Assembly (NCBI GenBank): GCA_965243185.1
Contig: OZ251531.1
Coordinates: 151,789 to 215,788, forward strand
Source: Dehalococcoidia bacterium
GTDB taxonomy: Bacteria; Chloroflexota; Dehalococcoidia; Lucifugimonadales; UBA3495
Direction: 5' to 3'
DNA: 64,000 bases
The position numbers were made by a program, and so were the translations under genes. The notes beneath the pieces were generated by a model. It was not told where the DNA came from, did no database searches, and was given only the letters and a program-made list of their open reading frames with translations. Below, in pieces: positions 1 to 64,000 of the stretch (position 1 is its first letter; the number at the start of each line of letters is the position of its first letter).

Positions 1-162
1 GCTGGAATGAACCGTAGCGCCGGGCAAAGTCATCTTGGAAGCGCGGCAAGCAGAATGGTCAAGAATGGTCCAAAGTGTGCCGAGCGATGTGCGCCGGCGA
101 TGCAGTCAGTGTTTCTTGAAAGCCCACAGCGGCGGAAAGTTCAACGAACTTATACCGCTACT

Positions 163-1626
163 CTAAAGCCCAGGCTTGGCCTTGTGCCACTCGGTAGCCT
201 GCTCATAGGCGTAGGCAATACCCAGCAACCTTTCCTCGGATAGGTGGGGGCCAATCAGCTGCATCCCCACCGGCAGGCCGTCGGCAAAGCCGCAAGGCAC
301 TGACAAAGCCGGCAACCCGGCTATGTTTATCGGCAAGGTGCAAACATCAATCAGGTACATCTGCACCGGGTCTGCCATCTTTTCCCCCAAGGGAAAGGCC
401 GCCACCGGAGAAGTGGGCGTTACCAAGGCGTCCACCCGCTCAAAAACTCGGGCAAAATCCTGGCGGATTAGCGTCCGCGCCTGCTGCGCCTTGAGGTAAT
501 AAGCATCGTAGTAGCCGGCCGACAGGGCGTAAGTCCCCAGCATTATCCGCCGTTTCACCTCCGGGCCAAAGCCGTGCTGCCGCGTGCTTTCCATAGCTTG
601 CCACATATCCGCCGTATCCTGATAGGAATAGCCGAACTTCACCCCATCGAAGCGGGCCAAATTAGCCGAACATTCCGACGGGGCAATGATGTAGTAGCAG
701 GCAAGAGCGTGTTCAGTAGTCGGCAAGGAAACCGGCTCGACAGACGCGCCCAACCCTTCCAGTTCCGTAATGGCTTGCCGCACCGCCGCTTGGACGCCCG
801 GCTCCATTCCCGCTACAAAGTATTCGTCGGGGATACCCAACCGCAAATTATCCAGCCGGCCGGTCAGCCCGGTGGTAAAGTCAGCAGCTACCACTGGCAA
901 AGAAGTAGAATCCCTAGAGTCATAACCAGCAATGGCGTTAAGAATCAGGGCGCAGTCGGTAACATCCTTGCCCACCGGCCCGATTTGGTCCAACGAGGAG
1001 GCAAAGGCAATCAGCCCGTAACGGCTGACCCGTCCGTAGGTGGGTTTCAACCCCACTACGCCGCACAGGGACGCCGGCTGCCGAATGCTGCCGCCGGTGT
1101 CCGACCCTAGGGCAAAGAGAGTTTCGCCAGCGGCTACAGCGGCCGCCGCGCCGCCGCTGCTGCCGCCCGGCACCCGCGTCAAGTCCCAAGGATTGCGGGT
1201 CGGGAAAAAGGCCGAGTTTTCGCAGGACGACCCCATAGCGAACTCGTCCATATTGCCCTTGCCCAACAGCACGGCGCCCTGCTCCCCCAACTTTTCCGCA
1301 ACAGTGGCGTCATACACCGGAACATAGTTTTCCAGCATCCGGGAGGCGCAGGTAGTACGGATGCCTTTGGTGCAAATCAGGTCTTTCAGCTGCATCGGGA
1401 TGCCGGTCAGCGGTTGGGCTTCCCCGGACGCCAAAATGCGGTCAGCTCGTTCCGCTTGCTCCAGAGCAACATCCCCGGTAACGGTAATGAAAGCCTTAAC
1501 CCGGCTTTCCACCTGCTCGATGCGGGCCAAGCAGGAACGGGTTAGTTCCACCGAACTGAAATCCCGCCGGACCAACCCGTCCCGGGCTTCGTGGATGGTC
1601 AGTCGCCACAGTTCATCCCGGTTCAA
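163..1626 (-). CDS. gatA: Glu-tRNA(Gln)/Asp-tRNA(Asn) amidotransferase subunit A
   Basis: 487-aa ORF. Amidase signature seen in translation (GGSSGGAAAAVAAG, GSDTGGSIRQPA). Lies 3 nt downstream of gatC on the same strand. Confidence 0.95.
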   Translation of the reverse strand: MNRDELWRLTIHEARDGLVRRDFSSVELTRSCLARIEQVESRVKAFITVTGDVALEQAERADRILASGEAQPLTGIPMQLKDLICTKGIRTTCASRMLENYVPVYDATVAEKLGEQGAVLLGKGNMDEFAMGSSCENSAFFPTRNPWDLTRVPGGSSGGAAAAVAAGETLFALGSDTGGSIRQPASLCGVVGLKPTYGRVSRYGLIAFASSLDQIGPVGKDVTDCALILNAIAGYDSRDSTSLPVVAADFTTGLTGRLDNLRLGIPDEYFVAGMEPGVQAAVRQAITELEGLGASVEPVSLPTTEHALACYYIIAPSECSANLARFDGVKFGYSYQDTADMWQAMESTRQHGFGPEVKRRIMLGTYALSAGYYDAYYLKAQQARTLIRQDFARVFERVDALVTPTSPVAAFPLGEKMADPVQMYLIDVCTLPINIAGLPALSVPCGFADGLPVGMQLIGPHLSEERLLGIAYAYEQATEWHKAKPGL

Positions 1627-1629
1627 GAG

Positions 1630-1932
1630 TTACTCCTCCAGCACCGCTTTAACCCGGAAAAAGTCGCCTTCCCGCCGGGGGGCGTTCCGCAGGGTATCCC
1701 CCGGATTAAGCGGCGATTGGGGAATATCCTCCCGCAGCACCGTATCCAACTCTACGGCGTGGCCGGTGGGGACAATGGCGCTGGTATCCAACTGCTTCAG
1801 CACTTCAAACTGAGCCAAGATGTTGGAAAGCTGTTCCCCAAAGGTCTCCAGTTCCGAGTCGGTCAAGCCGATGCGGGACAAGGCGGCAATGTGTTCAACT
1901 TCGGCGCGTTCCAATGCCATTAACTTCACCAA
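1630..1932 (-). CDS. gatC: Glu-tRNA(Gln)/Asp-tRNA(Asn) amidotransferase subunit C
   Basis: 100-aa ORF with a GatC-like N-terminus (VEHIAALSRIGLTDSELETF...FEVLKQLD), directly upstream of gatA. Confidence 0.9.
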   Translation of the reverse strand: MVKLMALERAEVEHIAALSRIGLTDSELETFGEQLSNILAQFEVLKQLDTSAIVPTGHAVELDTVLREDIPQSPLNPGDTLRNAPRREGDFFRVKAVLEE

Positions 1933-1950
1933 TCCCGGGAAAATCCGGGG

Positions 1951-2799
1951 CTAGTTCATTTCCGAGCCGCCGGATACGCTGATGGACAAGCCGGTCATAT
2001 AGTCTGACTCGGCAGAGGAAAGAAAGGCGGCCAGCCGGGCAATGTCATCCCCTTGGGCGATGCGGCCCATCGGCACCCGAGAGGAGCGTTCCCGCACCAT
2101 CAAAGCCCGGTGTTCCTCAGCCGACTGACCTTCGGCCGCCAGTGCCGCCGCAATGAAATCCACCCGCTCCGTATCCACCAGACCGGGGCAGATGGCGTTG
2201 ACATTAACCCGGTGCGGGGCCATTTCCTGAGCCAGGGCTTGGGTAAAACCCACCAAGGCAAACTTGGACGCGCAATAGGCGGCGTAGCGGGCAATGCCCC
2301 GCTTGCCGGCCCCGGAGGAAATGATGATGATTTTACCGCCCTGATTGCGGGCTACCAGGTGCCGCGCCACTGCCCGCGAACACAAATAAGTTCCCCGGAC
2401 ATTGACCCGCATCACTTCGTCAAAGGCATCCTCCTCCAGTTCCACCACCGGCACCCGGTCGCGGCCGGGGCGGGAACCGGCGTTATTGACCAGAATATCA
2501 ATCTGCCCAAACCGCTCTAGTACCTGCCCGACCATTTCCGCCACTTGCCCGCTGTCGGCCGCATCGGAAAAGAGACCCAACGCCTGCCGCCCTTCAGCCT
2601 CGATTTCCTTGACTACGCTGGGCAGTCCCTCCCAACCCTCGGCCCGGTCCGAGACGCGGATCGCGTCCCGGGACTGGGGAATGTCGGTAACTACTACATC
2701 CGCCCCTTCCCGGGCCAGCCGGGTCGCGATAGCCCGGCCGATGCCGTGCCGCCCGCCGGCTCCGGTAACGATTGCCACTTTCCCGCTCAGGTCGTACAT
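1951..2799 (-). CDS. Short-chain dehydrogenase/reductase (SDR)
   Basis: Rossmann motif VAIVTGAGGRHGIGRAIA and catalytic YAAYCASK seen. Start moved to the internal ATG (MYDLSGK, cat at 2797-2799) because the track N-terminus is low-complexity. Confidence 0.85.
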   Translation of the reverse strand: MYDLSGKVAIVTGAGGRHGIGRAIATRLAREGADVVVTDIPQSRDAIRVSDRAEGWEGLPSVVKEIEAEGRQALGLFSDAADSGQVAEMVGQVLERFGQIDILVNNAGSRPGRDRVPVVELEEDAFDEVMRVNVRGTYLCSRAVARHLVARNQGGKIIIISSGAGKRGIARYAAYCASKFALVGFTQALAQEMAPHRVNVNAICPGLVDTERVDFIAAALAAEGQSAEEHRALMVRERSSRVPMGRIAQGDDIARLAAFLSSAESDYMTGLSISVSGGSEMN

Positions 2800-2827
2800 C
2801 CTGACACCAATCCTTGCCGTGTATGTG

Positions 2828-3616
2828 CTACGCGTCCCCGTGGCTGTGGTGCTGGTAGGCGTAGGCATGGCCGTCGGTATGCACCAGCAGCAGATGCGCA
2901 CCAAAGGTTTCGTTCAGCACATCCTCGGTCAAAATTTCCTCCGGGTCGCCAAAGGCCACCATTTGGCAGTGCAGGCACAGGCATTTGCCGGCGCAAGAGG
3001 AAACGCAGGATAAATCGTGGGTGCTGAAAACTATTGCCGTCCCTTCCTCTTGCAAGTTGCTGAAAATGTCCAGCAACTGGTGCTGTGCGGTCGCGTCCAA
3101 GCCGGCCATCGGTTCATCCAGCAGCAACAGGGCAGGATTGCCGGCCAAAGCCCGGGCCAGCAGCGCCCGCCGCCGCTGCCCGCCGGAAAGTTCGCCGATA
3201 AGGGCGTTTTTCCGGTCATACATCTTGACCCGCTCCAAAGCGGCAGCCGCCTGCTCCTTATCCTCCTTAGTCGGGCGGCGGAACAGCCCCCGGCCGGCGT
3301 AGCGGCCCATCAAAGTCACATCTCCCACCGTCGCCGGAAAATCCCAATCCACCTGCTCCTGCTGCGGCACATAGCCCACCCGCTTTCGGGCGGTCAGAGC
3401 CGGCTGCCCCAAGATGGAAACCGCTCCGGTCAACGGCTTAATCAAGCCCAAGATGGCTTTCAGCAGGGTAGATTTGCCCGCCCCGTTGGGGCCGATAATG
3501 CCCACCACATCTCCCCGGTCGGCGGTGAAAGTAACACCTTGCAAAGCCAAACGCCCGCCGTAACCGGCACTGAGGCCGGTTACTTCCAGCACGGCGGTGG
3601 CATCAACCTGCGCCAT
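2828..3616 (-). CDS. Metal (Mn/Zn-type) ABC transporter ATP-binding protein
   Basis: Walker A GPNGAGKST, ABC signature LSGGQRRR and Walker B LLLLDEP, plus a His-rich C-terminal tail. No permease or binding-protein gene is adjacent in the window. Confidence 0.85.
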   Translation of the reverse strand: MAQVDATAVLEVTGLSAGYGGRLALQGVTFTADRGDVVGIIGPNGAGKSTLLKAILGLIKPLTGAVSILGQPALTARKRVGYVPQQEQVDWDFPATVGDVTLMGRYAGRGLFRRPTKEDKEQAAAALERVKMYDRKNALIGELSGGQRRRALLARALAGNPALLLLDEPMAGLDATAQHQLLDIFSNLQEEGTAIVFSTHDLSCVSSCAGKCLCLHCQMVAFGDPEEILTEDVLNETFGAHLLLVHTDGHAYAYQHHSHGDA

Positions 3617-3656
3617 AATAAAACAATCCTCTCAACGGAATTTAGGGATGAGCCGG

Positions 3657-4097
3657 CTATTCGGTTTTGCCCGGCAAGGCCAGTAATGCCGTGCCGCCTA
3701 CATAGCGTTCCCCGGCCGGCCCGGTCATCATCAGGTCGCACTCCACCAAGTTCTCCCCATTTTCCTGCCGGGTATCGGTAACCGTGGCCGAAATCAGCAG
3801 CGGCTGGTTGTGCGGCACCGGTTGGCGGAACACCAAATCCAAGTCTTTCAGAGCCTCCGGGCCAGCCCAATCGGTCAAAGCCTGGCTCATAATCGCCATA
3901 CTCATCACGCCGGGGACAATCGGCCCGGACAGGCCGGAGGCTTCGGCGGTAGCCTGGTCCGTAAAGCGGTTCGGCGTCGCGTTGCCCCAAAGCCGGCAAA
4001 AGTCCGCTACCCCTTCATCGGTAGCCACCAATTCCCGCGGGCCGATTTCGCTGCCCAACTCCACATCCTCAAACCAGGGGACGGTTCCAATGGTCAT
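3657..4097 (-). CDS. MaoC-like (R)-hydratase hotdog-fold protein
   Basis: 146-aa ORF with the MaoC C-terminal-type pattern (NRFTDQATAEASGLSGPIVPGVM). Paired with the neighbouring MaoC N-terminal-type ORF. Confidence 0.75.
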   Translation of the reverse strand: MTIGTVPWFEDVELGSEIGPRELVATDEGVADFCRLWGNATPNRFTDQATAEASGLSGPIVPGVMSMAIMSQALTDWAGPEALKDLDLVFRQPVPHNQPLLISATVTDTRQENGENLVECDLMMTGPAGERYVGGTALLALPGKTE

Positions 4098-4106
4098 CGC
4101 TTCAGT

Positions 4107-4556
4107 TCACTCCCGGGAAGCGTAGGATTCCTGCACATCGGCGACTACCGCGCCATCCTGATTGCGAAAGGTAGTTTCCCAAACCGTAAAAACCATTGTA
4201 CCGCTGCGCCCGGTCTTGGGATAAACCTCTTTCAGATGGGAGGATGCGGTTAAGCAATCCCCGGCCACGATGGGGGCGCGAGACTGTACCCGCTGGCCGG
4301 CGTGGAAACGGGCGCGGCCGAACTGCAACTCAATGTCCGGCAACTCCACATTACGCACCAGCAGGGTGCAAAAAGTGGGCGGCGCCAGAATATCGGCATA
4401 GCCGGCGGCTTGGGCCGCTACCCGGTCGGTAAAGACCGGGTTGGTTTCGCCGATACTGCGGTTGAAAGTCTGAATCAGTTCCGGAGTAATGGCAAAGGGG
4501 CCGGCCTGATGCTCCACCCCGTACAAATCACGATTATATTCCAGTTCCAAGGTCAT
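4107..4556 (-). CDS. MaoC-family dehydratase, N-terminal-domain type (hotdog fold)
   Basis: 149-aa ORF with pattern ETNPVFTDRVAAQAAGYADILAPPTF. Its stop lies 10 nt upstream of the partner hotdog gene start, recalling HadA/HadB-like heterodimer pairs (inference). Confidence 0.7.
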   Translation of the reverse strand: MTLELEYNRDLYGVEHQAGPFAITPELIQTFNRSIGETNPVFTDRVAAQAAGYADILAPPTFCTLLVRNVELPDIELQFGRARFHAGQRVQSRAPIVAGDCLTASSHLKEVYPKTGRSGTMVFTVWETTFRNQDGAVVADVQESYASRE

Positions 4557-4562
4557 CAGCCC

Positions 4563-5249
4563 TTATTCCCCTTTAGTGTCCTCCAGCCAGACCGGGGCAA
4601 AGCTGCCGGTCAGCAGGGCATCCACCAACTCCCGATCGTTATGTATCGTTGTCGGAAAGGAAGTAAGGCAAGCCCCGATGTGGCTGGCCAGATGGGCGTC
4701 GCTGCCGCCGGTGCCGGCGTAGCCCTGTTCCCGGCACAAGGCGTCGGCTCGTTCATTCTCTCCGGCCCGGCTGCCCCCGTTCAACCGCTCGGCAATCTGC
4801 ACATCGGCAAAGGTTTCGCCCTGCTCCATATAGTCCACCAAGCCGATGCCAAAACGTCCGGGATGGGCGGGAAAAGCAATGGCATTGTGCTGCCGGGCTG
4901 CCCGCACCAACTCCCGGGCGTCCATCCTCACATCCGCCAAGTTGACCTCTTTAGCCAGCGCGGCGGTAACGCCATACACCAAGAAGTGGCCGTAGCGGGT
5001 ATCCAGTTCCGACCCTTTAAGAATCAGTACGCCGTACTCCGCCGCCAGTTGGGAATAGTCCTTGTCGAAGTCAAACTTGCGGTGTTCGGTCAGGACAATA
5101 CCGTCCACCGTGTAGCCCCGTTTCCGCAAAACCTGAATCCACTTGACATACTGCTCAACCGTAGCCCGGGAGTCATCAGAGGAAACGGAGTGGCTGTGCA
5201 GGTCGAGGTACATGGAACGGGCAATCATCCTTTCGGGCAATCCCGGCAA
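4563..5249 (-). CDS. PHP-domain metal-dependent phosphoesterase
   Basis: Motif YLDLHSHSVSSDD near the N-terminus and GGSDAH near the C-terminus. The track start is a TTG; an ATG at 5213 (MYLDLH) is an alternative start. Confidence 0.75.
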   Translation of the reverse strand: MPGLPERMIARSMYLDLHSHSVSSDDSRATVEQYVKWIQVLRKRGYTVDGIVLTEHRKFDFDKDYSQLAAEYGVLILKGSELDTRYGHFLVYGVTAALAKEVNLADVRMDARELVRAARQHNAIAFPAHPGRFGIGLVDYMEQGETFADVQIAERLNGGSRAGENERADALCREQGYAGTGGSDAHLASHIGACLTSFPTTIHNDRELVDALLTGSFAPVWLEDTKGE

Positions 5250-5284
5250 CCGGGAAAATCAGGCCGGAAACTTTGCCGCCTATA

Positions 5285-5351
5285 ATACCCGCTGCCGGCG
5301 GAATAGGCAACCGGGTCAGCCGCGCATTGCTTTTAAGAACTCATCCCCGCC
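5285..5351. repeat. 67-bp direct repeat, copy 1 (duplicate of the aldolase gene 3-prime end and flank)
   Basis: Read directly: 65/67 identical to 6100..6166 (ATACCCGCTRCCGGCGGAATAGGCAACCGGGTCAGCCGCGCATTGCYTTTAAGAACTCATCCCCGCC). Confidence 0.9.
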
Positions 5352-5535
5352 ACTTCTTAATCCAATTATTAACGGCGACGCCAAACAAGACAATCACCAC
5401 CAACCCAGCCAGAACCGCTATAGCCGGGTTCTGCTGCAAAAAGGTCAATACCTGGCTCAAGACGTACAACACCAAGCCAAGAATCACCAGGGCAACAATG
5501 CCAACGATGACAACCGACCACTCGCGCTCAGTCAT
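5341..5535 (-). CDS. Small two-TM membrane protein (hypothetical)
   Basis: 64-aa ORF with two hydrophobic helices. Its last codons are supplied by repeat copy 1, read in a different frame from the aldolase. Confidence 0.4.
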   Translation of the reverse strand: MTEREWSVVIVGIVALVILGLVLYVLSQVLTFLQQNPAIAVLAGLVVIVLFGVAVNNWIKKWRG

Positions 5536-5655
5536 TACAAACCTCCGAGAGTAACCTCTTGCGGCAGTTTATCAAAGGAAACCGGCGGCGACAATCAATC
5601 TGCCGCCCGGGTTCCGTCCGATATGCGGCGTACAGCAGTGAGACCGGCCTCTACT

Positions 5656-6051
5656 TTAGAAAGGCCAGTAAGTCTCCCGTTCTCGACGTGTCTTGGCTTG
5701 TTTCGCTTTCTTGGCAGCAGTCTGGCTCGCAACCGCCTCGAAATCCTTTTGAGGGATTACCTTTGCAGGCGGAGTTTGCGTCTGGGGGACGCCAATGGAC
5801 TTGAACTTGGCGCGGAACTGCCGGTCGGTGGTCGCGCCCTTCCGAGTGTTGCAGGAACGGCAAAGCAGTTGCAAGTTCCTCTTGTTGTCAGAGCCGCCTT
5901 TGGCCACCGGGTTCTTGTGGTCGATGTCCATCAGGTCTATGCCGGGCTTGCGGCCACAGTACATACACTTCCCGCCTTGGGACTTGAAAAGTTCCGACTT
6001 CAGCGCGGAGCTGAAACTCTTGCGCCGACGCTCTGGTTCGTAAAACAACAT
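5656..6051 (-). CDS. HNH endonuclease
   Basis: HNH motif seen: CMYCGRK...DIDHKNPVAKGGSDNKRNLQLLCRSCNTRKG. Confidence 0.85.
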   Translation of the reverse strand: MLFYEPERRRKSFSSALKSELFKSQGGKCMYCGRKPGIDLMDIDHKNPVAKGGSDNKRNLQLLCRSCNTRKGATTDRQFRAKFKSIGVPQTQTPPAKVIPQKDFEAVASQTAAKKAKQAKTRRERETYWPF

Positions 6052-6099
6052 CTCATCCTCCTACGCTGCTCTCCACAATCTGCGGACATCACCCAGATG

Positions 6100-6166
6100 A
6101 TACCCGCTACCGGCGGAATAGGCAACCGGGTCAGCCGCGCATTGCCTTTAAGAACTCATCCCCGCC
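6100..6166. repeat. 67-bp direct repeat, copy 2 (covers the authentic 3-prime end of the aldolase gene)
   Basis: Matches 5285..5351. Overlaps the stop codon (6131) and last 12 codons of the HpcH-family gene. Confidence 0.9.
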
Positions 6167-6904
6167 GCCGCGAATCATATCCTGAGCGCCTACCGACAGC
6201 AGTTGTACCCCTTGGCCGGCAAAGTGCTGAAAGCGCGGCAAGTTGTTCAGCGCCATTCCCGCCCCGGCTACGCCGATAAACTTGTCCTCGGCTTTAGTGC
6301 CGGCGATAACCCGGTCAATGGCGGCGTCCAGTTCCGCGGGAGTTGCCATGCCCATAGTTTGGGTCAAGTCACTGCTGCCTACCAGTAAAGCGTCAATGCC
6401 GGGAACGGCGGCGATTTCCCGCACATTTTCCACTGCTTCCGGCGTTTCAATCATCACGATAACCAAGGTTTCCCGGTTGGCGGCGGCGTAGTATTCCGGG
6501 GTGGGCAAGCCAGCCCCGAATCGGTTGGTACGCCCCCCGGTGGCGCTGCTGCGGTCCCCCTCGGGATAGTGGCGGGCCGCCCGGGCCACGCCCTCGGCTT
6601 CGGCTTTAGTGGAGATGTGCGGCACGATAAGCCCCTGCGCGCCCCGGTCCAGGAACCGCAGAATGGTCGAGGGGTAGGCATTGGGTATCCGCACGATGGG
6701 CGTCAAGTCGTAAAGCTCGGCGGCCCGCACCATATTCTCCGTTTCCGAGTCGTTGGAGGAGCCGTGTTCGCAGTCAATCCAGACCCAATCAAAGCCCATC
6801 ACGCCGTACAGCTCGACCAAGCCGGGGGCGTAAAAGTTGATACTGGCGCCGAGGGTAACCGCACCGGCAGCCAGTTTTGCTTTTGTGCCGTTAGTTCGCA
6901 CCAT
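6131..6904 (-). CDS. HpcH/HpaI-family aldolase
   Basis: 257-aa ORF with the family pattern (GFDWVWIDCEHG, IVRIP, LDRGAQGLIVPH). Confidence 0.85.
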   Translation of the reverse strand: MVRTNGTKAKLAAGAVTLGASINFYAPGLVELYGVMGFDWVWIDCEHGSSNDSETENMVRAAELYDLTPIVRIPNAYPSTILRFLDRGAQGLIVPHISTKAEAEGVARAARHYPEGDRSSATGGRTNRFGAGLPTPEYYAAANRETLVIVMIETPEAVENVREIAAVPGIDALLVGSSDLTQTMGMATPAELDAAIDRVIAGTKAEDKFIGVAGAGMALNNLPRFQHFAGQGVQLLSVGAQDMIRGGGDEFLKAMRG

Positions 6905-6951
6905 TGTTTTCCTATCTCCAAACAGTGGTTAAGGAATGGATTAAGCCGGGA

Positions 6952-7460
6952 AAGGGAGAGGTCTGAAACAAACCTGTAAGCCGGGTTCTGTATCCTGCCT
7001 TGCGGCGGGATGGTGACCATCTATCTAGCCCCCGGCAGCAGTATCGGCAGACGCTGCCACCGGTCGACGCCAAGGAAAACCTCGCGCCGGACGATGTTGC
7101 CATCGGGGTCCAGCGGCCAACCCGGGGATGAGCCGGACACTCGTGCTCCCTCTATTCGGCCTTGCTCCAAGTGGGGTTTAGCCGCCGCTGCGTCACCGCA
7201 GCGACCGGGCGCTCTTACCGCCCGATTGCAACCTTACCGCCGAATTAGCCAAAGCCGCCGTATTTTGTGGCGCGGCGGCAATGACCGTGGTACCCGGCGG
7301 CGGTATGTTTCTGTGCCACTTTCCGTCCCCGGCGGCCGCCCGAAAGCCGCCGCCGAAGCCTGGGCGTTACCCAGCACCCTGTCCGGTGGAGCCCGGACTT
7401 TCCTCCCCGGCAGGAATTGCTCCCCACCGCGGCGGTCACCCGGTTTGCCCTGCCTCTCCC
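6952..7460 (-). ncRNA. rnpB: RNase P RNA, bacterial type A
   Basis: Minus-strand sequence contains GGAGGAAAGTCCGGGCTCCAC, GGGTAACGCCCAGG, ACAGAAACATACCGCC and ACAGAACCCGGCTTACAGG. The 5-prime GGGAGAGGCAGGGCAAACC pairs with the 3-prime GGTTTGTTTCAGACCTCTCCC (P1). End positions are +/- 5 nt. Confidence 0.92.
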
Positions 7461-7466
7461 ATCATC

Positions 7467-7495
7467 AATCTAGCACAAGCTTATCGATGGGTCAA
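7467..7495 (-). promoter_or_regulatory. Sigma-70-like promoter of rnpB
   Basis: Minus strand reads TTGACC, 17-nt spacer, TAGATT. The predicted start falls 7 nt downstream, at the G that begins the P1 helix. Confidence 0.6.
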
Positions 7496-7589
7496 GTTGC
7501 GGATTGAACCGGTATCCCGCCGCTAATAACAAAGGACGGGTATCCCACCCGCCCTAAAAGGTCAGCCATAGGTTGGCTTGGCTGCTTTC

Positions 7590-8291
7590 CTACCCCGGCA
7601 GCAGCATCCGCCCGCAACTGTTGCACAGCACCGTTTGGCGGCCGGAACGCACCCGCTGCAAGTGCTGGGTCGGCAGGGACATTCGGCAAGCCAAGCACAA
7701 GCCGCGCATTACCCGGGACACCGCTTGCCCGCCCTTGCTTTTCCGCAATCCTTCGTAGCGGGTCAACTCCACCGCATCCACCCCGGAAGCCATATTTTTC
7801 CGCTCCTCGGTCAAGGTTGCCTGTCGCTCGGTCAATTCCTCCAGCTGCACCCACAGCTCGGTTTGGCGGCTACTCCACGCGGTCTGCGTATCCGCAAACT
7901 GCTGCTCCAGGGTTTCAATGCGATTGCGGGTATCCTCGGCTTGCAGGGAAAACTCCAGCAGCCGCACCTCCTCCTGCTCCAACAGGTGCTTGGTGTTGTT
8001 GGACTCCATTTGCAGGGTTTCCAGTTCCCGGGGATTGGTAATGTCCCCACTGTAAAGCTGCGCGTCCAAGTTAAAAGCCCGCTCCCGCAGCCGCTCCGCT
8101 TCCTGCTGCGCTTCCCGGTGCAAGGACTGGATTTCCTGCAAACGGACGCGGGCTTGTTCCAGAGCTTCCTCAATCTCGCCCAAGGAAAGGCGGGTCTCCA
8201 GTTCCTGCTCTACTTCGGCGATGCGGCCGTTGACTTCGTCCAAGGCCAAGTCCACTTCCTGAAGGGAATACAACTGCTTGATGGTAGTCAT
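7590..8291 (-). CDS. Coiled-coil protein with C-terminal C4 zinc ribbon (COG1579-like)
   Basis: 233-aa ORF with a long heptad-rich region and then CLACRMSL...CNSCGRML. Confidence 0.8.
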   Translation of the reverse strand: MTTIKQLYSLQEVDLALDEVNGRIAEVEQELETRLSLGEIEEALEQARVRLQEIQSLHREAQQEAERLRERAFNLDAQLYSGDITNPRELETLQMESNNTKHLLEQEEVRLLEFSLQAEDTRNRIETLEQQFADTQTAWSSRQTELWVQLEELTERQATLTEERKNMASGVDAVELTRYEGLRKSKGGQAVSRVMRGLCLACRMSLPTQHLQRVRSGRQTVLCNSCGRMLLPG

Positions 8292-8477
8292 CTAACCCGC
8301 CTGTAACTTCTGGTGATTAGCTCTCTTGTTGCCGGGTCAATTCTATTAACTTTGCCATATTTTTGTCAATGATTGCCGGCAGCCGCCGGCAACATCAGGT
8401 ATAATCCCTGCTTGACGCCGGCCGCCGCAAGCCGGCCGCGAAAGTTGCTATCCCTTAACCCCGGCAGAGGTTCCCGT

Positions 8478-9737
8478 ATGCGTATCCTGCATTTTTCCGA
8501 CCTGCACATTGGCGTCGAGAACTATGGCCGCATCGACCCGGCTACCGGCCTTTCCACCCGGCTGGGCGATTTTCTCGATTCTCTGGAGCAAGTCGTCGCG
8601 TTTGCCCTGAACCAAAGGGTGGATTTGGCGCTGCTGGCTGGAGATGTCTATAAAGGCCGCGACCCGTCCCAAACCCACCAGCGGGAGTTTGCCCGCCGCA
8701 TTCACCGCATCTCCGCCGCCGGCATCCCGGTATTCCTGCTGGTCGGCAATCATGACCTGCCCAACTCCGGCAGCCGCGCCAATGCTGTAGAGATTTTCCC
8801 GACCCTGGCCGTGCCAGGCGTCCACATTGGCAGCAGCCTTCAGACTTACACTATCGACACGCCGGCCGGCCCGCTCCAGATTATCGCCGTACCCTGGCCG
8901 CGCCGGGGCGGGCTGCTGTCCCGGGAGGAATCCCGCGGCCTGAACATCGACGAAGTGCGGGCGGAAATGGAACGGCGGATGACTGATGCCATCGCCGCCC
9001 GTATCGACGAACTCGACCCGGCTATTCCCGCCATCCTGACCGGTCATGTCACCATCAACGGCGCGACCGTCGGCACCGAGCGCTCGATGATGCTGGGCAA
9101 TGACCATGTGCTGCTGGCCAGCGCCGTGCATCGCCCGGAACTGGATTATGTTGCCTTGGGGCATATCCATAAACACCAGATAATCCGCCGGGAGCCGCCG
9201 ATGGTGGTTTATTCCGGCAGCTTGCAGCGGGTGGACTTTTCCGAGGAAAGGGATGAAAAGGGTTTCTGTATCGTTGACTTAGACCCGGCGGCGCCCCGGG
9301 GCCAGCGAATGACTGACTTCCGCTTTCAGCCGGTCCAAGCCCGTCCCTTTGTTACTATTGATGTATCGATTATGCCGGGAGACCCGGAACCAACGGAGTC
9401 CGTACTGCGCGCCATTGCCCGCCATAAAATAGCGGACGCCGTGGTCCGGGTCCGGATAAAACTGCCGGCCGAAGCGGAACCCTTGCTCCGGGAGAGTGAA
9501 ATCCGGGAAGCCTTGGCCCCGGCCCATTACATCGCCGCCATCAATCGGGAAGTGGAAAATACCCGCCGCCCCCGCCTTGACGGGAATACGGCAGAAGGCT
9601 TGCAGCCGTTGCAAGTCCTGCGTCTCTACTTGGAAAGCCGGGATACCGAAGCCCAACGGCAGGAAAAAATAATCAACTACGCTGAAAAGCTGATTGCCGC
9701 TGAGGAAACGGCAACAGACGCCCTACCCCTACTCTAA
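8478..9737 (+). CDS. sbcD: Exonuclease SbcCD subunit D (Mre11-like)
   Basis: MRILHFSDLHIG, GDVYKG and GNHD calcineurin-like phosphoesterase motifs. Start set at the ATG at 8478. Confidence 0.85.
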   Translation: MRILHFSDLHIGVENYGRIDPATGLSTRLGDFLDSLEQVVAFALNQRVDLALLAGDVYKGRDPSQTHQREFARRIHRISAAGIPVFLLVGNHDLPNSGSRANAVEIFPTLAVPGVHIGSSLQTYTIDTPAGPLQIIAVPWPRRGGLLSREESRGLNIDEVRAEMERRMTDAIAARIDELDPAIPAILTGHVTINGATVGTERSMMLGNDHVLLASAVHRPELDYVALGHIHKHQIIRREPPMVVYSGSLQRVDFSEERDEKGFCIVDLDPAAPRGQRMTDFRFQPVQARPFVTIDVSIMPGDPEPTESVLRAIARHKIADAVVRVRIKLPAEAEPLLRESEIREALAPAHYIAAINREVENTRRPRLDGNTAEGLQPLQVLRLYLESRDTEAQRQEKIINYAEKLIAAEETATDALPLL

Positions 9738-9753
9738 ATCAGCTGCCGCCGCC

Positions 9754-9782
9754 TTGACACCAGCCTTATCCCTTCGTAAAAT
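9754..9782 (+). promoter_or_regulatory. Near-consensus sigma-70 promoter
   Basis: TTGACA, 17-nt spacer, TAAAAT read directly. Followed by a ~220-nt leader before the TTG start at 10010. Confidence 0.45.
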
Positions 9783-10009
9783 TGTCCCGGCAATCCACCC
9801 GCAAGGGGGGTTAGCCACCGGCAAAGCAATCTATCCTCCAAATCCGGCGGGCCGCTGGGATCCAATGTTGACCGAGACGGCCAAAATTGAAGCGGTTTCC
9901 TTTTTGCGTCAGTCAGTTTAGCTGCGCCGTCTTTTGGCGTGGCTTTCTTTTTGCCGGAATTTGCCCCGGTCAGGTTGACGGCTTACTTCTCTCATGAGGT
10001 ACAGACGGC

Positions 10010-11002
10010 TTGAATAATACCCTCACCTCCATAGCCGGGTTGGAAGTAGGCCACTACACCGACCGGGCCAACGCTACCGGCTGCACCGCCATTCTCTGCC
10101 GTCAAGGCGCAGTGGCCGGCGTAGATGTGCGCGGCGGCTCGCCCGGCACCCGGGAAACCGACCTCCTCCAACCAATGCGCCGGGTTGACCGGGTTCACGC
10201 CATCCTGCTCAGCGGTGGCAGCGCCTTTGGACTGGATGCCGCCGCCGGGGTAGTCCGCTATCTCGAGGAGCAAGGCATCGGCTTGCTAGTCGGCCCGGCT
10301 TTGGTGCCGATAGTATCCGCCGCCATCCTCTTTGACTTGGGATTGATAACCGCCGCCATCCGCCCCGACGCAGCCGCCGGCTACACTGCCGCCGCAGCCG
10401 CCGGGCTACAGCCGGTAGCCGAGGGCAGCGTCGGCGCCGGCACTGGCGCCACCGTCGGCAAAATCTTGGGCTTGTCCCGGGCGGTAAAGGCCGGTATCGG
10501 TTCCGCCGCCATCACCCTACCCAGCGGCATCACCGTCGCCGCCCTGGTTGCCGTCAACGCCTACGGAGACATCGTTGACCATAGCACCGGGCAAATTATC
10601 GCCGGCCCCCGGCGGGAATCCGGGGCGGGCTTGATCAGCGCAATGGATTGGCTGACCGGCAAAATACCTCTGGATTTCCACCATCCCGAAGCTGACGACA
10701 GCCCCTTGACCAACACCACTATTGGCGTAGTTGCCACCGACGCCGGGCTGACCAAAGAGGAAGCCAACTTCCTGGCCCGGGTCAGCCACGACGGGTTGGC
10801 TTTAACTGTTCGACCTTGCCACACCCTGCGGGACGGAGACACGCTGTTTGCCTTGTCCACCGGAACCGCCACCGCCCCGGTTGACCTTACCGCCTTGGGC
10901 GCGGCGGCCGTGGCAGTTACCGCCCAAGCCGTACTGCGCGCCGCCGCCACGGCTACCGGCTTGGGCGGCATCCCGGCTGTCAACGAGTTGTCCAATGAAT
11001 AG
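10010..11002 (+). CDS. Peptidase family S58/P1 (DmpA/BapA-like aminopeptidase)
   Basis: 330-aa ORF with pattern GLEVGHYTD...TGCTAIL...GGSPGTRETDLL and Gly/Ala-rich repeats typical of the family. TTG start. Confidence 0.8.
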   Translation: MNNTLTSIAGLEVGHYTDRANATGCTAILCRQGAVAGVDVRGGSPGTRETDLLQPMRRVDRVHAILLSGGSAFGLDAAAGVVRYLEEQGIGLLVGPALVPIVSAAILFDLGLITAAIRPDAAAGYTAAAAAGLQPVAEGSVGAGTGATVGKILGLSRAVKAGIGSAAITLPSGITVAALVAVNAYGDIVDHSTGQIIAGPRRESGAGLISAMDWLTGKIPLDFHHPEADDSPLTNTTIGVVATDAGLTKEEANFLARVSHDGLALTVRPCHTLRDGDTLFALSTGTATAPVDLTALGAAAVAVTAQAVLRAAATATGLGGIPAVNELSNE

Positions 11003-11897
11003 CGCAGAACCCCGCATCGGCTTTATCGGCATTGGCGCGCTGGGCAGCGGCTTGGCTATGGCTTTAGCCCAACAGGGATACCCGGTGACTGCCGTACACA
11101 GCCGCCGCTCCCATTCCGCCATCCAACTGGCCGGCCGCCTTGCCGTCTGCCAAGCCGTTATGTCTCCCCAAGCCGTAGCCGACGCCGTTGACATCGTATT
11201 TATCACCACTCCCGACTCGGCTATTGCCGCCGTAGCCACTGCCATAAAATGGCGTCCCGGCCAAGGCGTTGTCCATTGCTGCGGCGCCGCCGGCCTAGAT
11301 TTGCTGGCGGTCGCCACCGCGCAAGGGGCCACTGCCGGGGCCTTTCATCCTTTCCAAACCTTTGCCGCCTTGAGCGACCCGGCCGCCGCCTTGGCCCGGT
11401 TATCCGGCGTCGTCTTTGCCGTATCCGCCGCCGGTTGGCTGCAAGAGTATCTCGATAATCTGGCCCGGCAGTTGGGCGGCCGGCCGGTACAGATAGCGGA
11501 CGCTGACCGCCCCTTGTACCATGCGGCGGCGGTGCTGGGCTGCGGTTATTTGGCAACTGTGCTGCAAGCGGCGGTGGCGCTTTGGCAAGCGGCCGGTTTC
11601 AGCCCGGAGCAGGCTATCGACGCCTTGCTACCCCTATCCCGGGCTACTCTGGAAAACCTAGCAACCTTGGGCTTGCCCGCCGCCTTGACCGGGCCGGCAG
11701 TGCGCGGCGACGCCGCCACGGTGCAAGACCACCTGCAAGCCATTGCTGACCGCCGGCCCGAACTGACCGACCTTTACCTGACCCTGACCGCAACATCCTT
11801 GAATCTGGCCGCCGCCGGGGAAAATTCCCAGCCATCGGAAAATATCCGCTCCCTGCTGCGCCAATACGACGGGAGGTTGAACCCATGCCCCGAGTAA
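10995..11897 (+). CDS. Rossmann-fold oxidoreductase, DUF2520-type (candidate ketopantoate reductase)
   Basis: N-terminal [17 protein letters not shown] dinucleotide fold. The ATG at 10995 overlaps the S58 gene stop (ATGAATAG), and the 3-prime end overlaps panB by 13 nt. The functional call is an inference. Confidence 0.65.
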
Positions 11898-12724
11898 CCG
11901 TCCGGGATCTTGCCGCAATGAAGCGGCGGGGCGAAAAAATCCCGATGCTTACCGCCTACGACTACACTACCGCTATCCTGGCTGACGCCGCCGGCATCCC
12001 TTTGCTGCTGGTGGGCGACAGCTTGGGTATGGTCGTGCTGGGCTACGATTCCACCGTGCCGGTAACCTTGAATGACATTATTCATCACACCCGAGCCGTA
12101 GCCCGGGGCAGCAAGAACGCCTTGATTGTTGCCGACTTGCCCTTTATGACCTACCAGATTGCTCCGGCCCAAGCTTTAAGCAACGCCGCCCGCCTGCTCC
12201 AGGAAGGCGGCGCCCATACCGTCAAACTCGAGGGCGGGGAGAATGTTGCCCCCATCGTGCGGCGCATTGTGGACTGCGATATTCCGGTGATGGGGCATAT
12301 CGGCGTAACCCCCCAGTCGGTCAACGCCCAGGGCGGCTACCGGGTGCGGGGGCGCAACCGGCCCGAAGCGGCGCAGTTGCTGAAAGACGCCCTGGCATTG
12401 GAAGCGGCCGGGGCCTATGCGGTAGTGCTGGAATTGACTCCGGCGCCCCTGGCTCGGCTCATCTCCCAACAGCTCACTATCCCCACCATTGGCATCGGTG
12501 CCGGCGCCGGCTGCGACGGACAGGTACAGGTGCTGCACGATATGCTGGGGCTGTTCACCGACTTTGTCCCCCGACATGCCAAGCAGTACGCCAACCTGGC
12601 CCCGGTCATTACCGAAGCCTTTGCCCGATACGCCGCTGAAGTTCGCGCCGGGACTTTCCCCACCGACCGGGAAAGTTTCGCTATGGACGAGTCCCTGCTG
12701 ACCGGGCTGGAAAGCTCCGATTAG
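11885..12724 (+). CDS. panB: 3-methyl-2-oxobutanoate hydroxymethyltransferase
   Basis: Hallmarks seen: [37 protein letters not shown]. Confidence 0.95.
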
Positions 12725-12760
12725 CCCGGGGTTGTTTCCTGAACCCCAGGACAATCCACA

Positions 12761-12803
12761 AAAGCAAAGACGCCGGGTTGCCCCGGCGTCCTATGTTTCT
12801 TTT
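12761..12803. terminator. Bidirectional intrinsic terminator
   Basis: GACGCCGGG-TTGC-CCCGGCGTC stem, with T-rich runs on both strands. Sits between convergent panB and the 12845..13732 gene. Confidence 0.7.
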
Positions 12804-12844
12804 GTTTCTTTAACCGGCCACTGATGGCCCGGAGTGTAGTCAGA

Positions 12845-13732
12845 CTACTGGGATTTGGGCCGCCGACTTTCAATCTGGTCAACGATGAGCTGGAGTTCGT
12901 TCAAGGAGTTCTCGACTACCGCCGGATTTTCCTGCCGGATGGCGATGCCCTCCTGGTTCGACAAGCCGGTCAGGTCTATCGACATATCGGCCCGGATTTT
13001 GCCATCGGGGTTAGTCAGCTCCAGGTTTTGTTGAGACAGGGAAATCCGGGTTTGGGAAGTGAACATCCCCGGTTCGTAGGCATTGGCGTTGTAGAACTGC
13101 CGGGAAACCAGCGTTCCCAACTCCCGGTCAAAAGTTACGCTCCGCTCCAGGGCATTGGGATAATAAACCGTTACCTCGGCGTTGTCGATGACCTCCGTCG
13201 GCGTATAGTCCGTTATGAGCGCCGTGCGGCTCAGCGTGCAGCCGGCGGGGTCAAAGAGGGCAAAGAAAAAGGTAGTGGTTCGGGTACCCGTGTCCAGTTG
13301 CAGGCTGTACCAGGAAAGCACATCCGCATTCAGCAGCCTCAAATCCACGAAACCCTCGGCTACCACTTCGCCGAAGTCGGCCCGCGGCGGCTCCGCTTCG
13401 CAGCCGGTCTGCGCCATTGCTTCATTCGGGGCTGTGGTCGCCGCCGGCAACGGAGTAGGCGGCGGCTGGGTAGCTACCGGCGGCGCATTGCCCGAATTGG
13501 GGCTGCCGCCGGCCACCGGGGATTGAGCCGGTTGGACCGAGTTGCTCGGCTCTTGAGCCTGACTCGGGGAGTCTTGCACCAACAGCAAATATGCCACGGC
13601 CGCGCCGACAACCAGAATGGCGACTAACACCAAGATCAAAAGGATAGGCGAGCTGCCACCGCCTCCCCGATACTCCGGAGCTCTCGAGACTCTCAATTTT
13701 CCCTCCAATGGTTTGGTCAGGTAGCGGCTCAA
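12845..13732 (-). CDS. Membrane-anchored protein: one N-terminal TM helix, Pro/Thr/Gln linker, unknown extracytoplasmic domain
   Basis: TM segment PILLILVLVAILVVGAAVAYLLLV followed by a P/T/Q-rich linker. No recognisable family. Lies 53 nt downstream of the tubulin-like gene. Confidence 0.6.
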   Translation of the reverse strand: MSRYLTKPLEGKLRVSRAPEYRGGGGSSPILLILVLVAILVVGAAVAYLLLVQDSPSQAQEPSNSVQPAQSPVAGGSPNSGNAPPVATQPPPTPLPAATTAPNEAMAQTGCEAEPPRADFGEVVAEGFVDLRLLNADVLSWYSLQLDTGTRTTTFFFALFDPAGCTLSRTALITDYTPTEVIDNAEVTVYYPNALERSVTFDRELGTLVSRQFYNANAYEPGMFTSQTRISLSQQNLELTNPDGKIRADMSIDLTGLSNQEGIAIRQENPAVVENSLNELQLIVDQIESRRPKSQ

Positions 13733-13785
13733 GGCACAACCCTGAGCCGGAACTCAACGAAATGCAGTCGCTGCGGCCGACCGGG

Positions 13786-15054
13786 CTACAGGTTGGGCAA
13801 CATCTCCGACAGCTTGGAAATATCCTCCCAGCGTTTGCCGCGGCCTTCCCGCCGGTGTTGGGAACTGGTCATCATATTAGCCGCTTCCCGGTAAAACCAC
13901 TCAATCCGGTCCATCGCCTTGCCTTCGCCCAGGTTGGCGACGATAGCGGTAACGCTGATGGTATCGGAGATGCGGCCGGGATAGGTCCCTTTCCGCCGCC
14001 CGGCTCCCGGCACCAGTTCGGCAAAGGTATTGTCCATCATCTCCACGATTTCCTCGGTGGCTTCGTTGGCCGGGCCGCTGAACAGCCCCAGCACGTGCTG
14101 AGCGTCATAGAGCGACTTGCCGTCCTCAATATACTCGCAGTCCAGGGAAAGCTCGGACAGGGCTTGACTGACCACCGTTTGCGCCCGCTCAATCTGCGCC
14201 TTGGAAACGGAAAAATGCTGGTTGGCCCGGTCACTGCCGCCGCGTAGCCGCCCGAACCAGGACGACTTGACCCGCCGCACTTCCGGAATGGCCGCGTGGC
14301 TGACCCCGATAACCGAAGGCCCTTTGAGGATGCGGATGACATCGTTGGCGTCCAACACTTCCCCGATAAAGCGCCGGTCCGTTTCCTCCCCGACGCAGAG
14401 GATGTCCATAAAGGAGTCGGCAATTTTCCGGTTGATGGTGTTGTAGTTCAACCCCATCGAATCCTGCTTGCGGGCGAACTTCTGATTATCCACCAGAAAC
14501 ACCGCGTCGGCTTTGGAGTTCTCCAGCACCTTTTTCAGGCAGGTCGCAGTGTTGATGACGCTGTCCGGTTCGTCATACTGGTTCTCAAACGGCAGCACCA
14601 GCATCGCGTAAACCGGCTTCTTGAACTCCTCTTTCAGCAGATCAACGATGACCCCGACCGAGCCGGAACCGGTGCCGCCGGCAGTGGTGGCGATGACCAG
14701 AATGGCATCGGCGGAATACACATCCCCGTGGTCGCGGATGGTCGAGGCAATCTTGCGGGAATCCCGCCGGGCCTGTTCCGCCCCGTCGGCGTTGACCTTA
14801 CCCGCGCCCCGGCCCCGGAACTCGTCCGTCGAACCCAGCAGGATGGTGTGGTCGTCAGTCTGCGGTATATGCTCCAGCCCGTACAGGTCGCCGGCGCCCA
14901 GGTTGACGGCAAAAACGCCCCGGCAAATCGGGTCGCTGTCCGAACCGGTGAAAATCCGCACCCGCCGGTTGGCCCAGACCCAATGCCCCAGAGCGACAAA
15001 CTCGTCGGCTATGTTCGACCCGCCCTGGCCGGTTCCTACGACAACCAGTTTCAT
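13786..15054 (-). CDS. Tubulin/FtsZ-superfamily GTPase (CetZ-like layout)
   Basis: GTGQGGSN (T1), ATTAGGTGSGS (tubulin signature), FLVDNQ and LDANDV (T7-like) seen. AAGGAG Shine-Dalgarno 7 nt upstream of the ATG. Confidence 0.8.
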   Translation of the reverse strand: MKLVVVGTGQGGSNIADEFVALGHWVWANRRVRIFTGSDSDPICRGVFAVNLGAGDLYGLEHIPQTDDHTILLGSTDEFRGRGAGKVNADGAEQARRDSRKIASTIRDHGDVYSADAILVIATTAGGTGSGSVGVIVDLLKEEFKKPVYAMLVLPFENQYDEPDSVINTATCLKKVLENSKADAVFLVDNQKFARKQDSMGLNYNTINRKIADSFMDILCVGEETDRRFIGEVLDANDVIRILKGPSVIGVSHAAIPEVRRVKSSWFGRLRGGSDRANQHFSVSKAQIERAQTVVSQALSELSLDCEYIEDGKSLYDAQHVLGLFSGPANEATEEIVEMMDNTFAELVPGAGRRKGTYPGRISDTISVTAIVANLGEGKAMDRIEWFYREAANMMTSSQHRREGRGKRWEDISKLSEMLPNL

Positions 15055-15179
15055 ACCCTAACTCCTTATGGCAAAGGTATCAAAGTCGGGTATCGGCTTC
15101 CCTTCCGCCCAACTTTAACTGCTTTCAATACTTTGCGCTCAATGGACTGGCAACCCACAAGTTGCCCCTTCCCGTCTTG

Positions 15180-15208
15180 CCCATTGTAACACATCCCATT
15201 GTAACACA
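15180..15208 (-). promoter_or_regulatory. Tandemly duplicated extended -10 element upstream of the tubulin-like gene
   Basis: Plus strand has CCCATTGTAACACA twice (15180-15193 and 15195-15208), which is TGTGTTACAATGGG x2 on the coding strand (TGnTACAAT). Located in an AT-rich gap that also carries two GCAATTGC palindromes. Confidence 0.45.
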
Positions 15209-15365
15209 AGCAACCAAATGCAAGCAATTTGAGGCAATTGCATAAGCTCGAACAAAATTATAATGCAATTGCCCTGGTTTCCTTGTTGTATATCCTGGGG
15301 CTGGTGGTCTTTTACTTGGCCTATCGGCTGACCGCATGACCCGCCCACCCCACCCCATTCCATTC

Positions 15366-17588
15366 CTATTCCCCCCGCCCCTTTTGCCGCCGCCAAATGC
15401 GCGCCAACCGCAGCTCGTCATAAGTAAATTGGCCGGCCAGGTATTCCCACGCCGGGTTAAGGAAATCGTCGCCGCAGGCGTCAAAGGCGGCGTTGATTTG
15501 GTCGAACCGTTCCGCAGCCGGCAGCAAGTGGGCTAAATCCAGAGTTTCCCCCTGCATCGTCAGCCGCTCCAGATGCCCCAAGATAGTCTGCTCCGCCAAG
15601 TTGCGCCGGCGGGCGATTTCGGATAGGGAAAGTTTTTGTTCCAGCAGAGCGCGGGTGGCGGCGTAGGTATTGCTTCGCCGGGGTTCCAAGGTCGGTTGCC
15701 GGCCTTCCCGTTCCCGGCCGCTGCGATTCGCCGCCGCCGCCAGCGGCCGCGCCGCCGTGCGGTCGGCAATGCCCCGGGCCGCCGCATACTGGCGGATGGC
15801 GGCCACAAAGCGCGGGCCGTACTGCTCCAACTTGGCCGCCCCTACGCCGGGGATTTGGGCAAAGCTGTCCAGACTTTGCGGAAAGAGGGCCGCCATCTGG
15901 CGCAGGGATACATCGCCGAAAACCACATACGCCGGCACATCCTGCTCCTCCGCCAACTGACGGCGCAGGTTCCGCAGTTCCGCAAACAGAGCCGTATCAT
16001 ATTCCGCGGCGGCCGCCGCCTTGCCGGCCAATGGCGCAGTAGCGGCTTCCGTCTCCGGCCGGGGACGGGGCAGCGTCAGCTTTTGCCGTTCCTGGAGAAA
16101 CCGCCGCCCCTTATCGGTTACGCCCAGAGTAGGAAACTCCCCTTCATTGCGCGCCAGCAAACCCCGGGCCTGCAACTGTCCCATCAATTCCCGCAGTTCC
16201 GACCGTCCGAAATCCCGGACGACGCCGTACACGCTCAACTGGTTATGCCCCAACTCCAGAACCCGCTTTTCCTGGCTGCCGGTCAGCACTTGGGCAATGT
16301 GCAGCGTACCGAAACGCTGGCCGGTGCGGATGACGGCGGAGAGTATCTTTTGGGCTATTTCGGTAGCGTCAAACTCCTCGGACGCGGCCAGGCAGACATC
16401 GCAGCCGCCGCAGTTGTCCGTCGTCCAGTGTTCCCCGAAATACTCCAAAATGTAGCGGCGGCGGCAAGCCGGCAACTCGGCAAACTGCACCATCTGCGCC
16501 AGTTTCAACCGGGCGTTGCGCTGCTCGGCGGTATCCTCCATCTGGTTGATGAAATAGTCCTGCTTGGCTTTGTCGGCGTAGTTGTAGAACAGGACGCACT
16601 GGCTGGGCAAGCCATCCCGCCCGGCCCGGCCGGTTTCCTGATAGTAGCCTTCCAGCGACTTGGGCAGGCTGTAGTGAACCACCAGGCGAATATCCGGCTT
16701 GTCAATGCCCATCCCGAAAGCAATCGTAGCAACGATAATCGGTACCCGGTCGCGGATAAAATCCTCTTGATTTTGCCGGCGGGAATCAGCGTTTAGTCCG
16801 GCGTGGTAAGGGCGGGCCGACAAGCCCCGGGCGTTCAAGTCATCAGCCAGTTCCTCGGTGTCCCGCCGGGAAAAGCAGTAAATGATAGTTGACTGCTGTC
16901 GCTGTTCCTGCAACAGGGTGAGCAGTGCGCCCCAGGAGTTGCCTTTGGGCATTACGGCGTAGCTGAGATTGTCCCGGTTAAAGCTGGACAGGAAAACCCG
17001 CCCCGGCTGCAAATCCAGTTGGCTGCTGATGTCGGCCCGCACCCGTTCCGTAGCGGTGGCGGTGAGGGCAATGACCGGCGTTTGGGGAAAGTCCCGCCGC
17101 AAGGCCCGCAGATTGCGGTAATCCGGGCGAAACTCATGCCCCCATTCGGAAATGCAGTGGGCTTCGTCAATGGCAATGAGGCTCAACTCCAGATGTTCCA
17201 GAAAGTTGCGGAAACCGGGCAAAGCCAAGCGTTCCGGGGCCACATAGAGGATTTTGACTTCGCCCCGGGCCGTGGCGGCCTGCACCTGGTCAACTTCCGA
17301 AATGGGCAAAGAGCTGTTGATAAACCGGGCGGCGATGCCGTTGGCGTTCAGGGCATCCACCTGGTCTTTCATCAGGGCAATCAAGGGGGAAACCACCAGA
17401 GTAATGCCGGGGAAAAGCAGGGCCGGCAGCTGATAGCACAGGGATTTGCCGCCGCCGGTCGGCATCAACACCAGGCTATCCCCGCCCGCCAGGGTATGGC
17501 CGATAATCTCCTCCTGCAAAGGTCGAAAAGCGGCATACCCAAAATGGGATTTAAGCAAATCCAGCGGGGCGTCAGGGGCGGCGTTCAT
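15366..17588 (-). CDS. recQ: ATP-dependent DNA helicase RecQ with HRDC and C-terminal HTH extension
   Basis: FRPLQEEII, MPTGGGKSLCYQLPA, DEAHCISEWGHEFRPDY and the Zn-binding CRRR...CGGCDVC seen. Start set at the ATG at 17588. Confidence 0.92.
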   Translation of the reverse strand: MNAAPDAPLDLLKSHFGYAAFRPLQEEIIGHTLAGGDSLVLMPTGGGKSLCYQLPALLFPGITLVVSPLIALMKDQVDALNANGIAARFINSSLPISEVDQVQAATARGEVKILYVAPERLALPGFRNFLEHLELSLIAIDEAHCISEWGHEFRPDYRNLRALRRDFPQTPVIALTATATERVRADISSQLDLQPGRVFLSSFNRDNLSYAVMPKGNSWGALLTLLQEQRQQSTIIYCFSRRDTEELADDLNARGLSARPYHAGLNADSRRQNQEDFIRDRVPIIVATIAFGMGIDKPDIRLVVHYSLPKSLEGYYQETGRAGRDGLPSQCVLFYNYADKAKQDYFINQMEDTAEQRNARLKLAQMVQFAELPACRRRYILEYFGEHWTTDNCGGCDVCLAASEEFDATEIAQKILSAVIRTGQRFGTLHIAQVLTGSQEKRVLELGHNQLSVYGVVRDFGRSELRELMGQLQARGLLARNEGEFPTLGVTDKGRRFLQERQKLTLPRPRPETEAATAPLAGKAAAAAEYDTALFAELRNLRRQLAEEQDVPAYVVFGDVSLRQMAALFPQSLDSFAQIPGVGAAKLEQYGPRFVAAIRQYAAARGIADRTAARPLAAAANRSGREREGRQPTLEPRRSNTYAATRALLEQKLSLSEIARRRNLAEQTILGHLERLTMQGETLDLAHLLPAAERFDQINAAFDACGDDFLNPAWEYLAGQFTYDELRLARIWRRQKGRGE

Positions 17589-17637
17589 TGGGGGCAAGAC
17601 CTTTGGGAAAGGTTGAGTTTGGCGGCATAGCCTAAGA

Positions 17638-19338
17638 TTATATACCAACTAAACGCCGGTTGTTTTCCTTTGCCGGCAATGGCCCCATAGGCTCGCAACG
17701 CAGCTCGAACATTTCCCCCAACCGCCGGATTTCCGGGTCGTCCCAAGCCCATACCTTGCCGGCTTGCCCTTGGGCAATCAGATCCTTGACTTGGGCGATA
17801 ATCCGGGCACGGTTAGCGGCGCTGACCCACCAAGGGTAGGGCATTCGCTCCAAGTCTTTGCTCTGGATGTTCTGGGTGTGGTTGATAACCGTTTTCAGGA
17901 TGCGGTTAGCCAAGGGCGACAAGAGCCAGCCCAGGGTGAAAAAAAGCTCCTCCCGGTCAATGCCTTCCCGCAGGAAAGCGCAGGGCGCGCCACTGTCCAG
18001 GGCGTAGCCCTCCGGGATGTAGCGGGCAATGAACCGGGATGCGACCAGATGCCAGGTCAGCCCCTCTTTGCCAAAATAAGGTTGCCCGCCAACGCCGCGC
18101 AGGTACCAGTTCCCGGTTTTCTTGTAAGTAAGCACCGCATCGCCGTCATTTTCCCAAAATATGTAATGGGTGGGCGGCGAGAATACCAAGCGGCTGTTCC
18201 CGATATTGTAAGGACGATAGCGATCATCAGGCAGCGGTATGACCAGGGGATTTTCCCGGGTCAATACCTTGACCCGCCGCTCGGTAGCGCCGCGGGCTTC
18301 GGCGTCTTTCAGCATAGCACGGCGTTTCGGCGACAGCTTGCCCAGCCGGGCCCGTTCCAGTTCGTAATCCAACGTAACCGGGGCGTCATAGAACTCGAAA
18401 CGGTAGGGTTCGACGATCCTCTGCTGCTCATCGACGCGGCGGACAAAGAGCCGGTTTTTGCCGGTGGTCATACCGCTCGACGCGACAAAGTAATCGCCCA
18501 GCAGGGGGCCGGAGAAAAACTTTGCCAATTCCTCGGTAATTCCCCAAGACAAGTGGGGCGTGGATTTGATGGTTTGCTTGGCCAAGGGGCGGGAGTTGTG
18601 TACCACGACGCCCCGGTTGACGCCCTTTTGGAAGTTCAGGGTCAGCGTGGGGTAATCGGTTTCCGCCGAGAACTGCTGAATATCGGTCAGGGTTACTGCG
18701 CCCTGCTCCATAATCAGCTGCCGCAAGCCGGCCATGGTCGGTATCGTCAGCAGGGTATTGCTGCATACGAATACCAGCCGCCCGCCGGGACGGAGCAAAT
18801 CCAGGGCGGCCACGATAAAAAAGGCGTAGGTTTCCTTCTTGATTTTCCGCCCCAGCCGCTTGCCCAGGATACGATCGAGGGTGTCCTCAATAGCCGGGTC
18901 AAAAGTGCCGCCGAAAGGGGGGTTGCCGATTATCAGGTCGAAACTTTCGGCTTGCAGACCGCCCGGGGCGGCGGCGGACATACCGTTGACGATGCCGGAC
19001 AGATACTCCCGGAAAAAATCGGCTTGGCGGATTTCTCCGCGCCAGGCGTCCGGGAACTGCCGGGATTTTCCGGCCAGGATACGGCTAGACCTTGCCGCCA
19101 GTTCCGGGTCAATTTCAATGCCCAGCAGCTCGACGCCCCGGCTGCTTTGGGCTGTCTCCGACGCGGTAAGACGGTCGGCAATAGCGGAAAGAAAGGCTCC
19201 GTCGCCGCAGGAAGGCTCCAGAATCCGCCGGCAACCCTCCAGGGGAACGCCGGCCGCTATATCCCGCGCCAACCACTGCGGGGTCATATACTGCCCGGTC
19301 TGGCGCTTCATCGCCCGGTGGCGTTTGCTTTGGCTCAT
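17638..19338 (-). CDS. N6-adenine DNA methyltransferase, gamma-class (TaqI/Eco57I-like) with C-terminal target-recognition region
   Basis: Motif I ILEPSCGDGAFL and motif IV IIGNPPFGG seen. The ATG overlaps the stop of the upstream ORF (ATGA). Confidence 0.85.
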   Translation of the reverse strand: MSQSKRHRAMKRQTGQYMTPQWLARDIAAGVPLEGCRRILEPSCGDGAFLSAIADRLTASETAQSSRGVELLGIEIDPELAARSSRILAGKSRQFPDAWRGEIRQADFFREYLSGIVNGMSAAAPGGLQAESFDLIIGNPPFGGTFDPAIEDTLDRILGKRLGRKIKKETYAFFIVAALDLLRPGGRLVFVCSNTLLTIPTMAGLRQLIMEQGAVTLTDIQQFSAETDYPTLTLNFQKGVNRGVVVHNSRPLAKQTIKSTPHLSWGITEELAKFFSGPLLGDYFVASSGMTTGKNRLFVRRVDEQQRIVEPYRFEFYDAPVTLDYELERARLGKLSPKRRAMLKDAEARGATERRVKVLTRENPLVIPLPDDRYRPYNIGNSRLVFSPPTHYIFWENDGDAVLTYKKTGNWYLRGVGGQPYFGKEGLTWHLVASRFIARYIPEGYALDSGAPCAFLREGIDREELFFTLGWLLSPLANRILKTVINHTQNIQSKDLERMPYPWWVSAANRARIIAQVKDLIAQGQAGKVWAWDDPEIRRLGEMFELRCEPMGPLPAKENNRRLVGI

Positions 19339-20036
19339 GGCACGAATCGCATACTGGACTGGTTCACCGCAAAGTCGGTGAGCAAGAATGCGGTGAGCTG
19401 TTGCTTTTGGTGATGGAGCCGCTCTAATCGGTTGTTAATCAGAACTTGAACCTGTTCCTCGAACAACTCGAAAAGAGCGGTGGCTTTCTCCTGAATCGAC
19501 CGGGCCGGGGGCTGATGGCCGGCGTCAAAAGCGTCATAGAATTCCTGCTCCCGGAGCATTATCTGCCCCGGGCCGGCATCGTAGGCAATGAACTCCAGCC
19601 AGTCCAGCAAATCGAAAAGATAAGCCTTGTGGCTAATCTCCTCAGCTATGCTGAATTTGACCATCAGCAGGTAGTAGGAATCAATCCACTGCTGAAACAG
19701 GTAGTTAAGCAGCTTCCGCATGGCAACTACATTGGGTTGACCTTTCTGACCTTGCAGCCCGGATTTAACATTGACCGGGTTGAAAATGCCCCGGGACTGA
19801 ACCCAAATGTCGCCCATCGAGCGTTTCAGCACCCCGCCTTTGCGGTCGCCCTCGTAGCAGGTATCCAAGTGAACCTTGAGCAACGAGCAGGTTCGGTCGT
19901 CGACGAAGTCGGCAATGTGATGGCCGGGTTCTTTGCCGTCGATTAGCTCGACAAAGCCGCGGTCCCGGACATGGCTTGCCCAGTGTTCGTTGACCAAGCC
20001 CAGTATCTGATTTTGGAGCGTAACCTCAAGAGCCAT
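19335..20036 (-). CDS. Putative type II restriction endonuclease (partner of the methyltransferase)
   Basis: 233-aa ORF translationally coupled to the MTase. Possible PD-(D/E)XK-like GDIWV...NPVNVK. GC looks lower than the surroundings. No family recognised. Confidence 0.5.
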   Translation of the reverse strand: MALEVTLQNQILGLVNEHWASHVRDRGFVELIDGKEPGHHIADFVDDRTCSLLKVHLDTCYEGDRKGGVLKRSMGDIWVQSRGIFNPVNVKSGLQGQKGQPNVVAMRKLLNYLFQQWIDSYYLLMVKFSIAEEISHKAYLFDLLDWLEFIAYDAGPGQIMLREQEFYDAFDAGHQPPARSIQEKATALFELFEEQVQVLINNRLERLHHQKQQLTAFLLTDFAVNQSSMRFVP

Positions 20037-20137
20037 AAGCCCCGTGCCATTGCCGGATTTCCCGGGAGAATATACCGCAGGTCGGCTTTATCCGCAACCG
20101 CCGGGCGTCACCGAATGGGGGGTGTGGGCACATCTCC

Positions 20138-20599
20138 CTACGCCCCGCCCCAGGGCCGGCCGGTCAGGCGTTCCCAACGCCGCTTTTGCCGGTTGCTTTC
20201 CGGGATGAAACCGACGGTTGGCGGCGGGTTGACGAAAAAGGATTCCAATTCCTGCCGTAGCCGTTTGGAGCGGTCGATGTTCCGCAAAACTTCCCCTTCG
20301 GTCAGCCGATCCTCGTAGAAGTTGCGGTGCAGTTCGGCGGCAAAGACCAAGTAATCCTTCAAGTCCTCCCGCCCGTACTCGTCGGCCAGCTGCTTCAACG
20401 CCTCGTCGGTCAGGTCGTGGTGGTTATGCAACCAGCCACGCTGCTCGGCAAGGGCTTTAATGACGGTGGCTACGGCACCCCAAGCCTTTTCCCCGGCTTG
20501 CGGGTAGTCCTCTTGGTCGATTTCCGAATCTACCTGCCCGACATACTGGCGGCTCAGTTTCAAGTAGTCGTCGCTGGGCGTGGGCGTAGTCATTTCCAA
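20138..20599 (-). CDS. Helical PaREP1/HEPN-like protein (tentative)
   Basis: Pattern EKAWGAVATVIKALAEQRGWLHNHH recalls the PaREP1 family from memory. No partner gene is evident. Confidence 0.45.
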   Translation of the reverse strand: MEMTTPTPSDDYLKLSRQYVGQVDSEIDQEDYPQAGEKAWGAVATVIKALAEQRGWLHNHHDLTDEALKQLADEYGREDLKDYLVFAAELHRNFYEDRLTEGEVLRNIDRSKRLRQELESFFVNPPPTVGFIPESNRQKRRWERLTGRPWGGA

Positions 20600-20671
20600 A
20601 TCCTTTCTTGTTGTGGGGATTCAAGCTTATTATAGCGTGGAAAGGGGCTGCCTCGGGAAAGCCGGGCGGCC

Positions 20672-21919
20672 CTACCCTCCCCCAATCAACACCGCTTCCC
20701 GCTGCACCGGGCTGGTGGCATCGGGGCCGCTGGCCGACATATAGGCGTCAATTTCCGAGCGGACGCCAAAGTCCGGTAGGTAGATGCCCGGTTCAATGGA
20801 AAAGCCGACGCCGGGGATGATGCGGCGGGTGTCATAAGTCTCAAAGCCGTCCAGATTCACCGCCTCGCCGTGAACTTCGCAGCTGATGCTGTGGCCCAAG
20901 CGGTGGGTAAAATAGTCGCCGTAGCCGCGTTCCCCGATGTAGTTGCGGGCCGCCGCATCCGCCTGCCAGCCCTGCACCGCAACGCCGGCTTGATAGCAGT
21001 CTTTCAGGTATTGCAGGGCAGCGTCCCGCGCCCCGGTAACGATGTCAAAAATTTCCTGCTGCCGCGGCGGGACGCTATTGCCCACATACGCCGTCCAAGT
21101 AATATCGGCATAGACGCTGTCGCCGCCGCTTTCCTTGGCCCACAGGTCAATCAATACCCAATCGCCGGGTTGGATGACGCTGCTGCCCGTCGGCTCCGGT
21201 TCATAGTGCGGGTCGGAGCAGTGGGCATTGACCGACACAATGGGCCCGTCCGCCGTTTCCAAACCCTCCTCCCGAAAGCGGCGGCGGATGAACTCGGCGA
21301 TTTCGTATTCGGTAGGGCTATCTTGCAACCGCGCCCCGATGCGGTGGAAAGCCTGGTTGACAATCTGCCCCAACTTGGCGGCAGCCCGCTGGTGGCTGGC
21401 CAGCTGCTGCGGTGTCCAACGCTGAGTAGCATACTGCATCAAATCCGCCGAGGAGACTACCGCCGGCCCCAAGCTGCGTACCAGTTCCACCGTGCCGGCA
21501 TCCACCCGGGAAACCCGGGGCAAAGCGTTCTGCGGCGAGTATTCCATTGCCACTTGCGGCGCGGCGGCCAGCAGCGGCGTCAGCTGCTCCAGCAGGTTTT
21601 GGCGGCTGCTATAGACCAGCAACTCGAGACCGGGCGCGGCCTCCCCGGCACCAATAGCGGCGTCCCCGGCCGCGGCGGCCGATTGGGCTACGGCGGCGAA
21701 CTTGCCGGCGTCCACATAATGGGTCAGCAGCCGGGCCGGGCCGGCTTGCGGGATGTAGAGAAAGCAGGGGCGGGTTACATGGCCGGAGGGCGTAATCACC
21801 TGCCCAAAGATGGGGTTGGACTGGCGGTAGTCATAAATCAACCAGCCGGGCAACCCTTCCTGAGCCATAAACTCCCGGGCCGACCGGACAATGGATTGAA
21901 AACTGTGCGCTTGGGGCAT
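20672..21919 (-). CDS. M24-family metallopeptidase (Xaa-Pro aminopeptidase/dipeptidase-like)
   Basis: C-terminal pita-bread motifs (DITWT, HRLGHSIS.EVHG, GFSIEPGIY). Start set at the ATG at 21919. Confidence 0.85.
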   Translation of the reverse strand: MPQAHSFQSIVRSAREFMAQEGLPGWLIYDYRQSNPIFGQVITPSGHVTRPCFLYIPQAGPARLLTHYVDAGKFAAVAQSAAAAGDAAIGAGEAAPGLELLVYSSRQNLLEQLTPLLAAAPQVAMEYSPQNALPRVSRVDAGTVELVRSLGPAVVSSADLMQYATQRWTPQQLASHQRAAAKLGQIVNQAFHRIGARLQDSPTEYEIAEFIRRRFREEGLETADGPIVSVNAHCSDPHYEPEPTGSSVIQPGDWVLIDLWAKESGGDSVYADITWTAYVGNSVPPRQQEIFDIVTGARDAALQYLKDCYQAGVAVQGWQADAAARNYIGERGYGDYFTHRLGHSISCEVHGEAVNLDGFETYDTRRIIPGVGFSIEPGIYLPDFGVRSEIDAYMSASGPDATSPVQREAVLIGGG

Positions 21920-21947
21920 AAGTTTCTCCCGTAACTTCTGTACCGTG

Positions 21948-22625
21948 CTACTCCCGAAACCGAAACTCCCGCACATCCTCGGGAATAATCAGTTGGGCGG
22001 CGGTCAATTCCTGAATTTCCGCGGGTGTCCAGCCCGGGGCGTATTCCCGCAGCGCAAAGCCTTGGGGCGTTACCGCAAACAAGCCTAAGTCAGTAGCGAC
22101 CAGCGTAACCGCGCTGGGAGCGGTAATGGGCAGGGCGCAGCGTTTCAGCAGTCGGGGCTGGCTGTCCCGGGTGCAATGCTCCATCGCGATAAAGACCCGC
22201 TGAGCGCAGGCGGCCAAATCCATTGCGCCGCCGATGCCGCCGCCCTTGCGGGTGGGGATGCGCCAGTTGGCAAAGTCGCCGTTTTCCGCCACCTCGTAAG
22301 CGCCCATCACGGTGACATCCACCATCCCCTTGCGAATCAGGGCAAAGGAGTCGGCGTGGTGGACAATCGCCATCCCGGGCATAGCGGTAACATTCTGACC
22401 GCCGGCATTGACCAGGTGTTTGTCCTCTTGCCCAACCGGAGCCAGCGGCCCGTAGCCGATGACGCCGTTTTCCGAATGAAAGACGAGGTTTTTGGCGGGG
22501 TCAACATAGTTGGAGCAGAGGGTAGGCATCCCTACGCCCAAGTTGACAATCCACTCATCCTGGAACTCCATAGCCAAGCGGTCGCACATAGCCTGGCGTT
22601 GCAGACGGGGCTTATCGGTTGCCAT
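21948..22625 (-). CDS. 3-oxoacid CoA-transferase subunit B
   Basis: Pattern VNLGVGMPT...SENGV.G..P typical of the B subunit. AAGGAGG Shine-Dalgarno upstream of the ATG at 22625. Confidence 0.9.
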   Translation of the reverse strand: MATDKPRLQRQAMCDRLAMEFQDEWIVNLGVGMPTLCSNYVDPAKNLVFHSENGVIGYGPLAPVGQEDKHLVNAGGQNVTAMPGMAIVHHADSFALIRKGMVDVTVMGAYEVAENGDFANWRIPTRKGGGIGGAMDLAACAQRVFIAMEHCTRDSQPRLLKRCALPITAPSAVTLVATDLGLFAVTPQGFALREYAPGWTPAEIQELTAAQLIIPEDVREFRFRE

Positions 22626-22662
22626 GGGTTTCCTCCTTGCCGGGGCGGGATAGAGGCGCGGC

Positions 22663-22827
22663 CTAATAGTAGTGAGGCTTGGGTTCATCCTTGACGATAG
22701 CCGGGGCTTCCGCGGCGACGGATGGCTTGGTTTCATCCGGCTTTTTTGCAATCGGATAGGGGACATCCTTGATGACAATGGTCATCGGAGGCGGGGTGCT
22801 GCCGCGGCGGGGCTTAACTTTAGGCAT
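22663..22827 (-). CDS. Small Pro/Lys-rich peptide, paralog 1 (54 aa)
   Basis: Hand-translated: MPKVKPRRGSTPPPMTIVIKDVPYPIAKKPDETKPSVAAEAPAIVKDEPKPHYY. GGAG upstream. Below the ORF-track size cutoff. Confidence 0.5.
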   Translation of the reverse strand: MPKVKPRRGSTPPPMTIVIKDVPYPIAKKPDETKPSVAAEAPAIVKDEPKPHYY

Positions 22828-22845
22828 GACGCTACTCCAAGCGGC

Positions 22846-22995
22846 CTAATAGTAATGCGGCTTCGGTTCATCCTTGACCGGAGTCGGGGCCGGCTTGGCT
22901 TTAGCGTCCGGAGCAACTACCAGCGGAACCTCCTTGATGACGATGGGCGGCGGCAACGGTGGGGTGCTGCCGCGGAAGGGCTTAACTTTGGGCAT
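22846..22995 (-). CDS. Small Pro/Lys-rich peptide, paralog 2 (49 aa)
   Basis: Internal ATG of the track ORF 22846..23085, preceded by GGAGGAA: MPKVKPFRGSTPPLPPPIVIKEVPLVVAPDAKAKPAPTPVKDEPKPHYY. Shares its N- and C-termini and 3-prime flank with paralog 1. Confidence 0.5.
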   Translation of the reverse strand: MPKVKPFRGSTPPLPPPIVIKEVPLVVAPDAKAKPAPTPVKDEPKPHYY

Positions 22996-23476
22996 GGTAT
23001 TCCTCCAATAAGAAGTGAATACGCCGTTCAGTAGGGCTGTGGCTGGCGTTTTTCCTAGGCGGACAGTGTACCACAATTTGGGCAAAGGCCGGCTGGGATT
23101 TTTCTTGGGTCGGTAGCCAAACCTCTGCGTTAGTTACATACTCCTGTTGGGGTTCCAAGTAAAAATCCGGCAACAGGGCGGAGGATTCCGGAGATGCGTA
23201 CAGTCCCACCGTATCTAGAGTGCCGGGAACCAACAACCCCACTTTCCAGGCCACTGCTTCGATTTTGACCAGAACTTGGGAAGTGTTTTTCAACTTGGCA
23301 GTCAAAACCAGCAGCGTCCACGACCGGTCGGCCCAGATATGCTCCTGACTCAATTCAATAGACAGGCTGGGAAAGGACTCCCGGAACAGCGTCGACCGCC
23401 GCCAGCCCAGAACAGCGGTAATCGCCGCAACCAGGGCCAGCAAGGCCAGAGAAAGGCCGGAAAGCCACGCCGCCAA
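22982..23476 (-). CDS. Membrane-anchored hypothetical protein
   Basis: 164-aa ORF with N-terminal TM helix LSGLSLALLALVAAITAVLGW. Its 3-prime end overlaps the start of peptide paralog 2 by 14 nt. Confidence 0.5.
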   Translation of the reverse strand: MAAWLSGLSLALLALVAAITAVLGWRRSTLFRESFPSLSIELSQEHIWADRSWTLLVLTAKLKNTSQVLVKIEAVAWKVGLLVPGTLDTVGLYASPESSALLPDFYLEPQQEYVTNAEVWLPTQEKSQPAFAQIVVHCPPRKNASHSPTERRIHFLLEEYHAQS

Positions 23477-23502
23477 TCGTCAGCCCCCTGAACTACCCGG
23501 CC

Positions 23503-24201
23503 CTAATCAAAAATCCCGTCCGGCGGTATCTGCACCAGCCGATCCACATAGACGCCGGGGACATGGATTTTGTCCGGGTCGAGTCCCCCCGCCGGCACTA
23601 TGGCATCCTCGACCTCCACCACGGTAATGCCGGCGGCCATCGCCATAATCGGGTTAAAGTTGCGGGCGGCCATCCGGAATTGCAGGTTGCCGAAAGTATC
23701 GGCCCGCCAAGCCCGCACCAAGGCATAGTCGGCGTGGAGCGGATACTCCAGCACATAAGTACGGCCGTTGATTTCCCGGTGTTCCTTGCCCTCAGCCAGC
23801 TCGGTGCCGACGCTGGCCGGCGTATAGAAAGCGCCAATGCCCGACCCGGCAGCCCGGATGCGCTCGGCCATAGTCCCCTGCGGCACCAGTTCGGCGTCGA
23901 TTTCGTCGTTGTTATACATCCGCACGAAGGGGGTAATCTGAGACGGATGCGTGGGCGCGGTAAAGGCGGCGTACATTTTCTTGACTTGGCCGGCCGCAAT
24001 CAGCATACCCACATCCACCTTGTTGTCCGGAGTGCCGGTGTTGTTGGAAATGCCGGTCAGTTCCTTGGCGCCCTGGCGGTGCAGGGCCGCCAGCAGATTG
24101 CGGGGAATGCCGACACCGCCGAAGCCGGGCGACATAAATACGGCACCGTCGGGAACATCAGCCACCGCCGCGTCAAAATCGGGATAAATTTTGTTTTTCA
24201 T
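23503..24201 (-). CDS. 3-oxoacid CoA-transferase subunit A
   Basis: Pattern GFGGVGIPRNL...ISNN typical of the A subunit. Start set at the ATG at 24201. Confidence 0.9.
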   Translation of the reverse strand: MKNKIYPDFDAAVADVPDGAVFMSPGFGGVGIPRNLLAALHRQGAKELTGISNNTGTPDNKVDVGMLIAAGQVKKMYAAFTAPTHPSQITPFVRMYNNDEIDAELVPQGTMAERIRAAGSGIGAFYTPASVGTELAEGKEHREINGRTYVLEYPLHADYALVRAWRADTFGNLQFRMAARNFNPIMAMAAGITVVEVEDAIVPAGGLDPDKIHVPGVYVDRLVQIPPDGIFD

Positions 24202-24319
24202 CAGTAGTAGTTCCTCCGGAGCCAGCAGTCTGCCCCGAATAATACCATAGAACGGAGCGGTTGGGCTAACCAAGTAGCAGGAATTGCAGCAGTAAATCGG
24301 TTTGCGCCATAACTTTTAT

Positions 24320-24338
24320 GGTTGAAACAGTTTCAACC
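24320..24338. promoter_or_regulatory. Perfect 19-bp palindrome (candidate operator) in a divergent intergenic region
   Basis: GGTTGAAAC-A-GTTTCAACC read directly, between the CoA-transferase operon and the MFS gene. Confidence 0.45.
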
Positions 24339-24397
24339 CGACACTACCTTTCGGCCGGAGCGGGAATGGACGCCGGGCAAGGCTAAAGTTTGCCGGC

Positions 24398-25750
24398 TTG
24401 TGCTACACTGGGCTTAACCTTTGCCGGAGCGGGAGCGCGCCCTTGACGAGCCGAATTTCAGATGCGCCGCGGCGGGTGCGCGGGGTTTTCTATGGCTGGT
24501 GGCTGGTCGCCCTCAGCGGCTTTACGATGACCATTGCCACGGTGCCATTGTACCACGCTATGGCGGTGTGGTCGGTGGCATTGGAAAGCCAATTCGGTTG
24601 GAGTCGGGGGCAGTTGGGGCTGGCTTTGACTTTTACCCGGATTGAGGGCGGGCTGATGGGGCCGGTGGAGGGCTACCTGACGGACCGCTTGGGCGCGCGG
24701 CGGATGATATTGGCCGGGCTGCTCATCCTGGGCGTGGGCTTTCTATTGTTCGCCGGCGTCCAGAACCTCTGGATGTTTTACCTGGCTTTTATCGTGATGG
24801 CTTTAGGCCAGGGATTGGGCAGTTGGCTGCCGTTGATGACTACCATCAACAACTGGTTTTCCCGTCGCCGGGCTATGGCGATGGGTTGGGCTAATGTGGG
24901 CAGTCGTATCGGGGCGCTACTGCTGGTGCCGGCTATCGCCTGGGCTATTGACCCGGAGCAGCAGCGATTGGGCTGGCAGTGGACGGCTCTGCTGTTGGGC
25001 GTCTTTACGCTGCTAATCGCCTTTCCCTTGACGCGGCTAATCCGCAATCGGCCGCAGGATTACGGGCAACTGCCGGATGGGGCGACGCCGGCGGCCGTTG
25101 GCGCATTGCCGGCGGCCGGGGCGACAGCCGGCAATGCCCGTCGGCGGATGTCGAACCCGGAGAGCGGCGACTTGACCGCGGCCCAAGCCCTGCGGACGCC
25201 GGCTTTCTGGCTTATATCTTTCGGACACGGCTTTACCTCGATGGTGATACTGGCGATTATGACGCACCTGGGGCTGCTGTTGAAGGACGCCGGGTTTGAT
25301 GTGCAGACTACCGGGTGGATTGTAACCGTTTACACGGCAACGGCGATGGTGTTTCAGTTGGTGGGGGGCTATATCGGCGACCGCTGGCCGAAAAATTTGG
25401 CGTTGTTCGTCTTTTCCAGCATACAGGCGGCGGCTATAGTGATGCTGACCTTGGCGGCGAGTCTGTTGAGCTTTTACCTGTTTGCCCTGCTGTTCGGCAT
25501 CGGCTTTGGGGGGCGCAATCCGCTGACTACCGCAATACGGGGGGAATACTTTGGCCGGGCATCTTTCGGGCGGATATTGGGATTGTCCACGGTGCCGATG
25601 AATGTATTGCTGCTGATTGGGTCGCCATTGGCTGGCTATATGCGGGATGTGCAGGGTACTTACGACATGGCTTTTCTGCTGCTGGCGGGGCTGAATTTTC
25701 TGGGCGGGGTATTGTTTTTGCTGGCGCGGCGGCCGCAGTTACCGGCTTGA
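24398..25750 (+). CDS. MFS transporter (oxalate/formate antiporter-like)
   Basis: About 12 hydrophobic segments. The N-terminus FYGWWLVALSG is similar to the second MFS at 44686. Exact start is uncertain. Confidence 0.8.
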   Translation: MCYTGLNLCRSGSAPLTSRISDAPRRVRGVFYGWWLVALSGFTMTIATVPLYHAMAVWSVALESQFGWSRGQLGLALTFTRIEGGLMGPVEGYLTDRLGARRMILAGLLILGVGFLLFAGVQNLWMFYLAFIVMALGQGLGSWLPLMTTINNWFSRRRAMAMGWANVGSRIGALLLVPAIAWAIDPEQQRLGWQWTALLLGVFTLLIAFPLTRLIRNRPQDYGQLPDGATPAAVGALPAAGATAGNARRRMSNPESGDLTAAQALRTPAFWLISFGHGFTSMVILAIMTHLGLLLKDAGFDVQTTGWIVTVYTATAMVFQLVGGYIGDRWPKNLALFVFSSIQAAAIVMLTLAASLLSFYLFALLFGIGFGGRNPLTTAIRGEYFGRASFGRILGLSTVPMNVLLLIGSPLAGYMRDVQGTYDMAFLLLAGLNFLGGVLFLLARRPQLPA

Positions 25751-25853
25751 CCATTCTCCGCCCAACCTTGCCGCTATCCGCTCTCCACAAAACACTGAGG
25801 AGCCGGCTTGCACTGCCGGCTCCCGGGTTCAGCAACGGACGCCGCGGGCCGCC

Positions 25854-26381
25854 CTAGCCGGCGTCTTGCTCCGTAATTTCTACCGTGCTGATAGTCACCG
25901 CCTCCACCGGCCGGTCGCTGCGGTCCCGCGGCGTCTTGGCAATAGCTTCGACCACTTCTTGCCCGTCAGTTACCCGGCCAAAGATGGTATGCCGGTTGTT
26001 CAGATGCGGCGTAGCGGCTACGGTGATGAAAAACTGGCTGCCGTTGGTGCCGGGCCCGGCATTAGCCATGGCCAGCAGCCCCGGCCCGCTGAAAGTCAAC
26101 GCCGGGTCAAACTCATCTTGAAACTGGTAGCCCGGCCCGCCCCGACCGCTGCCGGTCGGGTCGCCGCCCTGAATCATAAAGTCGGGAATGACCCGGTGAA
26201 AAACTACCCCGTCATAGAACCCTTCCCGGGCCAGAAAGACGAAGTTGTTGACGGTGCGCGGCGCATTGGCCGCGAACAAGTCAAGGGCAATGTCGCCGTG
26301 ATTGGTGTGGATGGTCGCCGCGTACTGCTTGGTCGGCTCCAGAATCAAGCCCGGCGGCTTATCATACTGCTTTGGGGGCAT
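25854..26381 (-). CDS. Peptidyl-prolyl cis-trans isomerase (cyclophilin type)
   Basis: [15 protein letters not shown] and [12 protein letters not shown] seen. Start set at the ATG at 26381 with an AGGAGG Shine-Dalgarno. Confidence 0.9.
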
Positions 26382-26520
26382 AGCTCCTCCTGATCGCGGT
26401 TTGGGACAACGGCCATCAGTGTAACACAAAAAAGCCCGCGCCATTGCCCCATCGGTTATAATACCCCGGCCATAGAAAACGGCAAACCCCCGAAACCCTG
26501 CTTTGCGGAGGGGACTGACG

Positions 26521-27711
26521 ATGATTACCAAGTTTGGCAGCTTGTTTGCCGGCCATGTCGATTTTGACGACATCGGACTCGACGCCACGCCGGCTAACGA
26601 CCGCTGGCTCTCCGACGACCACTTGGCAACCGTCTTTGACAAGGCGACCGCCATCGCCCAGGTGATGGATCGGTTGGACTACGAAACTTTCTGGATGGCG
26701 GAACATCACTTCCAACGGGAAGGCTACGAGTGCATCCCCAACCTGCTCCTGTTCGGCGTCCACCTGGCGCACCTGACCCGGCGCCTGAAAATCGGCTGCG
26801 GGTTCAACATTGCGCCCATGTGGAATCCCCTGCGGCTGGCTGAGGATTACGCCACCGCCGATGTGCTTACCGACGGGCGGGTAGTGTTCGGCGTGGGCCG
26901 GGGCTACCACACCCGGGAAGTGGAAACCCTCGACGCCCCCATGCTGGACGCCGCCGCCAACCGGGAACTGTTCGAGGAACAAGTCGAGGTAATGTTCAAG
27001 GCGTTCAACAACCGCTCCTTTGCCCACCGCGGCCCGCATTACACCATCCCGCCCGCCGTGCCGTACCGGGGCTATGAATTGCAGGAGATAACCCTGGTGC
27101 CGCGGCCGCGCTACCTGCCGGTGGAATGTTACCAGCCCCTGGTCAGCGCCAGCCCGCGCGCTATGGACTTTATGGTGAAACACGGCATCAAAGGAATGAT
27201 TGGCGGCGGCGCGGCCGCTGGCGGCGCCACTTACGAAGTGGTGCGGGCTTGGCGGGAAACCCTGGCTAAAGCCGGCAAAGAGACCGAACTGGGCGGCGAC
27301 CTGATTATCGGCTTTTCCATTCACCTGGCCGACACCGAGGAGCAAGCCATCGCCGAAGCCGGCCGGTTCGCCGAGGAAAATATGAAAATGTTCGGGCCGC
27401 TGGGCTTTGTGCGGGGATTGTCTCCGGAGCAGATTGACGCCTTGGGCGACCCGCGCCGCGCCCGGCAAGCCGGCTTGCCTACCATCCGCGACGGCATAAG
27501 GGCTGGCTCCTGGCTGTGCGGCCCTCCGGAACTGGTGGCGGAAAAGCTGAACGCCGTTCAGGAACGCTATCCCGGCTTGACCCAAATCAATGTCGGCTCG
27601 GTAGTCGGCACCCCGCAAAAGGTAATCCTCGAACAACTGGAATGGTTCGGCAAGGAAGTAATGCCGCAATTCCAGTCCCAGGAAAAGACCGCGTCCGTGC
27701 CGGCCGATTAA
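26521..27711 (+). CDS. Luciferase-like (LLM-class) flavin-dependent oxidoreductase
   Basis: Pattern FWMAEHHF...[14 protein letters not shown] at 26521 preceded by GGAGG. Confidence 0.85.
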
Positions 27712-27746
27712 ACCCGGCAAAAACCGTCCCGCCGTCCCCCCGCCAC

Positions 27747-27782
27747 CAACTGCGCCCGGTCTTTTGACCGGGCGCGTCGGTT
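27747..27782. repeat. Conserved 36-nt hairpin element, copy 1
   Basis: CAACTGCGCCCGGTCTTTTGACCGGGCGCGTCGGTT, identical to 28860..28895. Stem GCGCCCGGTC/GACCGGGCGC. Confidence 0.9.
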
Positions 27783-27797
27783 GGCAAGCCAGGGATT

Positions 27798-28097
27798 TCA
27801 GACCAGCAGTTTCATCTTGAAACGATTCTTGGCCAAATCGGCGGTAGTAGCCGGGCGGGCTTGGGCTGCCTTGACTTCAGCCAGGGCGACGGTGTAGCCG
27901 TCCGCTTCCACAAACTCCACCAGGAACTTCGCAGCTCCGGGGAAAGCGGCCACGATAGTACCGACATCGCCGGGCCGCAAGCCATCCCCGGGATTGTCCG
28001 CCGCCAGCAAAGGACTGTCCGGTGGAATGTCCTCAATGCACTCGAGCCCAATCGGCTCAGTGAGGGCAATGACGGTATGTTCCTCAAACATTTTCAC
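27798..28097 (-). CDS. DUF4926-like small protein
   Basis: 99-aa ORF with pattern GDVGTIV...VEFVEADGYTVALAEV. Paralog of 28915..29214. Confidence 0.6.
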   Translation of the reverse strand: MKMFEEHTVIALTEPIGLECIEDIPPDSPLLAADNPGDGLRPGDVGTIVAAFPGAAKFLVEFVEADGYTVALAEVKAAQARPATTADLAKNRFKMKLLV

Positions 28098-28153
28098 CTC
28101 CGGCGGGGGAAAGCAGTGATGAATCGCGGGATGTCGCCGCCCCGCTCCAGGAA

Positions 28154-28825
28154 TTACTGCCCCAAATCAACCGGCTCAAACGCATCCGGGTCAATCAGCT
28201 CATAGGTTTCCAGGTAAACGGGGATAATGCCCGTCCAATTAACCGTCTGCGTCCCCCGCTTCCAAGTCAAATGATGCGGGGAACGCCCCACATAGCGGAC
28301 TGCCATATTGTGACAGCCCTCGGTGAATTTAATCCCCCAATCATAGTTAAGCGCCTTAACATCCGAACTAGCCGGGCGTTCTTCCTGCTCTAATGCCCCG
28401 GCATCCATCAGATAAAGAACCCCGTCCTGCTTTTTCGTGGTCGTGTGAGTATTGTCCCAATTAAACACGACGCACCCTTGCAGGATAAAAGGTTCCCCTC
28501 CATTTACCCCTTGCCGGTGTTCGGGTTTTACCTCGCTGACCTTGACCGGATTATTGCTAATCCCCCACTTAATCGCCGGCGTGGGCGTAGGAATGGGCGT
28601 AGCAGTCGGAACGGGCGTGGGCGTAGGTGTCGGCGTAGGCGTGGGAATGGGCGTAGGGGTAAGCGTGGGGTAAGGCGTGGGCGTAGGGGTCGGCGTGGGG
28701 CGCGGTATTGCGGTCGGAGTAGGGGCGGGAATAGGCGTGGGCGTGGGCGTAACAGCGCAAGCCGCTGTCAGAACTGCCAACGCCAGCGCGAAACAGGCCC
28801 CAATCCGTTGAATCCGTTTCAGCAT
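28154..28825 (-). CDS. Secreted/lipoprotein-like protein with TP-repeat linker and unknown C-terminal domain
   Basis: Signal peptide [23 protein letters not shown] and then (T/I)P repeats. The C-terminal domain looks lower in GC. Start set at the ATG at 28825; the track extension is a translation of the hairpin repeat. Confidence 0.65.
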
Positions 28826-28859
28826 ATTCACCTTCCTACTTTCTCCGCCCCGCCGCCAA

Positions 28860-28895
28860 CAACTGCGCCCGGTCTTTTGACCGGGCGCGTCGGTT
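28860..28895. repeat. Conserved 36-nt hairpin element, copy 2
   Basis: Identical to 27747..27782. Lies just downstream (minus sense) of the second DUF4926 gene. Confidence 0.9.
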
Positions 28896-28914
28896 AGCAA
28901 AATGGAGAATGAGG

Positions 28915-29214
28915 TTAGCGGACTGCCGCCATTTCCCGGAAACGGTAACTGGCCCGGTCGGCATCGGTAGCAAGACGCATCTGGTAGGGATATACCGTGG
29001 CTATTGCCACCGTATAGCCGCTGTTCCGCTCCAGAAACTCCACCTCAAAGGCTTCCCCGTCGCCCTGCACATACACAATAACCCCCACATCGCCGGGCAG
29101 CAGCCCTTCCCCCGTACCCGCCGGGTCAAACAACGGGCTATCCTCGGGGAGTTCCCAAGTCTTTTCCCGGGCGATGGGCGCGGTAAGGGTAACGGCGTCC
29201 AGTTCCTGGAACAT
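28915..29214 (-). CDS. DUF4926-like small protein
   Basis: 99-aa ORF with pattern GDVGVIVYV...[19 protein letters not shown]. Confidence 0.6.
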
Positions 29215-29223
29215 ATTGCCTCT

Positions 29224-29559
29224 CTAATGGGCCGGCCGCCCCGAAATAAACCGGGGGTAGTCTGCGCCATAGTCCATCTGCCAAACCGTCAAAACTACCG
29301 GATTGCGCCCATCGGGGCTTTCCAGCCTGCCAATTATAACATACTGGATACCCCACTCCGTTGCTTTAGTAGTCCGGACTTCATATTGCAAGCAATGCCG
29401 CCGCAGCGCATCCGCAAAAACTTCTCACTCCTCAACCCGAAAGCCGAACTCCCGAAAGAACCGGGCTTTGCTGGCCCCGTCAACGCTGGTCAGCGCAAGC
29501 AGATAGTCCGTAATTTTCTCCCGCGCCACTATCGCCCCTTCCCCATTAGGCAGTTTCAA
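29224..29559 (-). pseudogene. DUF6883-like gene interrupted by one in-frame TGA
   Basis: Hand-translated from the TTG at 29559: MKLPNGEGAIVAREKITDYLLALTSVDGASKARFFREFGFRVEE*EVFADALRRH...GIQYVIIGRLESPDGRNPVVLTVWQMDYGADYPRFISGRPAH. The TGA is at 29425-29427. The family pattern is recalled from memory. Confidence 0.5.
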
Positions 29560-29618
29560 CAATAACCCCCGTAATACCCCCGACTGCTCCACGGGCAGCG
29601 GCCACGCCCCGCCCTTGA

Positions 29619-30647
29619 CTACCCCCGCCCCCGGCCCGGCAGCGGCGGCAAATTCAGCATCAAATTTTCCAACGCCAACCGCGCATTGGCATTCCCGTCC
29701 AACGCCGCCAGCGTCCCGTTCAGCCGGCGGATAAACCCCGCTACTTGCGCCGTACTCAGCCCCCCGGCTTGCAGCCGCAGCGGCGTCAGGCAGTCCGCAT
29801 TATGCACATACTCTTCGGCCGCCTCCTTAACCAGCAGCAAATCCCGCCACCAGCCCAGCCACAAATACAGCAGCTCTTTAGTCTCCTCCCGCTCCCGATT
29901 AAAGCGTCCCGCCAACTCCGCCGCATAGTCAAACCGGGCATCCAACCCGCCGCTGCAAACCTCCTGCAACCGCTCCAGTTCCGCATCCCGCTGCTCCAGC
30001 ATTTCCCCATCCCGCAGGGCGTTGACCGCTTGCCCCAAACAGCCCCGGGACAGCCGCGCCAACCGCGCCGCCAGCTCCGGGGCGGCGGCATAATCGCTGA
30101 CCAACCGCCGCTCCAGTTCCGCCCGGGCCAACGGTTTCAGATACAACGCCCGGCACCGCGAGCGGATGGTGGACAGCAGCGCATCCTCATTAGCCGTCAG
30201 CAGCAGCAGTACCGTGCCGGCCGGCGGCTCCTCCAGGGTTTTCAGCAAAGCATTAGCCGCCGCCGCATTCATCAATTCCGCCCCGTCGATGATGACCACC
30301 TTGCCCGCGCCCTCATAAGCCGACAGGTTAAGAAAACCCTCGATTTCCCGCACCTGGTCAATGCGGATGTCCCGCCGGGCCGGGCCGTCCTCCTCGCCGC
30401 GGCCCACGCCGATAACCTGCACATCCGGATGGACGCCCCGGGCAATGCGCTGACACTGCGAACACTCCCCGCAGGGTGCGCCGCCCTCCCGTTGCGGGCA
30501 GTTGACGGCTTGGGCAATGTTGACCGCCAAAGTCATCTTGCCCACGTGCGGCGGCCCCACCAGCAAATAAGCGTGCGCCAACCGCCCGGTCAGCAGCCCG
30601 GCCGCAAGTTGGCGCGTTAAATGCTCCTGCCCATAAACCTGCCACAT
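29619..30647 (-). CDS. holB: DNA polymerase III subunit delta-prime
   Basis: HAYLLVGPPHVGKMTLA, zinc module CGECSQCQ and VVIIDGAELM seen. Confidence 0.85.
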   Translation of the reverse strand: MWQVYGQEHLTRQLAAGLLTGRLAHAYLLVGPPHVGKMTLAVNIAQAVNCPQREGGAPCGECSQCQRIARGVHPDVQVIGVGRGEEDGPARRDIRIDQVREIEGFLNLSAYEGAGKVVIIDGAELMNAAAANALLKTLEEPPAGTVLLLLTANEDALLSTIRSRCRALYLKPLARAELERRLVSDYAAAPELAARLARLSRGCLGQAVNALRDGEMLEQRDAELERLQEVCSGGLDARFDYAAELAGRFNREREETKELLYLWLGWWRDLLLVKEAAEEYVHNADCLTPLRLQAGGLSTAQVAGFIRRLNGTLAALDGNANARLALENLMLNLPPLPGRGRG

Positions 30648-30648
30648 A

Positions 30649-31953
30649 CTACAAATCGCACAACATCAAATCGGCGTAACTCTCCCGCCGCCGAATCAAC
30701 CGGCTTTCCCCGTCCTTCACCAGCACCATCGGCGGCCGCGGGTTCAGGTTATAGTTGCTCGCCATCGACGGACAGTAAGCACCGGCCGCCGGAATGGCGA
30801 TAATATCCCCCGGCGCCACCGTCGGCAGCAGCACATCCGCCGCCAGCACATCCCCCGACTCGCAATACTTCCCGGCAATAGTAACCCGCTCCCAATCCGT
30901 GCGGTTCAGCTTGCCCGCCGCCGCCACTTCATAATTGGCTTGATACAAAGCCGGCCGAATGTTATCCCCCATCCCGCCGTCCACGCTGACATACTTGCGG
31001 ACGCCGGGAATATCCTTGATCGCCCCAATGCGATACAAAGCCACCCCCGCCGGCCCGATTATCGACCTCCCCGGCTCAATCAGCAGCCTCGGCGCCGCCA
31101 TCCCCAACTCGGCGCAAGTGGCTTTCAATGCGGCGACAATAGCCTCGGCGTAATCGCCAATCGCCGGCGGTTCATCCGCCCGGGTATAGGCAATGGCAAA
31201 CCCGCCGCCCGGGCTGAACTCCTGCAAATCCAGGCCTTCCTCCCGAAACCCGGCGGCAAAGCGCAACACCAAATCGGTAGCGGCGGCGTAAGGCTCCAAC
31301 TCAAAGATAGGCGAACCCAAGTGAAAATGCAGCCCCCGCAACTTCAGGTTAGGCGCAGCCAACGCCTGCCGGATGGCGGCGGCCGCATCCCCGGTCTGAA
31401 TGGAAAAACCGAACTTGGAGTCAATAATGCCGGTGGTAGTATAGGCGTGGGTATGCGGGTCAATGCCCGGCGATACCCGGATCAGGATGTCTTGAATTTT
31501 GCCGCTGTAGCCGGCAATGCGGTTCAGCAAATCCAGTTCATAAAAACTATCCACCACCACCCGGCCGATGCCCTGGCTGACGGCGTAATCCAGTTCCTCC
31601 GCCGTCTTGTTGTTGCCGTGAAAATAGACCCTTTCCAGCGGGAAACCGGCTGCGGCCGCCACCGCCAACTCCCCCCCGGAAACCACATCCAAGCCCAATC
31701 CTTCCTCGTCGAAAATCTGAGCCAACGCCGGGTTGATATAGGCTTTCGATGCGTACAACACCTGCGCCCCGGGGCAGCGCCGCGCAAACTCCTCCCGATA
31801 ACTGCGGCAGCGATTGCGGATAGTAGCCTCATCCAGCACATAAACCGGAGTCCCATACTCCGCCGCCAAATCCGCCGCAGAACGCCCGCCGATAACCAGC
31901 TCCGCCCCGCCCTCCAGCTCCGCCGTATCCGGAAAAACATCTTTCAGCGCCAT
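30649..31953 (-). CDS. lysA: Diaminopimelate decarboxylase
   Basis: 434-aa ORF with YGTPVYVLDE, YASKAY and CESGD patterns. Confidence 0.93.
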   Translation of the reverse strand: MALKDVFPDTAELEGGAELVIGGRSAADLAAEYGTPVYVLDEATIRNRCRSYREEFARRCPGAQVLYASKAYINPALAQIFDEEGLGLDVVSGGELAVAAAAGFPLERVYFHGNNKTAEELDYAVSQGIGRVVVDSFYELDLLNRIAGYSGKIQDILIRVSPGIDPHTHAYTTTGIIDSKFGFSIQTGDAAAAIRQALAAPNLKLRGLHFHLGSPIFELEPYAAATDLVLRFAAGFREEGLDLQEFSPGGGFAIAYTRADEPPAIGDYAEAIVAALKATCAELGMAAPRLLIEPGRSIIGPAGVALYRIGAIKDIPGVRKYVSVDGGMGDNIRPALYQANYEVAAAGKLNRTDWERVTIAGKYCESGDVLAADVLLPTVAPGDIIAIPAAGAYCPSMASNYNLNPRPPMVLVKDGESRLIRRRESYADLMLCDL

Positions 31954-32027
31954 AGGCTTGTCTTAACCTCGTTAGTAGATGGTGAGACCGGTCACGCCGG
32001 CAGGCGGGACTCCCCTTGCAGCGTTAC

Positions 32028-32375
32028 CTACAAAGGCGCCAAGCCTTGGCGCAGGATGTTCAGCGTCTCCGCTCCGTCCGCCGGCAAATCCCAGTATTCC
32101 TTGTAACCGCCTTGCCCGTCCGGTTGCAGCAGCTTTTCCAAGCCAGCCGGGTATTCAAGCCGGAGGAAATCGCCCCGGACAATGCCCTTTTGCAAAGATT
32201 CCACATCCCGCCCCAGCAGTTGCCCGGCATTAACCACTTCCACCCCGATGATGCCCCCGGCGGCGTCCAGTTCCAGCGTCACCCCCGGATAAATCTCCAC
32301 CGCCGCATCCTCAACGCCCGCCCCGCCCCAATGCAGGATGTCAAACTCAGCGTCATAGCGTAATTTCGGGTTCAT
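32028..32375 (-). CDS. DUF2283-like small protein
   Basis: MNPKLRYDAEFDILHW N-terminus typical of DUF2283. Start set at the ATG at 32375. Confidence 0.6.
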   Translation of the reverse strand: MNPKLRYDAEFDILHWGGAGVEDAAVEIYPGVTLELDAAGGIIGVEVVNAGQLLGRDVESLQKGIVRGDFLRLEYPAGLEKLLQPDGQGGYKEYWDLPADGAETLNILRQGLAPL

Positions 32376-32442
32376 AGGAATATAATAGGGCAGCAAAAGA
32401 CTACGCGCAAGGGCAAGGTTGTCTATGCCGGTTCTCCCCCTA

Positions 32443-32750
32443 CTCCCCCCGCAACTTCCCCAACGCCGGTATCGCCGCCACTTTCTCCGCCGTCAAAGCC
32501 TCCCAATAAATGCCACCCGGACGCGGCAAATCCCCCGGACAGCAAATCATTTCCTCCGTCGTTGCGGCGTCTCCGGCCTAATCACCCCGGCCGCCGCCAC
32601 CAGCTCATTCGCATAGACATTTTCCAAGTGGCTGTGAACCGGAAATCCATCCGCCCAAGTCTGATTGACTACTACCTTCGCCATTCCTTTAACATCGATA
32701 TCAAACAGACCGCTCAAGCTCGGTCCGCCTGTTTCATCCCATCCGTCCAA
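32443..32750 (-). pseudogene. Rearranged remnant of a 5-formyltetrahydrofolate cyclo-ligase paralog
   Basis: The 3-prime ~170 nt is near-identical to the intact gene at 33264.., apart from an ~85-nt deletion that breaks the frame. The upstream part (track ORF 32547..32750) keeps only weak similarity (VVVN..., AAAGVIRPETP). Confidence 0.5.
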
Positions 32751-32773
32751 GAAATGCCTCGGCTGTCAACTTT

Positions 32774-33076
32774 TCAAGCAGTTTCCTGCTTGTCTTGACC
32801 TCGTTTCTTCTCCCATTCACGGATTATGTCCTCGCGGGTAATGGTGGGGCCGGTGATAATTACCGGGTTCACGTCGCCATCGCCATCCCAATGGATAGCA
32901 TCGACGTGCGCGTGCGCCCCATCGCTCAAGCTCCAAGGTTGCCACCCGAATTCCCCGAATTCCTCTTCCGCCAATCCCTCTAACGCAGGCAAAAGTTTCT
33001 TTCCCTTTTCCCAGGCGTCGGCGGGGTTGTCGGCTTCAACGGTAACCAACAATTCAAGATTAACTTGGAACTTCAT
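32774..33076 (-). CDS. Hypothetical acidic 100-aa protein
   Basis: ORF only; no motif recognised. Lies between the two duplicated segments. Confidence 0.35.
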   Translation of the reverse strand: MKFQVNLELLVTVEADNPADAWEKGKKLLPALEGLAEEEFGEFGWQPWSLSDGAHAHVDAIHWDGDGDVNPVIITGPTITREDIIREWEKKRGQDKQETA

Positions 33077-33091
33077 AATTCGCTCTCCTTT

Positions 33092-33216
33092 CTAGTTGCC
33101 AAGCAGGGCGTCAAGGTAGTTGCCGGCCCCAGCAATCAGTTCCAAGGCTATGGCAACATCCCGCCTTGCACCGGTCAGGATGTCAGACTCAGCGTCATAG
33201 GAATATGATAGGGCAG
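33092..33216 (-). pseudogene. Start-less remnant of a DUF2283 paralog
   Basis: Frame reads ..YDAESDILTGARRDVAIALELIAGAGNYLDALLGN*. Relative to 32337..32396, a 19-nt deletion removed the MNPKLR start. Confidence 0.35.
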
Positions 33217-33263
33217 AAACCGGGTATATGCAATAGCCCCGGTCGTCTATGCCGCCTCTCCCC

Positions 33264-33974
33264 CTAATCCCCCCGCAACTTCCCCAACGCCGGTATCGCC
33301 GCCACCTTATCCGCCGTCAAAGCCTCCCAATAAATGCCGCCCGGACGCGGCAAATCCCCCGGACAGCAAATCATTTCCTCCGGCGTTGCAATGTAATTCA
33401 ACGGCACATCATAGGCCGCCCGCGGCAGCGGCTCCGTCAACACCTGCCACGGATGCACGGTAGTCACCACCGGCGTCTCCGGCCTAATCACCCCGGCGGC
33501 CGCCGCCAGTCCATACTCCAAATCCGCATACCCGCCGCCCTTGCCTACCCGCACGCCCTCCCGGTTCACCGCCACCGACCCGGAAATCACCAAATCCACC
33601 GACCGCAGCTCGGCAGCATACACCGGCCGCCCGTACTGGAACGCCCCGCCGATCGTGGACGCCTGCGCCGGGGTACACCCCATCACCGCCGGATCCAACT
33701 CCACAAAACACCGTTCCTGCGCCAACCGCGGCACCGCCATATACAGCAGCTTGCCCTCCGCCAAGGCCCGCTCCCGCAACGGCCGCTGCGCCTTGTCCGG
33801 ATTGCTCTTGACCACCTGCGCCGCTTGCCACGCCGCCAAGTCAAAAACCCGCTCCGCCGCCGTCTCGGCCCCGTAAAAATCCGGAATCTTATCGTGGACG
33901 CTTTGACTCCGTACCACCCCGGCCCGCTCCAACGCCGTCCACACCCCTTCCCGAATCGCCAACTTGTCCCGCAT
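33264..33974 (-). CDS. 5-formyltetrahydrofolate cyclo-ligase family protein
   Basis: 236-aa ORF with GKGGGYADLEY and C-terminal YDVPLNYIATPEE patterns. Confidence 0.8.
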   Translation of the reverse strand: MRDKLAIREGVWTALERAGVVRSQSVHDKIPDFYGAETAAERVFDLAAWQAAQVVKSNPDKAQRPLRERALAEGKLLYMAVPRLAQERCFVELDPAVMGCTPAQASTIGGAFQYGRPVYAAELRSVDLVISGSVAVNREGVRVGKGGGYADLEYGLAAAAGVIRPETPVVTTVHPWQVLTEPLPRAAYDVPLNYIATPEEMICCPGDLPRPGGIYWEALTADKVAAIPALGKLRGD

Positions 33975-33985
33975 CCTTTCGCTCC

Positions 33986-35245
33986 CTACACCGGCCGCAC
34001 GTACTCGGCAAAACTGCTGACTTGAGCCTGACCGGCCATATCGATCAGGATATGCCGGCTTTCCATCGGTTTATCGTTCAGCCGGTCGAGTAGCCAATCG
34101 GCGGTCAAAGTAGCCGGGTTCGGCCCCAAGTCCGCCGAAGTAGAGCCGCCCAAACCGTGATCCGCCCCCTCATACAGCACCATCTCCTTGGGCGCGCTGA
34201 TGCTCTCCAGCAGTTGATAGGTGAACTCAATGGGACTCAGGTGGTCATCCTCTCCCGCCAGCACCAGATAGGGGCAGGTTATCCTTTCCCCCACGCCGGC
34301 CAAAGTCAGGGTTTGGGCAAAGCGGTCGAACTCCGCCTCATCCTCATACCCGGCCATATACATAAAACGCAGCTTGAAAGTGGGCGAGGCCAGGTTAAAG
34401 ATGGTATTCATCCCCGGCTCGTGGCACACCGCCTGCACCGCGCATCCTTTGATGCGATGATCCACCGCCGCCACCTGCGTTCCCCAGAAAGACCCCATAC
34501 TGTTGCCCCGAATGGCGATCCGCTCCGGGTCGATTTCCGGCTGCTCCCGCATCCACTCCAGCACCGTCCACCCGGCGTCAAACCAGTTATCGGAAGTCAC
34601 CTGGATACCTCGGTTCAGCGCCTCTTTCTGCCCCGGCCCGTCGATTGCCAGCACCGCCACGCCCCGCTCCAGTAGCCGGTCGCCGTACAGAGCCACCCCG
34701 GTCTCCTTGAAACTGTCCATCCCCGGAATGGACAGCACCGTCGGCCACGCCGCGCCCGGGGTATTATCCGGCAGATGCAGCCAAGCCGGGAGCGCGTTGC
34801 CGCAAAAGGGAATGTCCACCCGGCGAATGGGATGATTGGCGTATTGGGCGTACTTGGCGTAGCACTCGACCTTCTTTTCGCCCAGCCGGTCATTCTCCGG
34901 CGTATGGGCAAAGATCGGCCACTGCGCGCTGCCGTACAGCAGGGCTGCGATAAAGTAGCTTTCCCGGGCGGCGACGCGATGCCCTTCCCTCTCGTGTTGT
35001 AGCGCCTTGCTTTCCCGGCGGACGGCGGCCCGGCGAAACTCCCGGCTGGCATCGTTAAAGCGTTTGACCCGGGCCCGGACGCCGTTAAAATCCGGCGCCG
35101 CCTCCGGCCCGCAGGGCCCCAGCGTATAGCCGATGCGCCGCTGATCCCACTCAATCCCCACCGTCTGCACCACCACATCCAGCAGCCACCGCTGCTCCTG
35201 CCACCGTTTCATCCGGCCTTCAACCGACGACTCCATAGCGGGCAT
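33986..35245 (-). CDS. Alpha/beta hydrolase
   Basis: Nucleophile elbow GNSMGS and later acidic/His residues (GEDDHL, GADHG). Confidence 0.75.
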   Translation of the reverse strand: MPAMESSVEGRMKRWQEQRWLLDVVVQTVGIEWDQRRIGYTLGPCGPEAAPDFNGVRARVKRFNDASREFRRAAVRRESKALQHEREGHRVAARESYFIAALLYGSAQWPIFAHTPENDRLGEKKVECYAKYAQYANHPIRRVDIPFCGNALPAWLHLPDNTPGAAWPTVLSIPGMDSFKETGVALYGDRLLERGVAVLAIDGPGQKEALNRGIQVTSDNWFDAGWTVLEWMREQPEIDPERIAIRGNSMGSFWGTQVAAVDHRIKGCAVQAVCHEPGMNTIFNLASPTFKLRFMYMAGYEDEAEFDRFAQTLTLAGVGERITCPYLVLAGEDDHLSPIEFTYQLLESISAPKEMVLYEGADHGLGGSTSADLGPNPATLTADWLLDRLNDKPMESRHILIDMAGQAQVSSFAEYVRPV

Positions 35246-35386
35246 AATCAGCCGCTCCTTATTTCAGCATTTGGTTTGGGCGGTATTGTAGCATAAAACG
35301 GGGGTAAAACAGGGAATTAGGCAAGGCAACCCTGGCAGCTCATATTAAACTTGTTGAGAGATGAACCGGCTGTATCAGCATAAAAC

Positions 35387-35428
35387 AGAGTGGGCTGGAG
35401 AGGGACTAATCCCTCTCCAGCCCACTCT
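35387..35428 (-). terminator. Intrinsic terminator (19-bp perfect stem)
   Basis: AGAGTGGGCTGGAGAGGGA-CTAA-TCCCTCTCCAGCCCACTCT. On the minus strand it is followed by GTTTTATGC. Lies 3 nt after the stop of the 35431 gene. Confidence 0.75.
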
Positions 35429-35430
35429 AA

Positions 35431-35940
35431 TTATTCCACTGAAATAATCCTGACATTGCAATCGATGTCAGATTCGCCGACTGCCGTGGACGAAAGCGGT
35501 ACGCCAAAGGAGTTCGCCGCTTCGTACCGCATAACGACGCGACGGGGAAAACTTCCACCGGAGTAGGTGGTCTCAACGTGCTTAAAGGTCGAAGGAGCTT
35601 TAAGCGTGTTCTTAATCAGACGCTCAAACTTGACGTGGTTGCCATCCCACCGGTCAAAACACCTTTCCCACCGCGTCTCGGTCGGACTGCTAGACCCCGA
35701 ATCGTCCCCCGATCCGCTAGCTATGGCGATAAGGATAACAAGAAAGAACAGGCCAAGCAGCCCGCCGCAGCCAATCAACCCCCACTTGGTACAACCTTTC
35801 TTAACGGCGTCGTCCTGCTGCTGATTAACCGGCTCTTGGACAGGGGATGCGGCGGGGGGGATTTCCCGACTAACACCGCAATGGGTGCAGAACTTTGCGC
35901 TGTCGGCTACTTCGCCGCCGCAACTAGGGCAATAAGGCAT
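35431..35940 (-). CDS. Zinc-ribbon membrane protein (hypothetical)
   Basis: CPSCGGEV...CTHCG zinc ribbon, one TM helix (LIGCGGLLGLFFLVILIAIA), and a C-terminal domain of unknown family. Confidence 0.6.
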   Translation of the reverse strand: MPYCPSCGGEVADSAKFCTHCGVSREIPPAASPVQEPVNQQQDDAVKKGCTKWGLIGCGGLLGLFFLVILIAIASGSGDDSGSSSPTETRWERCFDRWDGNHVKFERLIKNTLKAPSTFKHVETTYSGGSFPRRVVMRYEAANSFGVPLSSTAVGESDIDCNVRIISVE

Positions 35941-35949
35941 AGATACCTC

Positions 35950-36174
35950 CTAATTCCGCGAAAATTCCCGGGGACGGGCCAGATCTATCCCTTCCAAAGG
36001 ACAAGCCGCCAACAGTTCCTTGAAATCCAGGCCGGCATAGTCCGCCGCCGCCGGCATCTTGGCCTGATGCTGCTGGCAATAATCCTCCGGCCCGACGCTG
36101 CGCCGGCAATCCGGCCCGGCGGCCGTTATGCCGGCGCGGTAAGCCTTTTGTCCCCGCTTTTTATCCGACGCCAT
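35950..36174 (-). CDS. Small hypothetical protein
   Basis: 74-aa ORF only. The C-terminus FKELLAACPLEGIDLARPREF weakly recalls AbrB/VapB-type antitoxin tails. Confidence 0.3.
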   Translation of the reverse strand: MASDKKRGQKAYRAGITAAGPDCRRSVGPEDYCQQHQAKMPAAADYAGLDFKELLAACPLEGIDLARPREFSRN

Positions 36175-36281
36175 ATTTACCCCCGGTAGCGTGTCTGAAC
36201 TTGCCCAACAGTCTAGCGCAAAAGCCGTCCCAAAGCAAACTTAACGCTGGATGGGCGATTGCCCGCCCCCATCCCTTAACC

Positions 36282-37667
36282 CTACCCCCGCCGCCGCTGG
36301 TTGCGGTAGTTGGGGGCGGTTATCGCGTGCCAATCTACCATCGCCCCGTCCATCAGGCGGGAGCCGATACGCGGTTTCATCCCTTCAAGTTCCTCCGCGC
36401 TGAACACCGAAGTTAGCACCGTGGGCAGTCGGGTATCGTAGCGATAGACCACAATCTGGTACAGCTTTTCCTCAGCCCAAGGGGTGCTGCTTTCGGTGCC
36501 CAAATCGTCCAGAATCAGCAGCGGCGCCGTCTTGACCTGCTCGAACAGTTCATCGTAGCTGATGGGACTGTCCGGGCTGAAGGCCCCCCGCAAATGGTCG
36601 AGCAGGGCCGGCACAAAGGTATAGAAGGCCGGCCGGCCGCGCCGGATGCTTTCCCCGGCAATGGCTACCGCCAGATGGGTCTTGCCGCAGCCGCGGGGGC
36701 CGGTAAGCAGCAACCAGCCCCTCGGGTGTTCGGCGAAGGCAGCCGTAGCCTGCTTGGCCCGGTTCAGCGTCTCCCGTCCGGCGGCGTCAGCATTAACGCC
36801 GCCCCAAGGGTCAAAGGCGTCAAAAGTCATCCGCTGTCGCATATCCCCTGGTATATCCCCCACCCGCCGCGCCAAACGGGTATTATGCTCCCCCAAGCGA
36901 AACACCCGGGAAAAGCCGCCGGCGGTTTCCATACGGGTACGCAGCCCTTCGTCAAGCCGCTCGACCGGCCCCCGCACGGTGATAATGGTCGGCAGGGCGG
37001 CGTTAAAGCGATGGTTCAGTATCTGAAACAGCTTTTCCTGCGCCCAAGGGGTGGTAGCCTGAACACTCAAGTCATCCAACGCCAGCACCGGCACATTGCG
37101 AACCTGCTCGAACAGGTCATCATAGGAAACCGGATTGTCCGGGGCATAGGTAGCCCGCAGATGGTCCAGCAGGTCGGCGGCCACGATAAAATAGGTGGTA
37201 AAGCCCAATTCAATGCAGCGATTGGCTGTCGCTACCGCCAACTGCGTCTTGCCGCTGCCGCTGGGGCCGGTAAAGGTCATCCAGCCTTGGGGATTGGCGG
37301 CAAAGGCGGCGGCCGCTTCCCGGGCCGCCCGGAACATTCCTTGGCTGACCGCATCCGGCAGCGGCCCCTCCGGACGGATATTGTCCAGGGTGATGCGGCG
37401 GAGTTCGCCCAAGTTGCTGTAGCGATGCAGGGCGGCGACCCGCCCGGCCGGTTCCTGCTCCTGGCAACGGCAGGGAAACGCCTCGCCAAAATCTGGATGA
37501 CCCACCGGCACCCGCTTGCTGACCCAGCCGGCGCCGTGGCAGATAGGGCAAGGCTCCCCCTCCGGCTCCTCCGGGCTGATGCTGGGGATGCCCGCCCTAT
37601 CGCCATTGATAGTCCTCCGGGTACTGGGGTCGGCGATCCGGCGCAGAATGTCGCCCAGGCTTTCCAT
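36282..37667 (-). CDS. DnaC/DnaI-like helicase loader with an N-terminal Zn module and two tandem AAA+ modules
   Basis: CPICHGAGW...CRC, then Walker A GPSGSGKT with Walker B VLALDDL, then a second Walker A GPRGCGKT with Walker B LLILDDL. The two halves align throughout. ATG at 37667 preceded by GGAGAGGA. Confidence 0.8.
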   Translation of the reverse strand: MESLGDILRRIADPSTRRTINGDRAGIPSISPEEPEGEPCPICHGAGWVSKRVPVGHPDFGEAFPCRCQEQEPAGRVAALHRYSNLGELRRITLDNIRPEGPLPDAVSQGMFRAAREAAAAFAANPQGWMTFTGPSGSGKTQLAVATANRCIELGFTTYFIVAADLLDHLRATYAPDNPVSYDDLFEQVRNVPVLALDDLSVQATTPWAQEKLFQILNHRFNAALPTIITVRGPVERLDEGLRTRMETAGGFSRVFRLGEHNTRLARRVGDIPGDMRQRMTFDAFDPWGGVNADAAGRETLNRAKQATAAFAEHPRGWLLLTGPRGCGKTHLAVAIAGESIRRGRPAFYTFVPALLDHLRGAFSPDSPISYDELFEQVKTAPLLILDDLGTESSTPWAEEKLYQIVVYRYDTRLPTVLTSVFSAEELEGMKPRIGSRLMDGAMVDWHAITAPNYRNQRRRG

Positions 37668-38403
37668 TCTCAATCCTCTCCTCTGGCCAAAGAGTAGCCC
37701 CGGCTTTGACGCCAATGCCGGGCGCGGCGGCCGGCGCGCTGTCGGCCGATTTTGCCAAGTCGATTTTGCCCTCGGCCGCCCAACGGCGCAGAATGGCCGC
37801 TATATAGCTCCAACTGCGCTTGTTTTCCCGGATGGCAATGTCAAAGGCGGCGGCAATCCAACTTTCCGGGTAGCTGTCCTCCGCCTCTTGCAAGTAAGCC
37901 GCCATTTGCGGGCCAATCAAGCCGATATTGTCCTCATAAAGGGCGTAGATGTTGGGACGATTGCCGGCCGGCGGTTCCGGGGCGGCCGGCTCCACCGGGT
38001 CGAACTGCGCCCCATCCGACGGAACCGGCGTAGCGCCATCGGCCGCTTGCCGGGCTAAATGGCGGCGGTTGGCGGCGGTGTTCAGCAGGTAGCGGGGGCT
38101 ATCCCCGCCGGCCGCCGGGACGGGCAGCAAGGTTTTGCGGGCAACGGCTTGCGCCAATCCCCGCCGTACTTGTTCCGGCGGATTGCCGCCCAGGGATTTG
38201 ACCCCTTGCCGCAGCGTCGGGTCGTTCAGCAGTTCGTCCTCGCTCAAAGCGCGGATGGCAACCCGCTTTTGGCTCAGCAGCCAGAAAGCGCGCAAAGTTA
38301 CTTTCAGTTCCGCCGCATCCTCAATTTCCGCCAGCAGGGAATTAAAGAAAGGGTCGGGAACCGGCGTGGCCCGGACATTGGCCGGAAAGCCGTTAAAGGC
38401 CAT
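37597..38403 (-). CDS. DnaD-domain replication protein
   Basis: C-terminal pattern IYALYEDNIGLI...WIAAAFDIAIRENKRSWSYIAAILRRW typical of the DnaD/DnaB_2 domain. Its 3-prime end overlaps the loader gene by ~71 nt. Confidence 0.7.
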   Translation of the reverse strand: MAFNGFPANVRATPVPDPFFNSLLAEIEDAAELKVTLRAFWLLSQKRVAIRALSEDELLNDPTLRQGVKSLGGNPPEQVRRGLAQAVARKTLLPVPAAGGDSPRYLLNTAANRRHLARQAADGATPVPSDGAQFDPVEPAAPEPPAGNRPNIYALYEDNIGLIGPQMAAYLQEAEDSYPESWIAAAFDIAIRENKRSWSYIAAILRRWAAEGKIDLAKSADSAPAAAPGIGVKAGATLWPEERIENGKPGRHSAPDRRPQYPEDYQWR

Positions 38404-38405
38404 GG

Positions 38406-39785
38406 CTAAAACTCCTCGTCGCCGCGGCCCAAGGCGTCAAAGCGCACCAAGTTGCTGCGAAACCGCAACTTGACGCTGCCCACCGGCCCGTGCCGGTGCT
38501 TGGCGACGATTATCTCCGCAATGTTGCGGGGATAGGGCCGGTCGGGAAAGTGCTGCTGCCAATCCTCCTCGGTGTAATAGACATCCTCCCGGTAGATGAA
38601 CATTACAATGTCGGCGTCCTGCTCAATGGAGCCGCTGTCCCGCAAGTCGGAAAGCTGCGGCCGGTGACCGGGGCGGCCTTCGACGATGCGGCTGAGCTGG
38701 GAGCAGGTTACGATGGGAATCCGCAAATCCCGGGCCATGCCCTTGAGGGAGCGGGAGATTTCGCTGATTTCCTGTACCCGGTTTTCCCCCACCCGGCCGC
38801 TGCGATTCTGCCCCGGAATCAGCTGCAAATAGTCCACCACCAGCAAATCCAGCCCGTCGGGACTGAGGGACAGCCGCCGCGCCTTGCCGCGCATTTCCAC
38901 GATGCCCTGAAAGGGGGTATCGTCGATATAGACCGGCAGCTCCGACAGTTCGCCGATGGAGTCGTTGACCCGCTGTTCCTCCGGTTCGGACAGCAGCCCC
39001 AAGCGCAGGCGGTGGGCGTCCACTTCGGCATCGCTGGACAGGATGCGGATGCCCAACTGCTCCCGGCTCATTTCCAAGCTGAAAATGCCCACGGTAGCCC
39101 CGTTGCGGGCGGCGCTGATGGATACATTGACCGCCAAGGCGCTTTTGCCCAAACCGGGACGGGCCCCTAATATCAGCATATCGGAACGCTGCATCCCGCC
39201 CAGCAGTTGATCCAGGTCATTATAGCCGGTCATTACCGGAGCGGTGTCATCGAGGGCCGGATCCGCCAGGGCCGCCCGGTCTTCGAGGAACTGGTCATAA
39301 ATCTGCCGCAGGGAAACAAAGCCGCGTTCCGGCTGATTGTCCCGCACCTTGAACAGCACATCCTCGGCCTGCCGCAGGGTAGTCTCCACATCGGCGGTGT
39401 CGGCGTAACCCAAGGCGGAGATGCGGCCGCCGGCGTTAATCAGCCGGCGCATTACCGAAGTGCGGGAAACCAGTTGCGCGTAGTATTCGGCGTGGGTCGA
39501 AGTGGGCGTTACCGAAACCAGATGGCTCAGATACGCCATCCCGCCCACATTTTCCAGTTGGCCGGTGCGCTGCAACTCCCGGGCCAGCGTAACCTGGTCA
39601 ATGGCTTCGTTGCGCTGAAACAGGTCCGTAGTGGCGGCAAAGCACAGCCGGTTTTTCTCCCGATAGAAGTCCTCCGGCTTAATCAGATGGGAGACCTGGA
39701 GAAAGGAATCGCTGTCAATCAGCAGCGACCCGATAACGGCTTCCTCGGCCTCGATGTCGTGGGGCAGCAACTGCTCCGCGTACAT
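38406..39785 (-). CDS. dnaB: Replicative DNA helicase
   Basis: LPHDIEAEEAVIGSLL, Walker A GARPGLGKSA, LVVDYLQL and SQLSR seen. Confidence 0.95.
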   Translation of the reverse strand: MYAEQLLPHDIEAEEAVIGSLLIDSDSFLQVSHLIKPEDFYREKNRLCFAATTDLFQRNEAIDQVTLARELQRTGQLENVGGMAYLSHLVSVTPTSTHAEYYAQLVSRTSVMRRLINAGGRISALGYADTADVETTLRQAEDVLFKVRDNQPERGFVSLRQIYDQFLEDRAALADPALDDTAPVMTGYNDLDQLLGGMQRSDMLILGARPGLGKSALAVNVSISAARNGATVGIFSLEMSREQLGIRILSSDAEVDAHRLRLGLLSEPEEQRVNDSIGELSELPVYIDDTPFQGIVEMRGKARRLSLSPDGLDLLVVDYLQLIPGQNRSGRVGENRVQEISEISRSLKGMARDLRIPIVTCSQLSRIVEGRPGHRPQLSDLRDSGSIEQDADIVMFIYREDVYYTEEDWQQHFPDRPYPRNIAEIIVAKHRHGPVGSVKLRFRSNLVRFDALGRGDEEF

Positions 39786-39792
39786 TGCCCGC

Positions 39793-40242
39793 CTACTCTG
39801 CGGCCTCGGCGATGATGTTGATGGTGGCCTGGATGTCCGCCGACAGGCGCAGGGCCGCGGCGTACTCCCCCGGCTCCCGGATGGGGTCGATGGTGGACAC
39901 CAGGCGGCGGTCGATGTCCCGGCCCAAAGTTTCGGTCAGGGCTTCGGCGATGCGGGTGTCGGTGATGGCGCCGTAGTAGCGGCCGGTGGGCGTAACCCGG
40001 GCCGCCAGGGTAATGGTAGTGTTGTCCAGCAGTTGGGCCAACTCCTCCATAACCTGGGTTTCCCGGGCCCGCTGCTGGTCGCCCGCCGTCTTGATTTTAT
40101 GGGCGCGCTTGAGAATTTCCGGGGTGGCAACTTGGGCCAGCCGCTGGGGAATCAGATAGTTGCGGGCGTAGCCGTCGGCCACCCGCTTGATTTCCCCGGC
40201 GTGGGCCTGGTTCGGCACATCCTGCAAAAAGATGACTTGCAT
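39793..40242 (-). CDS. rplI: 50S ribosomal protein L9
   Basis: MQVIFLQDV...[17 protein letters not shown]. Start set at the ATG at 40242. Confidence 0.9.
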
Positions 40243-40423
40243 AAACCTTTTCCTTTCCTGAAATGGTGAATAGGCGTGGCGGCTATTATACCCCAAAAGC
40301 GGTAACGGGGGAAAGGGGGCGGGCGACGCCGTTTCGTTCCTTTGGGGATGCTGCGGTAATATAAGCAAATAGCGTACCCTTGAAAATCATCCATAATCGA
40401 ACAGAATCCAATGCGGTAAGGTA

Positions 40424-40452
40424 TTGACAAAGTTTCCGCCGCCGGTTACTCT
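40424..40452 (+). promoter_or_regulatory. Sigma-70-like promoter of an orphan short transcription unit
   Basis: TTGACA, 17-nt spacer, TACTCT read directly. Confidence 0.4.
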
Positions 40453-40516
40453 ATTTATAGAGCAAAGGGCGATGTGTAACCCGCCCGGCTCACGAAATCC
40501 GGCAAGGAGGGTGAAA

Positions 40517-40603
40517 ATGGTTAAGGTTTTCGAGCTGAACCACGAATGGATTTTTCCTTGTACCGTCCCTGCCGGCGCGGAATGGCAAGGGGCAACCGAG
40601 TAA
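40517..40603 (+). CDS. 28-aa small ORF with a strong RBS (hypothetical)
   Basis: AAGGAGGGTGAAAATG gives MVKVFELNHEWIFPCTVPAGAEWQGATE*. Coding status is unproven. Confidence 0.3.
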   Translation: MVKVFELNHEWIFPCTVPAGAEWQGATE

Positions 40604-40752
40604 GGATGCCTGAATTCCCCCGGCAGGGCTGGTTAAAAGGCGTAAGTCCCGCAAAGCGCGCCAAGGTAACCAAAGTCTTGGCTGATGAGCTTCAGGAAGG
40701 GTTCATCCGGCAGTGATTGTCGGGAGGGTGGGATAACGCAGCGCAAGCAGGT

Positions 40753-40790
40753 CAGGGCCCGGTAGGTTTATCGGGCCCTGATTGTTTTTG
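40753..40790 (+). terminator. Intrinsic terminator
   Basis: CAGGGCCCG-GTAGGTTTAT-CGGGCCCTG followed by ATTGTTTTTG. A T-run is present only in the plus orientation. Confidence 0.7.
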
Positions 40791-40847
40791 TGGGGAAAAG
40801 GGCGGCCGGCGCTTTCCGCAACGCTGGCAGACAATCCCGGCCGGCTG

Positions 40848-40856
40848 TGGTATAAT
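40848..40856 (+). promoter_or_regulatory. Extended -10 promoter element (TGGTATAAT)
   Basis: Read directly, 25 nt upstream of the ATG at 40881. Confidence 0.45.
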
Positions 40857-40880
40857 GTTCCCGGAGGGTAAATCTGCGCT

Positions 40881-41618
40881 ATGACCACCACTACCATCAA
40901 CGACATCGCTGACTTGGCCCGCATTTTGCGGGAACAACCGGAATGGGCCGACACCATCCGGGGCATCCTGCTGGGCCAGGAATTGATTGAACTGCCGAAC
41001 CGGTTCGCCGAGTTCGTCGAGCTTACGCAGCAGAATTTTCAACTGCTCCGCGAGCAGCAGAAAGCCGATATGGCGGAACTGAAAACCGTGGTGTTCGGTC
41101 TTGAAAACCGGGTGTCCGGCCTTGAGACCGAGGTGTCCGGCCTCAATGTCCGGGTAACCCGTCTGGAGGGGAAAATGGATAACGCTCTGGGGTCTAACTA
41201 CCAGAACAAGGTAGCCCGGAATATGCACAGCATCTTGGGGCAGCATTTGGACTTGACCCGAGTCAAAGTTCTGCGCGGCTATCAAAATGACCCGGACGCC
41301 GACTTTATGGAACGGCTCTACCAAGCCGAGGAACAGGGAATTATCACCCATCAGCAAAGCAACGACCTGCTACTGGTGGATATTATCTGCATCGGCCGCC
41401 GGCGGGCTAACCGGGACGAGGAAATTGCCCTGGCTATCGAAACTTCCGTCACCATTGGCGATAACGATGTTGTGCGAGCGGCCCGGCGGTCTGAAATTCT
41501 GGCCGCCATCCTGAAACTGCCGGCCCAAGCCGCCGTCGTTGGCGATTCCGTTGACCCGCCCCGGACTGCCTTGGCCGCCGACTATCAAGTCTCCGTAATT
41601 CTGCACCCGGACGAATAA
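40881..41618 (+). CDS. Coiled-coil plus restriction-endonuclease-like-fold hypothetical protein
   Basis: Repeats LENRVSGLETEVSGLNVRVTRLEG, then LLLVDIICIGRR...EIALAIETSVTIGDNDVVRAARR. This is the D...E.S pattern I recall from a multi-copy family in Chloroflexota, Cyanobacteria and Deinococcus-Thermus. Confidence 0.6.
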   Translation: MTTTTINDIADLARILREQPEWADTIRGILLGQELIELPNRFAEFVELTQQNFQLLREQQKADMAELKTVVFGLENRVSGLETEVSGLNVRVTRLEGKMDNALGSNYQNKVARNMHSILGQHLDLTRVKVLRGYQNDPDADFMERLYQAEEQGIITHQQSNDLLLVDIICIGRRRANRDEEIALAIETSVTIGDNDVVRAARRSEILAAILKLPAQAAVVGDSVDPPRTALAADYQVSVILHPDE

Positions 41619-41646
41619 ACAAACGCCCGGCAATCCCGGCTCGGCA

Positions 41647-42273
41647 TTACCCTAGCGCCGCCCGGTACTCCTCCGGGGTGTTCAAGTCCCACAATGCTTC
41701 CGGTGTATCCACCTCCGCCCGGTGGATGAATGCCTTATGCCGCTCCATTACCGCCCGCAATCCCTGCGTTTCCTCAGTTATTCCCAACAGGTCGTCCAGC
41801 AAAGCGGCGTCCACAATGACCGGATGGCCGCCTTTGCCCCGGTAGGCGGGAATTGTAATCAGAGCGGCGGCCGCCCGGTGCTGCCGCAGCAGATAGTCCA
41901 GCAGTTCGGCGCGGCGCGGCTGATCCACATTCAGTATCAGGATAGTTTGCGGGTTATGGGCGGACAAAGCCCGCAAGCCGGCTTTAATGGAAGTAGTTTT
42001 CCCCTGCAAATAGTCCGGGTTGACTACCCAGTCGAGGCCGGGGCAAGCCGCCTTTTCCGACTGCAATACTTCCTGCAATTCGGCGGCGCGGTGGCCCAAG
42101 ACTACCATCAGGCAGCCGACTCCGGCGGTATCCAGGGCGGCCAGCTGATGGGAGAGCAAAGTAGTTCCCTGCCAGGGCAGCAGGGCTTTCAGCTGCCCCA
42201 TCCGGCGGGATTCCCCGGCGGCCAATAGCAGGGCCGCCGTTTTCGGATCCTTTGCCGGCTCGATTTCCGCCAT
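41647..42273 (-). CDS. MobA-like NTP transferase (molybdenum cofactor cytidylyl/guanylyltransferase family)
   Basis: LLLAAGESRRMG..K and LNVDQP patterns. Adjacent to xdhC. Confidence 0.75.
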   Translation of the reverse strand: MAEIEPAKDPKTAALLLAAGESRRMGQLKALLPWQGTTLLSHQLAALDTAGVGCLMVVLGHRAAELQEVLQSEKAACPGLDWVVNPDYLQGKTTSIKAGLRALSAHNPQTILILNVDQPRRAELLDYLLRQHRAAAALITIPAYRGKGGHPVIVDAALLDDLLGITEETQGLRAVMERHKAFIHRAEVDTPEALWDLNTPEEYRAALG

Positions 42274-42296
42274 CCCTTATCCGTCCGCCGCCGGGA

Positions 42297-43424
42297 TTAG
42301 ACGCTGACCACGTCCGCCGCCCGGCCGGCCACCCGGTCAATGTACCATTCGGACATCTGCATCGGCCCGCCCTGTCCGCCGCGCCGGGTCATAATGATTT
42401 CCGACATAATGCTGACCGCCAACTCCTCCGGCTGCAAGCCGCCGATGTCCAAGCCGATGGGGGCGTGTACCTCTTTCAGCCGTTCCAGGGGGACGCCCTG
42501 CTGGAGCAGCCGCTGGTAAATCATCAGGTTTTTGCGCCGGCTGCCCATCAAGCCGATGTAGCGGGCGCGGGTAGTCAGCGCCGATTCCAGCGCCATATCG
42601 TCAAAGCGATGGCCCCGGGTGGCTACTACCACAAAGGTGTTGACATTGATGGACAAATGCTGCGCCCATTCGTCATAGCGGGTTACCACCGTCCGCTCGG
42701 CGTAGGGAAAGCGTTCCGGGTTGGCAAACTCCTCCCGGTCATCGACGATAAAGACCCGGTAGCCCAGCATATTCGCCAAATCCGCCGTAGCCTTGCCCAC
42801 ATGACCGCCGCCGACCACCGTCAAAGTGGGCGGCGTGGTAAAGCCCTCGACAAACACTTCCTCGCCGGCCGCCGTGGTAAAGCTGTCCGTTGCCCCCACA
42901 TCAGCCACCCGGCGGGCGGCGGCGATAGCCTGCTCGTCCAGTTCCGGGCGGCCCAAAGCGCCGGCTACCGACCCGTCCAACCGCAGCAGCAGTTTAGCCC
43001 CGAAGTTGGCCGCCCCGGCCGGGGCCTTGACCACCGTCGCCAAGCCTACCGGCTCCCCACCCTCGTAAGCGTCAATGACTTGGCGGCCGATGCCCAGAAA
43101 ATCCCCCGACTGGTAAAAGGGTTCCAAGTAGAAATACATCGTGCCGCCGCAGACCAGACCGTCCCGGGCGGCAATATCCTCGTTCAGGTAATAGTCCTTG
43201 AACTCCGGGCCGCCGCTGTTGCGGAGCATTTCCCGGGCCGCGAACCAGATGTCGCCCTCGACGCAGCCGCCGCCCAAAGTGCCGACGCCGCTGCCGTCTG
43301 GCCGTACCAGCAGCATCGAGCCGGATTTCTGCGGGGTCGAGCCTTTGGTGCGAACCACCGTAGCCAGTACGCAGGGCTGTTCCGCTTCCAGCAGTTTCAC
43401 CGCTTCCTGTATAACTTCCTTCAT
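42297..43424 (-). CDS. XdhC/CoxI-family molybdenum hydroxylase accessory protein
   Basis: N-terminal ATVVRTKGSTPQKSGSMLLV..DG...GTLGGGCVE and a central Rossmann fold VVGGGHVG. Confidence 0.85.
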   Translation of the reverse strand: MKEVIQEAVKLLEAEQPCVLATVVRTKGSTPQKSGSMLLVRPDGSGVGTLGGGCVEGDIWFAAREMLRNSGGPEFKDYYLNEDIAARDGLVCGGTMYFYLEPFYQSGDFLGIGRQVIDAYEGGEPVGLATVVKAPAGAANFGAKLLLRLDGSVAGALGRPELDEQAIAAARRVADVGATDSFTTAAGEEVFVEGFTTPPTLTVVGGGHVGKATADLANMLGYRVFIVDDREEFANPERFPYAERTVVTRYDEWAQHLSINVNTFVVVATRGHRFDDMALESALTTRARYIGLMGSRRKNLMIYQRLLQQGVPLERLKEVHAPIGLDIGGLQPEELAVSIMSEIIMTRRGGQGGPMQMSEWYIDRVAGRAADVVSV

Positions 43425-43558
43425 TTGCCCGCACCTCTAAACCGCTTGCCGTTTCAGCTATAGTTAGATTACCAGATTTTGGCGGAATTGACAAAGGGGG
43501 CAATGCCGGGCGATCGCATATATCTTGCCGCCGTAGGGAGCGGTTGCCCTAATCTGCC

Positions 43559-44634
43559 GATAGCGTTGCATTTTAGGTGGTTTGGTTGAGCAAGCCCCGG
43601 GTTTGCAGCAAAGCCAGCAGGTTATGCTCTGACCAGACCGTCCCCAATCGCTCCCGCCGGCGCAACTCCCGATTGTAGCGTTCCAGGCGGGAAGTAGTCC
43701 GGTAGGCAACCTCTCCCGTAGTCCAATACTGCCGGCCGGCGGTCAATGCCTTGTCCAGCCAGTAAGCGGCGGCGCCCTCGGTCAACTCCATTATTTGACG
43801 GGCATAGCTCTGGGCCGCCGCCGCGCTGTCAGTCAACAGCAGTTGCCGGGCGGCGGCCAAGCCGGCCTTCCCGATATTCCGTCCATATTCCCGCAGCAGG
43901 TGAAAGATACACAGCTGATGCGGCGCCGCCCGGCCGTACACCCACTGGATGCCGGCCGCAATGGCCCGGTCGCCGTCGCTGACCAGATGTCGGGGTGGCG
44001 CGGCTCCGGACTGCTCGGCCAACTCCAGGGCCGCCGCCCAAGGCCCGAAAGTCGCCAAGACCGCCCCGGTTTCGTCCCGGATTACCTTCAATTCCTGAGG
44101 GCCCTGCCGGGTGCGCGTCCATAAACCATCCAGTTCCCACACTGCCCCCGGCAACCGGGGCCGGGTCAAGGCCAACCGCCGCAGCCAGCGACACAAGGTG
44201 CTTTTGACACAACCCACCCACTGCCCCGCTTGGGCGTAACTCAAACCCTGGGCCGCCAGGCTCAAAGCCCGGTCCCGAGTTTTTTTGAGAACCGTTGGTA
44301 ACGAACCTCCGGCCCCAGCAGCGCCGCGCCGCCCGCCAGTTGGCGACATTGCCCACAACGAAACACCGGAACCGCTATCCGGATGGGCCCATAGGACGTG
44401 ACAATGGTGCGCTCATAGCGATGGTGGCGGTGCATCGCCAGAGCGCACTGAGCACATCGGGGCTGATAATGATCCAGGGCTTGTTGCAGCTTCGCCTGCA
44501 ACTGGAGCGGAATTTCCTGCTCCAGTTGGGTCTCCAAATCGTCCAGCAATCCCATGACAGCGCACCTCCCGTCAACCAGCAAGGCCGGCCTTTTCCCCAT
44601 TCTACAACTAAACCACCTAAATCGGAACGCTATC
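43559..44634 (-). mobile_element. Insertion sequence (1076 bp) with imperfect ~30-bp inverted repeats, 9-bp target-site duplication and a two-frame transposase
   Basis: Left IR GATAGCGTTGCATTTTAGGTGGTTTGGTTG versus reverse complement of the right end GATAGCGTTCCGATTTAGGTGGTTTAGTTG. Flanking TAATCTGCC at 43550-43558 and 44635-44643. IS family not assigned. Confidence 0.88.
43573..44600 (-). CDS. IS transposase (orfA 44262..44600 fused to orfB 43573..44358 by a predicted -1 frameshift)
   Basis: orfA has a Zn finger (CAQC...CGQC). An A7 slippery run lies at 44280-44286. The orfB frame continues KKTRDRALSLAAQGLSYAQ (HTH) and then SDGDRAIAAG...IFHLLREY. Confidence 0.8.
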
Positions 44635-44685
44635 TAATCTGCCATCCCGATATTTTCCTGCCCCGCAACCTGTTATACTGCCCTC

Positions 44686-46056
44686 GTGTCAAAATCAGCG
44701 GCTTGGCAGGATTTATTGCGGCGTCCGCCCCGGATTTTCTACGGGTGGTGGATTGTCTTGGTCAGCTTGATTGCCGACGGCATCAAGCAGGGCAGTTTTA
44801 ACCGGGGCTTTACCGTCTATATCATCCCCATTCAGAACGATTTGGGGTTGAGCGCCGCCGCCATCGGCTGGGCGGACACCTTGGGTCGGCTGATGGGCGG
44901 CATCCAGGGGCCCATTGTCGGCTACCTTACGGACCGCTACGGCCCGGGAGTTATGCTGGCTTTCGGCGGCATCCTCTCCGGCCTCGGCTTTATCCTGCTC
45001 TCCCTCACCGAAAACTATTTCTTTTTCCTATTGGTCTTTGTCGGGCTGATGTCCGTCGGCTTTCGCTCCGGCTACAACAACGCCTCCATTGCGGCGGTGA
45101 ACAACTGGTTCCGCCGCCGCCGCGGCTTGGCGATGTCCATCGTATCGATGGGTCACGGCTTGGGCGGCACCATCGCCCCCATCGCCGGGCTGATGGTGCT
45201 GGCTTTTGGCTGGCGGCCGGCGGTGCTGATTTCCGGCATCGTCATCATCATCCTGATTGTCCCCCTGTCTCTGCTGGTGCGGCGGTCGCCGGAAAGTATG
45301 GGACTGCTGCCGGATGGCGAACAGCCGGACGGCGCAAGCCCGGCCGCCGCCGCCAACCACCCGGGACGCCGCGCCCGTTCCCCCCGGCCCGGCTTGGAAA
45401 CCGACTTTACCGCCCGGGAAGCGATGCGGACACCCTCTTACTGGATGGTAGTCTTGGCCGCCGGCTTGCGGAACACCGCCCACTCCGGCCTCTCTTTCCT
45501 GCTGGCGCCGCTGATGGTCTGGTTCCTGCAAGAGGGCGGCCGGGAGCAGACTGAAAGCCTGCGGATTGCCGCCCAATTCGTGGGACTGGTGGCGGTAGGC
45601 GTGGTACTATTCAATCCCCTGGTCGGCTGGCTGGGCGACCGCTTTCCCCGCAAACTGCTGTGCGCCGTTTGTATGCTTTCCGGCTCCCTTGCCCTGGCAT
45701 TTCTGGTCAACTCCAATGGCAACCTGTGGCAACTGGCGGCCTTTGCCCTGCTGCTGGCTCTGTCGGAAAGCGCCAATTCCCTGAATTGGGCTATTATGGG
45801 GGAGTTTTTCGGCCGCCGTAGCTTTGCCACTCTGCGCGGCTGGCAGCACCTGCCCGACCAGCTGATGTCGATGTGGACGGCGGTGTGGATGGGGTTGATT
45901 TTCGACCACACCGGCAGCTACTTTTGGGCCTTGTTCCCGCTGATGGCGCTATTGGGCTTGGCGGGCTTGACCTATCTTATCCTGCCGCGCCCCCGCCTAC
46001 CGGCCCGCCTGCGGGAACGGGCCGAACGGCGGGCGGCGGTGCGGCGGTCGGGTTAG
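44686..46056 (+). CDS. MFS transporter (oxalate/formate antiporter-like)
   Basis: 456-aa ORF with ~12 hydrophobic segments. Paralog of the 24398 gene. Confidence 0.8.
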   Translation: MSKSAAWQDLLRRPPRIFYGWWIVLVSLIADGIKQGSFNRGFTVYIIPIQNDLGLSAAAIGWADTLGRLMGGIQGPIVGYLTDRYGPGVMLAFGGILSGLGFILLSLTENYFFFLLVFVGLMSVGFRSGYNNASIAAVNNWFRRRRGLAMSIVSMGHGLGGTIAPIAGLMVLAFGWRPAVLISGIVIIILIVPLSLLVRRSPESMGLLPDGEQPDGASPAAAANHPGRRARSPRPGLETDFTAREAMRTPSYWMVVLAAGLRNTAHSGLSFLLAPLMVWFLQEGGREQTESLRIAAQFVGLVAVGVVLFNPLVGWLGDRFPRKLLCAVCMLSGSLALAFLVNSNGNLWQLAAFALLLALSESANSLNWAIMGEFFGRRSFATLRGWQHLPDQLMSMWTAVWMGLIFDHTGSYFWALFPLMALLGLAGLTYLILPRPRLPARLRERAERRAAVRRSG

Positions 46057-47243
46057 CCGCCGCCCCCATACCGCCCCGCCGCCCCCGCTAAACCCTCCAA
46101 CGCTCCCGCCAATACCCAATCCTCGACACAGTAAGACAGGCGAAAATGTCCCGGAACGCCAAAACCGCGGCCCGGCACCGCCAGCACCTGCCACTCCTGC
46201 AAAGCGTCCACAAAGGCGGCATCATCGGCCAACGGCGACTGGGGAAACAGGTAAAAAGCCCCCTGCGGTTTCACCACCGCATAGCCCAACTCGGTCAGCC
46301 CGGCGTACAGAAAATCCCGCTTGCGCTGATATTCAGCCACATCCACGCTGGCATCCTGCAACGCCCGTATCAAATGCTGCATCAACGCCGGGGCGTTGAC
46401 AAAGCCCAAAGTCCGGGTGCAGAAAATCAGCCCGTCCACCAACTCCCCCTTGCCCGGATAGGCCGGGTGTACCGCAATGTAGCCAATCCGCTCCCCCGGC
46501 AAGCCCAAATCCTTGGCGTGGGAATTGACTACGATAGTGCGGTCATAGTGGGGAAAAATTTGCGGATAAGTCAAGCCGTCATAAATCAGCCGCCGGTACG
46601 GTTCGTCGCTGATGATGTAGATTTCGGTATTCAACTCCGACTGCTTGCGGCGCAGCAGTTCCGCCAGTTCCCGGATTTCCCCGGCGGTATAAACCACCCC
46701 GGAGGGATTGTTTGGCGAATTGATAATCAGTCCCCGGGTGCGCGGCGTAATGGCGGCGGCGATGGCGTCCCAATCCAGCCGAAAGTCGGCGGTAGTCGGC
46801 GCAATGACCGCCTGGCCGTTGTGATTAGCCACATAATAGACATACTCCCCGAAGTAGGGCGCCAGGATAATCACCTCATCCCCCGGATTCAGGGTAGCCC
46901 CCAGTACCACATTGATGGCGCCGGCGGCCCCGCAGCTCATCACAATATCGCCGCCGGCAAAGGGCAAGCCGGTTTCCCCCCGCAGCGTCGCCGCCACGGC
47001 GGCCCGGGTCTCCGGATAGCCGGCGTTGGGCATATAGCGGTGCATTCCCGGCGCGGGATTGGCGGCCAGTCGCCGCAGTTCGGCATTAAACTGCTCCGGC
47101 GGCTCCATAATGGGATTGCCCAAGGACAAGTCAAAAACCTTATCCGCCTCATATTGGGCTTTCAGGGCGATGCCGGCCTCGAACATTCGGCGGATCCAGC
47201 TGCCCTGCTCCATGGCTTGGCGGATGTGGTGGGAAATGGTCAT
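46053..47243 (-). CDS. Class I/II pyridoxal-phosphate-dependent aminotransferase
   Basis: LSLGNP, NSPNNPSG and SHAKDLGLPGERIGY patterns. Start set at the ATG at 47243. Confidence 0.88.
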   Translation of the reverse strand: MTISHHIRQAMEQGSWIRRMFEAGIALKAQYEADKVFDLSLGNPIMEPPEQFNAELRRLAANPAPGMHRYMPNAGYPETRAAVAATLRGETGLPFAGGDIVMSCGAAGAINVVLGATLNPGDEVIILAPYFGEYVYYVANHNGQAVIAPTTADFRLDWDAIAAAITPRTRGLIINSPNNPSGVVYTAGEIRELAELLRRKQSELNTEIYIISDEPYRRLIYDGLTYPQIFPHYDRTIVVNSHAKDLGLPGERIGYIAVHPAYPGKGELVDGLIFCTRTLGFVNAPALMQHLIRALQDASVDVAEYQRKRDFLYAGLTELGYAVVKPQGAFYLFPQSPLADDAAFVDALQEWQVLAVPGRGFGVPGHFRLSYCVEDWVLAGALEGLAGAAGRYGGGG

Positions 47244-47350
47244 ATTGCCTGCTCCCGGTTGGCGGCGTTGTTGCGGCCGCGATGGCTTGGCCGCTAATGA
47301 TAGCGGCGATGGGGGGTTTTGGCAAAAGGGGGATAAGACCCGCCCCCCGA

Positions 47351-47680
47351 TTACTTGGCCGGCAGGGTCTGCACAAAATCCACCGCTTGGCCCACCCATT
47401 CTTGCAAAGCGGCGGCGGTGGCAAAGCCGGCCGGCTGTACCACTACAAAGCCGCGGAGGGGGCGGCCGGTGAAGTCCATCACCCCGGCATAAGGTTGGGC
47501 CAGGGCGGCGTCATACTGGGCGGGGCCGACGCGGAGCATCAAGCGATTCTGATCCACGCCGCAGCACATATTGCCGTGGAGCATAAAGACGAGGCCGCCG
47601 AACATCCGCCTTTCCGACACTCCCGCCACCGCCGTCAGAGCTTGACGCACCCGAACCGCCGTTATTTCATCGTAAGCCAC
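47351..47680 (-). CDS. TfoX N-terminal domain protein
   Basis: 109-aa ORF with pattern ERRMFGGLVFMLHGNMCCGV. Confidence 0.7.
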   Translation of the reverse strand: MAYDEITAVRVRQALTAVAGVSERRMFGGLVFMLHGNMCCGVDQNRLMLRVGPAQYDAALAQPYAGVMDFTGRPLRGFVVVQPAGFATAAALQEWVGQAVDFVQTLPAK

Positions 47681-47863
47681 AGTCGGAACCTCGACTTTGA
47701 GGATTTTGCGGGATTTTGGCGGTTAGTTGGGGGGATTTGCCTAGCGGTCGGGGTTTGTGTTATGTTATATTACATAAAAGATGGCGGGCGGCGTCAACCC
47801 GTACCGGCCCATTGTCGCTAAATCGGACGCCCCGGCGCGGCGTCCGCAAAAGGAGTAGGAGCT

Positions 47864-48169
47864 ATGGCAGATAACGGATTGGACAAATTCATTACCGGCT
47901 TGCTGGCTGGGGCCTTGGTCGGCACCGCCATCGGTATGCTGATGGCGCCCAAGCCCGGCAACGAGGCCCGGCAGATTGTCCGGGAACGCGGCCGGGAGTA
48001 TCTGGGGACGGCCCGGGAGCGCGGCCGGGAATACCTCGGCACGGCCCGGGAGCAGGCCGGCGGCTACATCGACTCGGCCCGGGAGCGGGTGCGGAACATC
48101 CGCCGCCACAACGGGCCGGGCGAACTCGACGATGAGGGCATCCCGACCCAGGTGATTGAGGCGGAGTAG
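47864..48169 (+). CDS. YtxH-like protein
   Basis: N-terminal FITGLLAGALVGTAIGMLMAPKPG and a charged helical tail with an internal duplication (RERGREYLGTA x2). Confidence 0.7.
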   Translation: MADNGLDKFITGLLAGALVGTAIGMLMAPKPGNEARQIVRERGREYLGTARERGREYLGTAREQAGGYIDSARERVRNIRRHNGPGELDDEGIPTQVIEAE

Positions 48170-48276
48170 AGTCCGTTTCATTGGTCGGTTCAGGCCGGCT
48201 ATGGTGGTTTTCGACCCGGAGGCGCGGCGACGCGGCTCCGGGTTTTTTATGCGATGCCGGGATGTTTGGTTGGGGA

Positions 48277-49077
48277 TTAAAGGTTAAGGCGCTGTACCAA
48301 TTCCTCGGCGGTTACTATGGCCCCGCTCAGCCCTTGGGCGTCTTGACCGGCCAGAAACACCGCCGCCTGCACCATCGCCGCCGGAGTTGCCCAAGTCGAA
48401 AAATCCGCCGCCGGGCGTTGGGCTTGAAAGCCTTCGGTCAACACCGGGCGGAGGGGTTTGAGGCAGTTGACTGCGATATTGTGGGGGCCGAGTTCGGCGG
48501 ACAAGCCCCAAGTCAGCCGCTCCACTCCCGCCTTGGCTACCCCGTACGCCTGTCCCATCATTTCCACCCCAGCGGCGGCGTCAGCGTTCAGCGTCGAGGA
48601 AAAAATGTTGCCGGCGGCGTGGGACGACAAGTTGATAATGCTGCCGCCGCCCTGTTCGACCATTAAGGGGGCGACGGCGCGGCAGCCGATATAAGTGGCG
48701 CGGAGGTTGATGTCCATAACCAGGTCCCATTCTTTGAGGGTGGATTCGAGGAAAGGGCGGTAAGTCCCGACCCCGGCATTGTTGACCAAGATGTCGATGT
48801 CGCCGAAGGAGTCGAGGGTTTGCTGGGTCATAGCGTAGATGCTTTGTTCGTCGCGGACATTGCAGGGGATGGGGAGGGCTTGACCGCCTTGGGCTTTGAT
48901 TTCGGCGGCGGTGGCGTAAATTGTTCCCGGCGCATTGTCCCGCTCCGTTTCGGACCGGGCGGCCACTACTACCGCCGCCCCGGCCGCGGCCAATCCTAAA
49001 GCGATGGCTTTGCCGATGCCGCGGCTGGAGCCGGTTACGATGGCGACTTTGTTGTCGAGTTGGTTTTCCAAAATCAT
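48277..49077 (-). CDS. SDR-family oxidoreductase
   Basis: VAIVTGSSRGIGKAIA and the NNAG motif. Confidence 0.85.
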   Translation of the reverse strand: MILENQLDNKVAIVTGSSRGIGKAIALGLAAAGAAVVVAARSETERDNAPGTIYATAAEIKAQGGQALPIPCNVRDEQSIYAMTQQTLDSFGDIDILVNNAGVGTYRPFLESTLKEWDLVMDINLRATYIGCRAVAPLMVEQGGGSIINLSSHAAGNIFSSTLNADAAAGVEMMGQAYGVAKAGVERLTWGLSAELGPHNIAVNCLKPLRPVLTEGFQAQRPAADFSTWATPAAMVQAAVFLAGQDAQGLSGAIVTAEELVQRLNL

Positions 49078-49083
49078 CCGGAT

Positions 49084-50046
49084 TCACCGCCCCCGATAGT
49101 GCCGCCCCAACTCCGAGGCATACACCTTCCCCAGCTCACTGCCGTTTTCCGCCAGCCACGCGCTCAGCCGGGTCGGGCATTGCGGCGGGTCGGCGGAAGT
49201 GAGCAGGTTGGCGGCGAGGCCGGCGATTTCCTCTTTAGTCAGCGCCACATCCCGCACCAGCAGCCCCAACAGCCGCGCCAGCAGCAAAACCCATCCCGGC
49301 GGCAGATGGATAATCCGGGCGGGGCGGCCGATATTGCCGGCGAGCAAGCGCACCAGTTCATCAAAGGTATAAGTTTCCGGGCCGACGGCGTCCGTTACTG
49401 CATTATCCGTTCCCGGCCCGGCCGCCACGGCCAAGGCCGCCAAATCCGCTACATAGACCGGCTGCGCTTGGTACTGCCCATCCCCGGCCACGGCAAAAGC
49501 CGGAAAGCGGCGCAGCAGCCAGGCGATATTATTCAGCAGAATATCCCCCGCGCCAAAGACCAGGGCCGGGCGGATAATGGCGTGGGAGATGCCGGTTTCT
49601 TGCAATGCCTGCTCGACCAGTCCCTTGCCCCGAAAATAGGGCAGCGGCGAATGGGCGTCGGGATTAGTGATGCTGAGGTGGACCAGCCGCCGCACTCCGG
49701 CCGCCGCGGCCGCTTGGAACAGGATGCGGGAATTAGCCACTGCCCGGTCAAAAGTAATGTCCCCGGCGTCAAACCGCACCCAATAGGTATTGTAGAGGGT
49801 ATCCGCCCCCCGCAGATTTTCCGTCAGCAGTTCCGGCCGGTCAAAGTTAAAGGGCAACGCCGCCACCTGCCCGTCAAAGGGATCCGCCGCCGCAATAGCC
49901 GCCGCCGGCCGCCCGGTGAGGGTGCGAACCGGCCGCCGCCCGGCGGCCAGCAGCTGCCGGGCAATATAACGCCCGGTATAGCCAAAGGCGCCGGTAACGA
50001 CATCAAACCCGTCGGCCGGGGAATGGTCCGCATTGGCATTAGTCAT
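49084..50046 (-). CDS. NAD(P)H-binding NmrA/atypical-SDR-like protein
   Basis: VVTGAFGYTGRYIARQLL Rossmann motif. Start set at the ATG at 50046. Confidence 0.75.
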   Translation of the reverse strand: MTNANADHSPADGFDVVTGAFGYTGRYIARQLLAAGRRPVRTLTGRPAAAIAAADPFDGQVAALPFNFDRPELLTENLRGADTLYNTYWVRFDAGDITFDRAVANSRILFQAAAAAGVRRLVHLSITNPDAHSPLPYFRGKGLVEQALQETGISHAIIRPALVFGAGDILLNNIAWLLRRFPAFAVAGDGQYQAQPVYVADLAALAVAAGPGTDNAVTDAVGPETYTFDELVRLLAGNIGRPARIIHLPPGWVLLLARLLGLLVRDVALTKEEIAGLAANLLTSADPPQCPTRLSAWLAENGSELGKVYASELGRHYRGR

Positions 50047-50103
50047 AGCGGGATGGATTGTAGGGGAAAAGGGGGCGGCGGGGCAAGGGGGCGGCAACGC
50101 CGC

Positions 50104-50589
50104 TTAACTGGGGTCGGGGTCAGCAGGGTCGGGTTCGGCGATGGCGTGGGGGTCGTTCAAGATGAATAGTCGGCGGCTGGGTTGCCAGGCTTGGTCGGGC
50201 GGGGGCTGGAAGTAGTAATGCTGGAAGTCTTTGTTGGTGTATTCGTCGAGGAGAGTCCAGCCGGCGGCGATTAGGGCGGCGGATGCTTTTTCCAAGGCGG
50301 GTTCGCTGGTGGCGTCGGGGGAGTAGGGCTGTCCGTTGCGGTGTCCGTTGCGGGTGGGGTCGTCCGGTTCATCTGGGTAGGCGGCTGCCGGGTCGGCGGG
50401 GCCGGCATCGTGGCTTTGGTAGATTTCCAGGACGGCGTCGGGCAAGGGAGTTGGCTGGGCCGGATCGGTTTGCGGCGGGTGGGCGCGATAGACACAGCGG
50501 GCGGTGATGCGGTCGATGGGGGCGGAGCCGTCCCATTGAAAGATGAATTCCGGCAGCGGGGGTATCCGGTCGTAGATGCGCGGCGGCAT
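50104..50589 (-). CDS. Hypothetical protein
   Basis: 161-aa ORF, Pro/Asp-rich in the middle. No family recognised. Confidence 0.4.
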   Translation of the reverse strand: MPPRIYDRIPPLPEFIFQWDGSAPIDRITARCVYRAHPPQTDPAQPTPLPDAVLEIYQSHDAGPADPAAAYPDEPDDPTRNGHRNGQPYSPDATSEPALEKASAALIAAGWTLLDEYTNKDFQHYYFQPPPDQAWQPSRRLFILNDPHAIAEPDPADPDPS

Positions 50590-50720
50590 AGGTTGGGCGC
50601 TCCTGGGTGATGATGGTGGTTGGGCGGCCTTTAGGTAGCGGATTATAGCCGGTTGGGGGTGGGGGCGGCAAAGGCAATCGCAAGAAGCTGCCCTTGCCTA
50701 TAGCTGAGCCGCGAGATCTA

Positions 50721-51572
50721 TTACCAATCCCTGAAACTGGTAATGAACTTGCGTCCGGCCTCCCCGTGTTCGGCGAGGGCGTAGGAGCATACATGGCTGA
50801 CGACCAAAAACTCCCGTATTCGGTTCCGAACAACTAACGCCTCGCCATCGGTAAGACAGGACGATCCTTCTTGCTCCCGATAGCGCACATACCAACGGTT
50901 GTGTCCGTCAGCGCGGCTTTCCAGCAGCTCATAGTAGTCCCCATCTTGCATGATTTCCAACCATATTTGGGCCGACGTGGACACAGGAATGGAAAGTTGT
51001 CCTCCGTCAAAATTTACGTATACGAAGCCATTAGCATCCCAACCGGGATCGCGGAAATCGTAAGTGTTGTAGCCCGATTCGTAGGTCGTTTCGGAAATCC
51101 AATCTACCGGAACCTGAACTTCAAAGCGATAATCGGAGTTTCGGTAAGTCCGGTACCACACCGACGGTACCGGCGTGGGGGTCGGCCAAGGGGTGGCGGT
51201 GGGCCGCGGCGTTGGCGTAGGGGTTGGAGCCGGCGTAAGGGTTGGCGTGGGATAGGGAGTATAGGTTGGGTAGGGTGTGGCGGTGGGAACCGTGGTGGGA
51301 GTGGGATAGGGAGTATAAGTCGGCCGCGGCGTGTGGGTCGGATGGGGCGTAACCGTGGGCCGGGGCGTGGCCGTGGGATAAGGCGTGTTGGTGGGGTAAG
51401 CGGTGGGGGTCGGGATGGCGGCGACCCGGGCCGTAACGGTAGCCGGGATGTCCGGGGTAGCAGTGGGGATAGGGGTTACCGTGGGGATGGGGGTGGGCGG
51501 CGGGGCGGCGCAGGCCAAGGCCGCCAAGGCCAGCAGCAGCAAAAGGGGTACCGTGTTGAGCAAGGTTTTCAT
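50721..51572 (-). CDS. Secreted/lipoprotein-like protein with a long (Y)PT-repeat linker and unknown C-terminal domain
   Basis: Signal peptide ending LALAALAC and ~120 aa of TPxPT repeats. The C-terminal domain looks lower in GC. Confidence 0.7.
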   Translation of the reverse strand: MKTLLNTVPLLLLLALAALACAAPPPTPIPTVTPIPTATPDIPATVTARVAAIPTPTAYPTNTPYPTATPRPTVTPHPTHTPRPTYTPYPTPTTVPTATPYPTYTPYPTPTLTPAPTPTPTPRPTATPWPTPTPVPSVWYRTYRNSDYRFEVQVPVDWISETTYESGYNTYDFRDPGWDANGFVYVNFDGGQLSIPVSTSAQIWLEIMQDGDYYELLESRADGHNRWYVRYREQEGSSCLTDGEALVVRNRIREFLVVSHVCSYALAEHGEAGRKFITSFRDW

Positions 51573-51674
51573 TAAGAACTCTCTCTCGATGGATGGGCCG
51601 GCGCGGCGGTTTCACGCCGGGGGCAAGGGCAACCCCTAGGGCTTGCCCATCCCCCCGTTCACCGGGCGGTTTGA

Positions 51675-52562
51675 CTAGCGTTTTCCAGGGTAGGAAAAAC
51701 TGTCAAACACCCGGTCAACAAAGTCGTCATCCCACTTCCACACCCATGGTTCGCACACTTCGACAAATACCGCAAAGATGTATTCCGGGATGAGAATGTG
51801 CAACCCGTGACCTACGATGTCGCAGTAGTTGTCGGTACCGTCATACCGATACTGCGACCGTTTCGAGATTGGAGATACGCTCTGCAACGACAGCAACTGG
51901 AAGCCTGCCTCGTTATCTCGGATGACATCCAAGTCACCTTGTACCGAGTCATCCAAGGTATAACCGGCTTGCCAACCGTAACTGGATTGGTAAGAAATGA
52001 CCGTTACCGAGGCTTTATTATCGGGGTCATCGAAGTTGATGAAAGTGAAGTCAACCCCGCTATCGAGTTTTGACGTATCGTCCCCTGATTTCCGCCAATC
52101 GGCTGGCGCCTCGATGCTGAAAAAGCTCCGCGGCCGCTGTGTAGTCCACTGCACTGGCGGTACCGGGGTTGCGGTAGGCCAAGGCGTTGCGGTGGGCCGG
52201 GGCGTCGGCGTTGGTGTGGGGGTCGGGGCCGGCGTGGGGGTTGGCGTGGGATACGGCGTATAGGTTGGGTAGGGAGTCGCCGTGGGAACCGTGGTGGGTG
52301 TGGGGTAGGGGGTGTAGGTAGGGCGCGGCGTCGCGGTCGGGTAAGGTGTAACCGTGGGGCGCGGGGTCGCCGTGGGGTAGGGGGTGCTGGTGGGGTAGGC
52401 GGTGGCGGTGGGGATGGCGGCAACCCGGGCGGTAACGGTGGCCGGGATGTCTGGGGTGGCGGTGGGAATGGGCGTTACCGTGGGAATGGGCGTGGGCGGC
52501 GGGGCGGCGCAAGCCATCAGTATCGCCGCCAACAAGGGCAGCACAGGAAACAGAGCTTTCAT
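51675..52562 (-). CDS. Paralogous secreted/lipoprotein-like protein with PT-repeat linker and a different C-terminal domain
   Basis: MKALFPVLPLLAAILMAC. The N-terminal ~140 aa is nearly identical to the 50721 gene and the C-terminus is unrelated. Confidence 0.7.
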   Translation of the reverse strand: MKALFPVLPLLAAILMACAAPPPTPIPTVTPIPTATPDIPATVTARVAAIPTATAYPTSTPYPTATPRPTVTPYPTATPRPTYTPYPTPTTVPTATPYPTYTPYPTPTPTPAPTPTPTPTPRPTATPWPTATPVPPVQWTTQRPRSFFSIEAPADWRKSGDDTSKLDSGVDFTFINFDDPDNKASVTVISYQSSYGWQAGYTLDDSVQGDLDVIRDNEAGFQLLSLQSVSPISKRSQYRYDGTDNYCDIVGHGLHILIPEYIFAVFVEVCEPWVWKWDDDFVDRVFDSFSYPGKR

Positions 52563-52619
52563 CACGAACTCTCCCAAGGAAAATGGATGGGGCGGACGCT
52601 GAATTGGAAGGTTCGCGGG

Positions 52620-53105
52620 TTATTCCAGTAGCGGCCGTACGCCGGTCAGCAATGCCGGCGGTTGCAGCCCGGTGGGGCCGGGCGGGAGGCAGCGGCGGCG
52701 GTTGCGGGACGGCGCATGGGCCGGGGCCGCCGGTATGGGGAAATGCCGGAGCCGAAGGAGCCGCTCCAGCCGGGTAGTCCAGGATTGGAGGGCGAGGGTC
52801 GGCAGGAGCCAGGAGGCGGGGCGGGCGGATTCCCAGCCGGTTACGAAGCACAGGGCGGCCAGCAGGTAGGCGGTTATCCAGAACTGGGCGGCCGGAAATG
52901 CCAGGCTGAGGTAGGATTCGCCCAAGCCGTTAAGGATTACATCGGCTGCGGCCGCGGCGGGAATGTTCGCCAAGGCGGCCAAGGCCGCGAGGAACAGGGC
53001 CGCGCCCAAGGGCATAACTACCGGGAGGATGGTAGTCCATTTGAGCCAGGATTTGAGGAATGCCCGGAGGATTTGCTGGCCGGCGGGCGGGAGTTGGTAA
53101 AGCAT
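52620..53105 (-). CDS. Hypothetical membrane protein
   Basis: 161-aa ORF with 3-4 hydrophobic segments. Confidence 0.45.
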   Translation of the reverse strand: MLYQLPPAGQQILRAFLKSWLKWTTILPVVMPLGAALFLAALAALANIPAAAAADVILNGLGESYLSLAFPAAQFWITAYLLAALCFVTGWESARPASWLLPTLALQSWTTRLERLLRLRHFPIPAAPAHAPSRNRRRCLPPGPTGLQPPALLTGVRPLLE

Positions 53106-53238
53106 CGAGGTAGTATAGCATACCGGGCGGCCGGGGCAAGGGGGGCGGCGTCAGTAATTGGGGCTATTGCATATACTTGGCGGCTTACTTGCCGTCTTTC
53201 CCGTGAAAACGGGAATTCAGAAAGGCCGGGGACTCTGG

Positions 53239-53261
53239 ATTCCCACTTTCGTGGGAATGAC
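53239..53261. repeat. REP-like palindromic element
   Basis: ATTCCCAC-TTTC-GTGGGAATGAC. Same unit, in inverted orientation, as 58038..58063. A half copy GTGGGAATGACGATT lies at 53289-53303, and a related hairpin TTCCCGTGAAAACGGGAA at 53198-53215. Confidence 0.8.
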
Positions 53262-53402
53262 GGTGGAGGATTCTGAGTTCCTGCTTTTGTGGGAATGACG
53301 ATTACTTTCGCAGGAAGGAACGGATTTCTATAGGCGATAGACCCGGAATGATGACGCCGGGCTTGTTGTTGCCCCCTTATTTCCTGTGCTACAATCGCCG
53401 CT

Positions 53403-54554
53403 ATGGTTGCTGTGGATACCGCATCGGTTAAGTTCTGGGCGGCCTTGAATCAGGTTTCCCGCTTGGGGACGGCCCGCTTTCAGAAGTTGGAAAGTTACTT
53501 TGGCGATTTGGCCGCCGCTTGGCAGGCCGCGCCGGCGGCGCTGCGGGCGGCCGGGTTGGATGAACGCACCGCCCAAGCCGTAGCCGCCGCCCGTAACCGG
53601 ATCGACCCGGAGGCGGAAATGGGCCGGCTGGAACAAGCCGGCGTCCGGGTATTGACCTGGCACGACCCGGAATATCCGCCCCGGCTGCGGACCATTGACA
53701 GCCGGCCGCCGCTGCTGTATATCCAGGGCGGCCTTTGGCCCGGCGATGCCCAATCCGTGGCCGTGGTCGGCACCCGCAATCCTACCGCCTACGGACGGGA
53801 AGCTGCGGCGGCCCTCAGCGGCGAACTGGCCGGCAGCGGCATCCCCATCGTCAGCGGTCTGGCTCTGGGTATCGACGCTATCGCCCATCGGGCCGCCCTC
53901 AGCAATGGCGGGCGTACCATCGCCGTGGTCGCCAACGGGTTGGATGTGGCCTATCCCCCGGCTAATGCCGACTTGTACCGCCGCATTGCCGAGCAGGGGG
54001 CGGTAATGAGCGAATATCCTTTAGGCGTCCGTCCCGACCCGCGCAACTTTCCCCGCCGCAATCGCTTGATTAGCGGGATGAGTATGGGTACATTAGTGGT
54101 CGAAGCCGATGAAAACAGCGGCGCCCGCTGGACGGTCTATCACGCCTTGGAGCAGGGACGGGAAGTCTTTTGCGTGCCGGGCAGTATCTTTTCCCCAGCC
54201 AGCCGCCTGCCGAACCGGCTGATTCAGGAAGGGGCAAAACTGGCCTTGCGCCACACCGACATTCTGACGGAGCTGAACCTCAGCGCCGCCGCCCGGCAAG
54301 TGGAGATGGAATTGCCGGCCGCGCCGCCGCCATCGGAACCGTCGCCCGGCCCGGAGCTGGACGGAGCCGCCGCTCTGCTGCATTATATCCATCACGAGCC
54401 GGTGCATATCGACGAACTGCGCCGGGAAGTGGGCTGGCCGGCCGCTGAGGTCAGCAGCCTCTTGACAATGCTGGAATTGCAAGGCAGGGTTAAGCAGGTG
54501 GGCGTAATGCACTACATTCGCACAGGAGAGACAAGGGCAATCTATGGCAGGTAA
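53403..54554 (+). CDS. dprA: DNA-processing protein DprA
   Basis: VAVVGTRNPTAYG, SGLALGIDAIAHRAAL and FPRRNRLISG seen. Confidence 0.9.
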   Translation: MVAVDTASVKFWAALNQVSRLGTARFQKLESYFGDLAAAWQAAPAALRAAGLDERTAQAVAAARNRIDPEAEMGRLEQAGVRVLTWHDPEYPPRLRTIDSRPPLLYIQGGLWPGDAQSVAVVGTRNPTAYGREAAAALSGELAGSGIPIVSGLALGIDAIAHRAALSNGGRTIAVVANGLDVAYPPANADLYRRIAEQGAVMSEYPLGVRPDPRNFPRRNRLISGMSMGTLVVEADENSGARWTVYHALEQGREVFCVPGSIFSPASRLPNRLIQEGAKLALRHTDILTELNLSAAARQVEMELPAAPPPSEPSPGPELDGAAALLHYIHHEPVHIDELRREVGWPAAEVSSLLTMLELQGRVKQVGVMHYIRTGETRAIYGR

Positions 54555-57096
54555 AGGAACCGGCAAATCCCCGGCTAAAACCGCCACCGCCGGCAAGTCC
54601 GGGGACGCCGCCAATCGCAGCAATACTACCCGCGCCGCCGCCGGCAAGGACGGAGCGGCTCGGGGCAAAGCAGCCGCCGGCAAGGCGGCCGCCAGTGATA
54701 AATCGACCGGCGGCGGCCGGCCGGCCGGCAAAGGCGCGGCATCTAATCGGGCCGCCGCCAGCCTGGGCAAAACCGCCGGCAAGCAGCTGGTCATCGTCGA
54801 ATCCCCGGCCAAGGCCCGCACCGTCGGCCAGATTTTGGGCAGCAAATATGTCGTAACCGCCTCCCAAGGTCATGTCCGCGACTTGCCCAAGGGCAAAATG
54901 GGCGTTGACCTGAAACAGGATTTTGCCCCGACCTATGTAACCCTGCGGGACAAAGCGCCGCTGGTCAAGGAAATCAAGCAAGCCGGGGACGCCGCTGACC
55001 GCATCTATCTGGCGACGGACCCGGACCGGGAGGGGGAAGCCATTTCCTGGCACTTGCAGACCGCCGCCGGTTGGGACGAAACGGCCGCCAATCCGCCGCA
55101 GCGGGTGGTCTTTCACGAAATCACTAAAGACGCCGTGCAAGCGGCTTTCCAACATCCCCGGCCCATTGATATGCAGCTGGTCAACGCCCAGCAGGCCCGC
55201 CGTATCCTCGACCGCTTGGTGGGCTATCAGCTCAGCCCGTTGCTAGGCAAGCGGGTGCAGCGCGGCCTTTCCGCCGGCCGGGTTCAGTCGGTAGCCCTGC
55301 GCCTCGTTACCGACCGGGAACAGGAAATCGAGGACTTTGTCCCGGTGGAATCCTGGACGCTGGACGCCCAACTGCATAAGGAAACGGATCCGCCGAACAA
55401 GTTGGAACTCTTTCCCGCCGCTTTACATTCGGTTAAGGGGAGCCGCAACCGGCTGAACATTCCGGTGGAAGCCGATGCCCGCCGCTACGAAGCCGAATTG
55501 CAAGATGCCGCCTACACCGTGGCCGAGGTGCGGAAACGGGAAGTGCGGCAGCGTCCCGCCGCCCCCTTTACGACCAGCACTTTGCAGCAGGAAGCCGGGC
55601 GCAAACTGCGTTTTACCGCCCAGCGCACGATGTCCGTGGCGCAGCAGCTTTACGAAGGGCTGAATATCGGGCAGGAAGGCTCCGTAGGCTTGATTACCTA
55701 TATGCGGACGGACTCGACCCAAGTGGCGCAAACGGCGGTGCAGGAAGCCCGGGATTATATCCGTGCCAAGTACGGCGGGGACTATTTGCCGGCCCAGCCC
55801 CGGGCTTACCGGGCCCGCAGCAAGGCGGCCCAGGAAGCTCACGAAGCCATCCGTCCCACCGCCATTGGCCGCGATCCGGAGTCCCTGAAACCTTATCTGA
55901 CCCCGGAACAGTACCGCCTCTACAACCTGATTTGGGCCCGGATGCTGGCCAGTCAGATGGCGGATGCCCGTTCCGACGCTACTACCGTGGACATTGACGC
56001 CGCGTGCCGGCCGGCCGCCGCCGCCCCGGATACGCCGGGAACGGTCTATAACTTCCGGGCGACCGGCTCCGTGCTGAAGTTCCCCGGTTTCCGCACCCTC
56101 TACCTGGAAAGCCGGGATGATGAGGACGCGGCGGAAAACGCCAATGCCCTGCCGGAATTGGCGGTAGGCAATCGGCTGAACTGCCAGAGTTTGACCGCCA
56201 ATCAGCATTTTACCCAGCCGCCGCCCCGTTTTACCGAGGCTACCTTGGTCAAGGCAATGGAGGAAAAGGGCATCGGCCGCCCCAGCACTTACGCCCCGAC
56301 TATTGCCGTGCTGCTGAACCGCAACTATGTGGTCAAGGAACAGAACCGGCTCCATCCTACCGACTTGGGCAAAACCGTCTCTGAACTGCTCATCCAGTTC
56401 TTTGCCGACCTGATGAACCCGGACTTTACCTCGCAAATGGAGGAAAAGCTGGACGAAATATCCCAGGGGGAACGGGATTGGATTCCGATGCTGTGGGATT
56501 TCTATACCCCTTTTGCCCGGGATTTGGATACCGCCAACGCCAATATGCCCAATGTCAAGCCGGCGGATCAGGAAACGGATGAACTCTGCGACCAGTGCGG
56601 CAGTCCGATGGTCATCAAAACCGGGCGTTACGGCCAGTTTATGGCTTGCACCGGCTATCCCCAGTGCCGCAACACCCGCCCGTTAAAGACCGCGGACAAT
56701 GGGGCGGAAAACGGGGAAAGCGCGGCGGCGGCCGAAACCACTGACGAAGTTTGCGACAAATGCGGCCAGGCTATGGTCATCAAAACCGGGCGTTACGGCA
56801 AGTTTCTGGCTTGCACCGGCTATCCGGCCTGCAAGGCCGCCCGCCCGCTGCCTACCGGGGCGGCTTGTCCCAAGTGCGGCGGCGATTTGGTCGAGCGACG
56901 CGGCCGGGGTCGGGCTTTTTACGGCTGCAATCGCTATCCGGAATGCGATTTCACCATCAACCGCCGCCCCTTGCCCGACCCCTGCCCGGAGTGCAATGGC
57001 TTGATGGCGGAAACCCGGGATGGCGCGGCCTGTACCAGCTGCGCCTGGAAAGGGGAAAAAGCGGCGGAAAAGGCAGCGGCGGCCGTAGGCGGGTAA
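54544..57096 (+). CDS. topA: DNA topoisomerase I with an ~80-aa Lys/Ala/Gly-rich N-terminal extension and C-terminal zinc ribbons
   Basis: TOPRIM LVIVESPAKARTV, DPDREGEAISWH, active-site region GLITYMRTDS, and three repeats of the C..C...C..C type. Confidence 0.93.
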   Translation: MAGKGTGKSPAKTATAGKSGDAANRSNTTRAAAGKDGAARGKAAAGKAAASDKSTGGGRPAGKGAASNRAAASLGKTAGKQLVIVESPAKARTVGQILGSKYVVTASQGHVRDLPKGKMGVDLKQDFAPTYVTLRDKAPLVKEIKQAGDAADRIYLATDPDREGEAISWHLQTAAGWDETAANPPQRVVFHEITKDAVQAAFQHPRPIDMQLVNAQQARRILDRLVGYQLSPLLGKRVQRGLSAGRVQSVALRLVTDREQEIEDFVPVESWTLDAQLHKETDPPNKLELFPAALHSVKGSRNRLNIPVEADARRYEAELQDAAYTVAEVRKREVRQRPAAPFTTSTLQQEAGRKLRFTAQRTMSVAQQLYEGLNIGQEGSVGLITYMRTDSTQVAQTAVQEARDYIRAKYGGDYLPAQPRAYRARSKAAQEAHEAIRPTAIGRDPESLKPYLTPEQYRLYNLIWARMLASQMADARSDATTVDIDAACRPAAAAPDTPGTVYNFRATGSVLKFPGFRTLYLESRDDEDAAENANALPELAVGNRLNCQSLTANQHFTQPPPRFTEATLVKAMEEKGIGRPSTYAPTIAVLLNRNYVVKEQNRLHPTDLGKTVSELLIQFFADLMNPDFTSQMEEKLDEISQGERDWIPMLWDFYTPFARDLDTANANMPNVKPADQETDELCDQCGSPMVIKTGRYGQFMACTGYPQCRNTRPLKTADNGAENGESAAAAETTDEVCDKCGQAMVIKTGRYGKFLACTGYPACKAARPLPTGAACPKCGGDLVERRGRGRAFYGCNRYPECDFTINRRPLPDPCPECNGLMAETRDGAACTSCAWKGEKAAEKAAAAVGG

Positions 57097-57222
57097 CTCC
57101 CGAAGCGTCCGCCGCCCTAATCACGCCATCCCGTCCCCCGCCCTATAGTGAACCTGAAAAACCGCCCGGCCCCAAGCCGGAACAGCCCCCGTCCCCTCTC
57201 CCCCAAAGCCTCCCTGCTACAA

Positions 57223-57318
57223 CCTTCCCGGCCTCTATCCCGATGACCTTCCCGGTCTCTATCCCGATGTCATTCCACGGCCCCTCCTCCCATTCATTCC
57301 ACGGCCCCTCCTCCCATG
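57223..57318. repeat. Two adjacent 2 x 24-nt tandem duplications
   Basis: CCTTCCCGGYCTCTATCCCGATGW x2 (57223-57270), then CATTCCACGGCCCCTCCTCCCATK x2 (57271-57318). Confidence 0.85.
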
Positions 57319-57345
57319 TCATTCCGAAGCGATAGCCGAGGAATC
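57318..57345. repeat. REP-like element variant
   Basis: GTCATTCCGAAGCGATAGCCGAGGAATC (ATTCC/GGAAT arms). Confidence 0.6.
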
Positions 57346-57415
57346 TAAAATGCCCGCCGTATCCTCATCCCAAAACCCAATTTCCAAACTCCCGAAAATT
57401 TGTCCCGTTTATCAC

Positions 57416-57444
57416 TTGACAACTATAATTCCCGCCCCCATAAT
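57416..57444 (+). promoter_or_regulatory. Near-consensus sigma-70 promoter with no ORF downstream
   Basis: TTGACA, 17-nt spacer, CATAAT read directly. A perfect TATAAT also lies at 57424-57429. Confidence 0.5.
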
Positions 57445-58037
57445 TAAAAATTGCAAGGTCAGACCTAGCCCCGGGACGCCGGGTCTCAAAACGATACGCT
57501 AGCTTACCGTGAAATACAGCTCACAGCGCGCTGTGGACGCCCTCGGCCACCGGCCGTAAAGCGTCCCTGCTCCTACCCCCGGGGAACCGGCTTAGGAACC
57601 CGTATTCCCCACCCGGAGCATCGGCAAACGGCAAATCCCAACCGCCGCCAAACCGCTACCCCATCCCTACAGGAGCTGGAGTTACAGGTTGACTGGAGGC
57701 CGGTCAACCAACGGTAGCTGGACTGGGCCAACCCGTCGGAAAGGCAACCATACCATCCGGCGCCAGTAGCCAATTCAAGGTCCGTTGCCGCCAGGCAAAT
57801 CTGGTCGGGCAAAGCTGGAGTGACGCAGCCAGGATTCCAACCAGCCAGGCAACCCGCATGGCCAGACTAGCCAACCGCCTCCCGCACGGGCGGAACTCCC
57901 GGCCAGGGGTTCCGCCCCCCAGCGAACCACTACCCCAATAGCAATAGACAAACCCCAACCGCCGGGGCGGCCCCAAGCCGCCGCCCCGGCGATACCTCGT
58001 ACCCTAACTCATCAACGCCCCGCTGCTGTCCCCCACC

Positions 58038-58063
58038 GTCATTCCCACGAAAGTGGGAATGAC
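58038..58063. repeat. REP-like palindromic element
   Basis: GTCATTCCCAC-GAAA-GTGGGAATGAC followed by GATTTCGATTTTA. Could also act as a terminator. Confidence 0.8.
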
Positions 58064-58102
58064 GATTTCGATTTTATCCCGCCGCCATCCCCCAAAACTT
58101 TC

Positions 58103-58111
58103 TGTTATAAT
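58103..58111 (+). promoter_or_regulatory. Extended -10 promoter element (TGTTATAAT)
   Basis: Read directly, 67 nt upstream of the SDR start at 58178. Confidence 0.45.
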
Positions 58112-58177
58112 GCAGCCCTTGCCATCAACCGCCCGGCTGGTCTTGTCCGGCCGGAGCCTCTAGGGGGAAAAGTATTT

Positions 58178-58969
58178 ATGGATTTGGAATTGCAGGGCAA
58201 AGTCGCCATCATCGGCGGCGCCAGCAAAGGTTTGGGCCGCGCCTGCGCCGAAGTTCTGGCTGAGGAGGGGGCGCGGCTGACGATTTGCAGCCGCACTGCC
58301 GCCGACCTCGAACAAGCCGCCGCCGAAATCCGCGCCGCCACCGGCGCCGAAGTCCTAACTGTACCCGCCGACCTCGAAAACTACGCCAGCATCAAATCCC
58401 TGGTGCAAACCACCGTCGACCACTACGGCCAGCTCGACATTATGGTCAACAACTCCGGCGGCCCGCCCCTCGCCCGCTCCGAAACTGCCACCGAGGAGCA
58501 GTGGGAAACGGCGGTGCAGCGTTCCCTGTTTTTCTTTGCCCGGATGGCCCGGGAAGCCGTCCCCCACCTCAAACGCCAGGGCGGCGGGCGCATCGTCAAC
58601 ATCCTCGCCAGCACCGTCTATCAGCCCATCCCCAACCTGGCCCTGTCCGGCGCCACCCGCCTCGGCGCCGTAGCCTATATGAAAAGCCTGGCTGACGAAG
58701 TGGGGCGGGACGGCATCTTGATTAACAATGTCTGCCCCGGCTCCATCCTCAGCGAGCGGATGCTCTCCAATGTAACCTCCCGCGCCCAGGAGTTGGGCAT
58801 ATCCGTCGAGGAAGGCTTGGCGGAACGGGCCCGGGAAACGGCAGTCGGCCGCATCGGCGAACCCAAAGAACTGGCTTACCTGGTCGCCTTCCTGGCCTCC
58901 GGCAAAGCCAGCTACATCACCGGCACCACCATACTGGTGGACGGCGGCTTGGTGCGCTCTGTAATTTAA
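58178..58969 (+). CDS. SDR-family oxidoreductase (FabG-like)
   Basis: VAIIGGASKGLGRACA and the NNSGGP motif. Confidence 0.85.
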   Translation: MDLELQGKVAIIGGASKGLGRACAEVLAEEGARLTICSRTAADLEQAAAEIRAATGAEVLTVPADLENYASIKSLVQTTVDHYGQLDIMVNNSGGPPLARSETATEEQWETAVQRSLFFFARMAREAVPHLKRQGGGRIVNILASTVYQPIPNLALSGATRLGAVAYMKSLADEVGRDGILINNVCPGSILSERMLSNVTSRAQELGISVEEGLAERARETAVGRIGEPKELAYLVAFLASGKASYITGTTILVDGGLVRSVI

Positions 58970-58984
58970 CGGGCGGCAAGCGGG

Positions 58985-59380
58985 ATGATTGCCACGGCGG
59001 AACTACGCCGCATCGCCGACGCCAAACTGGCCGACGCAGTTGTGCTGCGTCAAGCCGGCCGCTACGACAACGCTGTCTATCTCGGCGGCTACGCCGTGGA
59101 GTTAGCGTTGAAAGCCCGGATTTGCGATACTTTAGGCTGGGACGGCTACCCGGAAACGGGCGGGGAGTTCCACCACCTGCAATCCTTTCGGACCCACGAC
59201 TTGGCAATCCTGTTGCACCTTTCGGGACAGGAAACCCGTATCGAGAACGACTTTCACGATGCTTGGGGCGTCGTCTCAAATTGGAATTCGGCGGCCCGTT
59301 ACCTTGCCGCCGGCAGTGCTAACGAGGATAATTGCTTTACGATGCTGGAAGCAGTTGCTCTACTAGTGGAGGCAATATGA
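58985..59380 (+). CDS. HEPN-domain protein
   Basis: 131-aa helical ORF with pattern AVYLGGYAVELALKARI...FRTHDLAILL typical of non-catalytic HEPN modules. Confidence 0.6.
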   Translation: MIATAELRRIADAKLADAVVLRQAGRYDNAVYLGGYAVELALKARICDTLGWDGYPETGGEFHHLQSFRTHDLAILLHLSGQETRIENDFHDAWGVVSNWNSAARYLAAGSANEDNCFTMLEAVALLVEAI

Positions 59381-59832
59381 GAATCGGTATGCTGAAGCGG
59401 CTGCTGCAAGGGCTGGCCGCCGTCGAGAAAGAAGTTTCCGCGGAACGGGGCGAGTTTTACCTCTTTGCCCTGATTGAAAAAGAGGAATGGGATGAGTATT
59501 CCCCCGTCCCCACTGGCTCCAGCTGGCGACTCTATGTCGCCGCGCCCTGGATTTGGGCCGACGAAATGGCCGCTTTCCGATATCTGCACGAACTGGTGCG
59601 TCCCTATGAGACGGGACGGAGCCCCTTTATGCGCTCCCTCGGCATCGACATAGTGCGTCCCAACAGCCCCCACCTCGAGGAAGTGTGGGAGTATTGCGGC
59701 ACCGCGGACGGGATGGTGGAAGTGTATAACGTCGACATCCTCGACGTAACCGCCTTGCGCGGCTATATCTTTGCCTCCCGCCGGCCCGCCGAACTGCCGC
59801 AACCTCAACAGCCCACTGCCGCCGCCCGATGA
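59377..59832 (+). CDS. Hypothetical protein (partner of the HEPN gene)
   Basis: The ATG at 59377 overlaps the HEPN stop (ATGA). 151 aa. No nucleotidyltransferase motif and no recognisable family. Confidence 0.5.
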   Translation: MRIGMLKRLLQGLAAVEKEVSAERGEFYLFALIEKEEWDEYSPVPTGSSWRLYVAAPWIWADEMAAFRYLHELVRPYETGRSPFMRSLGIDIVRPNSPHLEEVWEYCGTADGMVEVYNVDILDVTALRGYIFASRRPAELPQPQQPTAAAR

Positions 59833-60179
59833 ACCGGCCCGCCTTTACGCCCCCGGAGCAGCCGGTCGACGCCGCCGGCTACAACCGGCGCGGCAATCAA
59901 TACAGCCGCAACGGTGCTTACGAACCCGCCATCGCCGACTACACCCGCGCCCTGGAACTCGACGCCGCCTTTGCCGAAGCCTGGTTCAACCGCGGCGTCT
60001 CCTACTACGAACTGGGAATGTACCCGGAGTCGATTGCCGACCTGACCCAAGCCATCACCCTGAACCCCAACGATGACAACTACTACGGCCGCCGCGCCCT
60101 GGCCTACCTGTTTAACGACCAGCCGGAACTGGCTAATGCCGACCAGGAACGCTGCGATGAACTCCGCAACCCCGGCTAA
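59829..60179 (+). CDS. TPR-repeat protein
   Basis: Two to three TPR units (AIADYTRALELDAAFAEAWFNRGVSYYELGMYPESIADLTQAITLNPND). ATGA overlap with the upstream gene. Confidence 0.75.
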   Translation: MNRPAFTPPEQPVDAAGYNRRGNQYSRNGAYEPAIADYTRALELDAAFAEAWFNRGVSYYELGMYPESIADLTQAITLNPNDDNYYGRRALAYLFNDQPELANADQERCDELRNPG

Positions 60180-60604
60180 TCCCGCCGGTTGCCGGCGGCC
60201 GCCGGCTTGAAATACGGCACCGTCACCCGGTCATTAGCCCGGACGAAAGTAACTTCCACCGCCATTCCGATATGCGCTTCCCGCGGGTCGCACTCCACCA
60301 GGTTGGTGAACATCTTAACCCCCTCCTCCAGCTCGACCAAAGCCAGGATATAGGGGACATCCTCGGCAAAGCCCGGCGTCCGATTCTGGTAAGTCACCGT
60401 GTAAGTCCACACCGTCCCCCGTCCCGCCGTTTCCACCCACCGGACCTCCTCCGACCAGCAATGCGCGCAGATGCCCCGGGGATAGAACTGATACTCCCCG
60501 CAGGTGGCGCAGCGCTGAATTACCAGCTGCCCCCGGCGGCAGGCTTCCCAAAAGGGCCGGGTTTCCCCTACGATGGTCGGCAAGGGCTTGTTCCAATCCG
60601 GCAT
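60176..60604 (-). CDS. Zn-ribbon/OB-fold protein (DUF35)
   Basis: CATCGEYQFYPRGICAHC rubredoxin-like ribbon plus an OB region. 3 nt downstream of the thiolase-like gene. Confidence 0.8.
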   Translation of the reverse strand: MPDWNKPLPTIVGETRPFWEACRRGQLVIQRCATCGEYQFYPRGICAHCWSEEVRWVETAGRGTVWTYTVTYQNRTPGFAEDVPYILALVELEEGVKMFTNLVECDPREAHIGMAVEVTFVRANDRVTVPYFKPAAAGNRRD

Positions 60605-60607
60605 TCT

Positions 60608-61801
60608 CTAATCCCTCCCCAAAATGGCGGTGCCGCCGCTGTGCCGTGCCCCCAAAGAGCCGCCGGTGCCGTGGCACAGGGCAATCTGACAGTCGGCAAC
60701 CTGGCGCGGCGTCCCGGCAAACTGATGCCGCAGCTGCCGCGTCGCTTCCAGCAGCAGGAATATCCCCCGCATCCCCGGATGATTCGACGACAATCCGCCG
60801 CCGTCCGTGTTAATCGGCAGCTTGTCCGGCAAATCCGAATCCACCCGCAGCCGACCGCCGGATACGAATTGACCGCCCTCCCCCTTCGCGCAAAAACCCA
60901 AATCCTCCAGCGTCTCTACCACCGTGATGGTAAAGGAGTCGTAAATCATCGCCATATCGATGTCCCGATGGGTAACGCCGGCCATCGCGAACGCCGGATT
61001 ATGACTCTGCTTGGCGGCAATATACATCAAATCCCGCTGGCCCGCCCCCTGATGGGCAATGGCCTCGCCCACGCCCAAAACCCAAACCGGCCGATGGCGG
61101 CAGCCGCGCGCTACTTCCGGCGACGCTACTACCACCGCGCCGCCGCCATCGGTTATCACGCAGCAATCCGGCAAATGCAGCGGCGACGAAATCATCCGGG
61201 AATTGACCACATCGGCCACCGTAATCGGGTCGCGGAACAGGGCTTCCGGGTTCATTGACGCATGATGCCGCACGGCTACGGCGACTTCCGCTAACTGCTC
61301 CGAAGTAGTGCCGTACAAGTGAAAATGCCGTTGGGCAATCATCGCATACAAGCCGACGGTAGTCAGCCCATACAGCTCCTCAAAGCTGTCCGGCGACGGA
61401 TCCAGCCGGGGATGCCCGTAACGCCCCACGCCGCCGGTGCCGACGGAGACGCCGCCGGAACGGGCCAGGCTGCTGTAGGTGATGACCGCGCAGTTAATCC
61501 GCCCGGCGGCAATGGCGGTCAAGGCATGGGACAAGTGAAACTCGAAGGAACCGCCGCCTACCGTGGTATTATCCACATACTTGGGATACATATTCAGGTA
61601 GTCGGCCAGGTTCATCCCGCTGTTGCGAATGCTGCTCGACGCCGTAAAAAGCCCGTCCACATCCCCTTTGCCCAGCCCGGCGTCGGCCAACGCCTTGCTG
61701 ACGCTCTCCCCTTGGATTTGCAGCTCGCTTTTATCCGGGGCGTAGCGGGTAATATGCTCGTGAATCCCCACAATAGCCGCGCCGCGCTTCAAGTCAACCA
61801 T
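60608..61801 (-). CDS. Thiolase-like (SCP-x type) protein
   Basis: 397-aa ORF with the thiolase-fold pattern and a C-terminal CHGTGGSLG. The pairing with DUF35 is typical. Confidence 0.8.
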   Translation of the reverse strand: MVDLKRGAAIVGIHEHITRYAPDKSELQIQGESVSKALADAGLGKGDVDGLFTASSSIRNSGMNLADYLNMYPKYVDNTTVGGGSFEFHLSHALTAIAAGRINCAVITYSSLARSGGVSVGTGGVGRYGHPRLDPSPDSFEELYGLTTVGLYAMIAQRHFHLYGTTSEQLAEVAVAVRHHASMNPEALFRDPITVADVVNSRMISSPLHLPDCCVITDGGGAVVVASPEVARGCRHRPVWVLGVGEAIAHQGAGQRDLMYIAAKQSHNPAFAMAGVTHRDIDMAMIYDSFTITVVETLEDLGFCAKGEGGQFVSGGRLRVDSDLPDKLPINTDGGGLSSNHPGMRGIFLLLEATRQLRHQFAGTPRQVADCQIALCHGTGGSLGARHSGGTAILGRD

Positions 61802-62050
61802 ACCGGACGCCTCCCTTTGGATACGGGATTAAGTAAGGTACTTTGGGGCCAAGCCGGGGCTATTATGCCACAGAATTAAACCCGGTTAAACCCGTCCCCC
61901 ACCCACCCGTGCAAAAAACCGGCCCCCTTTTGCCCCCTTTCAGGTGTTGACAGACCGCCATTTGTCTATACCATGCGCATGATTTGCCCGGCCGGCTATT
62001 CCCGGAATGCCCCCCCATTCCCCCGCCTTATCCCCGGCCGCAGGATTGTT

Positions 62051-62977
62051 ATGCCCGCAGCCAATCGCCGCCCCCATCGGGTCAACGACCTGGACTTGTC
62101 CAACTGGCAGCAGTATGACGATGTCTTGACCGACAGCCTGTGGATCCTGGAGGCCCGGGATTCCAGCGGCGCCCACCAAGCCGACTATCACGGCAACTTT
62201 ATCCCCCAAATCCCCAACCAGTTGCTGCGGCGGTTCACCCAAGCCGGGGATATTGTGCTGGATCCCTTTATCGGCAGCGGCACCACCGCCATTGAAGCCA
62301 ACCGCTTGGGCCGCCGTTATATCGGCATCGAGTTGGCCCCTTCGGTAGCGGAAACCGCCCGCCAACGCATCCTCGAGGATAGCTTGGCTTGGTCCGCCCG
62401 CCCGGCCTTGTTGGAATCACCGCAATCCTACGCTCCGCCGCCGGAGCCGCCAGACTTGAACATCATTACCGGGGACAGCGCCGCCGCGGCAACGGCGGCA
62501 GAAGTGCGCCGCCGGCTGGCTGACTACGGGGCGGACAGCGCGCAGTTCCTGATAATGCACCCGCCTTATTACAACATCATCAAGTTCAGCGATGACCCCG
62601 CCGATTTGAGCAACTGCCGGGATGTGGACCATTACTTGGAGCGGTTTGTCGCTGCTTATCGCAACATGGCGCAATTTCTTGACCCGGGGCGGCACTTGGC
62701 GGTGGTCATTGGCGACATCTATCAGGAAAGCGAATGGATACCGCTGAACGCCTTGTTGACTTGGGAACTGATGACCGACAAAGACCTGCGCCTGAAAAGC
62801 GTCATCGTCAAAAATATGGTCAACAACCGGGCCAAGCGCAACCAGGAACACCTGTGGCGTTACCGGGCCTTGGCCAACGGCTTTTACATCTTTAAGCACG
62901 AATACATCCTGCTGTTCCAGAAGTTGCGCCGGCGGGGGCGGCATGGTTATGGCCGGCAGGAGCGGAGTAATCCGTAA
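62051..62977 (+). CDS. DNA methyltransferase of the N4/N6 (N6_N4_Mtase-like) family with motif I preceding motif IV
   Basis: GDIVLDPFIGSGTTAIEANRLGRRYIGIEL (AdoMet motif), then FLIMHPPYYNII (variant catalytic motif) and HEYILLFQK. Start set at the ATG at 62051. Confidence 0.7.
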   Translation: MPAANRRPHRVNDLDLSNWQQYDDVLTDSLWILEARDSSGAHQADYHGNFIPQIPNQLLRRFTQAGDIVLDPFIGSGTTAIEANRLGRRYIGIELAPSVAETARQRILEDSLAWSARPALLESPQSYAPPPEPPDLNIITGDSAAAATAAEVRRRLADYGADSAQFLIMHPPYYNIIKFSDDPADLSNCRDVDHYLERFVAAYRNMAQFLDPGRHLAVVIGDIYQESEWIPLNALLTWELMTDKDLRLKSVIVKNMVNNRAKRNQEHLWRYRALANGFYIFKHEYILLFQKLRRRGRHGYGRQERSNP

Positions 62978-64000
62978 TGACCACCCACGTCCTTATCGTT
63001 GACGCCACTACCTTTCCGTTGCATCTGGAATACCTTTTCGTTGGCACCGGCGCCCGGGACACCCGGGTGGACTTTAATGATGCTGCTATTACCGCCTTGC
63101 GCTCGGCGGCTGAGAACAACCTGGTGTCCATGGTTGCTGATGGCGGACGAATCCGGCAGGGCGATAGCATCATCTTTTACCTGCAACAAAATCTCGGGCA
63201 GCGCATTTCCGAGGGTAAGTTTTTCGGGGTTTTCCAAGCCCGGCACGACGGGCTTTTTCTGGATAACAATGATGGCCGGCAATATCTGATTGACCGGTTG
63301 GGGAAGTCGCTGACTTTCCGAACCTTGATTGAGCCGGCCACGGTCTATGCCGAGGGTGTAACCGAGTGGGAAGCTCTGGACGAAATCAGGAATATCCAGT
63401 CGCCCCACCAAATGCTGTGGAGCTTGATTTACCGCAAGCTCAAGGGCAACCGGGGCAACACCATGATAACCCTCTACGAAGCCGAGCGGCTGGTTCACCT
63501 CATCCGCAGCAAGAACGGCCGGCAAGCGTTGGAAGTTCAAGACCGGTCGTTATCCTTTGACCGGGACCGTCAGACCATAGTTCTCCGGGATGCGGCAAGA
63601 CCGCCCTATGCCGGCCGCCAAGTTGCGCTGAACCTTTTGCCCCGCTTGATGGCAAAGTATCAGGCAAAGCAGGCTTTTGAATCCCATTTGCAGGCTTGCA
63701 TCACCCAAAGCCTCGGCTTGGGAATCAACACCGACTTGGACGCCGCTTTGTTGGGCGGCGCCGAAATGGAGTGGTTGGGCAATGAAGTTTCCTGCGGTGT
63801 TGGTATGCAGCGCATCGACATCATGGCGTCGACCGTTGCCGGCCAGCAAAGAACCTTGATTCCGGTAGAATTGAAAGCGGTTGAAGCCGAAGCCGGCAAC
63901 ATCGGGCAAATCCAGCGATATGTTGACTGGATTGAGCAGTATTACATCCCCAACCGGCCGAGCGATATTCAACCGGTACTGGTGGCTAAACAGCCGGCTA
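62977..64000 (+). CDS. Partial (3-prime-truncated by the window) nuclease-like ORF, candidate restriction partner
   Basis: Not in the ORF track. I checked all 341 codons from the ATG at 62977 (TAATG overlap with the MTase stop) and found no stop. The C-terminal RIDIMASTVAGQQRTLIPVELKAVEAEAGNIGQIQRY is a D...ExK, NucS/DUF91-like nuclease motif. Confidence 0.65.
   Translation, partial: MTTHVLIVDATTFPLHLEYLFVGTGARDTRVDFNDAAITALRSAAENNLVSMVADGGRIRQGDSIIFYLQQNLGQRISEGKFFGVFQARHDGLFLDNNDGRQYLIDRLGKSLTFRTLIEPATVYAEGVTEWEALDEIRNIQSPHQMLWSLIYRKLKGNRGNTMITLYEAERLVHLIRSKNGRQALEVQDRSLSFDRDRQTIVLRDAARPPYAGRQVALNLLPRLMAKYQAKQAFESHLQACITQSLGLGINTDLDAALLGGAEMEWLGNEVSCGVGMQRIDIMASTVAGQQRTLIPVELKAVEAEAGNIGQIQRYVDWIEQYYIPNRPSDIQPVLVAKQPA

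Follow-up and report, generated by a model that had tools for sequence, protein, structure and literature searches.

CetZ proteins are viewed as cytoskeletal proteins of archaea. Two of them, CetZ1 and CetZ2 of Haloferax volcanii, are reportedly shape and motility factors rather than division proteins, and how CetZ proteins are attached to the membrane is, to our knowledge, not known; nor do we know of any archaeal equivalent of the bitopic partner protein described below. Bacterial FtsZ, which belongs to the same superfamily, operates with ZipA, FtsA, SepF or EzrA, the shared logic being that a cytoplasmic GTP-dependent filament is anchored at the membrane by a separate protein, with a short conserved peptide (here a proposed one) as the point of contact. 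ZipA itself comprises an N-terminal transmembrane helix, a Pro-rich linker and a globular C-terminal domain. In the MreB–RodZ system, a bitopic protein places its cytoplasmic N-terminus on the filament and has its C-terminal domain on the outside.

SAR202-type Dehalococcoidia are reported to be prominent in the dark ocean, and are represented also among sponge-associated MAGs. Genomes of SAR202 and of Dehalococcoidales are described as having lost their peptidoglycan genes, with walls of the S-layer type and ftsZ–ftsA retained, and an mraZ-mraW-ftsZ-ftsA arrangement has been reported in both (PMC10608941, PMC11994032). CetZ-like genes in Dehalococcoidia are mentioned in one sentence of a 2023 paper, and Chloroflexota sequences were placed among 'CetZ-like' proteins by Santana-Molina et al. 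(2023).

The subject of this work is a gene pair in a 64,000-nucleotide stretch of DNA (the window) from a SAR202-type Dehalococcoidia MAG, to a contig of which (L007) it is 100% identical, the host being a marine bacterium and not an archaeon. An earlier note, made from the sequence alone, had described a 422-residue GTPase ORF accompanied by a downstream ORF on the same strand, and both are indeed present on the minus strand.

Assignment of the GTPase

The upstream gene of the pair (13786..15054, minus strand), the ATG start codon of which is preceded by an AAGGAG Shine-Dalgarno sequence, encodes a 422-residue CetZ-like member of the tubulin superfamily. Profile searches, which the earlier note had put forward as a check, returned Pfam Tubulin (PF00091) over residues 3–194 with 79.5 bits (cutoff 33, E=5e-22) and CetZ_C (PF21011) over residues 198–391, nearly the whole model, with 37.4 bits (cutoff 21.6, E=2e-9). 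These scores indicate that the GTPase motifs are not chance matches, whereas no FtsZ_C domain was found in the protein by Pfam even at E values up to 1. The FtsZ equivalog model TIGR00065 reached 39.3 bits against a cutoff of 295.2, and tblastn with unverified E. coli and B. subtilis FtsZ queries gave no match to the GTPase gene. The best matches in a sequence search of the PDB were to CetZ1 (4b46, 1.4e-24), CetZ2 (4b45, 6e-16) and Methanosaeta CetZ (3zid, 1e-9), with weaker matches to TubZ (1e-5), FtsZ (1e-4 or weaker) and gamma-tubulin (1e-3). The suggestion that the protein is CetZ-like and not an FtsZ is thus borne out by the CetZ_C match, by the identity of the best PDB matches and by the failure of TIGR00065. 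A further superfamily member, FtsZl1, has a Tubulin_2 domain (Makarova and Koonin 2010), whereas the window GTPase falls below the gathering score for this domain (PF13809), which was matched over residues 113–155 only with 20.8 bits (cutoff 27).

All of the motifs that had been picked out in the initial reading, namely GTGQGGSN, ATTAGGTGSGS, FLVDNQ and LDANDV, were recovered in the translation. In the T1-type loop GTGQGGSN (residues 7–14; 15013..15036, minus strand) the glycines at positions 7, 9 and 12 are invariant or nearly so (alignments A1 and A2). ATTAGGTGSGS occupies residues 122–132 and contains the sequence AGGTGSG (residues 125–131; 14662..14682, minus strand) of the nucleotide-binding T4 loop, which fits the PROSITE tubulin signature, [SAG]GGTG[SA]G, and in which the stretch from G126 to G131 shows no variation among 14 divergent family members, while FLVDNQ corresponds to residues 186–191. 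The T7-like loop LDANDV (residues 234–239; 14338..14355, minus strand) was located by HMMER alignment to 4b46, which pairs D235 with CetZ1 D215 and D238 with CetZ1 E218, the latter reportedly being the residue of CetZ1 at which GTPase activity is blocked. In alignment A1 there is almost no variation at D238, and in A2 both D235 and D238 are invariant; judged from the sequence, the loop appears to supply the acidic residue for activation of GTP hydrolysis.

The alignment to 4b46 also places the tip of the M-loop, WFGRL (residues 266–270; 14245..14259, minus strand), opposite LLSRL in the M-loop of CetZ1, the family consensus being S-L-L-G-R (alignment A5). The C-terminus of the protein reads ...WEDISKLSEMLPNL, with the motif L-P-N-L at its extreme end (13789..13800, minus strand). 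An (L/I/V)-P-x-L ending is kept in the family down to ~30% identity, and a similar ending, [DE][IL]x[SP]L[FL], occurs in many canonical CetZ representatives. A long, hydrophobic-tipped M-loop and an extreme C-terminal hydrophobic motif therefore both seem to be features of the window GTPase. For CetZ1 to drive rod formation at the envelope, the T7 loop, the M-loop tip and the C-terminal hydrophobic motif are needed (bioRxiv 10.1101/2024.04.08.588506), and alignment reveals an equivalent of each of the three in the window protein. A monomer model built from 28 close homologues had a pLDDT of 45, which was too poor for a fold search.

Homologues of the GTPase form more than 1,891 clusters, the top matches being 73–94% identical, and a precomputed CetZ_C match was present in 120 of 120 homologues among the matches listed. 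Identity is 89–94% across many species, with a median of 75.5% over 66 loci, and such very strong conservation fits a polymer-forming protein; its gene ranks among the most highly conserved of SAR202-type Dehalococcoidia. In a neighbour-joining tree (vectorised Kimura distances, 98 sequences, 378 columns, 100 bootstraps) the window GTPase lies in a 31-member clade with 88% bootstrap support, which is sister to the clade containing CetZ1 and CetZ2, and it falls outside the canonical CetZ clade and is not nested within it; the tree is a distance tree in which most representatives are without a label and the outgroup consists of unverified FtsZ sequences. The gene may possibly have been acquired from archaea, an idea that the sister, non-nested position neither supports nor refutes.

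When compared with the archaeal proteins (CetZ1 and CetZ2 of H. volcanii; 4b46, 4b45, 3zid), the window GTPase has in common the GTPase domain, CetZ_C, the T7 acidic residue, the hydrophobic-tipped long M-loop and the extreme C-terminal hydrophobic motif, and its host likewise has an S-layer envelope without peptidoglycan. Conversely, it differs in having a bacterial host, ~27% identity to CetZ1, a separate sister clade, extra insertions in the N-terminal domain (residues ~25–46) and a dedicated bitopic partner gene. CetZ-like genes of the Dehalococcoidales type fall in the same 88%-supported clade, and their products also combine Tubulin and CetZ_C with a terminal (L/I)PxL, but these are 36–38% identical to the window GTPase, ~390 residues in length and without a bitopic partner. 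They often occur as two paralogues either side of a gene for a ~710-residue Ala/Glu/Lys-rich protein, beside dnaX-ybaB-recR.

The GTPase gene is not located in a dcw cluster, which distinguishes it further from ftsZ: it is surrounded by panB, recQ and further housekeeping genes, which vary by locus, and no ftsA, ftsQ, mur or ftsZ gene is found within the 64-kb window. The claim that it stands outside the division cluster and is not the only ftsZ of its host finds support at the level of the lineage (PMC10608941, PMC11994032), and since ftsZ–ftsA is reported for the lineage, the CetZ-like gene is most likely an extra cytoskeletal gene.

The partner membrane protein

The downstream gene (12845..13696, minus strand) most likely starts with the TTG codon at 13696, since a GGAGGG Shine-Dalgarno sequence lies 5 nt upstream and the homologues all begin at the equivalent site with M-R-x-S-R. 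It accordingly encodes a 283-residue protein, predicted to be a bitopic membrane protein with a cytoplasmic N-terminus of ~16 residues, and not, as first described, a protein of 295 residues with ~25 in the cytoplasm; the same correction changes the intergenic gap from 53 to 89 nt. The remainder of the original description, with one transmembrane helix, a linker and a further domain of no recognised family, agrees with the structural model and with the null searches below.

The most conserved part of this fast-evolving protein is an N-terminal motif, M-R-V-S-R-A-P-E-Y-R-G-G (13661..13696, minus strand), for which the consensus among homologues is MRxSR(A/V)PExRG. In 79 unique N-termini, retrieved with a search pattern that itself required R5 and E or M at position 8, R10 occurs in 98% and P7 in 68%, and in an unconstrained alignment (A3) M1 and R5 are invariant, with E8 and R10 nearly so. 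Some sequences outside the search pattern have K at position 5.

In the AlphaFold2 model, the motif is followed by the single transmembrane helix (residues 17–41; 13574..13648, minus strand), a disordered Pro/Thr/Ala/Gln-rich linker with pLDDT below 50 (residues 42–96; 13409..13573, minus strand), the length and sequence of which vary widely among homologues, and a beta-rich, predicted outer domain that includes a C-terminal helix (residues 97–283; 12848..13408, minus strand). The outer domain is modelled with ~11 strands (residues 110–256) and a helix at residues 258–278, with pLDDT values of 75–92 over residues 100–200. A Foldseek comparison of the model with the PDB returned nothing significant (best E=0.036, TM 0.25 or less), and matches to lipocalin and nitrobindin barrels were disregarded as weak. 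The protein belongs to no family in Pfam or PADLOC, NCBIfam gave only weak matches of low complexity, the 8 listed including neither a ZipA nor a RodZ model, and no homology to ZipA, FtsA, SepF, EzrA or RodZ was apparent by sequence or fold (Pfam, NCBIfam, Foldseek). Its likeness to the known anchors ZipA, RodZ, SepF and EzrA does not go beyond architecture and a proposed role, and no description of the protein was found in the literature.

The mean net charge in partner homologues is +2.8 before the transmembrane helix and −1.3 after it, a bias which, by the positive-inside rule, favours the N-in/C-out topology that is predicted here. A Sec or Tat signal peptide was considered as a reading of the N-terminus and rejected, given a conserved n-region of 16 residues, the absence of a twin-arginine motif and a hydrophobic stretch of ~23–25 residues. 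With a median identity of 38%, versus 75.5% for the GTPase, the partner has diverged about twice as fast.

Conservation of the gene pair

A search with a six-sequence GTPase alignment identified about 70 species-level loci, which derive from SAR202, Dehalococcoidia and Chloroflexota MAGs. In all of the ~69 loci with downstream DNA, a partner homologue lies directly downstream of the GTPase gene on the same strand (raw ORF gaps of 9–274 nt; median 68 nt after start correction), while the flanking genes are wholly different between loci, as is evident when the window is compared with L004, L090 and L091. The gene pair is thus strictly conserved amid unrelated neighbours, which strongly favours the two-gene module envisaged in the earlier note and answers in the affirmative its question as to whether the transmembrane partner is kept in other genomes.

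Conservation of the N-terminal motif extends to partners that have otherwise been remodelled. In short-type partners the outer domain is a different one, yet motif, helix and linker are retained, as is the linkage to the GTPase gene, and in a branch at 51% identity a 59-residue protein composed of the motif and transmembrane helix adjoins the GTPase gene, in addition to a full-length partner. Since exchange or loss of the outer domain leaves it in place, the motif is proposed to represent the functional core of the partner. The LPxL motif at the C-terminus of the GTPase, on the other hand, is present also in subgroups that lack a bitopic partner, namely the Dehalococcoidales type and loci P0155 and P0167, indicating that the GTPase tail cannot be partner-specific.

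Proposed function and alternative explanations

It is proposed that the two genes encode a membrane-tethered, CetZ-like filament system that acts on the envelope or on cell shape, a reading to which a probability of about 0.55 is assigned. The GTPase, in which the nucleotide-binding loops and the T7 activating loop are intact, would be expected to polymerise by analogy with CetZ1 and FtsZ, forming dynamic, GTP-dependent protofilaments or sheets along the inner surface of the cytoplasmic membrane. The putative docking peptide of the partner, MRxSR(A/V)PExRG, probably docks on this polymer through direct physical contact and tethers it to the membrane, while the flexible Pro/Thr-rich stalk and variable beta-rich domain would connect the docking site to the S-layer-type envelope; such a system would organise the envelope or cell shape. 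In tying GTPase filaments to the cell envelope, as it probably does, the partner would provide a coupling comparable to that of MreB–RodZ or FtsZ–ZipA to the wall in other bacteria, and the pair would work alongside, and not instead of, the ftsZ–ftsA division genes reported for the lineage. MreB–RodZ offers the best functional analogy, although its proteins are unrelated, the filament being of the actin family and RodZ carrying a helix-turn-helix domain, whereas the partner has only a ~16-residue cytoplasmic peptide.

A strictly linked partner with a short cytoplasmic peptide is a concrete candidate adaptor for CetZ-like filaments, and the system bears on how wall-less bacteria set their shape and on whether CetZ-type proteins have been transferred across domains or are older than the divergence of the lineages that carry them today. 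A tentative and rather doubtful scenario is that the ancestor of SAR202 and Dehalococcoidales lost peptidoglycan together with the machinery for building a wall, that a CetZ-type cytoskeleton took over envelope and shape functions, and that SAR202 then evolved a transmembrane coupler. If true, the 12-residue cytoplasmic peptide of the partner would be the first membrane adaptor to be defined for a member of the CetZ family, and filaments linked via a glycoprotein-like stalk to the S-layer would amount to a bacterial cell with archaeal-style envelope mechanics.

The filaments and their tether could instead act at the division site with FtsZ and FtsA, and not on overall shape, compensating for the lost peptidoglycan septum machinery. 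The gene content of SAR202 would suit such an accessory role, with ftsZ and ftsA kept in genomes that are without ftsW, ftsI and peptidoglycan (PMC10608941, PMC11994032), and archaea are described, in one preprint, as commonly dividing with two tubulin-family proteins (bioRxiv 10.1101/2020.06.04.133736). The anatomy of the pair is equally compatible with a septal tether. However, the gene never adjoins ftsZ, ftsA, mraZ or mraW in the loci examined, and CetZ1 and CetZ2, to which its product is most closely related among characterised proteins, act in shape and motility (bioRxiv 10.1101/2024.04.08.588506), such that a role in division is considered unlikely.

Improbable, given the charge bias around the transmembrane helix, is a ZipA-like inversion, in which the partner would be oriented N-out/C-in and its beta-rich domain would bind the LPxL peptide of the GTPase in the cytoplasm. 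The order of transmembrane helix, Pro-rich linker and globular C-terminal domain does copy the layout of ZipA, and the terminal peptide of the GTPase is conserved, but the predicted topology is the opposite of that of ZipA, the C-terminal domain can be exchanged or missing without loss of the N-terminal motif, and its rapid evolution (39% median identity) contrasts with a nearly invariant LPxL tail. It is similarly hard to credit that the neighbour is just a surface protein that shares a transcript with the GTPase and is functionally independent of it, as its variable and unannotated outer domain might suggest; the adjacency persists over GTPase divergence of 51–94% and complete turnover of the flanks, and outlasts replacement of the partner's own outer domain, a pattern not readily accounted for unless the pairing is under selection.

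A TubZ/PhuZ-like system for the segregation of DNA or of a mobile element, despite the shared superfamily, the weak PDB match to TubZ (1e-5) and a 48%-identity relative on phage-like contigs directly after a ParB-like gene, is very improbable indeed, since the window gene lies in a chromosomal setting of housekeeping genes, the partner it does have is a membrane protein and no TubR-like or other DNA-binding partner is present, iterated centromere-like repeats are absent (there is only a two-copy duplication of the −10 element), and phage records gave no matches, with plasmid matches limited to haloarchaeal CetZ genes. A defence-system reading of the gene pair was discarded, there being no PADLOC matches.

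Transcriptional signals and flanking genes

The gene pair has the anatomy of an operon with its own promoter and terminator. A promoter-like element read from the sequence (15198..15227, minus strand) consists of a −35 TTGCTT (15227–15222), an 18-nt spacer and an extended −10, TGTTACAAT, with its hexamer at 15203–15198, and is positioned ~145 nt upstream of the GTPase start codon. The element was not flagged by a generic consensus promoter scan; the TTGCxx...TGTTACAAT block is kept upstream of the gene in relatives with at least 86% protein identity (alignment A6). The two-copy duplication of the −10 element is the only repeat near the GTPase gene. Both genes are preceded by Shine-Dalgarno sequences, and a search of Rfam yielded no RNA element for either the 5′ UTR or the intergenic region.

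A scan for terminator-like structures revealed a weak hairpin with a weak T-tail just past the GTPase stop codon (13765..13783, minus strand), which might serve as a partial terminator or attenuator, and a strong hairpin terminator past the partner stop codon (12767..12792, minus strand). The latter, with an 11-bp stem containing 8 GC pairs and a T-run, was detected on both strands and is common to the partner gene and the convergent panB. The recQ and panB flanks named in the earlier note were both upheld, recQ by Pfam (DEAD, Helicase_C, RecQ_Zn_bind, RQC and HRDC), and panB, as a predicted assignment, from its sequence and from a syntenic 279-residue PF02548 gene in loci L001–L003.

Gene models and operon organisation

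The two open reading frames described in the earlier note, encoding a CetZ-like GTPase of 422 aa (13786-15054, minus strand) and a membrane protein, hereafter the partner, of 295 aa (12845-13732, minus strand), are both present as claimed, as are all of the motifs ascribed to the GTPase (GTGQGGSN, ATTAGGTGSGS, FLVDNQ, LDANDV and the tail ...SEMLPNL). In the DNA, AAGGAG lies ahead of the GTPase ATG. Conversely, the length of the partner and the 53-nt intergenic gap had to be revised. The DNA reading favours a partner of 283 aa, with translation most likely initiating at a TTG codon at 13696, 5 nt past GGAGGG, to give MRVSRAPEYRGGGG..., and partner homologues all begin at the matching position; the gap with this start is 89 nt. 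A promoter-like block (TTGCTT, 18 nt, then TGTTACAAT) precedes the GTPase start by ∼145 nt, and is kept in relatives with at least 86% protein identity, while a strong hairpin terminator (12767-12792), common to the convergent panB gene, lies 3' of the partner gene. On the basis of the refined gene models, the promoter-like block and the terminator, the two genes look like a self-contained bicistronic operon, in which Rfam found no RNA elements.

Two repeats were also observed upstream of the GTPase gene. One is a 14-nt direct repeat (15180-15193 and 15195-15208) in which the TGTTACAAT -10 element is duplicated; the other, a perfect 11-nt inverted repeat, GGCAATTGCAT/ATGCAATTGCC (15233-15243 and 15263-15273), is situated just upstream of the -35. 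The inverted repeat, which is not kept in relatives, could be an operator.

Family assignment and phylogenetic position of the GTPase

Profile searches bore out the proposal that the GTPase is CetZ-like as opposed to an FtsZ. The protein matches Pfam Tubulin (79.5 bits, cutoff 33) and CetZ_C (37.4 bits, cutoff 21.6), whereas Tubulin_2 remains under its cutoff, FtsZ_C is not matched, and the NCBIfam FtsZ equivalog TIGR00065, for which the cutoff is 295 bits, gives a score of 39. The best solved-structure matches by sequence are Haloferax CetZ1 (4b46, 1.4e-24) and CetZ2 (4b45, 6e-16), followed by Methanosaeta CetZ (3zid, 1e-9), with solved TubZ, FtsZ and gamma-tubulin all at 1e-5 or weaker. Similarly, tblastn with CetZ1 matches the GTPase gene at 1e-22, while E. 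coli and B. subtilis FtsZ failed to match it. CetZ1 rod formation requires each of the T7 loop, the M-loop tip and the terminal LESLF motif (bioRxiv 10.1101/2024.04.08.588506). In alignment with CetZ1, D238 of the GTPase T7 loop corresponds to E218, and W266-L270 (family consensus SLLGR) to the M-loop tip LLSRL. At the extreme C-terminus, (L/I/V)-P-x-L is kept in the GTPase family down to ∼30% identity, and similar endings, ...[SP]L[FL], are seen in many representatives of canonical CetZ.

Among the 1.84 billion 50%-identity representatives searched, only 303 clusters were matched at E ≤0.001, and all full-length representatives lie nearer to CetZ1/CetZ2 than to FtsZ. In a bootstrapped neighbour-joining tree (98 sequences, 378 columns, FtsZ outgroup), the GTPase falls in an 8-sequence subclade (75% support) within a 31-member clade (88% support) that also contains the Dehalococcoidales-type genes described below, and whose named members are Dehalococcoidia. 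The 31-member clade is the sister of a large clade with CetZ1 and CetZ2. This placement is consistent with that of Santana-Molina et al. 2023 (PMC9871819). By sequence and tree, the GTPase is thus nearest to CetZ yet outside the canonical archaeal CetZ clade, and by analogy may work like CetZ.

Host lineage and distribution

Contig CBDESR010000004.1, from a Dehalococcoidia MAG, matches the window at 100% identity. Relatives of the GTPase with 60-94% identity occur in ∼70 genomes, each a species representative with the label Dehalococcoidia, Chloroflexota or SAR202 cluster, and more than 1,891 homologue clusters at 90% identity are present in the word-indexed database. SAR202 and Dehalococcoidales are reported to have lost the peptidoglycan (dcw) genes in a common ancestor, to have S-layer-type walls, and to keep adjacent mraZ-mraW-ftsZ-ftsA (PMC10608941, PMC11994032). 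The gene is located outside any division cluster, as had been suggested, the genes of the 64-kb window being housekeeping ones with no ftsZ among them. Because the surveys report that ftsZ is retained in the lineage, the CetZ-like gene is most likely an additional tubulin-family gene as opposed to the ftsZ of these bacteria.

The GTPase gene (63-66% identity) was also observed, together with the partner gene, on two contigs with a GC content of 42-44% (L061, 6001-8154; L067, 5959-8187). Their MAGs are labelled as the CPR bacteria Candidatus Saccharibacteria and Candidatus Spechtbacteria, which could reflect horizontal transfer or a binning error.

Pairing with a bitopic membrane partner

The partner has no family in Pfam, NCBIfam or PADLOC, and word-based searching recovered only 20 homologues. 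Nevertheless, where a 75%-identical GTPase occurs in an entirely different genomic setting, the next gene downstream encodes a protein 31% identical to the partner (E=8e-40). An iterated HMM search of all ORFs from 86 loci showed a partner homologue directly after the GTPase gene, on the same strand, at ∼69 loci, comprising every locus with a GTPase of at least 55% identity and with downstream DNA; the four loci lacking one are cut off by the end of a contig. After start correction, the gap has a median of 68 nt. Compared over identical pairs of genomes, the GTPase has a median identity of 75.5% and the partner one of 38%. The bitopic partner is absent from remoter Dehalococcoidia CetZ-like genes, namely those of the Dehalococcoidales type (36-38% identity) and the P0155, P0163 and P0167 loci. 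The LPxL tail of the GTPase is kept in the subgroups devoid of partner too, and thus is not partner-specific.

The partner N-terminus has the consensus M-R-x-(S/T)-(R/K)-(V/A)-(P/N)-E-x-R-(G/N)-(G/N), and a transmembrane helix begins ∼16 residues in. Since the charge is +2.8 ahead of the helix versus -1.3 past it, an N-in/C-out orientation is predicted. The helix is followed by a Pro/Thr/Ala-rich linker whose length varies widely and, in an AlphaFold2 model (mean pLDDT 66.6; 75-92 over residues 100-200), by a ∼190-aa beta-rich domain with a terminal helix, the model having no significant structural neighbour in the PDB. In a large group of short-type partners (205-235 aa, ∼105 clusters), the motif, helix and Pro/Thr linker are shared, but the outer domain is small and of another kind. 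Four of these, checked in genomic context, are directly downstream of a Tubulin + CetZ_C gene (L055, 1742-2425; L060, 2374-3063; L090, 5001-5657; L091, 2811-3458). At L095 (63-2687), which represents a 51%-identity branch, a gene for a 59-aa protein comprising only the motif (NARIPERYG) and a transmembrane helix comes after the GTPase gene, and is succeeded by one for a 357-aa full-length partner homologue that shares this motif variant (DDDLFNARRRERRRG). The exchange of outer domain in short-type partners, the 59-aa protein, and the lack of a partner at remoter CetZ-like genes mark the N-terminal peptide and helix as the constant part of the partner, and hence as its probable functional core.

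Possible function

Beyond the observed family assignment, operon anatomy, gene pairing and motif conservation, a model can be envisaged in which the GTPase polymerises with GTP on the inner membrane face, and the polymer is tethered to the membrane by docking of the cytoplasmic peptide of the partner. The stalk and outer domain would link the docking site to the S-layer-type envelope, with the result that the tethered filaments could organise the envelope or cell shape. The logic of such a system would be analogous to that of MreB-RodZ or FtsZ-ZipA, with CetZ1 as the analogue at the level of protein family. A septal accessory role beside FtsZ-FtsA is a plausible alternative. A TubZ/PhuZ-like role in segregation is disfavoured by the chromosomal context, by the lack of a DNA-binding partner or centromere repeats, and by the failure to find phage or bacterial plasmid relatives, although a ParB-like gene precedes one 48%-identical relative, on a contig that is phage-like. 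A ZipA-like, inverted topology of the partner is at odds with the charge bias across the helix and with the exchangeability of the C-terminal domain. Mere co-transcription of the two genes seems unlikely given that the pairing persists.

CetZ-like genes in Dehalococcoidia are already in the literature, if only as a passing remark. In the papers that could be read, no description was found of how pervasive and how extremely conserved these genes are in SAR202-type genomes, of a dedicated bitopic partner of a CetZ-like GTPase, or of the conserved cytoplasmic peptide. For experimenters, the partner represents a specific candidate for the membrane adaptor of a CetZ-type cytoskeleton in a wall-less bacterial group of ecological prominence.

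Other CetZ-like arrangements and features of the window

In Dehalococcoidales/Dehalococcoidaceae MAGs (L076, 1870-7173; also L081, L082 and L086), two CetZ-like paralogues of ∼390 aa each (Tubulin + CetZ_C, 57-74 bits) flank a 705-732-aa Ala/Glu/Lys-rich protein without a family and a ∼175-aa opposite-strand protein. These loci adjoin dnaX-ybaB-recR-recO and have no bitopic partner; the arrangement differs from the pair in the window and is undescribed. The 48%-identical relative, P0143, is encoded directly after the ParB-like gene (phrog_1033) on phage-like contigs (L087, 3459-5491; also L088 and L089), which also encode phage-family matches to a nucleoside deoxyribosyltransferase, a radical-SAM protein and an RNA-ligase-family protein, the last also matching Pfam Acb1. 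P0143 may represent a mobile-element-borne CetZ-like segregation system.

Within the window, a full-length bacterial class A RNase P RNA is present at 6961-7451 (minus strand; 208 bits, gathering score 100). The region at 15366-20036 (minus strand) comprises recQ, an Eco57I/N6_Mtase-type DNA methyltransferase gene (17638-19338) and, overlapping the latter by 4 nt, a 233-aa ORF without a family (19335-20036) that may encode a restriction partner of the methyltransferase. Since the loci of a 94%-identical relative (L001-L003) carry ABC-transporter permeases on this side of the operon in place of the recQ-methyltransferase block, the latter appears to result from a local rearrangement or insertion. 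Finally, dnaB (38406-39785, minus strand) has close downstream a gene for a 477-aa IstB/DnaC-like ATPase (36282-37715, minus strand) with two separate P-loop regions (residues ∼120-200 and 320-460), and a 268-aa ORF (37597-38403) lies between the two.
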